A stretch of 64,000 nt of DNA from NCBI GenBank assembly GCA_009103225.1, contig RHPI01001037.1, positions 659,815 to 723,814 on the forward strand. The letters run 5' to 3'. Source of the stretch: Chlorokybus atmophyticus (lineage: Eukaryota > Plantae > Mesostigma and Chlorokybus algae). Made by a program: the position numbers and the translations under genes. The notes under the pieces are model-generated. The model saw only the letters and a list, made by a program, of their open reading frames with translations. It ran no database searches and was not told where the DNA came from. Below are positions 1-64,000 of the stretch, piece by piece. How positions within the stretch are numbered: the first letter of the stretch is position 1; each line of letters starts with the position of its first letter.

Positions 1-672
1 GCTAGCTCTTCGCCCATCGTGTGCTGTGTCCGCCCCCTCACTGCGGCTACCGCCCCGCCCGCGCGGCAATTCGGGCTATGCTCGAGCCATGTGCCATGCA
101 GGGACGTTGAGCGGCGTCAAGTGTCACACACAATGACAATGACGCCGTAGACAGACACCACACCGCCGCCACCGCCCCCGCCGCGCCGCGTCCGTGACGG
201 TTCGCGAGAGAGAACACCCTATGGATCTGATGTGGCACTGAACGTGACAATTACAGCCGGGTCATTGATACGCGTGCATTTGTACCGTCGCCGTCGGATT
301 TTGCAACGATCAGACGGCAATGGTATAGTTCCGCGTATTGCAACTTCTGTACACACGCAAGTTTCTTACCGGCATATTTTGTTTTTTGTGTAGAAGCATA
401 GGATACGGCTAAAGCTCACAACGCTTTATTGGTGTTTGCGTACAGATGTGAGTTTATTGCCTTGCAGAAGTTGAGTAATGCAGCATCCTCATGTGCCTAA
501 TGGCAAACGTTGTTGACGGGTTTAGCAAGTAGTTTATTGATGGCTTGCGTGTTCAAGTTGTGCATGTTTGTTATACCAAATCTCTCGCTGACATTGCGTG
601 CGAAAGTGACACGTGTGCTCATATACGTGTTTTGCATGCCGATGCACTTTCAACACCCCCCCCCCCCCCCCC

Positions 673-750
673 NNNNNNNNNNNNNNNNNNNNNNNNNNNN
701 NNNNNNNNNNNNNNNNNNNNNNNNNNNNNNNNNNNNNNNNNNNNNNNNNN
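673..750. other. Assembly gap flanked by poly-C (other gaps: 5572-5905, 11931-12644; single N at 27709)
   Basis: Runs of N. The three long gaps each abut a poly-C tract, and the third also abuts (CT)n. ORFs spanning them are artefacts. Confidence 0.99.
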
Positions 751-1624
751 CCCCCCCCCCCCCCCCCCCCCTCTTCACACACACATTGTATACAAATATG
801 TCTTGATGAAAAGACACATAAAGGCAAGGCCAGAGTCAGTTGATCAGTAATTGACAGTCTCGTGTGGGACGTCAACACCGATAGATAGGATCATTGAGAC
901 CACTGTGATTGGTTGGCAAGGCCGGGTCATAGTTGCGATGCAAAACCAACTTGCACCGCAAATGTTGAGTATGCTCCATATCTTCGGAATTGGAGTCTAT
1001 GCAAATTGACAATGTGGTAGCAAACACCCGTGCAAGCAAGTTGCTGTAGGCTAGCAACACCAGTAAGCACACCGAACTCTATTATTCCATATGTACATGT
1101 CTCATTGCAACATACAATGACACGCGCGCGCACAATGCCTACACTGTGGCACGCACTTTGGCTCACGCGTAGTTTTATGCTACAGCAACTTGCTTATAAG
1201 CAAGTTGGCAAGTTGTGCCCGATGATGTTGAATGTCGGATTTGCATAGGTTTTCGTTGCGTTGAGTACTCATGCATCGTAGTGTAAACACGTTATACATT
1301 ATGCTACGCACTTGTGGCAGGTGGTGTAGTGTAATTGACTTTTGTACACATACTATCTAGTGTACACGCCGACAACTTGCATTCGTGCCCAACATGTATG
1401 GGGAGCAAGGGGGGGAGCAAATGGGCACGCTGGTGGCTTAAAACGGTCGAGTTGAAGCCAGCAGGAGCTTAGAAGGAGCCTAGCCAGTGTAGCAGCAAAG
1501 TACACTGGTAAGATGGTGCAGCATCAGGCAGCCGGCTGAGCTGCAAAGCTGAGGTCGAGTTGCCCATCTGGTCTGGTGCACAGTGCACTGCAGTGAGGCA
1601 GGTTTGGCGGCGGCCGAGGCGGCG

Positions 1625-4608
1625 ATGACGGGGATGCGGCTGGCGCCGTGGGCGTCGTGGGCGGAGTGGGAGCAGGTGCGGGCGTGGTTGCGTGCTGCGG
1701 CAACGCACGCCGACGTCCGACGGGGCCTGCAGAGGGTGCGTGAGAAGACTGTGCTGATACTCCCTTCTCTCGTCCTGTTATGCCTGCTGTTGATTGATCG
1801 GTGTCACTACGTATAGTTCAGTAAGTCTGCCGGTTACTATGTGCTCGCTTTGAAGACAACGTTACTACTGCATGTGTGTATTCAGCACGCCAGCTGTTAT
1901 TAAACTCACGACAGCATGCAGTGATGGTTTTTTCATGCGAAGCAGTCACCAGGTGTGCCTGCTCTGCACTTGAACAGGAATCTACAATGTACAAGATCTG
2001 CAATGTTACGCAACTGTAGATGAAGCATGCATGTTCATGCGTGTATAGATTGCTTGCGATCCTTGAGTTTATCGTTGGCATGCAATGTTCATTCGCAACG
2101 GTGATGAAGCATGCATGTACCAGCTCAGTGCGAGAGGTAGTGCAAATCTAGCAGAGTATCATGTTGCATGCCTGTATGGATAGGCAAAGAGATTTGCTGC
2201 TTACATTTGCAGGTGGCAGCATGGCGTTGTCGGGGCCGGGTGCCGCTAGCCGTAGAGGTCACAGCTGCCTTGATGGAGGCACGTTCGCACGATCCTGGTG
2301 TCAGGTAGCGACAAGTTGGATGCAGTTAACCAATGCAGTGGAAGCAATGCCATTGCGTGATTGGTTCAAGTTCAAAAGTTTACGCACATGAATGAGCGCG
2401 TTGTCATGTCCTGTGCACTGGTGTGAGCTTGTCATGCAATTGAATAACCGTCTTAATCACGTCTTTCTGTCAATTGAAGCCCAGATTGTGAGGAAGCCTA
2501 TTCGGAAGAGATTTTGCGGCTTACTTACGCGATGACAATTATAAGGTAAGGTAGTCACTTCTTGACCCCAGCTTGCTAGTTGTGTGTACACTTGTTTGAC
2601 AACTCTTTGCTGCAACAGGCTTGTCAACGGTATTGCTGACCAATCGCAAAAGAACAAGTTTGCAGCTTCCGTCGCCTTGCTTGCGGCTAATGCCGGTTTA
2701 CCACAGCTGCTTGTGGACGCCCGGCATGGTGAAGTGCACATCGCTCCTTGTTTATAGCACTACATGCATTTGGTACCAGCAAGTAAGCACACATCAGCTG
2801 AAACACTTTGGCCGCCAGATGCTGCCCACAATGCGCTCCCATCACTGCCAAACTTGCGTGTTGCTGTCAATGAGGTACAGTTCAAGACAGCATGGTTCGT
2901 CTGCAACCTGTCCAGTGTCTAGCGTGACGCAGCTGTGGTTCGCAGGCACTGGCCTGGCTAGAGGCCTACTACTGGCAGCAGCAAGAAGGTGCTCTAACTG
3001 ACATCAATAAAACAGTTGAGGGAGCTTTGCAAGACTTCTGCAACGCCTTCCACAGAACCTCAATGGAGGATTCTCAGGATTCTCAGCATCAGGAGGAGGT
3101 TGGTGGAGACTCGGGTAATTTTTGAGCCATTCAGGCTTGGGCTGCACCACATGCTTTTACACATGTGACTTTGCTTGCGACCAGTGAGAACCCATTGACA
3201 GGTGTATTGACGCAGATGCAAAGACCATGCGCATGGCATTGAGCATTTGCAAGCTTCATGGCGCTCAGCTGGGACGGACAGAGCAGTTTGCTGCAATGGC
3301 GGCCGACTTCATTTTGCATGACGCAAAAGGTTGATCAAAGTCCTGACCTTCAATGTTCTGCTCACATTGTGCGCACGGATCGCTCTTTCTTCAACACAAC
3401 GTACACAAATGGTTGAGTTTGCGTTCTGTAGGTGACACCAGCCTTGCAGTAGCGGAGATGTTTCGCCGACTTGAGCAAGACAACAGACGCGAGCTGCCAA
3501 GCGCATTCTGCGGTCAGCTACTGCATCGGATGCTTGCAGCCATTTCGAAGCAGCATTCCACTGAAGCAGCTGACTGTCAGCGCGTTTCACACCAGTTGCT
3601 CAGAGCCGCTGTGAGCACTTTGTCTTCAGGCGCCGAGGTAGCATACCCGCTGCAGCTTGACATTCTCAAGACCGCTTTGCAGCTTCGCAACATGCAATGG
3701 TACATGGCATCGTGCGTATATTGCAACAGCACGTGAAGATGCACTGCTTCCTTCACATGTATCAAGTAGGGTGACAAAACTGTTGTGTGTTTCGCAGGAT
3801 TCCTTCTGAGCTAGTCGAGGAACTTGTGACGGTGGTGGCTGGGCCGGCTGCAATCAAGCATCGTGTAGTGTCTCTATGCCGCCTGTCAAGTCTACAACCT
3901 AACGCAGAGGACCACACGCTCAATACAACTGCTGCCAGCACTGACGCAGGTGAGAATCAGTTTAGCAATTACTCAATGTTGACGGTTGCAACATGCAAAG
4001 GGAGTCCTAAACCTGTCAAGAAGCAACATTGGTTGGCTATGGTAGCCTGCCAATGTATACGCAAGCACATTCTGCTCAGTGCATAGGCGTGTCTAATGCA
4101 GCCGTTGTGAATAGAGGCGGCCTTGGAGGCAGCTAAGGCGGTGCACACACAGCTGCTCGACAGCGCGCGAGCCAATCAGAAGGCACAACAGCAAGAAGTG
4201 GCTACAACAACAAGCTCAGAAACATGCGTGCCATGGCGGTTGAGCAAACTCTGGCGGCCTTGTGCGATTGGCATGCTCCCATCTCCCTACACCTACAACG
4301 GCACGCTGCCAGACTTTGGTGATGAGGACGATGGGGCTGAACTGGGCGATGGTGGTGCGGAGCACGTAACGATTGATGCGAATGTCTCTGTCGTGGCACA
4401 ACTCCAACAGGCGCAGACAGTGATGGAGTGCGATGCAGAAATGGCAGTGTGTGACCCAAGAGCTGCTGAAGTGCGGCAGAATGACATTTTGTGTGATGAG
4501 GCTGTTGGCACGCCGGGCATGCGGCTGTTTCTGGGCACCGCCTGGTGCCAGCTGTCACCTGCCGACATCAAGCGCATCCAGCAGGCGGTGACACGAACAA
4601 TATGTTGA
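1625..4608 (+). CDS. LAS1: Las1-like HEPN endoribonuclease (pre-rRNA ITS2 processing), multi-exon
   Basis: Spliced reading gives MTGMRLAPWASWAEWEQVRAWL..LQR|VAAWRCRGRVPLAVEVTAAL..ILRLTYAMTIIR|LVNGIADQSQK..GLPQLLVDARH|DAAHNALPSL..|ALAWLEAYYWQQQ. The HEPN RxxxxH motif is RHDAAH. The C-terminal motif WRLSKLWRPCAIGMLP precedes the stop at 4608. Intron 1 is 1736-2212 (GT-AG). Central exon boundaries were not all resolved. Confidence 0.9.
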
Positions 4609-6399
4609 TTGGTGCATTTGTGTGCACAGGGAAGGTTGCCACCAGTTTGCACATGGGTAAATGTCAGTTTCGCAGGGTTGTTGTCATGCACACGCAGCAA
4701 CACGTTAGTTCATGCAGTCAAGCTGAGTGGAATTGTCTTGATGAACGGTGGGTCAGTGTGTAAAGATCTAAGACACTACTCGACACATGGCAGTGTGGTT
4801 GTGTTGCGATGGTTTGACATTCAACCTTTTTGCCCATGTATTATGAGAGTCTCTTGGAATAGTTTGTAGTCAAATCACAGACATCCTGCCGATGGTGACG
4901 TTAGGACTTGCAACATTTTTCATAGCATTAGTAAGTGCGCCTTAACTTGCTTGCAACAATTTTAATGGATGTACGTTGGTTTGCATAGGTGTTATTGCGG
5001 TTATGTCTACGGTAGACAAACCTTTGCCCATACGCACTCGTATGATCTGTCGATAAAGACTTTCTCGCCACACTTCAATGTGGACAAAACATAGCAAAAC
5101 AAACTAGGTACCATGATGATAAGCGTCTTCATTGACCCACGGTCTGAAGTGGGTCGGTCAATGTGATTGTCTTGCAGTATTCTGCATCAAATTGGCATTT
5201 GCGTATGTAATTGCTGTCACAATCACCACCTTAGTGTATAACAAAAGGAATGCGGAATTCGTGCATGCAAAGTTACACATGCCATGTTCACATGTTAGCC
5301 GACAGCAGCACAGTCGCCACACTCACCAACCACGCAGTCAAACACAAACCACGCTAGTTGGTAACTATTTCATTGTTCCACCTATCGCTCACCCACCTAC
5401 TAACCATCCCCGTTAGTCATGCATGCACAGCCATCAATTGTATCACTATGCATGCTCACTGAGAAAACTGACTGGCAGTCAGTCTGTTTTACTTGCCCAC
5501 ATGGGCGCTGTTAGTCGGTGTTGCAGGCTCAGCAGCAGCAAGACAATTCCCTTCCTCTCCGCTCTGCCCCCNNNNNNNNNNNNNNNNNNNNNNNNNNNNN
5601 NNNNNNNNNNNNNNNNNNNNNNNNNNNNNNNNNNNNNNNNNNNNNNNNNNNNNNNNNNNNNNNNNNNNNNNNNNNNNNNNNNNNNNNNNNNNNNNNNNNN
5701 NNNNNNNNNNNNNNNNNNNNNNNNNNNNNNNNNNNNNNNNNNNNNNNNNNNNNNNNNNNNNNNNNNNNNNNNNNNNNNNNNNNNNNNNNNNNNNNNNNNN
5801 NNNNNNNNNNNNNNNNNNNNNNNNNNNNNNNNNNNNNNNNNNNNNNNNNNNNNNNNNNNNNNNNNNNNNNNNNNNNNNNNNNNNNNNNNNNNNNNNNNNN
5901 NNNNNTTGCAAACTGTTATTCTGTGCCCCCCCACTTCTCCTTCACTCTGCGCTCAACTCTAGCGGTGTAACCCTTGCATTGCGTTTGGTTGCCGCGGACA
6001 AGTTTTGCTACGATGTTGTCAGTGTACCGGCCCCGCGCGGTCTGTCGGCGTTAAACACGACACGCCGACAGTGGTTTTGGTTCGCGCCGGCGCAAATCCG
6101 CGGCACAGCGCAGCACTCGCGCGGTACTGCGCTGTGCCGCGGCGCTGCAGTGACACTGTACTCACTGTGACAACGTAGGCCACGTGTTCTGTAGTCTTGA
6201 CCGCGGCCTCTGCCTTATTCTCTTCGTGCCGTCGGTTAAGGATTTGTAGCCATCAATAATTGTTGATCGACGGCCCTGCGCGCTCAACAGCTTTGGTATA
6301 GCGCCTTTCACGCCTGTCAAGTGAAAATGCGGCCGGTAATTCGTCCTGCGGCAATCGACTGCCATGGTGATGGCGGGCAGGGCCCCTCTGCCCCGCCCC

Positions 6400-7781
6400 T
6401 CTGCCTTGCCCGTCAACCAGCGACTGTCCGGTCTGACCAGTCGGAGAGCCAAGGCCGTTTTCCTTGTTGCCTGGCAATCGCGGTATGTCGCCCGATGCGA
6501 CGCGGTGACAGTTGTACTCACGAGATTGCCATGCATGTCGACGTTGACACGCGCGTTGTGACCGAATTTAGTTGTTGTATGTCATTTGACCGGCGTGGAA
6601 ACGCGTTGTCTGTCGACCAATTGCACATCGAACGCAGCCAACGTGCGAGAAGCTGGAGGCCTGCTGGAAGACCGCTCACTCAAACGCAGTTTGTGCAGAC
6701 TCATCAGAAAAGAGCTGTCAAGAATAGCAGCACTCTACTTGCGTGAGGGTCAACAGTTAGTGCTTGCTGGAGGCAGCGACCTCAACCACCTGAAGGACAA
6801 AGCGATAGTGGTAAGGAGAGAAGCAAAGGTGACATTTAATTTTGTGGATGACTACGCATGCAATTATGCGCATGCAGACTCACGAGTCTGGTTGCACGCC
6901 GTTACATGCCAGCAGCAAGCCGTGCTGAAGTTCTCGCCAAACACCGACACCAGCCTCATAGGGATGGGTGCTATCGAGCAAAAGGCCAATGCTATGCAAA
7001 AGAGAGTTTACATGCAGTTGACTTCCAGCGGCAGCAGCAGCAACAGGACTCCTTACCTAGACATCACTAGTGTGTACGCACACTCTCAGCAGAGTATCTC
7101 AATTGAGGCTCGTAGCAGTTGATCAGCATATTAAAGTTTTTGTTGGGCTTTTACGTTAGAACTGGAAGCGATTACACATTATACTTTGCTAGCATCTCCA
7201 AGCACTACTTCTAAACAAAAATCATGGCCAACGAATTAACATTCATCACACGTGTGCAGCAAGCATGCAATGATGATCTCACACCAACCTACCTTGGGTT
7301 GATAGGCTGCGCTTACATCATGAAGCACAAAAATTGCTTCCTTTCCACCAGCAGCGCCACAGCCCGCTTCCATGACACATGCGGTGCAAACGCTGTGCCT
7401 GACTCTATCTGCAGCCTCACACCATGGCTGCAAAAGATTACACAGCAGATTTGGGATAAGACAGCGGACAACAAGGATGACATGCCGTCTGTCACAGCGT
7501 TACTGCAACATTGCAAACGCTCGTCGTGGGTAGCAGGTATGGGGTGGAAAATGTGCCAGCACACCATCACAGTTCCCCCATTTGAGGAACACGGATGCAC
7601 TCATTAGGTTGGAGTTATCAAGGCGGTTATGGACACACCGGACGCTATGGCAGCAGCACGTTAAAGGGCATCCATGATCCTTCATTGATGCTTATGTAAG
7701 CAGACACAATGCAGAGGCAAATAATGCAAGTGCAAAAAAAGTGGCTAGACATGCACAGCAGCATGCTCATGCGTATGATGC
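6400..7781 (+). mobile_element. Decayed AcademX-like DNA transposon fragment (XPG/FEN1-like nuclease plus Cys cluster)
   Basis: HADSRVWLHA (6871-6900), FSPNTDT (6931-6951), H3TH-like YVRTGSDY (TGSDY 7161-7175), MPSVTALLQHCKRSSWVA, and the Cys cluster CLCKQTQCRGK*CKCKKSG*TCTAACSCV*C (7689-7781). Frameshifts and stops are present and the ends were not found. Confidence 0.65.
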
Positions 7782-9203
7782 GAGTACATTAGCACACCAT
7801 AAAGCACCAAGGCTGGCGTGGACCCAGCAACATTTGCAGCCGCCAACACTGAATTGGACACAGCGCATGGTCAGAGCACGTCACCGATCTGCCCTCAAGT
7901 GACTCAGAGCTGCATGTACTGTGCAGGAGGACACTGCATGGCTTGACCACCTCTCCGATACAGACCTCATTCTATAAACATTCCAGTCATTGAGTATCAC
8001 AGATGAACAGTGAGACCACACTTTTTTTCAAAGCGGAAGAAGCCGCAGCGTCGTCGCTGAAGTCACCACAGAGGGTGGGCATGCCACTCTTTGTTGTGGC
8101 CGCCAAGCCATCTACATATGGCTCACACTATTCAAAAGCACCGTAACGCCGACGCAAATGTTAACCACAGAGGGTGGGCAAGCCACTCTCTGCTATGGTA
8201 ATAAAGCCATCTACAAGTGTCGCAAATAATGCACGCAACAACAGATATAGCTAGTGACATGCATAGGCCTTAATTGTACATAGTCATGCGCTGGTTCACT
8301 CTGTATACATGTTCAACTTTGCATAGCCCTTTTGCACACACAAAGATGCATGTGCGCATGCGTTAGCAACAGAGTGAATCAATCAGCCCAACTTAATTTC
8401 GCATGTACACAAGCGTATGCAGCAACAAAGTAAAATTGAATCCCGTATGACAGATTAGCAAACGGTTTGTAATACCTTGTGCTTGAATGGCCCTAGCTGA
8501 GTGCGTTAGACACCATTCTGCCTCCGCCATCAACTCTTGTTTATGCACAAGCACTCAGTGGCCGGCTTCATGCCCATCATTCTGCAATTTATACAAGCGC
8601 AAAACAGGGGAACGACCAAGGCCAGTGTGTTCCACAACACCTTACATGCCTTCAGCACATGTATACTCTAGGGCTTGACTGCCATCCATATACACCTGCT
8701 GCAGATTATCAATTCAACACCGCCAGCCTACGGTCCCGCCAGCCATACCGCCGCCCTCCTCGCTACCCATATCGCCGCTTACGTCGCTGGCACATGGACA
8801 ACAACGGACCCGCCAGTACGAAACCCTAACACTTGCGCTTTGGCGATGGCGGAAATGCACGTAAACACGCGTCTCAAAAGGTCAACATACGCCGACATAA
8901 AATATTCCAGATGCGACGACTAACGGCTTGTTAACGTCGCAGATCGCTGTCAGCCGTTTCAAGCAACCGACATGAAAGCCCTTCAAAGTCGAAATCAACG
9001 GCGAGAGACCACACGTCACCGTCGATTGACATCGATGTGACCCGACGTTCAAGCAGCAAGGATAGCAGGGGCAAGTTGCGTTGGCTGTCCGACTGTGAAA
9101 GTCGTGAGCGCTGTGCTGTAAGTAGTGTCGTGTTGGCGGTTCGGTTCAATTCAAGTGTGTATGTATGAACATGTTATATTGCGTGCTGTTGTATCTGGTG
9201 CTT

Positions 9204-9503
9204 TTTCACCTCCGAATCCGTACTACCAAAAAAGCCTTTGTGAATGAGGCTTGATTTGCAATAGATTGTATGTACGAGCCTTCACCCCCGCCCAAACACT
9301 TAGTTAGAGCACTTAGCCCATCATGCCCGTGCTCTTGTCTTTATACAGCTTGTGCTTGTGTACCTTCTGATTTCACCTCCTGATCCGTACTCCCGGCAAG
9401 CCTCTATAAATGAGGCTTGTTTTGCGACAAATTTTTTATATGCGCCTTCACCCCCGTCCAAGCCTTAGACTTAGCTAGAGCACGTAGCCAAGCATGCCCG
9501 TGC
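9204..9503. repeat. Diverged direct duplication, ~130-bp units with 167-bp period
   Basis: 9204-9332 and 9371-9503 share tttcacctcc..atccgtact..aatgaggcttg..gccttcacccccg..tagagcac..catgcccgtgc. Confidence 0.8.
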
Positions 9504-9544
9504 CCTTAAAATTAATAATTCTTTTTGTTCGCCTACCGCTACCG

Positions 9545-9580
9545 CTTGTGCTTGTGCTTGTGCTTGTGCTTGTGCTTGTG
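9545..9580. repeat. (CTTGTG)6 microsatellite
   Basis: Read directly from the sequence. Confidence 0.95.
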
Positions 9581-9669
9581 GTGTGCTTGCACTCTTGCAT
9601 CTGTATACATGTATTGGAAAGCCCATGTCCCGGTGCCACCCAACCCATGGTAGACCAAAAGGCGCATAA

Positions 9670-9707
9670 AGCGCAGCCTTTGCAGAAAGGCTGCGCTATG
9701 ACCAAAA
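9670..9707 (-). terminator. Pol III T4 terminator of the tRNA followed by a perfect 12-bp hairpin
   Basis: AAAA at 9704-9707 reads TTTT on the minus strand directly after the tRNA. The hairpin is agcgcagccttt-gcag-aaaggctgcgct at 9670-9697. Confidence 0.75.
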
Positions 9708-9780
9708 CGATTCCACTGGGGATCGAACCCAGAATCTCCAGCTCCGTAGGCTGGCGCCTTATCCATTGGGCCATGGAACC
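9708..9780 (-). tRNA. tRNA-Arg (ACG)
   Basis: The minus strand reads GGTTCCATGGCCCAATGGATAAGGCGCCAGCCTACGGAGCTGGAGATTCTGGGTTCGATCCCCAGTGGAATCG (73 nt). The anticodon stem CCAGC/GCTGG flanks CT-ACG-GA, and the T-loop is TTCGATC. Confidence 0.96.
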
Positions 9781-10351
9781 TTTTCGACTGAATGTTGTAA
9801 TTATTATTATAATACATAGTATACAGACCTTAAAGCATGCTGCATGCGTAACGTCAAGTGCCGCCGCAAGCTCATTTGTATGCTTGTCCGTTGCGCGCGA
9901 TGATGTATAACACATCTCTGTGTATGCTGTGGCCACTGAATAAACATAGCACCGCGCCGCGACTGTCTGACTGAGTGTTGCATTGCCATCTTGGTGACTT
10001 CGCCACGCCAAGTCTTCGTCCTTGGAACCACACATGTGACGAGAGCCTCCTCATCCCAAAGGTCAACCCGCACACAACATCCTCTTGCGCCAGCAGGTTG
10101 CCACCTTACGCTGCAGACTGGTGTTTTTCCCTTCCGTGCCTTCATTGCGCAAAGTAACAAATAAAAGAGTAATGTTGACCTGGGAACCGTTTTTATATCG
10201 CTTTCAAAAAGGGTTGTAGACAGCTGAAGCTTGTATATACCCTTGTAACTACCCAAGTGGCTCTTAACATACGTGGTGTGTTAGTTTGTTGCATTGACGA
10301 GCAAGGTTGTTGTGTTTGCTTCATCCTGTGTGTGTGTTTGATGTTTCAGCC

Positions 10352-11776
10352 ATGGGGAAGCAAATCATGTGTCAGCGCATTGGCTGCGATGCCCTGTTCG
10401 ACCCGACAGGCGAGAACCCCACAGACGCATGCCAATATCATCCTGGGGTTAGCGAGCTATTCATGTTGTTTATGCTTGAATCAAGCGCCAGCACTTGCAC
10501 AGTCACTCACCGCGCGTTACATGTGTGCATTTGCGCGTGTTGGCGATGCTGTACGACAGCCGGTAAGCAGATGGCTGTCTGGAGGTTGTTTGAGTCGGGG
10601 ATGCCTGTCTTACCTATGCTCTTCCTGCATACGCACAGCCTCTGTTTCACGATGGTAACAAGGAGTGGAGCTGCTGCAAGCAAAAAAGCTATGACTTCAG
10701 TCTGTTCATGCAGTTGCCGGGGTAAGACATGGCAGATTGATGGTTGCTGCACACACACATAGCCGCGTGCAAGCATTGATATGGCTTCATACGCATGCGA
10801 TTGTACGCACGCAAATGTCAAGTTGTAAGCTCTTTATCGTTCTTGATGGCATACATGCACTAGTTAGGTGTTCAGTCCAGCAGTGTTGCAAACTGTTATT
10901 CTGTGTTTCTGCCTTGTGCATATGTGCCGCCTACACGATGAAGGCTGCTCAAAAGTGATGTGTTGTTCAACTTCCAGTTGTCAGAAGGGTCCGCACTCGG
11001 CAGAGAAGCCACCGAAGCCGGAGCCGAAGCCCGTTTCCATGGACAGCAAACTGGCGGCTGTGCGGTTGAACGACAGCAGCAGCAAGCCTGCTCAATTGCC
11101 AGCTAGCAAGCCTTCTTCCTCGAGTTTGGACAAGAGCCAATGCCAGCGCTGCCGGCAAGGCTTCTACTGCTCAGAACACGCCGCTGTACCAGGTACATCG
11201 TCATGTGCGACAGTTGAAAGCTGTTCAGTAGCGTTGAGATCAGTGATGTGAACATGGTAGTTATACATAAGAGTGTGTGTGTGTGTCATAGGGGTAACAT
11301 CTGCAGGTACAGAAGCATCCACGACTGGCGTGTCCCTGAGGGTATCAACTACACCTTTGCCGTCATTATTCAGTAGCCACAATGATTTTTGTGAAGGCAG
11401 TGCTGGTTTAGTTGAGCCTAAAGCGAAGAAAGAAGGACAGCCCGTTGTTGCCACTAATCAAGGTGGTCATAGTGCCTCATCAGAGGTGGACTTGGATGCG
11501 CAGCGGGTGTGCCGAAATAAAGGCTGCGGTGCAAGCTTTACCGAGCGTGAGAACAGCGACACCACTTGCAAGTATCACCCGGGGCCCGCAGTGTTTCACG
11601 ACCGCAAGAAAGGGGTAAGTGAATGGGGTTGGAGTGCAAGGAGGTGTTGTGATCTGCTGAGGCTATTAATTCTTGATTTCGTGCTGCAGTGGGCGTGCTG
11701 CAATGTGCATGTTAACGACTTTGACGAGTTCATGACCATCGCACCGTGCACAGTCGGCCGCCACAGCGCTGGCTAG
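10352..11776 (+). CDS. RAR1: RAR1-type CHORD-I / CCCH / CHORD-II zinc-binding HSP90 co-chaperone
   Basis: CHORD-I: CQRIGCDALF..ACQYHPG|PLFHDGNKEWSCCKQKSYDFSLFMQLPG|CQKGPHSAEKP. Plant-type linker motif CQRCRQGFYCSEH. CHORD-II: CRNKGCGASFTERENSDTTCKYHPGPAVFHDRKKG|WACCNVHVNDFDEFMTIAPCTVGRH. No CS domain follows. Introns 10448-10638, 10722-10977, ~11193-11306 and 11615-11689 are in phase. Confidence 0.93.
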
Positions 11777-12644
11777 GCCTGCAGGAAGGACAACTTGTAC
11801 TGGTTAAGGCTGGTGCGGTTGCAACCATCATCCACATGTGGCACTACGCATGTAGAATATTGGTTTTACTGTGCAATGGTGGTGTTCTGCCGAATTGAGT
11901 AGTACAATAACAACCGTAATGTTGCCCCCCNNNNNNNNNNNNNNNNNNNNNNNNNNNNNNNNNNNNNNNNNNNNNNNNNNNNNNNNNNNNNNNNNNNNNN
12001 NNNNNNNNNNNNNNNNNNNNNNNNNNNNNNNNNNNNNNNNNNNNNNNNNNNNNNNNNNNNNNNNNNNNNNNNNNNNNNNNNNNNNNNNNNNNNNNNNNNN
12101 NNNNNNNNNNNNNNNNNNNNNNNNNNNNNNNNNNNNNNNNNNNNNNNNNNNNNNNNNNNNNNNNNNNNNNNNNNNNNNNNNNNNNNNNNNNNNNNNNNNN
12201 NNNNNNNNNNNNNNNNNNNNNNNNNNNNNNNNNNNNNNNNNNNNNNNNNNNNNNNNNNNNNNNNNNNNNNNNNNNNNNNNNNNNNNNNNNNNNNNNNNNN
12301 NNNNNNNNNNNNNNNNNNNNNNNNNNNNNNNNNNNNNNNNNNNNNNNNNNNNNNNNNNNNNNNNNNNNNNNNNNNNNNNNNNNNNNNNNNNNNNNNNNNN
12401 NNNNNNNNNNNNNNNNNNNNNNNNNNNNNNNNNNNNNNNNNNNNNNNNNNNNNNNNNNNNNNNNNNNNNNNNNNNNNNNNNNNNNNNNNNNNNNNNNNNN
12501 NNNNNNNNNNNNNNNNNNNNNNNNNNNNNNNNNNNNNNNNNNNNNNNNNNNNNNNNNNNNNNNNNNNNNNNNNNNNNNNNNNNNNNNNNNNNNNNNNNNN
12601 NNNNNNNNNNNNNNNNNNNNNNNNNNNNNNNNNNNNNNNNNNNN

Positions 12645-12680
<36 letters not shown>

Positions 12681-12687
<7 letters not shown>

Positions 12688-12936
12688 CCGTATCGGTATT
12701 GGAATACTATCATACTGGTTTTGGTAAACAGTGCTGATACAAAGCAACCATTCTTCACGCGGTTCGGCAAGGTACACGCATCCTATCCCCAACAGCAGGC
12801 TCCACAACCTGAGGTCCGTATCGGTATTGGAATACTACCATGCTGGTTTTGGTAAACAGTGCTGATACAAAGCAACCATCCTTCACGCGGTTCGGCAAGG
12901 TACACGCATCCTATCCCCAACAGCAGGCTCCACAAC
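12681..12936. repeat. Two tandem near-identical 128-bp units next to (CT)n and a gap
   Basis: Units are 12681-12808 and 12809-12936 with a few substitutions. The (CT)n tract runs 12645-12682. Confidence 0.9.
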
Positions 12937-13320
12937 CTGTTGGTATAGTTGGTGCGGTTTTCTTAATGAAGATTGTGGTCAGATTGACATCAGACTACCT
13001 GTAACACAATCTACAAGGCTGTTCGCAAAATGACCCGAGTCAGAGGCCAGCGATACCTATCAGGTCGAACCATGTGAGAGCATCCAGGCGCACTGCTCTG
13101 CTTTCCTGCGATTGCTCATGACTTGTGCATAAGGACATAACTAAGCACAAGACATTTACTTGACAGCCCTGGATTCGCGCATCTCGATGTCCAGAGGCAA
13201 CACAGCAGCAAGGCAAGAGCATACTGAACGTCGCCGGACATTCATTGCCAACCACTAATGGGGTTTGTGAAATACGCAACAACTTGGTCTGAAGGCAAGT
13301 CTACTGGTCACAGATTTGAA

Positions 13321-16300
13321 TCATGGCGAGGATGATACCGACCGCAAACTAAGCTGAGATATGGCGCGCTGCAAGTTGGTGTTTATCGTCAACTGCTTGT
13401 GCGGCATGCGTTCGCCTGTCATCGGAGAAACTTCATTCTGCACAAACCACTGCTCTATTGCAACCTTCTCGTATGAGTAACCATCAGCGGCGACCACGGG
13501 GTCCTGCAAGTACCCGTCACAGTGAGTGCCACATCAGGTGTCAAAGCAACCCAATATGCACACATGGGACAACTAGCCATGACAAGGAAACGAACCCTGT
13601 TTGCATCAGCAACTTACTGTCATGATTTGAGAAGTGATTGGACAGAAGAAACAGTCAATGTCGGGCGACTGGTCCACGTCAGGCCTGGCTCTTGAGCGGC
13701 ATGCCACGCCTTCACGATTGAGGCGCTCTAGCGTGGGAAGCACCTGCAATGCCGAGTTAAGTCCGCCGATTGCAATCCTGCCATACTGCATGCATGTCGC
13801 GCAAACAAACAGTACCTCTTGCGCCAGGTCAGGGCGACAGTGGCGATCTAATGATGCGCATTTAATAGCCAGGTCGGCCAGCTCTTCGGCAATACGTTCC
13901 GGCCAGGGCTCAGGCTTTGAATCCGCAATCTTGTAGAGCTGCCCTTCTCTTAGCGCATCAGATACGAGCCCATACAGGTTTAGCGGCGGCTTTCCAGTAA
14001 GCATCTCCAGCAACACTGCCAGGGAGTGGATTGCACGGAATTGAGCACAACCTGCAACAGTACCAGCAGATGACACACACCAGCAAGGCTTACCAATCCC
14101 AAAACTATATACATCCGACTTGGGCCCAAGCTGGCCAGAGCGGTAGTACTCAGGATCCACATAGAGGAGGGTCCCACCAGGGGATGAATCCATCAACACG
14201 GACATCTTCATGGTTCGTGCTCCGAAGGCAAGTTCGGGTGCGAGGCGGGCAAGCCCAAAATCGCCCACTTTTGCGTTGAAATTCGTATCCAAAAGAACGT
14301 TGGCAGTCTTGAAGTCCCTGCAGAACAGACGTGTCAATTGAACCTCGTGCATAAAAACACACTTGCCGGTAGTGTGAAGGCCAGTGCTTGGCCAGCAGCC
14401 TGCTGATATGAGGCAGGCAGTGCTTTAATCGCGGGAGTCATACCTGTGAATAATTGGTGTGGGAAGTGAATGCAAAAACAACAGACCACGCGCCGCTTGA
14501 ACGGCAATGGCCAAGCGCTTGTCCCAAGGCAAAGGAGGCGTATTTCCACGGCAAAGCAAGCGATCTTCTAGGCTGCCCTGCTCGCAGAACTCGTACACCA
14601 GGGACTGTTGTCCTGGAACTGAGTGATGTCCCATCAGGGCAACAATGTGTGGATGCCTCACGTACCCCAGCACCTGTTCGCAACAACCATGACAACCAGC
14701 ACTTGCATGCTGCAAGTTGATGCGCAACAGTCATCATCATGACCAATGACTGGTACAGTTTGCAGACCAGCAAGTAACGCGGGTGCACTTACTGGATTCC
14801 AGTATGAAGTTGACAAATTCTCGTGCACAGTGCAAAACTGGTACCAAATGACAGAGATATGCATTTGCTTGTGGACACGATGGCCAAAGCAAACTTGAAC
14901 TGCACCTGTAGCTCCTTATCAAACTCAGTCGTTCCCTGCTGCCCGTGTTGGTTGAGACGTTTGATAGCCACAGGGGTGCCTGCTACAGTGCCAAAGTATA
15001 CAGGACCAAACGCTCCTTCACCGATCTTATTTTTTGCGTTGAAATTGCCAGTGGCTATCTTAAGCTCCTCCCACTCAAACTGCGAAGCATCCAGTACTTT
15101 AAGCCGCAATGACAGCAACGAACCAACATGACCACTTGAACACTGTGTATGGAACCAACCTGCCGCAGCTTAGCTTGTGACATTTGTAAGTTTTTCAAGA
15201 AGTCATTCAACTGGGCCTGCATGTCGGTGACTTTTCTGTCAATCGCATCCACTTTGGGGGCCATCTTCCGAATGTCCCCTAGAAGTTGCATCAACTCCGA
15301 GTCCCTTTCACCACCATTCTTGGCAACGATCATTGGCAACTCCTCATGATCCTTTACAGCGCCTTGTTGCAGTTCACGCACCCAATACTGCACGTCACAT
15401 GCATGCATTGGTTACAGAGACAATATGTATACACACCTGAGTCCACAACAGCAGTGACAAGCTCACCTTCTCAGCATTGTCTGGCTTCTGCATCTTCACA
15501 TATACTCGCAAAAGAATGTCTGTGCGCAATGCTGTCAATGCATCTCGCATATTTTCAGCCACCAGTATAAACTTCCGTTCATACACATCCCCTCGCAGAA
15601 AGCGCTTGAGTTCAAACAGCAATTCGCCTTCTTTGCGAGTCCACTTCTCCACCATCTCCTTGGCTGTTGCAAGCGTATCCTGCAATGCAATGCAAAGATG
15701 AGGGTAGCTGCCAACAATCTGGCAACGCGACAACAGGGGACAGAGTTGCACACCTGGACGTACTGCAACCGGCTCACTGTAGTATGGACATCTGCCTCGT
15801 TGCCCAGCTGTATGTGCCTTGCGGACGACTGATCTGTCAACAATGGTTCCACAAGGCTCCTTATCTCTCTGGCTTGCCGCGCTAAACTTGCACACCGCGC
15901 CTGCAACACAGCACCATTGCTGCCGCTTCTGGTACTAACAAGCTGGACATGCTAACTCCAGCAAAAACAACATTTTTTGCATGCAATCTTACAAGAATAG
16001 ACTGATGCAACTAATAGACAGCCAAAGTGTGCACTCTGTATCCGACCTTATTGGCGTTGCAAATGTCGTTCAACCTGTCCAGTTCCGCTGCCAAGAACAC
16101 TATGCCGCGAATGCATCCAGCAAAAGGCATGACAGCTGTCGCTACTTGTACACCAGCTTCAAGCAAGCCTGCAGCCACGACACCAGCGGCGAGAATTCCA
16201 CCACCGACAACGGCAGCACCACCCGCTGCAGCAACAGCCCTAGCAACGGCATGACCTGTAGATGCGGCAGAGAGTCAGCAGCAGCGCCCTGAGCCCGAGC

Positions 16301-18119
16301 CATTAAGCTGTTAGGCACGGTGGCATGGACTCACAGGCACACAAATTGCAAGCAAGCCACAACCACCACAGTCACAATTACACTGTGACGTAATTGTGAG
16401 CAGTTACAGTGTAATTGCTCACAATTACAGTGACACCTTGTTAACCTCAAGGAGGCTTACGGTGTGATGCCGGGTTCAACACGTTGCGCATGGATTCATT
16501 CTCAGCCTTTTCGCTGGCAGTTTTGCCATCAATATTTCTGAGAGTGGGGTCTCCACCACCTTCGAGCAGCACCTTCGCTATCTCCCCTTTTGATAGCACA
16601 GCGGCTTCATGTAAAGGGGTGTCCCCTCTCTAAGACAGCATCATGTTGGCATTTGCAACACTTTGTGAGGTGTGCACATGCAAATGAGGACAACCAAGCC
16701 AGTAGCCATACCGCATTACAAGCGTTGGGGTTCGCCCTGTGGTTGAGCAATTCCAGGACAGCAGATGTCTCCTCGTGTCCAGCAGCCCAGTGAAGCGGTG
16801 TAGAGTTTTGCTGAGCGCAGCATTCATGTCAAATACAGGTGAGCACAAGGTAGGATCAGCCAGATATATCTAAACAACTTCTCAAATGCGTGCCTGTCAG
16901 ACATCGCACAATGTGAAAGTTGCCGCTTGAACAATATTGCATTCTCATAACCATAAGTGCATGACGGCATAGCATGACAGCCATCTGGTGTATGAACGAC
17001 AGCAGGCCAACAACGACTGGTGCAATGCATGACAGTTGTTCAACGATATGTTGCGAGGATGCACTTCTTACTTTGTTGACGGCATTCACGTCTGCACCTC
17101 CGTCACACAAGGCCCTAATGGTTGAACAACTTCCGGACAGGGCAGCGTTATGCAGCGGAGTCGTCCCGTCACGATTTGAGGCCGATGGTTTGGCTCCATG
17201 CTGGATCAGCACCTGCAGAAACCAAGCACACCTACATCAGCACTAGTGGTGACCACAGGCCTAGTTGTCTTCCTGCGAGGCCGCTAACTACGACTAATAA
17301 ACCCTGAATTTCAACACACCACAGCCTGTTCATATCCCTTCCAAAGATGCGCACATCATACAGCACTACATTGTGCCAGTTTGTAGTGATAGATGCAATT
17401 CTTTGTGAGATTGTGACGAGTCCAACCACTGACGACACTCTGTATGTTGCTGACATCGAAAATATACAAGGACACACTGTCTCAATGCCAGAAGACTTGC
17501 AAGATCACGACTGACAATTACGCAATGGTTGTGCAACAAACCACTGACCTTGACCATCTCCGCCTTGCCAAGCAAAGCCGCTTCGTGCAAAGGCGTGCTG
17601 CCCTCGTTGTTCTGTGCATTCACGTCCGCACCCCTGGCGATGAGCACCTCTGCCTCACGGGGCTGTCCATTCTTGACAACCCTGTGCAGAAGGGTGTTGC
17701 CGTCCTGTCCAACAAAACGCTGTAAACTTGAGAGCATCCACATCCGCGCTGCTGTACATACAAGCACAGCTGCGGTCAAGATGACGCAACACTGGACTCA
17801 GGATGTCTCTCGCCACCTGTACAGAACTACTCACCGTGCGAGATACCTGAGTGCGGGCATTGGGGTCTGCGTCTGCCGGCAGTGCGTGCCGGAAGTTTGG
17901 GGCAGATGCATAGTGGGTGTGTGGTTGTTGAAAATTATTAGGTGACCGCGGCGCCATTGGAGAAAAGGACTCCGTCCGTGCGCCTGTCGACGAGGGCAAT
18001 GACGGGGACGAGTGCAAGGCACTGTAAACTGTCCCACTGGCGCTGCCATTGCCGTAAGGAGGCGGCTGAGGAGGGAGGTGTTCTTTTACCTTCTTGCTCC
18101 TGCCAAACAGCTGCTTCAT
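13321..18119 (-). CDS. Ankyrin repeat / MLKL-HeLo-like helical bundle / RLK-Pelle (IRAK-like) kinase / U-box fusion protein
   Basis: Exons join in phase: 18119-17847, 17704-17549, 17212-17072, 16810-16712, 16629-16461, 16255-16047, 15900-15754, 15679-15467, 15387-15160, then kinase exons from 15079. There are five ANK repeats (TPLH-type). Kinase motifs are [16 protein letters not shown]|DFKTAN, DFG and [10 protein letters not shown]. The U-box reads FFCPITSQI|[25 protein letters not shown]. The ANK, kinase and U-box calls are secure; the four-helix-bundle call is an inference. Confidence 0.88.
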
Positions 18120-19575
18120 TCTGTGAGCGCCCTAGAGCAGGCCTCCCCTTTCTTGTTTAGCTCCAGGAACCACGCCGCCGCCGCCACATCCGCCCTTCCC
18201 ACTCGACCATGATGGCCACTGTTAGGCCTCGACACACAAACCCTAACTAGCTCACTAGCTCCTTGCCAACAGCGCCTCAAGAGCAACGCGTCCGTCAGCT
18301 GTCCTGGGCGTACATACACTGCGCCTCAAGCAAGCCCCGAACACGTACCAAAGCAAACAACAGTGTCACAGCTGCGACGCAGCACAAGTAGGCCTAGCCG
18401 CAGCCTGGTCTTCCACAAGAGAAGCTTGCTCCTGTTGGGTTTAAGGCTTCGTAGAGGAGGTCTTGGGCAACAAGCACCCGCTCACTGAACCACTCCTCAT
18501 CCGCCGCCGCCGCCGCCGGCACAGCAGAGATGGAGTCGGGCGCGCATGCAATGTCGCCTGCTGGCAGGATTGCGCGCCACACAATAATTACGTGACGTAT
18601 TTGCCATGTTGCGTCGTAATGTCCAAGTTTCTTCCAAGTTGGGTCTACACTACAGTAACTGTAGGTTTAGGGACCTGGCCTAGTAGGGGCCCTAGGCAGA
18701 GCTGTAGCGTTACTCTGGTACACGGTGCATAATTCTTAGCTGGGATGGAGGCTGAGTCGGTCTGTGTGCGGCGGTGAATTGGTAAATTTGTGTATCTGAG
18801 TAGGGTAAGGTGCCCTTACTTCGGACACTTTTTACTAATAAGGTCGAACCTGATGTAATTTTAAGCCGTTTTGAGCTCTTAATAACTCATCTGAAAGCTC
18901 ATTTGATGGCCTATCGGCTGGCCTCGTCCTCGGATTTTTCTCCAATGGCATGCTCTCATGAGCAGCAGGGTAAGACCACCAAAACTTGCAGCCGATCTAA
19001 TGTGGCTGATCCTAACTTTGGACCAGCTTGAATCGCATGTAGGTTGTAAGGCCGACGGTGGTTGTGGCGGCGCAACGGCGATAAAGTGCCAGGCAGTGCC
19101 GCTAGGTTGGTGGCGCACTGGTGGCGTGGCTTACGCCAAAGAGCGGCAGGTACAACGAGCCTGCAGGTGAGCTCAAGTGTTGGTTGGACTGCATTGTGTG
19201 TATGGCCTCCTTGTAAGCTCAAGCGTTGGTTGGACTATCTAAGTGTATGCACGTCTTGTGAGCTCAAGTAGTGGTTGGACTGCCTACATGTATGCACGCC
19301 TTGTGTGTTTGCATCTTTGTGTGTTTGTTGGTTGATAACCACACACGTTTGCACAGCATGTACACACAGCAAGCACACCGATTCACACATGATGTACAGC
19401 GAATGGTGTATGCAGAGTTGCATGTATCAGTTGTGAGGCGTAAGCAGGTTTATATGTACAAGTGAACAAGCGCTATTTACATGTGGTCCAAGCTGTGCTA
19501 AGGCTAAGACTAGTAAAGGATCTTGGTGAGGCGCAAGCCGCCTCTCTTGCATGCCCATGCACGATTTTTCGCCGG

Positions 19576-20089
19576 TGTGATTGTAACTATTGGGGCCCGA
19601 CCACTAGGCTATGGTAGTAAAAGACACTACCATGAGTGAGGTCTGTCACAATTTATCCCAATTCGTGACATTCCTCCCCAAATTAACCCATGAGTTCCTC
19701 ATAATCCAATGAGGCACTAGCCCACGTCGCCGTTTTCGCGGCCGTACCACAATCGGTCTGCCCACAGCCTGTTGGATCCGGCCAACGAACGGTCCTGACC
19801 GACCGAACGGCCATCCTCACCGCGCGACCTGCCATCGCAGCGCGACCGCTCACGCGGCCTTAGGTTGAACTGGCTCGGCGCGCAGGTCGTGATCCCGCGC
19901 CCAGCCTAGGGCAAGCCGCCCCAAATGTTTTTGTTTTTGCCTTGGATCCGCCTCAGTCCCCTACGGGAATTGAACCTGAGACGTCAAGCTCCGAAACCGT
20001 TGTAACAATTGGGGCCCGACCACTAGGCTATGGTAGTAAAAGACACTACCATGAGTGAGGTCTGCCACAATTTATCCCAATTCGTGACA
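19576..20089 (-). mobile_element. TRIM-1: miniature non-autonomous LTR element
   Basis: 89-bp direct repeats at 19582-19670 and 20001-20089 (TGTAAC..GTGACA). A PPT-like TGGGGAGGAA lies at 19680-19671. A degenerate PBS (acggtttcggagc) follows the 5' LTR. GCCGG at 19571-19575 and 20090-20094 fits a 5-bp TSD only if the left end is extended by 6 nt. Confidence 0.8.
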
Positions 20090-21303
20090 GCCGGTGTTGC
20101 CTCGAGTAGAGCAGGTCTTGCGACACTAGCACATGTGAGGTCTTGCCCCTTTATGTTAGCCATGGGCCTGCTTCTGCTTGCTCCTCATCCTCAGTAATGC
20201 TACTGACTACCTCCTTGTTGCGCAGGGAGGCAGCGAGCACTGCAGCTTTTTCAGCTGTGGCTGCCTCGCGTGCTTCGCGTGCTTTCTTCTGTTGCTTGGC
20301 CGCCGCTGCGGCATCTTTCTCCTCAGTCTTCTCCCTCAGCTGCTGTGCCTTCTCCTGCGCCTTGGCCTCCTCATCTGCTACTGCCTCCAGCCTCTTCCTC
20401 CTCATGTCTTTCCTCCTTGCTACCCGTGCTGCCACCAGACGTTGTTTCTCCTCAGCCTGGTCGCGCAGGTGTTGAATGATTTCCGGGCTAGTGAGGATGG
20501 TGGTTGAACGCGGATAGGATCTGCCTGGTCGGAGCTTGAAGCTGATATATTCGGGCAGCACCTCCTCTGTGCCCAACTCCTGCTCCTCTTTCGGACAGTC
20601 ACATACTTGTGTGTTGTCCGTATTTGCCTCCGGTCTTCATCAGCACCAAACTCTGCACTGATCAGGGCCTCCAAGAGTGTGGAACTGATGCCTGGCTCTG
20701 CTGTCTGTGGTTGCGCCGCTGGCTCATCCTCGGGTCATGCAGTCTATCGTCCAAGGCGTGGTGGTCTATTGGCGACAGTCCTGCCAAGTACTGCTTGCAG
20801 TGTGTGCATGCTCTGGCTTGATAATGCACAGGTGTTTGGACAGTGCTGTTGTCAGGAGAGAGGGTGTGCCCCTCCTCCCTTTAATCCCCTACCCCAACAC
20901 CACCACCAGCCTCGCCGCCGCCGCCGCCACTGCCGGGGCAGTTGCCAGAGCAAAAGATGCTCTGGCTATGGCGGCCGCTGCGTTAGCAGCGCCGCCATGC
21001 AGCTGATATCAACATGAGACTCATGTCGATATCAGTGTTATAGTTAAGTAACACTACATTAAGGCCTTAACACTAGGTTAACGGCCCTAATAAGGCTTAA
21101 TAGGCTGTATAATCCCGTTGGGACCCTTATTTAATCCTAAATAAGGGCGGGGAACCTCTATGGAGGTAGCACACCGTTACATTCCCCCCCACTTAGGTTT
21201 CAATGTCCTCATTGAAGGGTTAGCAAAGCCCCATCACGAGTCACAAAACGAAAGCAGTGAGAGAACCAGGGCCGAAGCGGTAAAGATGTCTGCCAGCACC
21301 CTT

Positions 21304-24300
21304 TTACCGTTCGCGTGTGGACACAGTACTCCAGTACCCCCGAAGAACCTCTTGGCAGTTGGTAAGATTCCTTTCGGGCTCCCATGTATTGTGTTCAACA
21401 CCATACCCTTTCCATTTCACCAAGTAGGACGGCGCGCGTCCGCGTCGAGGCTTACGGTGACTTAGGATTGCTTCCACCTCATACTCAAATGTATTGTCAC
21501 CATCCACTGCGACTGGGGGTGGAGGAGGTTGAACCCGACCGTCTGATCGGTACGGTTTCAGTACACTCACATGAAACACATTGTGAATTCGTATCGACAT
21601 TGGTAAATCCAAACGATACGCGTGAGTGCCGACCCGATCAATCACTTTGAAAGGGCCTATCCAACGAGGGAAAAATTTACGGGTACCCACTCCCTTGATG
21701 GATATATTTTTGGTACTCAAAAGTACTGAACAGCCCACATCGTAGCTGGCCTCCCTACGATGCGCATCAGCATGGGCTTTTTGTCTATCTTGCGCTGCGC
21801 GCAGACAGTGCTTTGCCAACGCTAACCTATCCTGCATGGCCGAAGCCATCTCGCGCGCTGCAGGTACGCGAGTTATATCGGTTGCGGGCAATTTTAAATT
21901 CGCAGGACTCAGTGGATGCACGCCGTAATTTAAAAAGAACGGCGTTTCCTGCACACTCTCTTGCCAAGCATTGTTGATCGCAAACTCAGCCATTGGAAGA
22001 TAAATATCCCAATCAGACTGATTTGGACTCACATAATGCCGAATGGTTTCTTCAATCACTTGATTGGCGCGTTCTGTTTGCCCATCCGTTTGTGGATGAT
22101 AAGCTGTGCTCATATTCTGCTGAATGCGTAAGAAGCTGCATAGCGACTTCCAGAATTGAGCTACAAATCGCGGATCGCGATCAGACACAAAGTTGCGCGG
22201 CAGGCCGTGCAACTTAAAAACAGACGCGACAAAAACCATTGCTAAATCGCGGGAGCCTATCTCCGTGCAACAAGGGATAATATGAACCATTTTTGTCAAT
22301 TGGTCCACAAAAACTGCAACCGCAGTGTGGCCTAATTGTGTCTTAGGGAGCTCAGTAATAAGGTCCATACTCACCCTTTCCCATTTGCCATCAGGAACAG
22401 GCAAAGGTCGCAGCAACCCAGCGGGATTCTGACGTAACGGCTTGTCACGCTGACATTTGTCACAGGTGTCAACATAACGCTTTACGTCAACAGGCAACGA
22501 TGGCCACCAGTACAGCTGTTGCGCTGCCTTGGTAGTCTTGCGATTTCCAAAGTGCCCAGCGTACGGTGGGTCGTGTACATCAGCTATGCATTGCATGCGT
22601 AGCCCAGCATGGTCAGGTATCACCAAGCTAGCACCCATATAATACAAGTTGTCTCGTGCTTCAAGCTGTTGTATATTCTCTTGCCGTGAGAACCATGGGT
22701 CTAAGGAATACCCATGCAAAACAGATTGCACAAATGCATCATTAGCGGGCAATGTAACTTGCGTCGCAAGCAATTGCGCACGCATAACTGCCAATAATGA
22801 CGGACAGCGATTTAAGGGATCTGCCACATTAGTTCTGCCAGGCCGATATACCCATTCAAAAGTAAATCGCGACAGAAACTCATTCCAGCGAGCTTGCCTA
22901 CGTGACAAGGTCAGCTGCGTTGAGAAGTATACTAATGGGTTGTGATCAGTCACCACTGTGAACTGAACTCCCTCTAAGTAACATCGCCAAGTTTCGAGAG
23001 CATGTACGACACCAAGCAACTCTTGCTCAGTAGTAGTGTAGTTTACCTCCGCTGGGATAAACTTCCTACTTTCATAAGCACATGGTCTGCCGTCTTGCAG
23101 TAGTACTGCACCACACCCAAGGGTGGAAGCATCACTGACCACAGTGAAATGTTTATCCCAATTTGGCAATGCCAATACTGGAGCTGAAGTTAATGCTAAC
23201 TTCACTTGTTGCATAGCAGCTTCTTGGTCTGACGTCCAAGAAAATGGCGCGTCCTTTCGCAACAATTTAGTCAAGGGCATTACAACTGTAGAATAACCCA
23301 TCATAAATTTGCGAAAATAATTTGCCAATCCCAAAAATGATCTCAGTTGATGAATATTTTTGGGTTGAGGCCAATTCTTGACAACTTGCACCTTGCGAGG
23401 GTCAGGCTTTACACCCGCACCACTCACAACATGTCCCAAGAATGGTAACTCCGATTTGCAAAAGTCACATTTTGCAAGGCTGGCAAATAAATGATGCTTC
23501 CGCAACAAAGTAAACACCGCTTCTAAGTGTTGCTTATGTTCCTCTTTGGTTTTACTAAAGACAATAATGTCATCCAAGTAAACCATAACATACTTGCCAA
23601 GTATATTACCGAAAATTTTATTCATTTCCTTCTGAAACACAGCAGGCGCATTCGTCAATCCAAAGGGTAGCACTTTGTATTGATAATGGCCCGAAGGTGT
23701 TCTGAAAGCTGTCTTATAGACATCAGCGGAATGAATTCGGATCTGATGATATCCACTTGTCAGGTCTAATGTACTGAAGTATGCATTACCTGATAGTTTA
23801 TCAAACACGTCATCAATCCGTGGCAACGGGTATCGATTTTTCACCGTGATTTTGTTTAAAGCACGATAGTCCACACACATGCGCAATTTTCCATTCTTTT
23901 TCATCACAAATAGGATGGGTGCGCCAAAGGGTGAAGAACTTGGTTCAATCAATCCTTTTTCCAATAACTCCTTGATTTGTGTTTCCATTTCCCCCCTTTC
24001 TCTAGGGCTTAGCCTATATATTGGCCGAAAAGGAGGATCACTATCAGGAATTAATGGTATAGTGTGTCCGACACCTCGGTCAGGAGGCAAGCCCGGCAAC
24101 TCATCTGAGAACACATCTTGATATTCCTCAATGAGGTCTGCCACACCTTCAGTACTACCCGGCGCAATGTCATCTGATGAAGACAAATGTACCAGAAAAG
24201 CCGGTGTGTTTTTGCGCAACGCACGTTTCACCTGTAGTGCCGTGAGTAACGCAGGGTCGGGTTGCTTGAATTCCAAGCTATGCGACCCTTTCACAGACAA

Positions 24301-25065
24301 TGTAATCCGCTTACCGCCTTTCTTTACTGTGCACAAGCGTGCACCCGTATCCAATGTCATTGTGACATTATTTTGCCATTCTTGGCCTAGTACCACATCA
24401 ACACCAGATATGTTGATTGCTACTACTATAAAGGCAAGATTGGCATAATAATTACCAATTTTAACCTTCAATTTTACTTCTCCCGTCACTGGCAATGTAC
24501 CCCCAGCACCGGCAGCCGAAAATGCTGAGGGTTTGCGCATGATTTTATTGCGCGCAACCCATTGCTCGTCCACGAAGTTGTGTGTCGCACCAGTGTCAAT
24601 CAAAAACGAGCTATTCACACCTTGCATTGTGCCACTGAATGTCCACAACAAAGGTACCACTCGTCCTTGAAAGGTAGCCAAGAATCCGTGACTAATGCGG
24701 GGGTTGATTAATATTGCTGATAATCGAATTGTCCCAGTCTCGCGCTTGGTGAATTGTTTTAAAACAGTACCCCCTCGAGTATACTTCAACCATGGGCCAT
24801 GATATTTTGGCACCATTGCTACCACACTCAGGGATCTGTGTTTACATTGCAATTCACTCAATGTGTGCAACACGTCGGTAAGCATGTTAAATTTCACATG
24901 TACCAGTACACAAGTATTTGCTTCCACTGTTGCAACATCAAACAGTGGTAACTTGTGATGTGTTTGCCATGCATGCGTCATTACATGCATTTGAGACAGA
25001 TTATCAAACCAGTTAACTGCTTGTATCTCAAGCAACTGACTATCAACCTTTGCTACATCAGCCAC
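21304..25065 (-). CDS. Chromovirus 1 pol (extra N-terminal module, PR, RT, RNase H, INT, chromodomain)
   Basis: Open frame of 1253 codons with LIDTGA, YLDD, VVSDAS, HDPPYAGH..CDKC, SMDLIT..SDRD..TERAN, and YEVEAIL..YLVKWKGY. Confidence 0.96.
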   Translation of the reverse strand: MADVAKVDSQLLEIQAVNWFDNLSQMHVMTHAWQTHHKLPLFDVATVEANTCVLVHVKFNMLTDVLHTLSELQCKHRSLSVVAMVPKYHGPWLKYTRGGTVLKQFTKRETGTIRLSAILINPRISHGFLATFQGRVVPLLWTFSGTMQGVNSSFLIDTGATHNFVDEQWVARNKIMRKPSAFSAAGAGGTLPVTGEVKLKVKIGNYYANLAFIVVAINISGVDVVLGQEWQNNVTMTLDTGARLCTVKKGGKRITLSVKGSHSLEFKQPDPALLTALQVKRALRKNTPAFLVHLSSSDDIAPGSTEGVADLIEEYQDVFSDELPGLPPDRGVGHTIPLIPDSDPPFRPIYRLSPRERGEMETQIKELLEKGLIEPSSSPFGAPILFVMKKNGKLRMCVDYRALNKITVKNRYPLPRIDDVFDKLSGNAYFSTLDLTSGYHQIRIHSADVYKTAFRTPSGHYQYKVLPFGLTNAPAVFQKEMNKIFGNILGKYVMVYLDDIIVFSKTKEEHKQHLEAVFTLLRKHHLFASLAKCDFCKSELPFLGHVVSGAGVKPDPRKVQVVKNWPQPKNIHQLRSFLGLANYFRKFMMGYSTVVMPLTKLLRKDAPFSWTSDQEAAMQQVKLALTSAPVLALPNWDKHFTVVSDASTLGCGAVLLQDGRPCAYESRKFIPAEVNYTTTEQELLGVVHALETWRCYLEGVQFTVVTDHNPLVYFSTQLTLSRRQARWNEFLSRFTFEWVYRPGRTNVADPLNRCPSLLAVMRAQLLATQVTLPANDAFVQSVLHGYSLDPWFSRQENIQQLEARDNLYYMGASLVIPDHAGLRMQCIADVHDPPYAGHFGNRKTTKAAQQLYWWPSLPVDVKRYVDTCDKCQRDKPLRQNPAGLLRPLPVPDGKWERVSMDLITELPKTQLGHTAVAVFVDQLTKMVHIIPCCTEIGSRDLAMVFVASVFKLHGLPRNFVSDRDPRFVAQFWKSLCSFLRIQQNMSTAYHPQTDGQTERANQVIEETIRHYVSPNQSDWDIYLPMAEFAINNAWQESVQETPFFLNYGVHPLSPANLKLPATDITRVPAAREMASAMQDRLALAKHCLRAAQDRQKAHADAHRREASYDVGCSVLLSTKNISIKGVGTRKFFPRWIGPFKVIDRVGTHAYRLDLPMSIRIHNVFHVSVLKPYRSDGRVQPPPPPVAVDGDNTFEYEVEAILSHRKPRRGRAPSYLVKWKGYGVEHNTWEPERNLTNCQEVLRGYWSTVSTRER

Positions 25066-25074
25066 AGCGTAATC

Positions 25075-26541
25075 CTATTCAACCTTCTTGGCTTTGCCCT
25101 TCGCCTTCGTAGGACAGGCCTTTGCAACGTGACCCGGCTGATGGCAGATGAAACAGGTGCGAGCTGCAGTAGGTGCATTACCAGCAGACGTACCACCAAT
25201 TCGAGGAGCGAATGTCTTCGCTTTCTTCGCCACATGTACACTCGGCGGAGGATAGCGCTTTATTCCCCCCCCTTGCGGCTTGGCCATAGCTGTCACGTTC
25301 GACTTTTCCTGCACGACCGTGTCATCATTGTACAGGTAAACACTTAGCTTTTGCAGCTTGGCCAAGTCATCAGGAACCCAAGGAAGCCCCGTTGCAGTGT
25401 TGTACTGCAGCTGATCGCGAACACGCGCATCCAAGCCACGCTTGTACAACTCGAACTGCTCAGCTTTGTCCATAGGCATCAGGCCGCTATTGGCACGACC
25501 AACTAATGCTTGGAACTCCTGCAGATACACTGATGCTGCTCGACCATTCTGTCGCAACTTGCTAAGTTTGTTACGAGCCTGAGTAGCCGGATCCATGCCA
25601 CCATAGCGCTCCATCAGAAACTGAAACAGTGCTGGTACTGTCTTCACAGCGCCATGCTCTGTTTGTCGTGCCCACTCGGCGAGAGCATCAGATGGCATAA
25701 GCAACTCAGCAACGGCAACGTGCTCACCCACCGGGCGCTTTAGCGCTGTCAGGTAATGTTCGACAGTCACCACCCAATCATGGATACTTACACTACCGTT
25801 AGGCTTGAACTTTTCAGGTTTGTTCAATGCCGTAACCGGCAGCCCCACTGATGCGCCAACTGATGAAGCAGCACCCGCTACTTGCTGACGCAGCGCCATC
25901 AACTCAGATTGCATCGCATCGAGGCGTGCCTCCAACTTCACTCGGCCAGCCAACTTATTTTCCAAGTTAGGTCCCAAGTACCAGAACACATCCTTGCAAC
26001 GCTGCTGCGTTTCAACCATCAAGTTGGCTAAGGCCTCAAACGCCATCCGCTTCCCTTCGTATGGGAGCGGCCTATCGTAGACGGCCATCAGAGCAGCCAC
26101 TTTTGGATCACCACGCACGAGTGGCGGAACATTGTTCGTCAACTCGTGCTCAATCATGCGGATCACCATCTCCTTACTAGTGCGAGGGAGAGTGGCAAAA
26201 TCTGTTTCATAGCCATTACGAACCTTCTGCGCCCATGCATCCCACACTTCTTGACGAAGCTGCGGGTGGGCGTCAAGTAAAGTCTTGCGCTCGCGCGCAT
26301 ACTTTTCAATGGCTCCGCCAATGACACTCGGTGTGTCCATTACAGCTGGCTCACTGTGGGTAGACAGGTCGGGGGAAGCTTCGCTATCTTGCTTAGCCTC
26401 TTCTTCCTTGTCACTGTCAGTGAGCTTATAGCTCTCACTCGTGTCCGAGTCCCTCACTTTGTCATCACTGGATGGCTCATATGAGGATGATGAATCAGGG
26501 ACGGTGAAGTACTTTTCACCTCCCTCTCCTTGGTCAGACAT
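25075..26541 (-). CDS. Chromovirus 1 gag
   Basis: LNKPEKF capsid region, LSKLRQ, and CCHC knuckle CFICHQPGHVAKAC. The likely ATG is at 26541. Confidence 0.92.
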   Translation of the reverse strand: MSDQGEGGEKYFTVPDSSSSYEPSSDDKVRDSDTSESYKLTDSDKEEEAKQDSEASPDLSTHSEPAVMDTPSVIGGAIEKYARERKTLLDAHPQLRQEVWDAWAQKVRNGYETDFATLPRTSKEMVIRMIEHELTNNVPPLVRGDPKVAALMAVYDRPLPYEGKRMAFEALANLMVETQQRCKDVFWYLGPNLENKLAGRVKLEARLDAMQSELMALRQQVAGAASSVGASVGLPVTALNKPEKFKPNGSVSIHDWVVTVEHYLTALKRPVGEHVAVAELLMPSDALAEWARQTEHGAVKTVPALFQFLMERYGGMDPATQARNKLSKLRQNGRAASVYLQEFQALVGRANSGLMPMDKAEQFELYKRGLDARVRDQLQYNTATGLPWVPDDLAKLQKLSVYLYNDDTVVQEKSNVTAMAKPQGGGIKRYPPPSVHVAKKAKTFAPRIGGTSAGNAPTAARTCFICHQPGHVAKACPTKAKGKAKKVE

Positions 26542-27709
26542 CTGCCCAAGGATAACACTGTTCAAATAGTGCACAAACACGGAAAGTTGTGCACTATGAA
26601 AACGTCGAATACTAGTGATTTTGTCCTGTCAAGTTTGGAGGGGTAAACGTGGAGTATTCAGCCCAAACAAGAGCTCTCCACACACCTCTCAACTAGACAA
26701 TCACTGTGCAACAAACCGCACGCGAATGCACGCGACGGCTCACGAGCTATGGCTGCTCAAAGTTTTCACTTTGTACAACCCAGCTCAACTTACAATCACA
26801 ATTGACACCCAAAGTGCCAAAATCTCGTTGAATCAGCCCTACAGGCCGATATCGACAAGTTGTGAGTTGTGAGTTTGATATCGACCGCACAGAAAAATTC
26901 TGGCGGCCTCACCGCACTGACTGGCGGTACCGAGACAGTCGATGTTGCCACCGAACTGCCCCCAAGGGAATTTATCCAAAAAAATAGATAAAAAGCCCTT
27001 CACCACCACGAATCCACGTGGTGGTTAGCACACAAAGATTATAGTAAACAATATATGATTACTATGTTATGTGCTTGGATGCAATGCTTCAGGGAGGGGC
27101 CTGGATGGCCGCCCCCCTTCACACAATAACAACTAAACTAGGACAAGTTAGGCATGGCATGGCATGGCATGCATAGGCTAGGCTAGGCTAGGCTAGGCAC
27201 CAGCAGCAGCGTTTAACTACAACAGTTAAACCAAACAAAACTTTTAACTACCGCTAGTTTGCCGCCGCAGTGCCGCCTGCCGACGCAGTGCCTGCCGCCG
27301 CCCCTGCAGTGCCTGCCGCCTGCCGCCGCCCCTCCCACAGGCCCCTTGCCGCCCGTGCTCCGATACCAATGTCAGGAGAGAGGGTGTGCCCCTCCTCCCT
27401 TTAATCCCCTACCCCAACACCACCACCAGCCTCGCCGCCGCCGCCGCCACTGCCGGGGCAGTTGCCAGAGCAAAAGATGCTCTGGCTATGGCGGCCGCTG
27501 CGTTAGCAGCGCCGCCATGCAGCTGATATCCACATGAGACTCATGTCTCATGTCGATATCAGTGTTATAGTTAAGTAACACTACATTAGGGCCTTAACAC
27601 TAGGTTAACGGCCCTAATAAGGCTTAATAGGCTGTATAATCCCGTTGGGACCCTTATTTAATCCTAAATAAGGGCGGGGAACCTCTATGGAGGTAGCAAA
27701 CCGTTACAN

Positions 27710-30529
27710 ATCAGCGGAATGAATTCGGATCTGATGATATCCACTTGTCAGGTCTAATGTACTGAAGTATGCATTACCTGATAGTTTATCAAACACGTCA
27801 TCAATCCGTGGCAACGGGTATCGATTTTTCACCGTGATTTTGTTTAAAGCACGATAGTCCACACACATGCGCAATTTTCCATTCTTTTTCATCACAAATA
27901 GGATGGGTGCGCCAAAGGGTGAAGAACTTGGTTCAATCAATCCTTTTTCCAATAACTCCTTGATTTGTGTTTCCATTTCCCCCCTTTCTCTAGGGCTTAG
28001 CCTATATATTGGCCGAAAAGGAGGATCACTATCAGGAATTAATGGTATAGTGTGTCCGACACCTCGGTCAGGAGGCAAGCCCGGCAACTCATCTGAGAAC
28101 ACATCTTGATATTCCTCAATGAGGTCTGCCACACCTTCAGTACTACCCGGCGCAATGTCATCTGATGAAGACAAATGTACCAGAAAAGCCGGTGTGTTTT
28201 TGCGCAACGCACGTTTCACCTGTAGTGCCGTGAGTAACGCAGGGTCGGGTTGCTTGAATTCCAAGCTATGCGACCCTTTCACAGACAATGTAATCCGCTT
28301 ACCGCCTTTCTTTACTGTGCACAAGCGTGCACCCGTATCCAATGTCATTGTGACATTATTTTGCCATTCTTGGCCTAGTACCACATCAACACCAGATATG
28401 TTGATTGCTACTACTATAAAGGCAAGATTGGCATAATAATTACCAATTTTAACCTTCAATTTTACTTCTCCCGTCACTGGCAATGTACCCCCAGCACCGG
28501 CAGCCGAAAATGCTGAGGGTTTGCGCATGATTTTATTGCGCGCAACCCATTGCTCGTCCACGAAGTTGTGTGTCGCACCAGTGTCAATCAAAAACGAGCT
28601 ATTCACACCTTGCATTGTGCCACTGAATGTCCACAACAAAGGTACCACTCGTCCTTGAAAGGTAGCCAAGAATCCGTGACTAATGCGGGGGTTGATTAAT
28701 ATTGCTGATAATCGAATTGTCCCAGTCTCGCGCTTGGTGAATTGTTTTAAAACAGTACCCCCTCGAGTATACTTCAACCATGGGCCATGATATTTTGGCA
28801 CCATTGCTACCACACTCAGGGATCTGTGTTTACATTGCAATTCACTCAATGTGTGCAACACGTCGGTAAGCATGTTAAATTTCACATGTACCAGTACACA
28901 AGTATTTGCTTCCACTGTTGCAACATCAAACAGTGGTAACTTGTGATGTGTTTGCCATGCATGCGTCATTACATGCATTTGAGACAGATTATCAAACCAG
29001 TTAACTGCTTGTATCTCAAGCAACTGACTATCAACCTTTGCTACATCAGCCACAGCGTAATCCTATTCAACCTTCTTGGCTTTGCCCTTCGCCTTCGTAG
29101 GACAGGCCTTTGCAACGTGACCCGGCTGATGGCAGATGAAACAGGTGCGAGCTGCAGTAGGTGCATTACCAGCAGACGTACCACCAATTCGAGGAGCGAA
29201 TGTCTTCGCTTTCTTCGCCACATGTACACTCGGCGGAGGATAGCGCTTTATTTCCCCCCCTTGCGGCTTGGCCATAGCTGTCACGTTCGACTTTTCCTGC
29301 ACGACCGTGTCATCATTGTACAGGTAAACACTTAGCTTTTGCAGCTTGGCCAAGTCATCAGGAACCCAAGGAAGCCCCGTTGCAGTGTTGTACTGCAGCT
29401 GATCGCGAACACGCGCATCCAAGCCACGCTTGTACAACTCGAACTGCTCAGCTTTGTCCATAGGCATCAGGCCGCTATTGGCACGACCAACTAATGCTTG
29501 GAACTCCTGCAGATACACTGATGCTGCTCGACCATTCTGTCGCAACTTGCTAAGTTTGTTACGAGCCTGAGTAGCCGGATCCATGCCACCATAGCGCTCC
29601 ATCAGAAACTGAAACAGTGCTGGTACTGTCTTCACAGCGCCATGCTCTGTTTGTCGTGCCCACTCGGCGAGAGCATCAGATGGCATAAGCAACTCAGCAA
29701 CGGCAACGTGCTCACCCACCGGGCGCTTTAGCGCTGTCAGGTAATGTTCGACAGTCACCACCCAATCATGGATACTTACACTACCGTTAGGCTTGAACTT
29801 TTCAGGTTTGTTCAATGCCGTAACCGGCAGCCCCACTGATGCGCCAACTGATGAAGCAGCACCCGCTACTTGCTGACGCAGCGCCATCAACTCAGATTGC
29901 ATCGCATCGAGGCGTGCCTCCAACTTCACTCGGCCAGCCAACTTATTTTCCAAGTTAGGTCCCAAGTACCAGAACACATCCTTGCAACGCTGCTGCGTTT
30001 CAACCATCAAGTTGGCTAAGGCCTCAAACGCCATCCGCTTCCCTTCGTATGGGAGCGGCCTATCGTAGACGGCCATCAGAGCAGCCACTTTTGGATCACC
30101 ACGCACGAGTGGCGGAACATTGTTCGTCAACTCGTGCTCAATCATGCGGATCACCATCTCCTTACTAGTGCGAGGGAGAGTGGCAAAATCTGTTTCATAG
30201 CCATTACGAACCTTCTGCGCCCATGCATCCCACACTTCTTGACGAAGCTGCGGGTGGGCGTCAAGTAAAGTCTTGCGCTCGCGCGCATACTTTTCAATGG
30301 CTCCGCCAATGACACTCGGTGTGTCCATTACAGCTGGCTCACTGTGGGTAGACAGGTCGGGGGAAGCTTCGCTATCTTGCTTAGCCTCTTCTTCCTTGTC
30401 ACTGTCAGTGAGCTTATAGCTCTCACTCGTGTCCGAGTCCCTCACTTTGTCATCACTGGATGGCTCATATGAGGATGATGAATCAGGGACGGTGAAGTAC
30501 TTTTCACCTCCCTCTCCTTGGTCAGACAT
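27710..30529 (-). pseudogene. Second copy of chromovirus 1 gag (29063-30529) plus pol truncated at the single N (27710-29053)
   Basis: Near-identical to 23721-26541, with one substitution seen in gag (GGGIK vs GGEIK). It ends at N27709. Confidence 0.85.
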
Positions 30530-33063
30530 CTGCCCAAGGATAACACTGTTCAAATAGTGCACAAACACGGAAAGTTGTGCACTATGAAAACGTCGAATAC
30601 TAGTGATTTTGTCCTGTCAAGTTTGGAGGGGTAAACGTGGAGTATTCAGCCCAAACAAGAGCTCTCCACACACCTCTCAACTAGACAATCACTGTGCAAC
30701 AAACCGCACGCGAATGCACGCGACGGCTCACGAGCTATGGCTGCTCAAAGTTTTCACTTTGTACAACCCAGCTCAACTTACAATCACAATTGACACCCAA
30801 AGTGCCAAAATCTCGTTGAATCAGCCCTACAGGCCGATATCGACAAGTTGTGAGTTGTGAGTTTGATATCGACCGCACAGAAAAATTCTGGCGGCCTCAC
30901 CGCACTGACTGGCGGTACCGAGACAGTCGATGTTGCCACCGAACTGCCCCCAAGGGAATTTATCCAAAAAAATAGATAAAAAGCCCTTCACCACCACGAA
31001 TCCACGTGGTGGTTAGCACACAAAGATTATAGTAAACAATATATGATTACTATGTTATGTGCTTGGATGCAATGCTTCAGGGAGGGGCCTGGATGGCCGC
31101 CCCCCTTCACACAATAACAACTAAACTAGGACAAGTTAGGCATGGCATGGCATGGCATGCATAGGCTAGGCTAGGCTAGGCTAGGCACCAGCAGCAGCGT
31201 TTAACTACAACAGTTAAACCAAACAAAACTTTTAACTACCGCTAGTTTGCCGCCGCAGTGCCGCCTGCCGACGCAGTGCCTGCCGCCGCCCCTGCAGTGC
31301 CTGCCGCCTGCCGCCGCCCCTCCCACAGGCCCCTTGCCGCCCGTGCTCCGATACCAATGTCAGGAGAGAGGGTGTGCCCCTCCTCCCTTTAATCCCCTAC
31401 CCCAACACCACCACCAGCCTCGCCGCCGCCGCCGCCACTGCCGGGGCAGTTGCCAGAGCAAAAGATGCTCTGGCTATGGCGGCCGCTGCGTTAGCAGCGC
31501 CGCCATGCAGCTGATATCAACATGAGACTCATGTCGATATCAGTGTTATAGTTAAGTAACACTACATTAGGGCCTTAACACTAGGTTAACGGCCCTAATA
31601 AGGCTTAATAGGCTGTATAATCCCGTTGGGACCCTTATTTAATCCTAAATAAGGGCGGGGAACCTCTATGGAGGTAGCACACCGTTACAGCTGTTAAGTA
31701 TGTGCATGCTGTGTATCTGTTGCACTCATGCTTGTGCACTCATGCACTCATGCTTGTGCACTCATGCAAGCTATCTCTGTTGCATCAGTGCACATTGCCA
31801 ACCCATTGACATTTCTCATCATGCAAAGGTTTACCTGTCTTACGGAAGCCGTTAATAATGTTGGTGTGACTCACTGCAATGAGGAATCGGTTGGTTGTGA
31901 GTTGAATGAAGATTTTCTTGCTCTATTTCAAGCTGGGGTTCTGAGCTATGACGCGAACATGCTCTGTAAGCTTGCTTAAAACTCCGAAAGCAACGCACCT
32001 CCAACACCTGCAAAGTAAGCATGTGGTCGATGTAAGCGCTGGCTGTAGGGGCAGATGCATGCTTGTAACTAAGAAGCAAACTTGTGTGCAACAGGTCCCC
32101 TTACTTGCATTGGGTGGGTCAGGTGTGGAGGGAAGATTAGAATGTGTTCGCCATTGCGTGCCGCGGTGTCAAGCATGTCAGGGTTGAGTCTGGATCTGTG
32201 GCCATCAAGGAGTAGGAGGCATGGGTTTTCAGTTGAAGCACCCCCCGGTATGTTGTGCATGAAAAGGTTGAACCATTGCTCGAAAATCCGCACTGTCATA
32301 TATGCATTCTCCTTTGCACATGATATTAGCACACATCCTATCATATATCCGCATGCATATGTGCATGCATTGTGGTTCCGCACCTGCATGGCAAGGCCAC
32401 TACCGAGTGGAGCATCCTCCAACCAATCCATTGTTATGCGTTTGCCTTCGCAGATATAATGCGGGGGCATGTGGGCGCCAGCTGCATTCACATATGCCAT
32501 AATGGACATGTGTTCTCGATTGCCAAAAAGGCGATGATAGGGGGTGCGGAAGCCACATGGCGCTACCACTCTGCCTGTGCCGAGGTTGTCGGGTTCAATG
32601 CCGGTCTCATCCGCATTTCAGATGCGTGAGGGGGTGAGTTTTAAGTCTTCCACTAGCTTCTCATATAAGTGGAAGATCTGATGTACAGCACCATAGGTTG
32701 CCCGTTGCCAACGGCGGTGATCAAAGCCTTTAGCAACGCGCATGCGCAGGTTGTGCTGTGATAGGAAGAAGCGACACCACTTATTGCCAGGCAGTTCGGT
32801 TGCACCAAATCGACTCAGTCTCTCCTCATTGCCGTCCAACAGTGTGATGACCTGTTAGCATGTATATTATTAATGGCTGAGTACACAATGCACAGGCCAT
32901 ATTTAAGTTGCTTGCATACTCACTCACCCTTTGTTGTGCAGCCACGGTGACAGAGTGGGCGTGTCTGCACATGTCCACCTCAATGACAAACTGTTCTTCT
33001 TCATTGACCGGATAGGGATGCGTCCAGGAGCTCGTGGGTTGCTGAACTTGGCCAAATTGCGGA

Positions 33064-33562
33064 TGTAACGGAAAGGTACATTGGATTACCACAAATCGAT
33101 CATAAAAGCGCCAAGTCTTTTATGGTCGAGTGGGCTATGACATTGGTTATCGGAGCTTGAGACCTGGGTTCGATCCTTGCCTTGCACACGAACTCCGCGA
33201 TCGTTGTTTTTCGATCTAGTAACATTGAAACTGGTCATAAGTGCCATCATCAATGGATCGCGACTTGCCTAATGGCAGGTCGCGCCGGCGTTCAGTCGGC
33301 GCGGCAGGACGCGACCTGCCTGTCGCGATGCGACCTGTGGGGCCGGCAGCGGTGCGCGTGTTGACCGATATGGGCCTAAATTGGCCGGTCTTTGAGCGGT
33401 GGGGCCGGTGACCGATGCTAATCAGACCCCTGGGATGATTCCCCAGCTGATGGGAGCTAGCTGCCGAGGACGTCGGCGTTCTTAAGTGGGGGAAGGTACA
33501 CTAAATTGCCACAAATTGACCATAAAAGCACCCAGTCTTTTATAGTCGAATGGGCTGTGATA
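33064..33562 (+). mobile_element. TRIM-2: miniature non-autonomous LTR element inserted in the pogo HTH coding region
   Basis: Diverged ~79-bp LTRs at 33064-33142 and ~33487-33562. A PBS-like TGGTTATCGGAGC follows the 5' LTR. The TSD GCGGA is at 33059-33063 and 33563-33567. Removing the element restores DYVRNLAKFSNPRAPGR. Confidence 0.85.
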
Positions 33563-36500
33563 GCGGACGTAATCATTAAGCATCGATTTGGGGACGCCAA
33601 TGTCGTCTGCCTCTCTCAGGCCTCTGTCAGCAACTCTCACCAGCTCACATGCGGCCATCATTTTATTTAACAGGTCGGAGTTGCGTGAGTACATGGCACT
33701 TCAACCCTTTGGCTTGCACAAGTGAGCGCAACTCATCATTGCCATTGAGTTGCCTGATAGCTTTGCCTTCAACTGGTGGTGTTTGTGTAATGGGTTTCTT
33801 GCGCTTGCACCTTATCGGTGCGGTGCGATCAGATGGGGCCTGCACATCAGAAGGGTGAGAGTTCGTACAGCAGCATTTTTTGCTGACTTGACACTCTCTC
33901 ACTGAACACTGAGTCTCCTAGCCAGGTCTGTAGGTAGTATCCGATGTACGTATGTATGCTATGCATGCATGTTAACAATGTAACAAGTTACCTCTGAGTT
34001 GGCCGTGACATTGCTGTCTAGACTTGCACTCTCTTGGCTGCATCTTGCACGTGTACGCACCATGTTGGCAACATTCAGACACATGTGTAGTAATGGCGAA
34101 TGTGGTATGAGTATGCATGCTGTTTTATATAGCCTCCATCCTAACGCCCACCAACCAACATCCCTTTCAACCGTCTTGCAACCAAGTCCAAGGCCTTTCT
34201 CGTTTCTTGCACCAAGTTCAAGTTTTCACCTAACGCGTAACAACAATGCACATGTTGGCTCTATGGCGTATAACTTGGGGTAGAAATGGCAAAATAATGT
34301 GGTTGTAGGTTTATTGCAAAAAACTTCACCGCGAACTGTGTTCTCCGTCTTTATTGGCGTCCTTTCAAAGGTGACTTTAAGCAACAGTTCTCGCCCCATA
34401 CTTTATCAATTTGAATTTTGGCGGTTCCAAGAAATAAGGGAAAATCCGATAATAAAGCACCTTACCCTATGGACCCTATGTTGCAACGGCGTCGCGATGG
34501 CGGCGCCGCCGCTCCGTCGGCGCCGTGATTGTGGGCAATACTCGTCGGCGTTAACTATTAACCGGCGAGTTGCTTATAACAACAGCTAACACGAGTGATT
34601 AATGCCAATAATTAAAGTTAGGGTTTTAAGTAATATACATGTCAATCAGTGAATGTACTTGCGGCCGTCACCCCAGCGGCGGCGTTGCTGGCGCCGCCGC
34701 CTCTGTTGGCCGAAGGTAAAAGTTTGGGGAGTAAGGTACGATGCTGCCAAAGACATTGAAGTAGCGGCCTGCGGCTGGAAGAAAGGGGCCGCTGGAGCTG
34801 CGCGGCCTGAGGAGGCCGCTGGAGGTCCGACCGATGAGGGGCAAAACAGCGCGGCCGACAAGAGGCGTGCTGCAAAGGCTAGGCCTGCCCTATCGCTACA
34901 CAGCCGCAGTCACCTGCAAAGGCTGGCGCAGGGCGAGACGCTGTGATACTAGTGCAGGGCGTGACCCTCTAAGACGCTGCACAGACCGTTGTGAAGCTAC
35001 CCAATTCCATGCCATCGCCGTAGCAGAGGGAGGCATTGTCATCTGAGGAAGAAGAGGAGGTGTGATGAAGAAGATGCGCAAAAACAAGAAGAAGAAGCAG
35101 GCTTTCAAACACAAAAGGAAGCGACATTCTCATCGTTATTGACTTCATCATTGTCAACGAGCTCATCCTCAGATGATGACATCTTCAACACTTTTGCCTA
35201 GCATACAACATTCAAGAAGACAGGCTTCACCAAGCGCCTGTCAAGGAACAAAAAGATGTATGCATTGTGGGAGGTGCATCGTTCGTGCAAGCTCTCACCT
35301 GGCGTGCAATTGCTTGCAAGCCTGCTTTGGGGCAATTGGTCGTGCCCTTTTCGCAGGTCCGTCAATGTCATAGATGGTGGCCTTTCTCTATCAGATGCTG
35401 CTCACGCACGTGCACGGTAGCCTAAACTTTGCAACAGCTTTTGCATCGAGGGCGCGTGGTATTACCACTGATGTTCCCATGGCCCGCGACAAGGAACGCA
35501 AGAGATCATCCGCCGCCTCACCAAGCTCGCCAACACCTTGTAAGGCAAAGCGGCTATGCAGAAGGCAAAGACATCCGCTCCTTTGTAAGTTTACTTGTTG
35601 TTTGCAAGCTGATATTATAAACTTGGTCAATCACCACATTCGTTGCAAGTGTTGGCATTGTTGTAAGTGCACAGTAAGCACCGCAATCATTGCATAATGC
35701 GCAGCTACTATAGACCATGTGCAATGCACACAAGACACTGAAAGTGCACAATGTGCGCATCACCTGTGCTCATGTCTGCACACAATTACATGCAACCCCT
35801 TGTTACTTATAGCCGCACAATGTGCGTATGCATCGCGCATAGCGCCTGCTCGCAAGGCTGCACATAATCACACGCAGCCTATTTGTAGGTGAAGCTACAA
35901 CGTACGCAGTAGTGACCTTTGTTGGCAATGCTCAGCTTGTTGAACATTAGGGGCAAAGCGCACATCCGCGCCTCTTAAGGCTGCACATGATGTGCATGCA
36001 GCACTGCAGCAGGGCATGCCTACAAGCCTCACCTAATCCATGTGAAACATTACCATTGTGCGCTTGCAGGCGCTCGGTCGCAGAAGAGGGGAATACCCAG
36101 TTCCAGCGTGGTTGCGGTCGTGGTGGCTACGGCTGCGGTGGTCGTGGTGGTTACGGTTGCGAGGGCGGCCACTACCGTAGCGTAGTACGATCAGCAGGCT
36201 GTACCCGCTCAACAGGAAGCATGCTATGTCCCCGTGCAAAAACAGCCACGCTTAGAATTGCAGCAGTGAGTTCAGCCCAGTACAGCTGCTGAGTAGCTAT
36301 ATTGCAATGGTAGTGCATGTCGAGAGGAGCTGGTGCTGATGTGTACCATAGATACGTACGCGCGCATGTATGTATGTGTGCACGCAACTGCGCATGTATG
36401 CTGGTTTTGATCATGTACTATAGTGTACCATAAGTGCAGCTCTTCGATGACAATTATGCGCATGATGCACATCTGTATGTTACATGACGGGTGCATCTCA

Positions 36501-36699
36501 TATGGCTCACGTGGATACTGGATTCGGGCATAGTCAAATTGACTTGCATATGCGCAGACATAGCACACCCCAAAGACTGATAGATACTAGTGATATTTGA
36601 GGATGACTGCATGCAGTGCGACAGTGCAAGTGCGATCCTGTAATGCCAGCATTAGCAATAGACCCTTTGTCCCCATCAGAGGCGCACATAAATGTGATT

Positions 36700-38350
36700 T
36701 CACAAGTGCAACACATTGCTGCGAGCGTACCTGCTGCACAGCAAGAAGAAGACATTTGTTCCATATGCGGAGTTGTCACAAGTGTCGAGTGGCTTTGAAA
36801 CTAAACTTGAAGAGTGTTCCACCTCTGCAATTAAATGGGCGGATGCGGAGAATTTTATAGCAGCCTCTATGCAGCAACGGCTTGCAGCCTGGTCCACTTG
36901 GTTTCAGTTGATTACGCAAGGCAAGAAGGCAGTTGTGCTTGAATGGTTGCGTTACGGGTATCGCTTACAATGGGTAGGCACTCAAGCATTGGATCGATCT
37001 CGAGTGGGAAAAAGTACATGCGCTGTTAACGGCTTCGATGGTGATGATATTACAACTTTACTGTCACGCAATTCTCCAACACCCGTGGTGTTTCGAAATC
37101 GCAAGTCCGCCTGTATACATCACAATTACGTTGTCAATAAATTGGCGACTTTTGTGGCGACATGAGCAATCTCTGTCGTTGATGCGTATAGCGTGGCGGT
37201 GGAAACTGACATATGTGTGGTCAAGCAAACGTTTAAGGCTCATTATGATTTTGAGGTATATCGGCCTTTTTTTGCGTCACATTCCTTTCAGCTATGAGCG
37301 AATATGAGATGTTTTATTGTACACAAAGCGCATTTTTTGGCATGTAAAAGCAAATTTAAAATTGGGTTATCATCAGGTGTGCCCATTCATGAGAACAGCA
37401 AGCCTTAATTAGCTTTGCGATTTGCCGGAGTCACTTATAGATGGAATGTGCTGCCATTCGGCATGAATTAAGCATGCTGGTTGTTTACGACTTTAATGTC
37501 GACTGTTTTCACGCCTTTACGGGCAATGGTTTTTTCTTGCCTTGCCTATATTGACGACATGCACTTTAGCCAATCTAATCGTTGGCATTTGTGCTGACGC
37601 ATTCACTTCGTACTGCGTCTATTCAAGGCGTTTGACATATATATTGCTGTGAAAAAAAGCCAATTGTGGCCTGAGCAAGTGGTGCAGTTGTTGGGTCTGC
37701 TCGTGGACACAGTGATCGGCTCTTTTTCCATTCCCTCAAGCAAGCTGTCTAGTTGTCCAAGCTATTGTTGCTAATGAAAGTATTAGCAGAGGCGCCCATA
37801 TTGACGAAGCGTCACCTGGCACGCATTGCTGCCAAATCGATCGCATTGAATTCAGCATTTGCACTTGCAAGCATTTATGCTCGCCAGTTTATGCATCTGG
37901 CATTGGCCACGGAAGCATGGGACGATAATGTGAGTGATACGAACGCCTTCAGACACTTTTGTGACTGGACTGCTGCTGGCTTGCAGACTTGCAATGGTAA
38001 CGCTTGGTGGAAGCCCCCTGTACTGCTGGAGCTGCATGTAGATGCATGCTTCTGATACAATCGGATGGGGGGCGACAAGCCCTTGGCCTCGCATGGCAGG
38101 CAACGTCAAGCCTGAGCATATGTCACTGCCTTCGGCCGTGAAGGAGGCACTAGCTTATGTGCAAGCGTTGCAACCAAAGTAATGCGCACACAGGATCTGC
38201 AGCATTGTACAGTGCGCATCATTGGCAATTATCAACCAGTGTTTTAAGTGCTGAACAAGCTGTCTACTTTGTCATGCCTGGTGCCCACACATACCAGCCT
38301 TCATCGGGCATATCTACATCAAAACCGGCGCTCGGCCTACCGACATACTA
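36700..38350 (+). mobile_element. Decayed DIRS-type retrotransposon RT / RNase H
   Basis: Across stops and frameshifts: LRFAGVTYRWNVLPFGMN*ACWLFTTLM..LAYIDD..VVQLLGLLVDT, then NGNAWWKPPVLLELHVDAC. An RGG-rich segment at 36110-36170 upstream may be gag. No tyrosine recombinase was recognised. Confidence 0.7.
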
Positions 38351-38460
38351 ACGCGCGCGTGTCCCTGACCAGTAGCTAGGTCATGACTTCGGTAGCTTAT
38401 GTTATCAACAATCATGATTTGACTTGTATAAGTAGTCACAGTGTTCACCGGATCAGGTGG

Positions 38461-38764
38461 TGACACTGTGAGTGAGAAAGCTAAGAGCTTGTGAAACGTC
38501 TTGAACTACGAACACGCCATCCTGGTTACCAAGAACCCCCTCACTGTGTGAGAGCCTGTGCATGCTCGTGTGTGCATCGTGCTTGTCATTGCTGTGAGCC
38601 TGGTGTGCCTGGTTGCAGTGTGCTTGTTGGCATCAGTTAGGGCATAGTATCCACGTGTTGCTTGCTCATTCACCTCACTTAACAGTGTAACACATTTTCC
38701 GCTCATGCAAACAACTGTGTAAACAGCACTACCTATAGTAGTGGCTTGTTTACTCACAGTGTCA
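38461..38764. repeat. LTR-like 304-bp fragment with 13-bp terminal inverted repeats
   Basis: TGACACTGTGAGT..ACTCACAGTGTCA (15 bp counting the flanking GG/CC). No matching TSD and no partner copy in the window. Confidence 0.4.
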
Positions 38765-41747
38765 CCCTTTTTGCTCAAGTGAGTGTGTTGCATTCTGCAT
38801 CAGATAGTGCAGTCTGTATCTGGGGACACATCCCTGGGCATTCCTTATTACCGTCATTACATATTGCGCACATAAGCACTAGTGTGGTGAGTGATAGCGG
38901 CATCGAAACAGGCGGTAGAGCACAAACACTCTACCCTGCATACACTTTCACCTCTGGACTAGCTGTATAAGCAGGCCCACCCCGTTCTCTCCAATAGACG
39001 AGGGTGACCTCAGCAGCTGGAGCCCAACCTCCAACCTCACCTACGAGCGGACCAGCGACGGGAGCAACGATTGTAGCAGCAGAGGCTCACGTGCTGTCTC
39101 CGACTTCAGTCCGTTCTTGTCCATCCCACGACATCGAGCTTCCCCACTCTCGTCCGATAGTGACGACTACGAGATGGAGTCTTCCAGCTCAACCACGTCC
39201 CTGCGCTTCTCCGGACGTGCTGGCACTACCTCTTTGGACGAATTCATCATCAAGTTCCACTCCAAGATGCGATAGCAGGCTCTAAAAAACAAAGACGGGT
39301 CAGGTGAGATCTCTTTTCACATTGCTGCTCAGTGTTTAGACCATGAAGCACATGATGTCTAAAAGTCTGTTGCTGTACTGCATCGAGTTGATGGTTATGG
39401 CGAGCTCGTCAGTACCATAGCACCTGCATCACTGCACAGTCTAGCAGCCGTCTTTCCACCTGCCACTCCCACTGCAGTTATCGGGTTGTCCATAGCGGCA
39501 GCCATTGACAGAGCAGAGGAGGAACCGGAGTTAGCGATCGTCAACCTGACCCCTGCAGAGATTGAGATCAAGACGGCCGCGCGACGGGCCTAGATCCTAG
39601 CTCGTTCTGCTGCCATCCTTGAGGAACAACGAACTGCAGCCGTTGAGGTGGGCACGCCCCTACCTATGGCAACACCTGGCTCTCGGGCGGGAGGCAGTAC
39701 TTTCACCCTTGGGTCAGTTGCACTGCGCGCACCAGCCATCACTGTAGGTGCTACCATCTCTGACTCTCCACTCAAAGATCTATACGCTGCACTTCGTCGC
39801 ACCTTCCCACCGCAGACCACTAGTAAAGTGGAGGAGTTGAGGCGGTTCCGGCGCAAGCCCAATGAGGACCCCCTACGCCTGAACTCAAGACTGGAAGGGC
39901 TGTTTAAGGACACTGACTACAAGATCGTCAGCGATGAGGCGGCCGCAGTGGTATATGTCAATGAGTTGGATGCCACCCTGAGCGAGTAGACGCGCCTGAC
40001 CCTGAACTACAGCAGGCCCCTTGGCTACACGCTTAAGGAAGCTTTCAAGACTGCACAAGCCATCCATAAGCGCTTGGTGTATGAGAAGGCAGTGCTGGAC
40101 ACCAACCGCAGCGCCTCACGGCCTGTAGCCAGCACGACTGTCGAGCCTCCGCGCCGCGAATGTGGCCGCGACGCTCCACTAGCGCGCGACAAAGGGAAAC
40201 GGTCAGCGCATACTGCTCTGTCTGCCCATGTGCTGTGTCATCGCTGTGGACGGCATGGGCACTACTGTTACGGCCTAGCTACTACAGCTGGTCATGTACA
40301 GTGTATATATAAGTTTAATTAGCGAAAGACAAAAGTTTAATGAACCTTGGTTGGATTATCTTGGTTTGTTATACAAGCTTTGAAGGCATGTGTTTGTGTT
40401 TGAGCTTTAACACGAATACAGTGCAACGCTAATTATAGTCCTGGCTAGTTAGAGCATTTGCATCTAATTAGAAGTGGTTGACTAGGAATTACCCTATTCA
40501 TGAATGTATGGGCGTCTTGAGTAGGAAGATAAAAGCACATGGCTCTAGTATAATGATTTATTAACGCGATGTGGGCTTATGGGGCCAATCGTGTGAAACA
40601 TCATAGGAAAAAGCATGTGTAATTATAAGGTTCATTTAGGCCAATCCAAGGCGGCTTATTTGGATTAGATGAATAGAGCGAAGTAGCCTCTCTTAGGGTG
40701 AGCAAAAAGGACTTCGCGAAATGAGTTCGCGAAGGGGTTGATTCACCTGCGAAGTAAATCAACATAGTGAGCTAAATTAGTTCACTAGTTCAGTTACGAA
40801 CATGAACTAAAATAGTTTCCTAAGGGTTCGTAAGTGAACAAAAATAGTTCACTGGTTCAGTTACGAGTATGAACTAAAAGTAGTTCACTAAGGGTTCGTA
40901 AGTGAACTAAAATAGTTCATTGGTTCAGCTACGAACATGAACTAAAAGTAGTTCACTAAGGGTTCGAAGTGAACTAAGTGAACTAAGTGAACTAAGTGGA
41001 TTAAGTGAATCACCCTAATTTGAAAGGACTAATAGAAGAGGGAGCCAATAGTGAATCACTGGTGAACTAAGTTAGTTCACTAATGGAGTGATTCATAAAG
41101 CCGACAAGGTAGTGAACTAAAGTTGATTCACTAGTGAATCAACTATTAGATCACTTCGCGACACGACGTCGCGACAGAAAATCGGCTAAGGCATTTGCCC
41201 CCTCCCGCGTGTGCCGATACGCAGCGCGTGACAGCGCCGTCTGCCATGGCCGCAAGCACAAAAATCGCGGATTGGCATTATTGGTCACTTTGCTGAATGC
41301 CAGTGAACTAATGCCGAGTGAATTAAACTAATCACTTGGGTGAGTGAATGGGGATTTGGTAGAGGGCTTTGAACCAAGTAGGTCTTAGCCAAGATAGTTC
41401 CTAGTAAAGCTCATGGCGATGGATTTCGCCATTAAAAAGGAGCCAGTCGCGGGTGGAGGGTAGCCGCCGCACGACTTGAGCTCTGGGCTTTTGGGACTAA
41501 GGTAGGGGTACCTAAGCTAGGTGACCATAACCCTTAAGTTGCCAAGTAGTTGTTCACTCAACGAAAGGTGGTTAAGGGAGTGTACAGTCACTACATGTTA
41601 AGTGTGTGATCACTGTACATAGTTTTAAGTGATAATTACCCCCCGCCCGGCGTAACAGCTGGCCTCGGAGCTTGGACATACGATTTTGAACCACTCAGGC
41701 TGTGGTTTGGGGCCACTTTGATTCGGAAATTAGCGCTTCCGAAGTGC

Positions 41748-42980
41748 ATGCCGAAACAACGCCGGATTGGAAATTATCACAAGTGGCGTGAGACTTTTAG
41801 TAGTAGCGCCAGTGAAGAGGATTACCGCGAGAAAGAAGCCTACTTCGACGAAAAAAGGCTAGTCGCGGCAATGGCGGAACAGGCGGAAGCTTCGGATCCA
41901 CCGATTCCCCAGCTAGGGAAAAAGATGGAACGAAGAATAGCCGAGTTGTCGCCGAAGTACAAGAAAATAGCCTTGGCTTGTTGCAAAGAGGGCAAAAAGG
42001 CCAAGCAAGGCATCTTGAGGCTAGTGAAGAACCTCGAGAAGAATGAGGAGGAGCTCACGCGCCTCGGTGTCCTTGGGGAGCAAAAGATGAAAGAACTCGA
42101 GGACAGAATAGACTCGGTCCAAGTAGGACCAAGTACCAAGTTTCTAAAAATTCCCCCGGCATGGACAGGCAAAAAAGGGGAGGATATAGACGCTTGGTGG
42201 AACCAAGTCGAAGTGACTTTGGCTACGGTTCCAGAAAGGCAAAGGTTGGGTTTTGCCGCGGGATACTTAGGTCCAGAACCACTTCAGTTGTGGAAGGACC
42301 ATAGGTCTCATTTGGTTGAGCCCACCTTTGAATCCCTGAAGGAGTTTTTGTTTAGCCAATATAGGACAGTGGACCCCGGGCTTGATGCCAGGGATAAGCT
42401 ATCCGATTTGAAACAATCGGGCAAGTTGATCACGGAATTTGTGAGCCAATTCAACCTGTTAGCGGCTCAAGCTGCAAATGGGGGAAGGCCACTAAGCCTG
42501 ATTGAAAAGGCCAACCTATTCATTCGAGCCTTGGATTCTAAGCTCCAAAAGCAACCAGATATTATGAGGTTGCAAAAGACCGATATAGAGTGGACTCAGG
42601 AGAAGTTCACGGAGCTTGAGAATACGGCGAGATGGGTCGGCCGGAATTTGGCTAGCATTAACAAAAGGGATAGAGAAGAGGGTGGAGACAAATCCGGGGG
42701 AGGAAAGGGAAAGAAAAGAAAAGGATTTGCCCCTCAATCGGAGATGGAAAGTCCGGTTGAAAAGGAGAAGTCTTCAAAGACCCCTCTAAAGAAAAAGGGT
42801 AAAAAGCCGTTTGGCAAGAAACCCTTTAAGCCAGCCTACCAGGGCAAGGCAAGACTCTCCAGTGAAGAGAAGGAGAGAAGAGCTCGGGAAGGTTTATGCT
42901 TCATTTGTGGCGAAAAGGGGCATATAGCCTCCAAGTGCCCGAAGAAGGGAGCAAAGCCAACCGAGGATCCCACCAAGTGA
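41748..42980 (+). CDS. Chromovirus 2 gag
   Basis: FLKIPPAWTG..AWW, LSDLKQ, and CCHC knuckle CFICGEKGHIASKC. Confidence 0.9.
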   Translation: MPKQRRIGNYHKWRETFSSSASEEDYREKEAYFDEKRLVAAMAEQAEASDPPIPQLGKKMERRIAELSPKYKKIALACCKEGKKAKQGILRLVKNLEKNEEELTRLGVLGEQKMKELEDRIDSVQVGPSTKFLKIPPAWTGKKGEDIDAWWNQVEVTLATVPERQRLGFAAGYLGPEPLQLWKDHRSHLVEPTFESLKEFLFSQYRTVDPGLDARDKLSDLKQSGKLITEFVSQFNLLAAQAANGGRPLSLIEKANLFIRALDSKLQKQPDIMRLQKTDIEWTQEKFTELENTARWVGRNLASINKRDREEGGDKSGGGKGKKRKGFAPQSEMESPVEKEKSSKTPLKKKGKKPFGKKPFKPAYQGKARLSSEEKERRAREGLCFICGEKGHIASKCPKKGAKPTEDPTK

Positions 42981-44043
42981 CGGTGTGGGGTGGTTGCTTG
43001 TATAGGAACGGCGCCAAAGGAGCAAAGTAGTGGGCGACTTGAGAACAATAGTTGTATAGCTACAACGATGAAGTTGCCTATGAAATGCGATGTTTGTTTT
43101 GGGAATGAGTTTGAAGATTTGCCAAGAATTAATTCACTTGAGGTAGGGCATGAGCGAATTCTCATATGCGTGCCACTTCGTGAGTTAACAAGTACTTTGA
43201 CAAATTATTGGCAACTAAAGCAAACTAACCCCGAAATTAAGGCGTGTGTTCTAACACCTAAATATTATGGTAAGTGGAAAAGGTTGTTAGGCGGTATGCG
43301 CCGTATGGGCACATTACCAAGGGCCAAATCACCTTTTGCCACTGACTTGCAAATATGGTGTGATGATGCAAGTGATCGCCAAGGTTCACAAATAAATCCT
43401 AGGCTAAGTATGGTCTTCGATGCATTAGTGAATGAGAGGGCGTGTGGTGTCTTAGTTGACACTGGTGCCTTAGAAAATTTCGTAAGTGCCGAATTGGCAA
43501 AAAGGGTCTCGGCCACCATTGAAACTACCCATGCTAGGGCAAGCCTAGTAGGTGAGTTACATTGTGAAGTAAGTGGCGTGACAGAGTTGCTAATTCGAAT
43601 GGGGGATTATAGGACCAAAATTAAGCTGTATGTGGTCAAGTCCCTTATTCCAGGCATAGATGTGATATTAGGTGATAGTTGGCAAAGGCACGTGAAGTTA
43701 GAATTAACAAGTGTGCCACCTTCTATTACAATCACACAAGGTGACAAGCGTTTTGCTTTGACACCTAGTAGGAACCGTAAGCGTAACAGAAGGAGTAAAC
43801 CCACCATTGACCCAGTTGATCAATGGTTAAAGGGTGACTCCGAATTGGCTGTAGGTTGCCTAAGCATAGTGGGGGACTTGGAAGAGTCAAGTGAAATTGA
43901 TTGGGAAAAGGTACACCCGGTGGTGAGGGAGTTTATGGATATATTCTCCGCGGATCTACCAAGTGCACCGGCAAATAGGTTTGTGTCCCATTTAATCCCA
44001 CTAAAGAAAGGGGCTGGGCCTCCGCCGATAAGGCCATTGTATA

Positions 44044-46104
44044 CACACGGATTGACGTTCGGGGACCATGCATGGTCCTTCCACGGACCCCGCGGGCCAT
44101 ACATGGTCCGTCCCCGCGGACCACGAGTGTCTGGTCCGCGAGGGACGGACCGTCCATGGTCCTTTTGGGGCCCCAACATCTGGCGCGCAGTCGCGCACCA
44201 CATATGGTCCGTGCCGCACCTTGTATGGTGCGGCACGGACCAGTACTCCACGCTGGTTCCTGGATGCGGACCAGGAGTGGGCCCGCGGCTCAGCGGCCCG
44301 GCCGCCGCGCACCGTACATGATCCGTGCCGCACAATGTATGGCGCGGCATGGACCAGCAATGTTGCTGGTTGGCGGCCCTGCAGGGCGCGCTACACGTGT
44401 ACCATGACGTATCGTTATTGCATGTACGAGTACATAGGTACATTGTGTGTATCATCATGTAATAAATGACAGGCCGCACCGACTGTCGCCGCTTACCATA
44501 AAGTGGACAGTCGCAAATGGTCGGCGGCTGTCAATGTATATTGACAGCCGGCTGTCCATGTACATTTTAACTTGACAGCCGCCGATCAGTTGCGGCTGTC
44601 CACTTGTGGCCTATATATGTATAAATGGATATGTGTATACATATAAATATATGTGTATATATACACATACATATATATGTATACATGCATATGTATATAT
44701 ATGTTGATAAATATACGTGTGTGTGTGTGCATGTAGGAATAGGCTTAAGGTATACAAGCAAAAATTGTTGACGTATTGCGGCCGCAATTTGCAGCCGTGC
44801 AATTACTTCATATTTATTTATTTCATGTACATACATTGTTGTAAGTATACTGATGCGCGTACACATGTGCATTAAACCTTTCATATGCAAAATTATATAC
44901 ATCTCACATAATGTATAAGAATATGATTGTACAAAGTGTTATGATTACTGTACAATTACATAGTCAAAAATAATAATTATAGCAAATTTACATCCATGCG
45001 TTGCGCGTGTTTATTACATTATATATAGTTCGTTGGTTATTACATTATCATAATGTGCACAACCGTTAAACATCATACCATGAATACATATGTTGATGCT
45101 GTTCGCATGTTGCATTGCTAGGCGTAGTTTATGGTATATTTGGTTTTGATGATTTGTACGAAACGAAAGCGCAAGCAATGTCAGATGTTATGACTTGTAG
45201 CCTTACTTGTATAACCTCATAAATGGCCTATAAAAGCCTCATGCGACCACAGAATCATCGACAGCCCGATAAGGTACACTGGCTGCATTAACAGTCGCAA
45301 CTTGGCTACTATCACTAAGCATTGTCACAATGACAGCCCCTAACAAGTCTACAAATTGTACTGGCGTATTGACAACCGCCGAGTTCGCGGCTACCGGTAT
45401 GTAGTTTGCCACCGTCCATGTAACCGGTACAGCCTATGAATGCTACAGTTGCATGGGCTCAGCCTATGGGCCTATCAAAGTGACAATCTCCGACTGTCCA
45501 TCGGCAATTACGGCCGCCGGCCGACAGTCGCCGAGCGGCGCATGCGGTACACTATATGATATAGGTTGCCATGCGACCCTACCGGTACGTGCACTTGTAG
45601 CTTAGTGGTTAGGGCGTCGTCTTTGATATGCTAAAGGTACTGGGTTCGAATCCGGCCGATGATGCGTGTGTTCTTGACTAATCATTCCACTAATGCCGCG
45701 GAGCTGGCCGCGGCCTCGTGCGCCGCAGGTTAAGCGTGGCCGGTGCCGCCGGCAAAGATGTCTCAACTTTTACTGCATTTGCACTCATATGTACATTGTT
45801 CCATACTAAACTTCGGTCCATGGTCCGCTAGCCGGACCAGTTATGATTGAAATATTGTAAGTAATTGATTTTGTCCCTGGTCTGATGGCCGGACCATACC
45901 TGGTCCTGACGCAACAGTAATCGGCCGGCCCTTAAGTGGTCCGTACCAAGGGACAATGGTACCATTCACGTGAAATTCGGACCATGCATGGTCCGACTTT
46001 CCATGAAAGCCGGACCATACATGGTCCGTCAATTTCACTTAGCAGGGGAAAATCCCGGTCCTGCGTCACGGACCATTCATGGTCCTTGAACGTCAATCCG
46101 TGTG
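44044..46104. mobile_element. Non-autonomous CMC/EnSpm-like DNA transposon
   Basis: 35-bp TIRs (CACACGGATTGACGTTC..) with 3 mismatches and a 3-bp TSD ATA (44041-44043, 46105-46107). There are many subterminal GGACC/GGTCC repeats, an AT-rich core, and no transposase. Confidence 0.85.
45591..45665 (+). ncRNA. tRNA-like sequence (pseudo-tRNA or SINE head) inside the CMC-like element
   Basis: A box TAGCTTAGTGG at 45598-45608 and B box GGTTCGAATCC at 45643-45653. The acceptor and anticodon stems pair poorly. Confidence 0.55.
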
Positions 46105-49100
46105 ATAGGCTAAGTCCCAAGGAACGAGATGAAGCAAAAAAGCAGGTGGACTATCTCCTAGAAAGGGGTTTGATAGTTGAATCGCAAAGCCCCTACTCGG
46201 CTAATGTAATTTTTGCCGAAAAGAAGGGAGGCAAGCTCCGGATGTGTGTTGATTATAGGTCATTAAATGCACAAACGGTGATGAATGCCTTCCCCTTACC
46301 GCGTTTGGATGATTTGTATGATCAACTAGTTGGGAAGTCGTGGTTTAGCACCCTCGACCTAACTAGTGGTTATCACCAAATACCTATCGCGATAGAAGAT
46401 AGGTATAAGACCGGGTTTAAGACCCCTATGGGTCATTATGAATATACGGTGATGCCATTTGGCTTGTGCAATGCGCCGGCCACATTCCAAGCGGTAATGA
46501 ATGAAGTATTTAAAGAGGAGGTAGGGAAATTCGTCCTAGTGTACTTGGATGATGTTATTGTATTTTCAAGTACAAAAGAGGAACATGTGCTTCATTTACG
46601 AAAAGCCTTGAGTAGGCTAAGGGAGCATAAGTTCTTAGCGAATTTCAAGAAGTGTGACTTCTTTGCTAGGGAAGTAGAGTACTTGGGTAATATTGTGAGT
46701 GAAGAAGGAATAAAAGGCGATCCAAAGAAACTCGAAAGGGTTAAAGACTGGGCAGTTCCTAAAAATGTAACGGAGTTACAGAAATTCTTGGGTTTTTGCC
46801 TATGGTTCCGCCGTTTTATTTTAGGCTATTCAATTATAGCCGCCCCACTCACTACTTTGACAAGTACCCGAAAACCCTTCGAATGGGGTCCTAAAGAGCA
46901 ACAAGCCTTTGAGAGGCTTAAGGCTGCTATGACCTCACTTCCGGTATTGAAGTTGCCGGAAATGGACAAGCCATTTGAGGTAATAAATGATGCCTCTTTG
47001 GCAGGAACCGGGGCTATACTAGTGCAAGAGGGGCATCCAGTAGCCTTTGAAAGTTTCAAGTATAAGCCCGCGGAGAAGAATTACTCAACCACCGATCAAG
47101 AACTATTAGGTGTTGTGAAAGCGTTGCATAGATGGAGGTGTTACTTAGAGGGGAGACATTTTAAGGTGATAACTGATCACAACCCCTTAGTGCACCTAAA
47201 TACGCAACCTAATTTGTCGCGACGCCAAGTAAGGTGGCATGAGTTTTTGGTGCGATATGATTTTGATTGGGAATATAGGCCAGGTAGGATAAATGCGGCA
47301 GATCCTTTAAGTAGGCATCCCGCATTATCCGAGGATTTGGCGTTACTTGCATTGGATTATGTGAGTGATATTCCTAACCAAATAATCGCAAGTTATACTA
47401 ATTGCCCGGAGTTCCTTTTGGAGTTCAACCAAGTGTTAAAACCACATGGGGCATTTTGGTATAAAGATGAAGAAAAGATTGCGGTTCCAATGGATGGGTC
47501 ACTTAGGTCAAAGGTGATTACAGAATCACATAATCCCCCTTACCGTGGCCATTTTGGTATAAGGAAAACTACCGAGTCTTTGGCTAGGAGGTATTGGTGG
47601 CCGACCTTAAGAGTGGATGTTGAAAGCTTTGTAAAGAATTGTGACTCGTGCCAAAGGAATAAATCCGTAAGGGCAAAACCGGCCGGGAAATTACAACCTT
47701 TGTCCATACCAGAGGGAGCTTGGAAGTCAATGTCTGTTAACTTTATAGTCCAATTACCTAAAACGGTAAAAGGGAATAATGGAATGGTTGTATTTGTAGA
47801 CCGGTTTAGTAAGGTTGTTCACTTAGAACCAACTCCTCCAAAATTTACGGGCGAGGATTTTGCCCATGCCTTTTTCAGGAGATGGTACTCACAACATGGG
47901 ATGCCCGTGGATATGATTTCGGATAGGGATTCGCGGTTCACTTCCGCCTTTTGGCGTAAGTTATGTGATACATTAAATTTGGATAATAAGTTATCCACCG
48001 CGTTTCATCCTCAAACAGATGGGCAAACCGAGCGTGTGAATCAGACAGTGGAACAACTATTGAGGCATTACTCACTAAAGAATATTAGAGATTGGGATAC
48101 ATATCTCCCTTTCGTTGAGTATGCCATCAATGATTCGGTGAATGAGTCAACGGGGATGACACCATTTTATATTGGTTATGGCCGCCATCCATTGAGTCCA
48201 GTTGAGGCTTTAATGGAGAATATGGGGGCTAGGAAAAGAGTCAACCCCTCGGCTCAAATTTTGGCTCAACGATTAGGGCAGGTGCAAAATGAGGCCAAGA
48301 GGGCCTTATTAGCAACCCAAAATCGTATGCGTCAATATGCCGATGCCAAGAGGACAGAGGCCGTGTTTGAAGTGGGACAAGAAGTCCTACTTAGCACAAA
48401 GAATGTGAGGATGGAGTCTCTCGATGGGGCCCGAAAACTATTACCCCGATGGCTTGGACCATTTAAGGTAGTAGAAAAGATAGGGGCTGTGGCATTCAAG
48501 TTAGAATTGCCACCGAGTCTTAACATACATAATGTATTTCATGCCTCGCTATTGAGAGCCTATCACTCAGATGGGTCGGTGCAGCCACCACCCCCCCCAA
48601 TGTTTATAGAAGGAGATTGGGAGTATGAAGTGGAGGGTATAATAACCCACAAAGGCCGAAAAGGCAGATCTCCCAGTTACTTTGTGAAATGAAAGGGTCA
48701 TCCGTTCAAAGCATGTGAATGGGTTGACGAACCTAGCATGCGAGCACCACTTTTGATAAAGAAATATTGGAGGGAGCTAACGGTTGCCCAAAGATGAAGT
48801 CCAGGAAGGTCCATTTCTGAAAATATATATTTTCCGCCTTTAGAATTAGTTCCACGTTTTGACCTATCAAGTTACTGATCATGGCTTGTTTCCCTAGGTT
48901 GGAAAGCGTGGAGAAAGAAATTGAGCAGAGACGCTCAATAGCTAAAGGGGGGGCATTGTTACGGCCTAGCTACTACAGCTGGTCATGTACAGTGTATATA
49001 TAAGTTTAATTAGCGAAAGACAAAAGTTTAATGAACCTTGGTTGGATTATCTTGGTTTGTTATACAAGCTTTGAAGGCATGTGTTTGTGTTTGAGCTTTA

Positions 49101-52100
49101 ACACGAATACAGTGCAACGCTAATTATAGTCCTGGCTAGTTAGAGCATTTGCATCTAATTAGAAGTGGTTGACTAGGAATTACCCTATTCATGAATGTAT
49201 GGGCGTCTTGAGTAGGAAGATAAAAGCACATGGCTCTAGTATAATGATTTATTAACGCGATGTGGGCTTATGGGGCCAATCGTGTGAAACATCATAGGAA
49301 AAAGCATGTGTAATTATAAGGTTCATTTAGGCCAATCCAAGGCGGCTTATTTGGATCAGATGAATAGAGCGAAGTAGCCTCTCTTAGGGTGAGCAAAAAG
49401 GACTTCGCGAAATGAGTTTGCGAAGGGGTTGATTCACCTGCGAAGTGAATCAACATAGTGAGCTAAATTAGTTCACTAGTTCAGTCACGAACATGAACTA
49501 AAATAGTTTCCTAAGGGTTCGTAAGTGAACAAAAATAGTTCACTGGTTCAGTTACGAGTATGAACTAAAAGTAGTTCACCAAGGGTTCGTAAGTGAACTA
49601 AAATAGTTCATTGGTTCAGCTACGAACATGAACTAAAAGTAGTTCACTAAGGGTTCGAAGTGAACTAAGTGAACTAAGTGGACTAAGTGAATCACCCTGA
49701 TTTGAAAGGACTAATAGAAGAGGGAGCCAATAGTGAATCACTGGTGAACTAAGTTAGTTCACTAATGGAGTGATTCATAAAGCCGACAAGGTAGTGAACT
49801 AAAGTTGATTCACTAGTGAATCAACTATTAGATCACTTCGCGACACGACGTCGCGACAGAAAATCGGCTAAGGCATTTGCCCCCTCCCGCGTGTGCCGAT
49901 ACGCAGCGCGTGACAGCGCCGTCTGCCATGGCCGCAAGCACAAAAATCGCGGATTGGCATTATTGGTCACTTTACTGAATGCCAGTGAACTAATGCCGAG
50001 TGAACTAAACTAATCACTTGGGTGAGTGAATGGGGATCTGGTAGAGGGCTTTGAACCAAGTAGGTCTTAGCCAAGATAGTTCCTAGTAAAGCTCATGGCG
50101 ATGGATTTCGCCATTAAAAAAGAGCCAGTCGCGGGTGGAGGGTAGCCGCCGCACGACTTGAGCTCTGGGCTTTTGGGACTAAGGTAGGGGTACCTAAGCT
50201 AGGTGACCATAACCCTTAAGTTGCCAAGTAGTTGTTCACTCAACGAAAGGTGGTTAAGGGAGTGTACAGTCACTACATGTTAAGTGTGTGATCACTGTAC
50301 ATAGTTTTAAGTGATAATTACCCCCCGCCCGGCGTAACAACTACAAAAAGGAGTGCACCGAAGAGTACTCAACTCTGGCCTGCGACTACTGTCACAAGAC
50401 GGGCCACTTTGAGTCTGTCTGCTAGCTCAAGTTCCCCGAGTTGAAACCCGTCAACAACTACAACAGCAACAACACTGGAGGCCACAACGGCAACAACTTT
50501 GGTGGTTACAACGGCAAAAACTCTGGTGGCTACAACAGCAACAACATCGACGGCAACAACGCCGGTGGCTACAACAACAATCACGCCGGAGGCCATAACC
50601 ACACCAATTACTACGCCAACGCTCGCAAGGAAGAGCAAGGCTACAGGGGGAAGAATTGCCCTCCTCAGCGTAAGGGACTGGAAGGACGTCCGCGCGCTGC
50701 TGCTGTTGCCGCCAGGGCTCCAGCCAAACCGCCAGCTGATGACCATATAGCTGCCCTCATGGCACGTATGGCACGCTTGGAGGAAGACAAGGAGCAGGAC
50801 TGCCGCGCCTGTTACTCTGCCCGATGGGCACTGATGGCTCCAAAGCGCACGAGAGACACCAGCACTCCGTCGCGTATTCAACCATCCCGGCGAGTTCGAG
50901 GGGAAGCCGCAACATCGTCAGCAGCCACCTCCTCTGAAGCCACCAGTGGCACTACATCAGCCGCAACGGTCACACCGGCTACGACGTCAACTCCGTCGTC
51001 GCTAGCAGCAACTGCTCCAATCTCACCAGGATTTAGTCTATCAGTGAGCACCGTCGCGCCCATATTGGTGAGCACGCAGGCAACAGCCACTGCCGATACC
51101 GACTTTGCAGCAGGAGGTCGCACCGGTCCCACTCCAACAACACCACCTGTGCCAGCAGGCGTTGAGACCACTCTCGCGCCATTAAGCGGCACTCTCGCCA
51201 CCAGTGACAGTGCCGTCGTTGAGCCTGCTGCCGCTGCAGCAATATGCTCAGCTACATTGCCCGCTCTCGACGTCACTCAGGCTGTCCCGCGAGGTCAGCA
51301 AGCTGAGTGTGCCTGGGAGACCATCATGCGTGGGGCAGATCCCACTACCATTGCTTTTTGGCGAGGAGGGAGGCGCACAACACGCGTTGAACGCAGTGAT
51401 CGAGTCTTCCCATTGCCTGATTATCACACGCTGCCAGAACAGACTCAGCGACAACTGGAGGATAAAATTCTCGCCGGCACGGCACCTCCCATGCGAGAGC
51501 GTGTCTTCGTTGTCAGGACGCCTGTTGTACTGGAGCTGGCACTGCAGTTGTTCGGAACTCTGCATAAGGATATGCAGACGGCGCCACGCCAACCCGCACC
51601 AGTCCGTCATGAACCCTTTGAGCCCAGCCCACTGAACACGTATAGGGACCGGCAACCCAACGTACAGCAGCACATCGCTGATACAGCTGACATGCCCCTT
51701 GGTGACAACGAAACACTGAGGCCCCTTCATACCGTTCGACGTCACGAGCGCTTCACCGCGCTGAAACAGGCATTCACCTGGCGACAGGATCAAGCGGCGG
51801 CTATCGATGCAAGAGCGCACGCCCTTGCCAATGCTCGCGCTGGCGTTCTTTAGCCAACAGTCGCTGGCCCATCATCCAGTACAACACCTCTCGTCGGTGG
51901 GCCTAACGGTGACCAGACGAGGGCGCTGGCCCAACAAATCAGGGGGTGATCGCCCGCTGCTACCCGTCTTGTTGGAAAACTTGCCTGAAGATCAACGGGA
52001 TCCAGGGAGAGGCTACCTCACACCGCAAGGGTGGACACAACGAGATAGAGCAGGTTCCATCGGGGAACAGCAACTAAGTACTGCCCTGTTGCAACGAGCA

Positions 52101-53841
52101 ACCATGCTGCACCGACAAAAAGGCATCGGCCTGAGGCGGATGCTGGGGATGCGAGAAGGTGGTAACGCAGCTCGAGCAAGACTGGTGACTTGGCTAGTCA
52201 CCAATCACCCCGCAGTCCCCCTGCTCGCCTTCAGCACTAGATTGTTCTGGGTGGACGGCTTCCTGCTGGTCACTACGGCAAGCCTATGACAAGGCTGCCT
52301 CGACATCCACCGACACCTTAAAAGGAGTACAAGAGGCCATACTGAGGTTGCCAGGGGTGGAAGCAGCGCGGCAACGCAGACGCATCTCAGCTGCCTACGA
52401 GCAGCATGTCCAACAGCCACAGATTTACCTCACTGTGCGGGCGCGAGCAACAATGGTGTTGGAGGTGGGAGTGGTCAATGGCAGATGGGATTCCTACATG
52501 GCAGGGATCATAGGGGTTCCCACCATCACTCACGACATAAGAGTGAGGCTCCTCCGCGCAATGTACCTCCAGCCCATGCCTCAGAATCATCGTTGGAGTG
52601 ATGTGATCAACCCAACAGCCACATGGGAAGGTACACTGGTCAGGGAGGCAGCTCATGCAATACGCTGGACTTATGTGGAAGAACATGCCGCACGGGAAGC
52701 GGGCTCACAAACACCCGGTCCTCCAGGGTTTCCCCAACAGCCACTGGCCACGCCGCCAGGAATGACCCCGGCCACACAGAGACGCAATCCCCCCGCACCG
52801 CAACCAGGGCAGCTACAGGCAGCACCGCCAGCACTTAGGCCACAGCATGTTGATCAACAGCTAAGACAAGGACGGTTCGGGCCAGGCCGCGGTTAAGGAG
52901 GTGCTCAAGACGCAGCTGGTTGAGAGGCGCTTGCCGCACTTCGCTCGACATTATCGGAGGAGGTTGCAGCAGCAGACACCCCACGCACACGCTACCGACG
53001 ATTCAAGCGGCTGCGCATCCACGCTAAGGCGGCCATGATCGCCAACCAAGGCAAGCATGTCACGATCAATGGGCAAGCACCCAAGCGGGTGATGCTGGAC
53101 TCTGGAGTCCAGCCTGTCATTATCGGACGTTACCTCGCACGTGACTTTGACATCACCAGCGCTGAGCTGATGCTGTGCCCATACGTGAATGACATCGCAA
53201 CCGGCAGCCATGACAAGGTGATTGGTATCACCAAGCAAGCCCTCTGCATTTGCTTGACAGGAGTGGACCCGTCCGGCAGCACCAAAGGCATACAGAAGTG
53301 CGTGGTCACCGACGCAGGATCCTTCGACCTGCTGCCGGGAAAGGACTTCAACTTCCCTGTTGGCATGGGGCTGGACTGCTGGATAGAGAAGGCCTGGTTT
53401 CGTCCTCATTGGGATGAGGAGGACGGAGAGGTTCAAGGATATCTGCCTCTTGAGTTGGTGGCTCGCACTCACTCCCACCAAAGGTCATCTGCAACAGCCA
53501 CCTACAGGTCGTTGTCGGCAACCACTGACAGGTCAGCTGCAACAGCCACCCACAGGTCGGGCTCGACAACCACTGACAGGTCATCTGCGGTGGTCACCCA
53601 CAACGCGGACCAAGACTCTCCTATCCCATACGACGAGTCTCAGGAAGATGCCACTGAGGAAGTGGCCCACCAACATATAGCGGAACGCCGCTGGCGCGCA
53701 CAGGTGGTCGCCCATCTGCTACTGACCAGACCGCGGCTCACTTCACAATTCCCTCTTTATAAGGACCAAGCTGCTATCCAGGAACAACACCAGGTGGCCA
53801 CTGGAGTAGTGGGGTTCCACGTATTCTGGCGACAACAAGGC

Positions 53842-54790
53842 ATCACCATGTTGAAACTATTCGGAGGAATTGATAGTGGCCTCGCTGCTGTCCTCAACAC
53901 CGGCGTGACAGTCACCAAGTACTTCTAATGTGACCCTGATCCACACGCACAGATTGCCCTGGGCCACCACCCGCGCCACCTACACAAATGCTACCCGCAG
54001 CGACTGCCGCTATCGGCACTGCAAGGCAGTCTGAAGGCACTGCCACAGGACATCCGTTTAATCACTGCGGATCACCTTCTGCGGTGGGCAACATCGACCT
54101 GCTGATAGCAGGATGGGAGTGTCAATGACACTCCACAGCAGGCAGCGGCAAGGGACTCGCTGATCCTCCGCTCACAACTGTTCTGAGAACTAATGCATGT
54201 CATCAAACTTCTGCAGAGCAACCAGCTGTTCAGGCCTCTTGGACACATCATCGAGAATGTGCACTCCGAGGACAATAAGCGCCATCATGTGGCCAATAGC
54301 TTCCGACAGGTGTGTTCCTTACTGGGACATCCCCTAAACATCAACGCAGCGCGGCATGGCTCCCATGCTCATTGTGTCCGCGCCAAGTGGAGCAACCTGG
54401 CAACAATCGAAGATCTCTTTGCTGCTGAATATCTGCACAGCAGCTGTCCACGCAATCTGACAGTCGACGCTATCCTGGACCCAGGTCGAACAGCACAACC
54501 AGTCACCTAACGCGATCACCACCACTTCTACCAGTGCAACCAGCCTGGGCAAACCACGTCGTGCGCTCCCCACGCTGGTGTCCTACCCAGGATTGTACGC
54601 CTTCCGCAACCACGGCGCAGGCATGGTGTTAATTTTCAGCACAGGCTAGCTGGAGGAACCCAACGCACGTGAGCACGAACGCGCCATGGGATTCTCTCCA
54701 GGCAATATCACAGGTTCCACGCTGACCGACAGTCAGCAATGCCAATTGTTGGGACGCGCCATGGATCAGAACAGCATGGTATGGTTATTG
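53842..54790 (+). pseudogene. Retrotransposon-borne DNA (cytosine-5)-methyltransferase domain
   Basis: Motif I LFGGIDSG (FGGI 53860-53871). LPQDIRLI. Motif IV DLLIAGWECQ (GWECQ 54111-54125). Motif VI IIENV (ENV 54253-54261). Motif VIII-like NAARHGSHAHCVRAKWSN. Motif IX/X-like MGFSPG..LLGRAMDQN. Confidence 0.85.
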
Positions 54791-56625
54791 AAAATGTGCT
54801 TTGCTCTCCAAGACCGCCATGTGTCCTTCCAGGAGCTCGAACACCTGGCAGGGGGGTGGGCCGATCGCGTGCAAAAGACCAAAGCGGCACACACCGCCCT
54901 CGAAAATGCCCATGGAGGAGCAGGCAGCAGTCACTGTGGAGGACATCCTAGTGGTCGCCAACGCCACCTCTTGGTCCCATGCCATTGGCTACAGGCCAGA
55001 CGCGACAACAACTGGAGGCTCTCCTCAACAAGAGGAGAAGTCAATTCAGTTTCAATGTAAGGGAACTGGGTGTTTGCTCAGTTTACCAGATGCACATCGA
55101 GTTGGTGGACACCGAACCGGTGTTTCGACGACAATACCGACTCTCCAAGTTGGAAGAAGACTTGGTGGAGCAGAGGTGCAAGGCTCTGCTAGATGCAGGC
55201 CTAGTTGAGGAGTCCACATCGGACTTTGCGGCCGCGACCGTCATGCCCCTGAAGAAGGATTTAGCAGGCAACTGCACAGATTGGCGCATGTGCGGCGAGT
55301 ACCGCCCCCTCAACAACAAGACCAAACAAGACAGGTATCCAATGCCTGTTGCAGAGGGTATCTTTAATGATGTAGGAGACTGCACCGTCTTCAGCATCCT
55401 GGATATGTGACAAGGGTACAACCAGATCGCCATCAAGGAGGAGGACAAGCACAAGACCTCTTTCTGGGGCAACCGGCAGCTGTACCAGTGGAAGGTCATG
55501 CCCTTCGGACTGAAGAACGCTCATACCAAGTTTTAGCGCGTCATGGACAAAGCCTTGAAGGGGCTAGACTTCGCGCGATGCTACATCGACGACATTCTCA
55601 TCTTCAATCGCAGTAACGACGAGCACCTTCAGCACATCGAGGAAGTGCTTGAGAGACTCAAGGGGGTGGGGATGACAGTGCACCCCGACAAGTGCACATT
55701 CTTCACTCGCAAGGTACCCTACCTAGGGCACATGATTGTGCTTCACGGGGTGTACGTACAGCAGGCAAAGGTGGAGGCTTTGGCGGCTATCCCTGCTCCC
55801 ACAGACCTTACGCATTTGCGTGCCTTTTTGGGCCTTGCCAACTACTATCGTCGGTTCGTGAAGGACTTCGCAAAGATCGCGCGACCCCTCAACGAGCTCC
55901 TGAAGAAGGAGGTGGAGTTTGCGTGGAAGGGGCCACAACAGCAGGCGTTTAAGGAGCTAAAGGGCAGGCTCACCACCGCTCCCATTATGCAACGGCCTGA
56001 CTACAACAAGCCCTTCATTCTCCACACCGACTGGAGCAAACTTGGGATGGGGGCTGTGCTGGTACATCACGATGAGAACAAGAAGGAGCGGGTGGTGTCA
56101 TATGCAAGCCCGAGCAACAAAAGCGCTGAGGCCAACTACAGCAGCTATGAAGGGGAGTGCCAAGCTGCAGTATGGGCTATTTCCTTTTTGGTCGACACTT
56201 CTGTTGAGAGTATTCCAACATACGATCAGCATCGACCCTCCACACAGGAGTAGAAGGTCGTAAGGACGAGCACTAGGTCCGGACTTAGCAAGATGGCATC
56301 GTCGGACCAGACTCCGGACTCCAGACTGGAGCCTTACTAACTGCTTCGTATCTCCGCGTATACTTACTCATATTGAGCGTGTAAGAGCTTGTTGAAAAGC
56401 TCTGGTTGTAAGGAAGACAACACAACTTAGAGCGCGTCAAAAGGCTGAGTATAGCTTACGCAGTGCTTGCAAACGTAGACGTGTGTGTAACTGGCTGGTA
56501 TAAGAACCAGCGGACAACTTGTAATAGATGAATGTGATGTGACTTGTGTATGCTCTGGTGGCGGTAGCTCTGTCCGTGTGTATCCATGCTTGCCTCAGCT
56601 ACATGTGCATGCTAGTCCTTCAACA

Positions 56626-56639
56626 GGTTATGGGCCCAC
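56626..56639 (+). promoter_or_regulatory. Half-tRNA primer-binding site (internal region of tRNA-iMet)
   Basis: GGTTATGGGCCCAC directly follows the 5' LTR and is complementary to the iMet anticodon arm GTGGGCCCATAACC. There is no TGG start. Confidence 0.85.
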
Positions 56640-56752
56640 ACTACGCTTGAGGAGTGTGAGACTAGCTTGTGTGCATAGTAGTTCTACACTACGGTAGCTT
56701 GTTGGTAGCAGAGCCTTGGGTGTCAACTGCAAGAAAGGCAGGCTCGACAGAA

Positions 56753-59700
56753 ATGGAGGCGACCTACGACAAGGGGCAGATTGCAAAGCTGGACACCGAC
56801 AACTACAACACATGGTGCGTGGAGATGAAGGCCTTGCTCATCCACAAGAAGGTGTGGAAGTACGTTGATCCGAAGGCACCACCACCAACACCAGGAGCGA
56901 ACACTGTGTGGTCAGAGCATTCAGCAGAAGCACACTCTTTGCTTGTGTTGAACAGCAAACCGCATCACTTTCCCATGCTCACTGCATGTGAAGATGGTAG
57001 ACAAGCTTGGGAAAAGCTATCAGCCGTTTTCAGAGCCAAGAACAATGCCAGAAAGTTGCATCTACGCAAGCAGCTCAGCGCACTCAGGAAGGAGGCAGCA
57101 GAACCCATCACAAAGTATGTTGCGCGCGCGAGAGAGCTGTGGGCGGACCTCATCAACGTCGGCCACAACATGGGGGAGACGGAGGTAGTGCTGGCCATTG
57201 TTGCAGGGCTACCAGCAGAGTACGAGGTCGTCGCAACCCTGCTGGAGACGTCATCATCGGAGTTGACGTTGGACGATGTGCTACCGAAGCTGCTCACCGT
57301 GGAGCAGAGGGTTGTGAAGAAGGACGAGCAAGCGGATGCCGTCGCCTTCTACACCGGCAAGCACGCAAAGAAGAGCAACCATGAAGAGAAGTACAAGGGC
57401 AACAAGCCAGGCAATCCTCGTCACAAAGACCTCACATGCCACTGGTGTGGTTGGAAGGGGCACATTGTGAAGGACTGTAGGAAGAAACAACAGGGGCAAC
57501 CTAGAGCAAGCACCAGCAACAGCGGCAACGAGCACCAACACAAGGAGAAACATGTCGCCTTCACTGCATCCAGTTCGAGGGCGGGCACAGCTTTCTGGGT
57601 GGTGGACTCTGGCTGCGATCGTCATCTCACACCAAACAAGGAGGTGATGGAGGGCTACAGGAAGCTGACGTCCACAATCAAGGTGGCGGGCTTCGGTGGC
57701 GAAGTACTGGTGGCTGAGGGAGTTGGCAACGTACGACTCCAGTGCAAGGTTGGTAACACACTACGCGAGGTGTTGTTACGCAACGTCCTGCATGTTCCTA
57801 AGGCTATTGCGAGTCTATTCTCTGTGAGGGTTGCGGAGCGCTTAGGCGCGGAGATCCTATTTCGGAAGGGTGGCTGCTCAGTCATCCTTGATGGGGTCGT
57901 GCACATGGTTGGAATCGCTGATCCGGGAGGGCTCTACCACGTGGAGCAGCCTCAAGACAGAGACATTCAAGCCATGGTGGTGAAGGACAAGGAGTCGCCA
58001 ACATTGTGGCATCGAAGGTTCGGGCATCTCAGCTACGTCAACCTCACTCGCCTTGTCGCTGAGAAGATGGTCAAGGGCATCCATCTCAGCACAGAAGAAC
58101 TCAAGAATGCATCAGGTGCACTTTGTGAACCATGCCTGGTTGCAAAGCAGCATGCTATGCCATTCCCATCATCCTCTTCTAGCAGTCAGCATCCTTGCGA
58201 GCTTGTGCACATGGATGTCTGTGGCCCTATGCGCATTGTGGCGAAGGGAGGGGCCAGGTACTTTGCTACATTCCTCGACGACTACAGCAAGCTGTCCATC
58301 ATCTTTCCATTGACGCTCAAGTCAGAAGTTGCTGGAGCTGTGCGCACAGTTGTGGCCTTGTTGGAGACCCAGTCTGGCAACAAGATGAAGGCAATGAGGA
58401 GTGATCGAGGAGGGGAGTACATCAACAAGGAGTTGAAGGAGTTCTTCGCCAGCAAGGGCATACGCCACGAGACAACGGCACCCTACACCCCGCAGCAGAA
58501 TGGAGCAGCTGAACGCCTCAACAGGACACTCTTGGAGCGTGTTCGAGCCATGCTCAACGACACAAAGATGGAAGACAGTTTGTGGAAGGAGGCGGTACTC
58601 ACTGCCAACTACATCCGCAACAGGTCTCCGGTGAGCTCAGAGCAGAAGACTCCGTGGGAGCACTTCTATGGAGCCACACCAGATGTGAGTGGTATGCGTG
58701 TGTTTGGATGCACGGCATATGCACTAGTGCCTAAACAGCTCAGGCACAAGCTGGAGCCGGTCAGCAAGAAGGGCATCTTCGTTGGCTATGAACCGGGTTC
58801 CAAGGCTTACAGGATCTTGCTCGAGGACACTCAGAAGATCATCGTGAGCAGAGAGGTGGTTTTCCACGAGGGATTATCACAACCAGAAGCAGGCTTCTTT
58901 CCTGAAGATGAAGCACAGCCGGAGCATCCTGAAACAGTGGAGGCTACAGGCAAGGCCATCATCGACGATAAGGGTGAGCAGGACTCCACTGTAGCAGACA
59001 AGCAGTCGCACCTGCAGCAGGAGCACGCAGCTCGGAGATACCCAGTGAGGGAGAGAAAGGCACCTGACTTCCTACACAAGGCACACGTCGCCAGTGTGCA
59101 GAATGAGGAGCCAAGCACCTACGAGGAGGCATTGTTAGCACCAGATGCGGAGCAATGGCAGCGTGCTATGGACGAGGAGATTGCGTCACTCCATGCCAAC
59201 AACACTTGGTCACTGGAGCAGTTACCGCAAGGAGTGAAGACCATTCCAGTGAAATGGGTCTTCAAGGTGAAGCGTGATGGTCAGGGCAACATTGAGCGCT
59301 ACAAGGCAAGACTGGTGGCAAAGGGCTTCTTGCAGCAGGAAGGTGTGGACTTCAACGAAGTGTTTGCACCTGCAAGTAAGCATACCACCTTCCGTGCACT
59401 GCTAGCTATGGTTGCTGCTGAAGACCTAGAGCTGCATCACCTGGATGTGAAGACTGCCTTCCTCTACGGAGAGCTGGAGGAGGAGATCTTCATCGAGCAA
59501 CCACCTGGATATGAAGAAGGGGAGAGAGGCACAGCGTGCAAGCTGATCAAGGCACTGTACGGGCTGCGACAGGCACCGCGTATGTGGCACATCAAGCTCA
59601 CCAAGGAGCTGGAGGCACTTGGCTTCACCGCATCCTCTGCAGACCCTGGGCTCTTCATCCATGCAGACAACAAGGTCTGGCTGCTCGTGTATGTTGATGA

Positions 59701-60640
59701 TATCATCATCACCGCCAGGCAGGTGCACCACCTGCAGGAGACGAAACTTGCTCTACAGCAAGCATTCTCAGTTCGTGATCTTGGAGAGGCCAAGTGGTTC
59801 CTTGGCATGGTGATTGAGCGCGACAGGGCGGCTCGCACAATCAAGATCAGTCAGGAGCAGATGGTGAGAAGACTCGTCACCAAGTTTGGGCTCACTGAAG
59901 CGAAGACCAAGACCACACCGTTGGCACTTGGCACTGCCCTCATCAAGGCAAAGGATGAGGAGGTACTCGACAAGGCTCAGTATCCATATGGTGAGCTGGT
60001 AGGCAGCATGCTCTATCTGGCAGTGTGCACACGTCCCGATGTTGCACATGCTGTGGGAGTACTTGCTCGCTACATGTCTGCACCGAGCATGGAGCACTGG
60101 AGAGCAGCAAAGGGAGTACTACGCTATGTTGCTGGGAGCGCAACAGTTGGCATCAAGTTTGGGAGCGGGAGCACTGAGTTGGAGGGCTACTGCGACTCGG
60201 ACTTTGCTGGTGACCTCAACAGCAGGAGGTCCACTACAGGCTACGTCTTCAAGCTGAACGGAGGCGTGGTGAGCTGGAACAGCAGGCTGCAGCCAACAAC
60301 AGCAGCATCTACATCAGAGGCTGAGTACATGGCAGCGGCAGCAGCAGTGAAGGAGGCACTTTGGCTTCGCAAGCTCATGGCAGACTTGGAGCACCCCATG
60401 GCGTGCATCGTCATCAACTGTGACAACCAAGGAGCCATCAAGTTGTTGAAGCATCCTATCGCCTCGGCAAGGACGAAGCACATTGATGTCATGCATCACT
60501 TTGTGCGTGACAGAGTCACAAGGAAGGAGGTGGAGTTCCAGTACTGCAACACCGAACGCATGCTGGCGGACTTCATGACAAAGCCATTGTCACCACTCAA
60601 GTTCAAGACTTGTTGTGCAGGACTTGGCATCTGTGTTTGA
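56753..60640 (+). CDS. Copia Gag-Pol polyprotein (gag, CCHC, PR, INT, RT, RH)
   Basis: Uninterrupted ORF with CHWCGWKGHIVKDC, WVVDSG, LWHRRFGH..CEPC, HMDV..RSDRGGE, YVDD, and YCDSDFAG. The first ATG is at 56753. Confidence 0.97.
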   Translation: MEATYDKGQIAKLDTDNYNTWCVEMKALLIHKKVWKYVDPKAPPPTPGANTVWSEHSAEAHSLLVLNSKPHHFPMLTACEDGRQAWEKLSAVFRAKNNARKLHLRKQLSALRKEAAEPITKYVARARELWADLINVGHNMGETEVVLAIVAGLPAEYEVVATLLETSSSELTLDDVLPKLLTVEQRVVKKDEQADAVAFYTGKHAKKSNHEEKYKGNKPGNPRHKDLTCHWCGWKGHIVKDCRKKQQGQPRASTSNSGNEHQHKEKHVAFTASSSRAGTAFWVVDSGCDRHLTPNKEVMEGYRKLTSTIKVAGFGGEVLVAEGVGNVRLQCKVGNTLREVLLRNVLHVPKAIASLFSVRVAERLGAEILFRKGGCSVILDGVVHMVGIADPGGLYHVEQPQDRDIQAMVVKDKESPTLWHRRFGHLSYVNLTRLVAEKMVKGIHLSTEELKNASGALCEPCLVAKQHAMPFPSSSSSSQHPCELVHMDVCGPMRIVAKGGARYFATFLDDYSKLSIIFPLTLKSEVAGAVRTVVALLETQSGNKMKAMRSDRGGEYINKELKEFFASKGIRHETTAPYTPQQNGAAERLNRTLLERVRAMLNDTKMEDSLWKEAVLTANYIRNRSPVSSEQKTPWEHFYGATPDVSGMRVFGCTAYALVPKQLRHKLEPVSKKGIFVGYEPGSKAYRILLEDTQKIIVSREVVFHEGLSQPEAGFFPEDEAQPEHPETVEATGKAIIDDKGEQDSTVADKQSHLQQEHAARRYPVRERKAPDFLHKAHVASVQNEEPSTYEEALLAPDAEQWQRAMDEEIASLHANNTWSLEQLPQGVKTIPVKWVFKVKRDGQGNIERYKARLVAKGFLQQEGVDFNEVFAPASKHTTFRALLAMVAAEDLELHHLDVKTAFLYGELEEEIFIEQPPGYEEGERGTACKLIKALYGLRQAPRMWHIKLTKELEALGFTASSADPGLFIHADNKVWLLVYVDDIIITARQVHHLQETKLALQQAFSVRDLGEAKWFLGMVIERDRAARTIKISQEQMVRRLVTKFGLTEAKTKTTPLALGTALIKAKDEEVLDKAQYPYGELVGSMLYLAVCTRPDVAHAVGVLARYMSAPSMEHWRAAKGVLRYVAGSATVGIKFGSGSTELEGYCDSDFAGDLNSRRSTTGYVFKLNGGVVSWNSRLQPTTAASTSEAEYMAAAAAVKEALWLRKLMADLEHPMACIVINCDNQGAIKLLKHPIASARTKHIDVMHHFVRDRVTRKEVEFQYCNTERMLADFMTKPLSPLKFKTCCAGLGICV

Positions 60641-63307
60641 CTACAGGAGCAAGCGTTGGAGGTCAAGCTGCTCGCGTGGGAGTGTTGAGAGTATTCCAAC
60701 ATACGATCAGCATCGACCCTCCACACAGGAGTAGAAGGTCGTAAGGACGAGCACTAGGTCCGGACTTAGCAAGATGGCATCGTCGGACCAGACTCCGGAC
60801 TCCAGACTGGAGCCTTACTAACTGCTTCGTATCTCCGCGTATACTTACTCATATTGAGCGTGTAAGAGCTTGTTGAAAAGCTCTGGTTGTAAGGAAGACA
60901 ACACAACTTAGAGCGCGTCAAAAGGCTGAGTATAGCTTACGCAGTGCTTGCAAACGTAGACGTGTGTGTAATTGGCTGGTATAAGAACCAGCGGACAACT
61001 TGTAATAGATGAATGTGATGTGACTTGTGTATGCTCTGGTGGCGGTAGCTCTGTCCGTGTGTATCCATGCTTGCCTCAGCTACATGTGCATGCTAGTCCT
61101 TCAACAACTTCCAGCTGATCACCGATCATCAGCCACTCAAATGGTTGATGACCAACATCTGACAGGGAAACTTGCTCCCTGGGCCCTGCTGCTGCAGGAG
61201 TATGACTTCGAGATCGACCACCGCACCAGCCTCACCAACCAGGACGCTGATGGTATCAGTCGCAACCCTCACGGCAGTACCAACGATGCAACCGGAGCTC
61301 GGCACGACTCGGAGCTCGGCCCCGCAGCAGCAGCTCCCACCATGGCAGCCATGTTTGCTGCTGCCGCGATATGATCAGATCAACACCAGCTCAACGACAC
61401 GGGAGGTTCCGGCCCCTGAGGCTATCGACCCCACAGTGACCACACCACTAGGGGACGTCCACGCGATCGACGTCGAAGTTGACGACACTGAGCTGGCACC
61501 CACCGACACCAGGCTGGACAAGCCATCACTCTCCTTCCTTCAAAGTGGCCAGCTTCCCTCCAATATGAGTGCACGAGAGAATGATCATGTCAGCCAGCGC
61601 ACCCGCCACTACCGGTGGGCGAGTGACAAAGTGTACCGCCGCGTCCAGGACGAAGACAAGGAGGTCTCAACAGCAGCCACACGCGAGGGCATCATCGCAA
61701 CCCTCCACACGGAGCTTGGGCGCTTCGGTGTCAAGCGTACCGTCAGCCCGATAAGGGCGCAATATTAGTGGTATGGGCTGTCCAAACAGGTGCAGGGGGT
61801 CGTCAGACGCTGCCAGCAGTGTGACATGGTACGTGCCAGCCTCAACACACGCAGCGCCACCTTGCACGGTCTCCCCATCTCTGGGATGTTCTACCGCTGG
61901 GGACTCGACATCTTGAGAGACTTGGCACCTTCAGCGCGGGGCAACCACTACATCCTGGTCATGATCGAGCACTTCTCCGAATGGGTGGAGCTGGTGCCAT
62001 TACCCGACAAGAGCAGCATGAGGGTGGCGCAAGCTTTCCTCTCCCATGTTCTCAGCCGGTTCGGCAGCTGAGGTCATCACCGACCAGGGCACTGAGTTCA
62101 GAGGGGAGTTCGACACCCTGCTGGACAGATGCTACATCGATCATCGCCGTACTTCGCGTGACCACCCTCAAGCCGACGATCTCGCCAACGGACGGTGCAG
62201 ACTATCAAGAAGGCACTCCGCAAGTACGTGCTGGATTATGACAAGAATACCTTGGACGACCACCTTCCATGGGTGGCTCTTGGCTACCGGTTGTCGAAGC
62301 AGGCGGCGCTGCGTGAGACAGCCCATACTACCTGCTGTTCAGGCGCCCGCCGTTGCTTCCCTTTCGTGCACAGCAAGAAGTAGACCGCACGGTGGACAAC
62401 CTCGACGATCCGTCTGGATGCACCACGACATCACCACACGTGCCACGCTGTTCGAGCACACCGTCCCGATGGCCTTCCACAACATGCGCATCGCACAGCA
62501 CCGTGACACTCTGCGCTACGAGCGCGTGCGCAGCGGCTTTTACAAGGAGCGCCAACGGCGGTTTTAAGCAAGTGACTTTGCCTACCGCATGGCAGCTACC
62601 AAAGACACGCTCGACACCCCCGTGGGCCGCACCGTCTACAAGGTACTCAAGGTGTACCCCACAGGAGTGTTAGACCTCTTTGGTCAGAATGGTGAGAGGC
62701 TGGAAGACAACATGGTGAACTGCGCGCCATGTCACCTCCCTTACCGTCGCAAATTTTACACGGTGACTGACTAAGGACTGAGGGACTGACTGGTGCCTGA
62801 GCCTGCCTGAGCCTGCCTGTTGCTGCCTGAAATATTACTTTTGGACTGTTGGGTTTGCCGTTGGCTTAAGTGGACTGACGCAGACGGCCGCGGGCCGAAA
62901 GTGGTTGTCAGTGGCACTAACCGGCCGAGAGTTGTCAACCAGTTACCCTTTGGTCGATGTGCACAGACGGCCGTTAACCGGTAGTTACGGACAGCTGACA
63001 GCCATAGCCGGCAGTTTCTTTGCCGTTACACTGCTGTTAATATGTGACCCTTGCCATTTGACAAAAGTTGGCAATTCTTGCCGTAAGCCAACACTAACAT
63101 GCCATGCAGCTTGTACAAACCTTGGACTGATTGTTTGGTCTTGCACCTAAAAGCCCACAATATATACAATGTACGGGCAGTGGTGAGAGTATGTCCACTC
63201 ACAACTGAGCAGCCGACTTGCGCATGAAACTATCCTATAACATTGAGTCTAGCTGTCGGACTCATGCGCAGCTTGTCAACCCGTGGTGCCTGCCTAAGAA
63301 CTCCTCC

Positions 63308-64000
63308 TCAAACCCCCTCCTCCTGTTCCTCCTCCGACGAGTCTTCTGCTTCAACGCCGGAGTCATCTTCATCCGCTGCCTCGCTCGCTGACAGTACAGC
63401 GGCTACTTCGTCCTTCAGCTTGAATGTCAGCGCCTCGCCGTGCACGCGCATGCGCTTGATGGTCGCTTTGAGAGTGACCACCTGCATTTGGTAATGCTGT
63501 AAGAGTGGCGTGCTGCCAGAGGACTAGCCCATCAGCATACACACGCTTACCTCGTCTTCCGCTTTGTTGCACTCCGCCAGGCAGACAGTCAGCCTGCCGC
63601 GCTGCTCTTGGTTCACTCTGACCAACATGGCAATCTGCAAGCATACTGCTTAATTACCGCTGGAAACATTAAACTAGGTCATAGATTACCCGTTCGTTTG
63701 ACTCCGCAGCTTCTCTTTTGCGACTTGTGAGCTCCCGCAAGTAGAAATAGGCTGTGCATTTGCGAGATTGGTCATGCTGTTCATGTGCATGACACTGGAG
63801 GTTGTGCATGAGGGTGTGCATGTCGTATTGACAATGTATGTCAAGTGCAAGATACTTGAGGCTGTGCATGTGCAAGATAAAAGAACCCTAGCATGTGGCA
63901 TTGACAGTGCATCGTAACCCACCTTGGTTATGCCAGTCTTGTTTGGTCCCTTCAATCATGTCGCCGTGGTCGCAGCTGCTGGTGGGTCGGATTTTCTTAG
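63308..64000 (-). CDS. 3' part of an unidentified spliced gene (helical protein with acidic tail), runs off the window
   Basis: Four in-phase exons: ..KKIRPTSSCDHGDMIEGTKQDWHNQ|AYFYLRELTSRKREAAESNER|IAMLVRVNQEQRGRLTVCLAECNKAEDE|VVTLKATIKRM..EDSSEEEQEEGV*. Confidence 0.7.

What the first reader, a model, noticed from the sequence alone, without database searches (positions are those of the whole stretch)
13321..18119. Ankyrin / MLKL-HeLo-like bundle / active kinase / U-box: a possible one-protein immune or cell-death module in an alga
Seen: the exons splice in phase into one protein. It has a Pro-rich N-terminus, 5 ANK repeats, a helical domain ([29 protein letters not shown]|[29 protein letters not shown]|[41 protein letters not shown]), a coiled-coil-like linker, a kinase with VAIK/HRD/DFG intact, and a U-box. 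Known: animal and plant MLKLs are four-helix bundle plus brace plus pseudokinase, and plant kinase-U-box PUBs usually carry a USP-like N-terminus rather than ANK. Inference: the 'NK-x-C-x-x-LA' helix pattern matches MLKL_NTD/HeLo-like domains. Sensor, putative membrane effector, catalytically competent Pelle kinase and E3 ligase would then be fused in an architecture I do not recognise.
Basis: partly seen in the sequence, partly recalled or inferred. Interest (0 to 1): 0.85.

Follow-up and report, generated by a model that had tools for sequence, protein, structure and literature searches.

The report
Algal ankyrin–MLKL-like–kinase–U-box fusion protein
A transcribed 15-exon gene of the early-branching streptophyte alga Chlorokybus encodes one protein that joins ankyrin repeats, a hydrophobic glycine-zipper stretch, a probable MLKL-type helical "executioner" domain, an intact RLCK kinase and a U-box ubiquitin ligase; the combination appears undescribed, but each pairwise fusion is already known in plants.

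Summary
A minus-strand gene (18119..13321) has 15 exons and 14 GT..AG introns, all in phase. Spliced contigs from two independent studies skip every intron and run from 5'UTR to 3'UTR. The product equals EukProt Chlorokybus atmophyticus Chlat1/4379 (923 aa); an alternative donor gives 927 aa.

Domains found:
- Pro/Ser-rich N-terminus
- 5 ANK repeats
- a 55-aa Gly/Ala-rich hydrophobic stretch, the only one in the protein
- a helical domain matching Pfam MLKL_N (E 3e-6, 27 bits, exactly at the curated cutoff, profile 7-141/142)
- a coiled coil
- a kinase with all catalytic motifs
- a U-box

The MLKL_N call rests on a borderline profile hit, carried mostly by the second half of the domain, plus concordant language-model neighbours (MLKL_N, MCAfunc, RPW8). 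AlphaFold without an alignment failed (pLDDT 49-55), so the four-helix fold is untested.

The kinase+U-box half is an ordinary member of the conserved plant PUB-VI/RLCK-IXb family (43-47% identity), with the usual USP module replaced. MLKL_NTD plus an active-looking kinase (wheat Pm13) and bundle plus U-box (MCAfunc-PUBs) are already known. No relative of the helical domain was found in three large searches.

Verdict: a new variant of known kinds. First readers also flagged MLKL-like bundles in other architectures elsewhere in this genome; those notes are unchecked.

The parts
13321..18119 (-). Whole coding region, ATG to stop: 15 exons, 923 aa (927 aa with the alternative donor)
   Evidence: Model built equals P0001 exactly. 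Spliced contigs X1 and X2 cover it end to end with 0 mismatches.
17847..18119 (-). Exon 1: Pro/Ser-rich, probably disordered N-terminus (aa 1-91) with a PPPY motif at aa 19-22. An alternative donor at 17835 adds 4 aa.
   Evidence: Composition 15% P, 14% S and PPxY at 19. X2 ends the exon at 17847 and X1 at 17835 (table 8). No Pfam domain.
16461..17704 (-). Exons 2-5 (17704-17549, 17212-17072, 16810-16712, 16629-16461): five ankyrin repeats, aa 92-270
   Evidence: Pfam Ank 5 stretches E 1.7e-32 and Ank_2 E 9.4e-46. Each exon hits Ank on its own.
16047..16255 (-). Exon 6 (aa 280-349): Gly/Ala-rich hydrophobic stretch (about aa 283-338) with overlapping small-xxx-small motifs, running into the first helix of the helical domain
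   Evidence: This is the only region of the protein with 19-residue Kyte-Doolittle mean above 1.6. Peaks are 2.18 at aa 302 and 1.84 at aa 326, and there are seven overlapping [GAS]xxx[GAS]xxx[GAS] motifs.
15467..15900 (-). Exons 7-8 (15900-15754, 15679-15467; aa 350-469): core of the MLKL_N-like helical domain. The Pfam match spans aa 334-483 in all.
   Evidence: PF22215 MLKL_N E 2.9e-6, 27.3 bits, profile 7-141/142. Exon 8 alone gives E 0.0045 on profile 64-109. aa 372-490 alone give E 1.5e-5 on profile 45-141. Against the X4 variant, aa 335-483 show 12 synonymous and 1 non-synonymous change.
15160..15387 (-). Exon 9 (aa 470-545): end of the MLKL_N match, then a coiled-coil helix (about aa 486-545). 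It sits where the brace lies in MLKL and the long alpha-helical domain lies in PUB-VI.
   Evidence: 14 of 18 a/d heptad positions are hydrophobic. A long helix is predicted at aa 486-549. Only coiled-coil-type Pfam hits appear: NPV_P10 and CLZ.
13816..15079 (-). Exons 10-13 (15079-14906, 14673-14444, 14317-14094, 14015-13816; aa 546-821): RLK/Pelle (RLCK-IXb-like) Ser/Thr kinase with intact catalytic motifs
   Evidence: Pkinase E 2.4e-41. GEGAFG 565, VAIK 582, HRD 679, DFG 699. Best solved relatives are PBL2, BIK1, RIPK, FERONIA and IRAK4. 43-47% identity to PUB32-35/50-52.
13321..13743 (-). Exons 14-15 (13743-13618, 13503-13321; aa 822-923): linker and C-terminal U-box E3 ligase domain
   Evidence: U-box PF04564 E 6.2e-14, aa 851-912. 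It aligns with the U-boxes of PUB-VI proteins across the full length.

Best explanation
The gene encodes a Chlorokybus-specific member of the streptophyte PUB-VI/RLCK-IXb family, which has a dual kinase plus U-box E3 ligase backbone. The usual N-terminal USP module is replaced by five ankyrin repeats, a hydrophobic glycine-zipper stretch and a divergent helical domain of the MLKL_N / HeLo-like / RPW8 / MCAfunc superfamily.

Shown:
- It is a single transcript.
- The domain order is as described.
- The catalytic motifs are intact.
- The C-terminal half belongs to the PUB-VI/RLCK-IXb family.
- The helical domain is under purifying selection.

Inferred mechanism:
- The coiled coil dimerises the protein, as in PUB33.
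- The kinase, coupled to the bundle through this brace-like helix, controls exposure of the bundle by (auto)phosphorylation.
- The hydrophobic Gly-zipper and bundle associate with or insert into a membrane, giving either membrane-localised signalling or ion leak and cell death.
- The ANK repeats bind a partner or trigger.
- The U-box ubiquitinates substrates or the protein itself and so limits the response.
For: - Gene model and transcript.
- Identity with the annotated Chlorokybus protein.
- MLKL_N profile match at the curated threshold over nearly the whole profile. It is also seen independently with exon 8 alone and with aa 372-490.
- Five helical linkers of PUB-VI relatives and the protein's own coiled coil give no MLKL_N hit even at E<=10.
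- Language-model neighbours are MLKL_N, MCAfunc and RPW8 clusters, scoring 0.89-0.94 for aa 320-480.
- The hydrophobic Gly/Ala stretch lies directly N-terminal of the bundle. A glycine zipper conserved in MLKL, HELLP and RPW8 is reported as needed for HELLP membrane targeting (bioRxiv 10.1101/839308, citing Daskalov 2016).
- Kinase+U-box is 43-47% identical over 96-99% of its length to PUB32-35/50-52 and to algal Usp-kinase-U-box proteins.
- PUB33 has both kinase and E3 activities and a dimerising alpha-helical domain: bioRxiv 10.64898/2026.02.10.704836.
- Against the X4 variant there are 31 synonymous and 9 non-synonymous differences overall, and 12 to 1 in the bundle.
Against: - The MLKL_N score sits exactly at the cutoff (27.0-27.3 vs 27). 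It falls to 23.5 bits in the full-length scan, and the first half of the domain contributes almost nothing.
- No confident 3D model was obtained, so there is no structural match.
- No sequence relatives of the domain were found, so conservation beyond Chlorokybus is unknown.
- The bundle is internal, behind about 280 residues. In MLKL, HeLo, RPW8 and CC-NLR proteins it is N-terminal with a free first helix.
- There are no functional data of any kind for membrane binding, cell death, kinase activity or ligase activity.
Confidence: 0.6

Rival explanations
1. [quoted passage not shown] On this reading the MLKL_N hit is a composition-driven near-threshold false positive, and the protein is simply an ANK-substituted PUB-VI kinase-ligase.
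For: - The score is borderline and falls to 23.5 bits, below the cutoff of 27, in the whole-protein scan.
- The first half of the domain gives no hit.
- The neighbouring coiled coil reaches E 7.6e-5 on an obviously unrelated helical family, NPV_P10. This shows that helical bias can produce small E-values.
- AlphaFold gives long helices rather than a compact bundle, though at low confidence.
- PUB33 has such a helical domain (bioRxiv 10.64898/2026.02.10.704836).
Against: - The match covers 135 of 142 profile positions in the right order, and it reappears with sub-fragments at consistent profile positions.
- The five PUB-VI helical linkers tested give no MLKL_N hit at E<=10.
- Two language-model searches return MLKL_N, MCAfunc and RPW8 clusters as neighbours.
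- Similarity to PUB-VI proteins starts only at about aa 539, just before the kinase.
Confidence: 0.2
2. The Gly/Ala-rich stretch is a constitutive transmembrane hairpin, made of two hydrophobic segments around aa 287-311 and 317-338. It anchors the protein permanently in a membrane with both ends cytosolic. The bundle would then act as a juxtamembrane regulatory or channel-like module, comparable to the membrane-associated MCAfunc region of MCA Ca2+ channels, rather than as a released cell-death executioner. The protein would be a membrane-resident signalling kinase and ligase.
For: - There are two hydropathy peaks above the usual TM threshold (2.18 and 1.84), separated by a short polar turn. 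Nothing comparable occurs elsewhere in the protein.
- MCAfunc clusters are among the nearest language-model neighbours.
- MCAfunc is the Ca2+-influx domain of the plasma-membrane MCA proteins and is ancestrally fused to the U-box in charophytes (PMC8049495, PMC11663713 abstract).
Against: - The segments are very rich in Gly and Ala and contain Arg and Pro in the second one. That is unusual for stable TM helices and more like inducible glycine-zipper insertion motifs.
- Pfam gives MLKL_N, not MCAfunc, at E<=1.
- No TM predictor or experiment was available.
Confidence: 0.2

Closest known systems
PUB-VI / RLCK-IXb proteins of land plants and streptophyte algae (Arabidopsis PUB32-35, PUB50-53; USP + alpha-helical domain + RLCK + U-box)
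   Same: The kinase and U-box are colinear and 43-47% identical over 96-99% of aa 540-923. A helical or coiled-coil segment lies directly before the kinase. It is an RD kinase with intact motifs. PUB33 is experimentally both a kinase and an E3 (bioRxiv 10.64898/2026.02.10.704836).
   Different: There is no USP domain. In its place are a Pro/Ser-rich tail, 5 ANK repeats, a hydrophobic Gly-zipper stretch and an MLKL_N-like domain. The helical parts show no detectable sequence similarity.
MLKL_NTD-kinase fusion proteins of grasses, e.g. wheat/Aegilops Pm13 (PMC10951266, PMC11297308)
   Same: The order is MLKL_N-type bundle, helical brace, then an RLK/Pelle-type kinase that keeps all catalytic residues, unlike the pseudokinase of true MLKLs.
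   Different: In Pm13 the bundle is N-terminal, there are no ANK repeats and no U-box, and the kinase is reported as LRR-VIII/DLSV-type rather than RLCK-IXb. There is no hydrophobic Gly/Ala stretch here-equivalent that I could check.
Animal MLKL and seed-plant MLKLs (HeLo/4HB + brace + pseudokinase; bioRxiv 10.1101/681015)
   Same: The domain logic is bundle, brace-like helix, then a kinase fold. The bundle matches the same Pfam family, MLKL_N.
   Different: The kinase here is catalytically intact and belongs to a different subfamily. The bundle is internal rather than N-terminal. There are extra ANK and U-box domains. There is no Ser-rich C-terminal region. Plant MLKLs were described for seed plants only.
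MCAfunc/UND-U-box-ARM ligases (PUB13, PUB45 type; ancestral in charophytes, PMC8049495)
   Same: A helical domain of the MLKL_N/MCAfunc/RPW8 neighbourhood sits in the same polypeptide as a U-box, in streptophyte algae.
   Different: In those proteins the bundle directly precedes the U-box, ARM repeats follow, and there is no kinase. Here a complete kinase separates the bundle from the U-box, and the repeats are ANK and N-terminal.
Unnamed ANK-kinase-U-box protein P0025 (JGI transcriptome samples 3300017069 and 3300017219) and, more loosely, plant KEG (RING + kinase + ANK)
   Same: P0025 has ANK repeats, the most similar kinase (47% identity, same HRDFK and LARLAPEL motifs) and a U-box, in the same order. 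KEG shows that E3 + kinase + ANK in one plant protein is known (mentioned in bioRxiv 10.64898/2026.02.10.704836).
   Different: P0025 has only a low-complexity linker where the Chlorokybus protein has the Gly-zipper and bundle, and it gives no MLKL_N hit. KEG has a RING rather than a U-box and a different domain order.

Membership tests
Pfam MLKL_N (PF22215) / HeLo-like four-helix-bundle superfamily | Sequence match to the family profile at or above the curated gathering score | tested here: inconclusive
   The score is 27.0-27.3 bits against a cutoff of 27 when aa 275-550 or 310-475 are scanned alone (E about 3e-6, profile 7-141/142). It is 23.5 bits in the full protein. Most of the score comes from aa 382-483.
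Pfam MLKL_N (PF22215) / HeLo-like four-helix-bundle superfamily | Compact four-helix-bundle fold | tested here: inconclusive
   AlphaFold2 without an alignment gave pLDDT 54.5 and 48.9. Foldseek and VIA searches returned only generic long-helix matches. No homologues could be found to build an alignment.
Pfam MLKL_N (PF22215) / HeLo-like four-helix-bundle superfamily | Bundle at the extreme N-terminus with a free first helix | tested here: not met
   The domain starts at about aa 322-334, after the Pro-rich tail and five ANK repeats.
Pfam MLKL_N (PF22215) / HeLo-like four-helix-bundle superfamily | Hydrophobic or glycine-zipper element needed for membrane targeting (bioRxiv 10.1101/839308, citing Daskalov 2016) | tested here: met
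   A Gly/Ala-rich stretch at aa 283-338 has KD19 up to 2.18 and seven overlapping small-xxx-small-xxx-small motifs, directly at the N-terminal edge of the bundle. Its function is not tested.
Pfam MLKL_N (PF22215) / HeLo-like four-helix-bundle superfamily | Membrane permeabilisation or cell-death activity | not testable with these tools
   Needs expression of the isolated domain.
MLKL proper (animal and seed-plant MLKL) | C-terminal pseudokinase lacking catalytic residues | tested here: not met
   GEGAFG, VAIK (K585), HRD (D681) and DFG are all present. The best relatives are the active RLCKs PBL2, BIK1 and RIPK, and IRAK4.
PUB-VI / RLCK-IXb | RLCK-IXb-type kinase directly followed by a U-box in one polypeptide | tested here: met
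   43-47% identity over 96-99% of aa 540-923 to PUB32-35/50-52 and to algal homologues. Pkinase and U-box Pfam hits.
PUB-VI / RLCK-IXb | N-terminal USP (UspA-like) domain | tested here: not met
   There is no Usp hit at E<=1, and ANK repeats take its place. Algal relatives P0010, P0011, P0015, P0016 and P0069 do carry Usp.
PUB-VI / RLCK-IXb | Long alpha-helical (dimerising) segment N-terminal of the kinase | tested here: met
   A helix is predicted at aa 486-549. The heptad pattern has 14 of 18 a/d positions hydrophobic. Dimerisation itself is not testable here.
PUB-VI / RLCK-IXb | Dual kinase and E3 ligase activity | not testable with these tools
   Only motif integrity could be checked.

The most novel reading that the evidence does not exclude
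This is a self-contained sensor-executioner of regulated cell death or immunity in the earliest-branching streptophyte lineage. The ANK repeats sense a trigger. The active RLCK kinase licenses its own MLKL-like bundle by autophosphorylation, with no separate RIPK3-like partner. The Gly-zipper and bundle permeabilise a membrane, and the in-cis U-box sets the threshold by self-ubiquitination. If so, MLKL-type execution coupled to RLCK/PUB signalling would predate land plants.
Probability: 0.2. Interest if true: 0.8.

Novelty: new variant of a known kind. Interest (0 to 1): 0.55.

Why it matters
Plant MLKLs have been described for seed plants and as pseudokinases, and the PUB-VI/RLCK-IXb kinase-ligases are ancient but poorly understood. 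This protein, from the streptophyte lineage most distant from land plants, puts a probable MLKL-type membrane-acting bundle, an intact kinase and an E3 ligase in cis.

If the bundle is confirmed, it offers a natural single-chain system for asking how phosphorylation and ubiquitination gate a HeLo-like domain. It would also show that such bundles were already being shuffled among signalling architectures in early streptophytes. First readers noted several other MLKL-like fusions in this genome, but those notes are unchecked.

If the bundle is not confirmed, the gene is an ordinary lineage-specific N-terminal swap in a known family.

Tried and rejected
1. Exon-2 acceptor 17719 and exon-1 donor 17835 as the main form. 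Contig arithmetic and the exact match show that 17847->17704 is the annotated and X2 form. 17835 is an alternative donor used by X1, and 17719 is unused.
2. Sequence homologues of the helical domain. I ran phmmer of exon 8 against 1.84 billion representatives, a word-indexed search of aa 275-550 and a search of aa 322-490 alone. Each returned only the protein itself. P0002 is a repeat-driven chance hit.
3. PDB by sequence for aa 275-550 gave nothing meaningful (NUP133 at E 0.07).
4. AlphaFold2 on aa 275-550 and 322-490 without an alignment gave low confidence. Foldseek against PDB and a VIA wide search gave only generic helical matches such as BAR domains and designed bundles. I treat these as uninformative, not as evidence against a bundle.
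5. A metagenome scan with aa 281-545 gave one TARA locus. It shares only the seeded '[10 protein letters not shown]' coiled-coil decamer in a small unrelated ORF, so I rejected it as a seeding artefact.
6. I asked whether the PUB-VI helical linker is a cryptic MLKL_N. Five relatives scanned at E<=10 gave no hit, so I rejected this.
7. P0025 as an orthologue with the same architecture. It has ANK, kinase and U-box but no bundle.
8. I did not type in MLKL, HELLP or RPW8 sequences from memory to make pairwise alignments. The resemblance I recall is a lead only.


Full report
**Observation**

I read the minus strand of 13200-18250 and built an exon model by hand, then checked it by script. It has fifteen exons, every intron is GT..AG, and the frame is continuous from the ATG at 18119 to the stop at 13321-13323.

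A phmmer search with exon 8 against 1.84 billion representative proteins returned a 923-aa protein, P0001, at 100% identity. The listing of cluster members names it EukProt EP00898 Chlorokybus atmophyticus, jgi/Chlat1/4379. With exon-1 donor 17847 and exon-2 acceptor 17704 my spliced translation equals P0001 exactly.

**Transcript evidence**

The look-up of sequencing runs found two runs from different studies (X1 from 2013, X2 from 2021) that hold about half the sampled words, as expected for spliced RNA. Each holds a single contig (3245 and 3170 nt) with no mismatches. Each contig skips all 14 introns at my junctions and runs from beyond 18250 to the 3'UTR.

So no transcript splits the ANK part from the kinase part. 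X1 uses an alternative exon-1 donor at 17835 (+12 nt, +4 aa).

A third run, X4, carries a 95-99% identical contig with the same junctions. It may be a strain, a cryptic species or a paralogue; I cannot tell which. Of its 40 listed differences, 31 are synonymous and 9 are not. Within the MLKL_N-like core (aa 335-483) the count is 12 to 1. This indicates purifying selection on the helical domain.

**Domains (P0001 numbering)**

- aa 1-91: Pro/Ser-rich (15% P, 14% S) with one PPPY motif.
- aa 92-270: five ankyrin repeats (Ank E 1.7e-32, five stretches).
- aa 283-338: the only strongly hydrophobic part of the protein. The 19-residue Kyte-Doolittle mean reaches 2.18 and 1.84 in two peaks. The stretch is very rich in Gly and Ala and has seven overlapping small-xxx-small-xxx-small motifs.
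- aa 334-483: Pfam MLKL_N (PF22215), profile positions 7-141 of 142 (details below).
- aa 486-545: a coiled coil. 14 of 18 a/d positions are hydrophobic, a long helix is predicted, and only coiled-coil-type Pfam hits appear.
- aa 559-819: protein kinase (E 2.4e-41) with GEGAFG, VAIK, HRD and DFG intact. The best solved relatives are PBL2, BIK1, RIPK, FERONIA and IRAK4, which places it in the RLK/Pelle family.
- aa 851-912: U-box (E 6.2e-14).

**How solid is the MLKL-like call?**

For:
- Scanned alone, the domain gives E 2.9e-6 to 3.5e-6 and 27.0-27.3 bits against a curated cutoff of 27.
- Exon 8 alone gives E 0.0045 on profile 64-109. aa 372-490 give E 1.5e-5 on profile 45-141. These positions are consistent with each other and colinear.
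- The helical linkers of five PUB-VI relatives, and the protein's own coiled coil, give no MLKL_N hit at E<=10.
- Two ESM-Atlas feature searches put MLKL_N, MCAfunc and RPW8 clusters (Oomycota, Mucoromycota, Streptophyta) at the top. Scores are 0.89-0.94 for aa 320-480 and 0.75-0.84 for aa 281-545.

Against:
- The score falls to 23.5 bits in the whole-protein scan.
- The adjacent coiled coil reaches E 7.6e-5 on an unrelated helical family, which shows that helical bias can give small E-values.
- No confident structure could be computed. No homologue of the domain exists in three large searches, so both AlphaFold jobs ran without an alignment (pLDDT 54.5 and 48.9). The fold searches returned only generic long-helix proteins.

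I put the odds that this is a true MLKL_N/HeLo-like superfamily domain at about 70%. The four-helix fold remains untested.

**What the backbone is**

aa 540-923 are 43-47% identical over 96-99% of their length to plant PUB32-35/50-52 and to algal Usp-kinase-U-box proteins from Mesotaenium and Closterium (Pfam check). [quoted passage not shown] PUB33 has been shown to be both an active kinase and an active E3, and it dimerises through the helical domain (bioRxiv 10.64898/2026.02.10.704836).

Similarity to these proteins begins only at about aa 539, just before the kinase. The Chlorokybus protein is therefore a PUB-VI/RLCK-IXb member with a replaced N-terminal half.

Its nearest kinase relative, P0025, comes from two JGI transcriptome samples. 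It also has ANK repeats, with more of them upstream in the same transcript, but only a low-complexity linker where the bundle would be. So ANK-kinase-U-box exists elsewhere, and the Gly-zipper plus bundle is the Chlorokybus-specific insert.

**Comparison with the literature**

- Plant MLKLs were reported for seed plants and carry pseudokinases (bioRxiv 10.1101/681015). Here the kinase is intact and of another subfamily, so this is not an MLKL orthologue.
- An MLKL_NTD + brace + kinase with all catalytic residues is known in grasses (Pm13, PMC10951266).
- The related MCAfunc bundle fused to U-box(+ARM) is reported as the ancestral MCAfunc architecture in charophytes (PMC8049495).
- A glycine zipper shared by MLKL, HELLP and RPW8 is reported as required for HELLP membrane targeting (bioRxiv 10.1101/839308, citing Daskalov 2016). 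That fits the hydrophobic stretch at the bundle's N-terminal edge.
- Full-text searches for MLKL with streptophyte algae or Chlorokybus found no description of this protein.

**Mechanism (inference)**

I propose a dimeric, membrane-associating kinase-ligase. The coiled coil acts as a brace between kinase and bundle. Kinase (auto)phosphorylation gates exposure of the Gly-zipper and bundle. The ANK repeats bind a partner, and the U-box ubiquitinates substrates or the protein itself.

Two rivals remain. In the first, the helical part is only a dimerisation linker and the Pfam hit is spurious. In the second, the hydrophobic stretch is a constitutive transmembrane hairpin and the bundle is a juxtamembrane or MCAfunc-like module rather than a released executioner.

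**Earlier notes of this scan**

One note covers the same locus with the same reading. Several first-reader notes report MLKL-like bundles in other architectures elsewhere in this genome: WD40+kinase, U-box+WD40, and one next to an NLR. I could not check them. My searches did not detect them as sequence relatives of this domain.

**Verdict**

This is a new variant (a new domain combination) of known kinds, and it is of moderate interest pending a structural test of the bundle.

Noticed in passing
window 10307-11776 (+ strand): The tail-to-tail neighbour is a multi-exon gene encoding CHORD domains (Pfam CHORD E 7.7e-20 for ORF 11273-11776 and E 1.4e-4 for ORF 10307-10762). That makes it a RAR1/CHP-type Zn-binding co-chaperone candidate. 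In plants RAR1 is an NLR co-chaperone; the adjacency may be chance.
   Followed up: partly
window about 11900-12650 and 5570-5900: Assembly gaps (runs of N). The first is flanked by a (GA)n/(TC)n microsatellite, seen as the ERERER / SLSLSL translations.
   Followed up: no
window 12681-12936: Two tandem copies of a 128-nt unit, 98% identical, just downstream of the gene's 3' end.
   Followed up: no
window 17835-17847 (- strand): There are two in-frame exon-1 donors 12 nt apart. Run X2 and the JGI model use 17847; run X1 uses 17835. This gives 923-aa and 927-aa isoforms.
   Followed up: yes
window 18053-18064 (- strand; aa 19-22): A single PPPY (PPxY) motif lies in the disordered N-terminus. This motif type is bound by the WW domains of NEDD4-family ligases. 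[quoted passage not shown] This is only a motif match.
   Followed up: no
run X4 laid on window 14902-17694: A 95-99% identical spliced contig with the same exon junctions, small differences at the exon 5/6 junction, and 31 synonymous to 9 non-synonymous changes. It may be a second strain, a cryptic species or a paralogue of Chlorokybus expressing the same architecture.
   Followed up: partly
L003 1561-1878: A TARA ocean scaffold has a 105-aa ORF sharing the decamer [10 protein letters not shown] with the coiled coil. It was found only because that peptide seeded the scan, so it is probably meaningless.
   Followed up: partly
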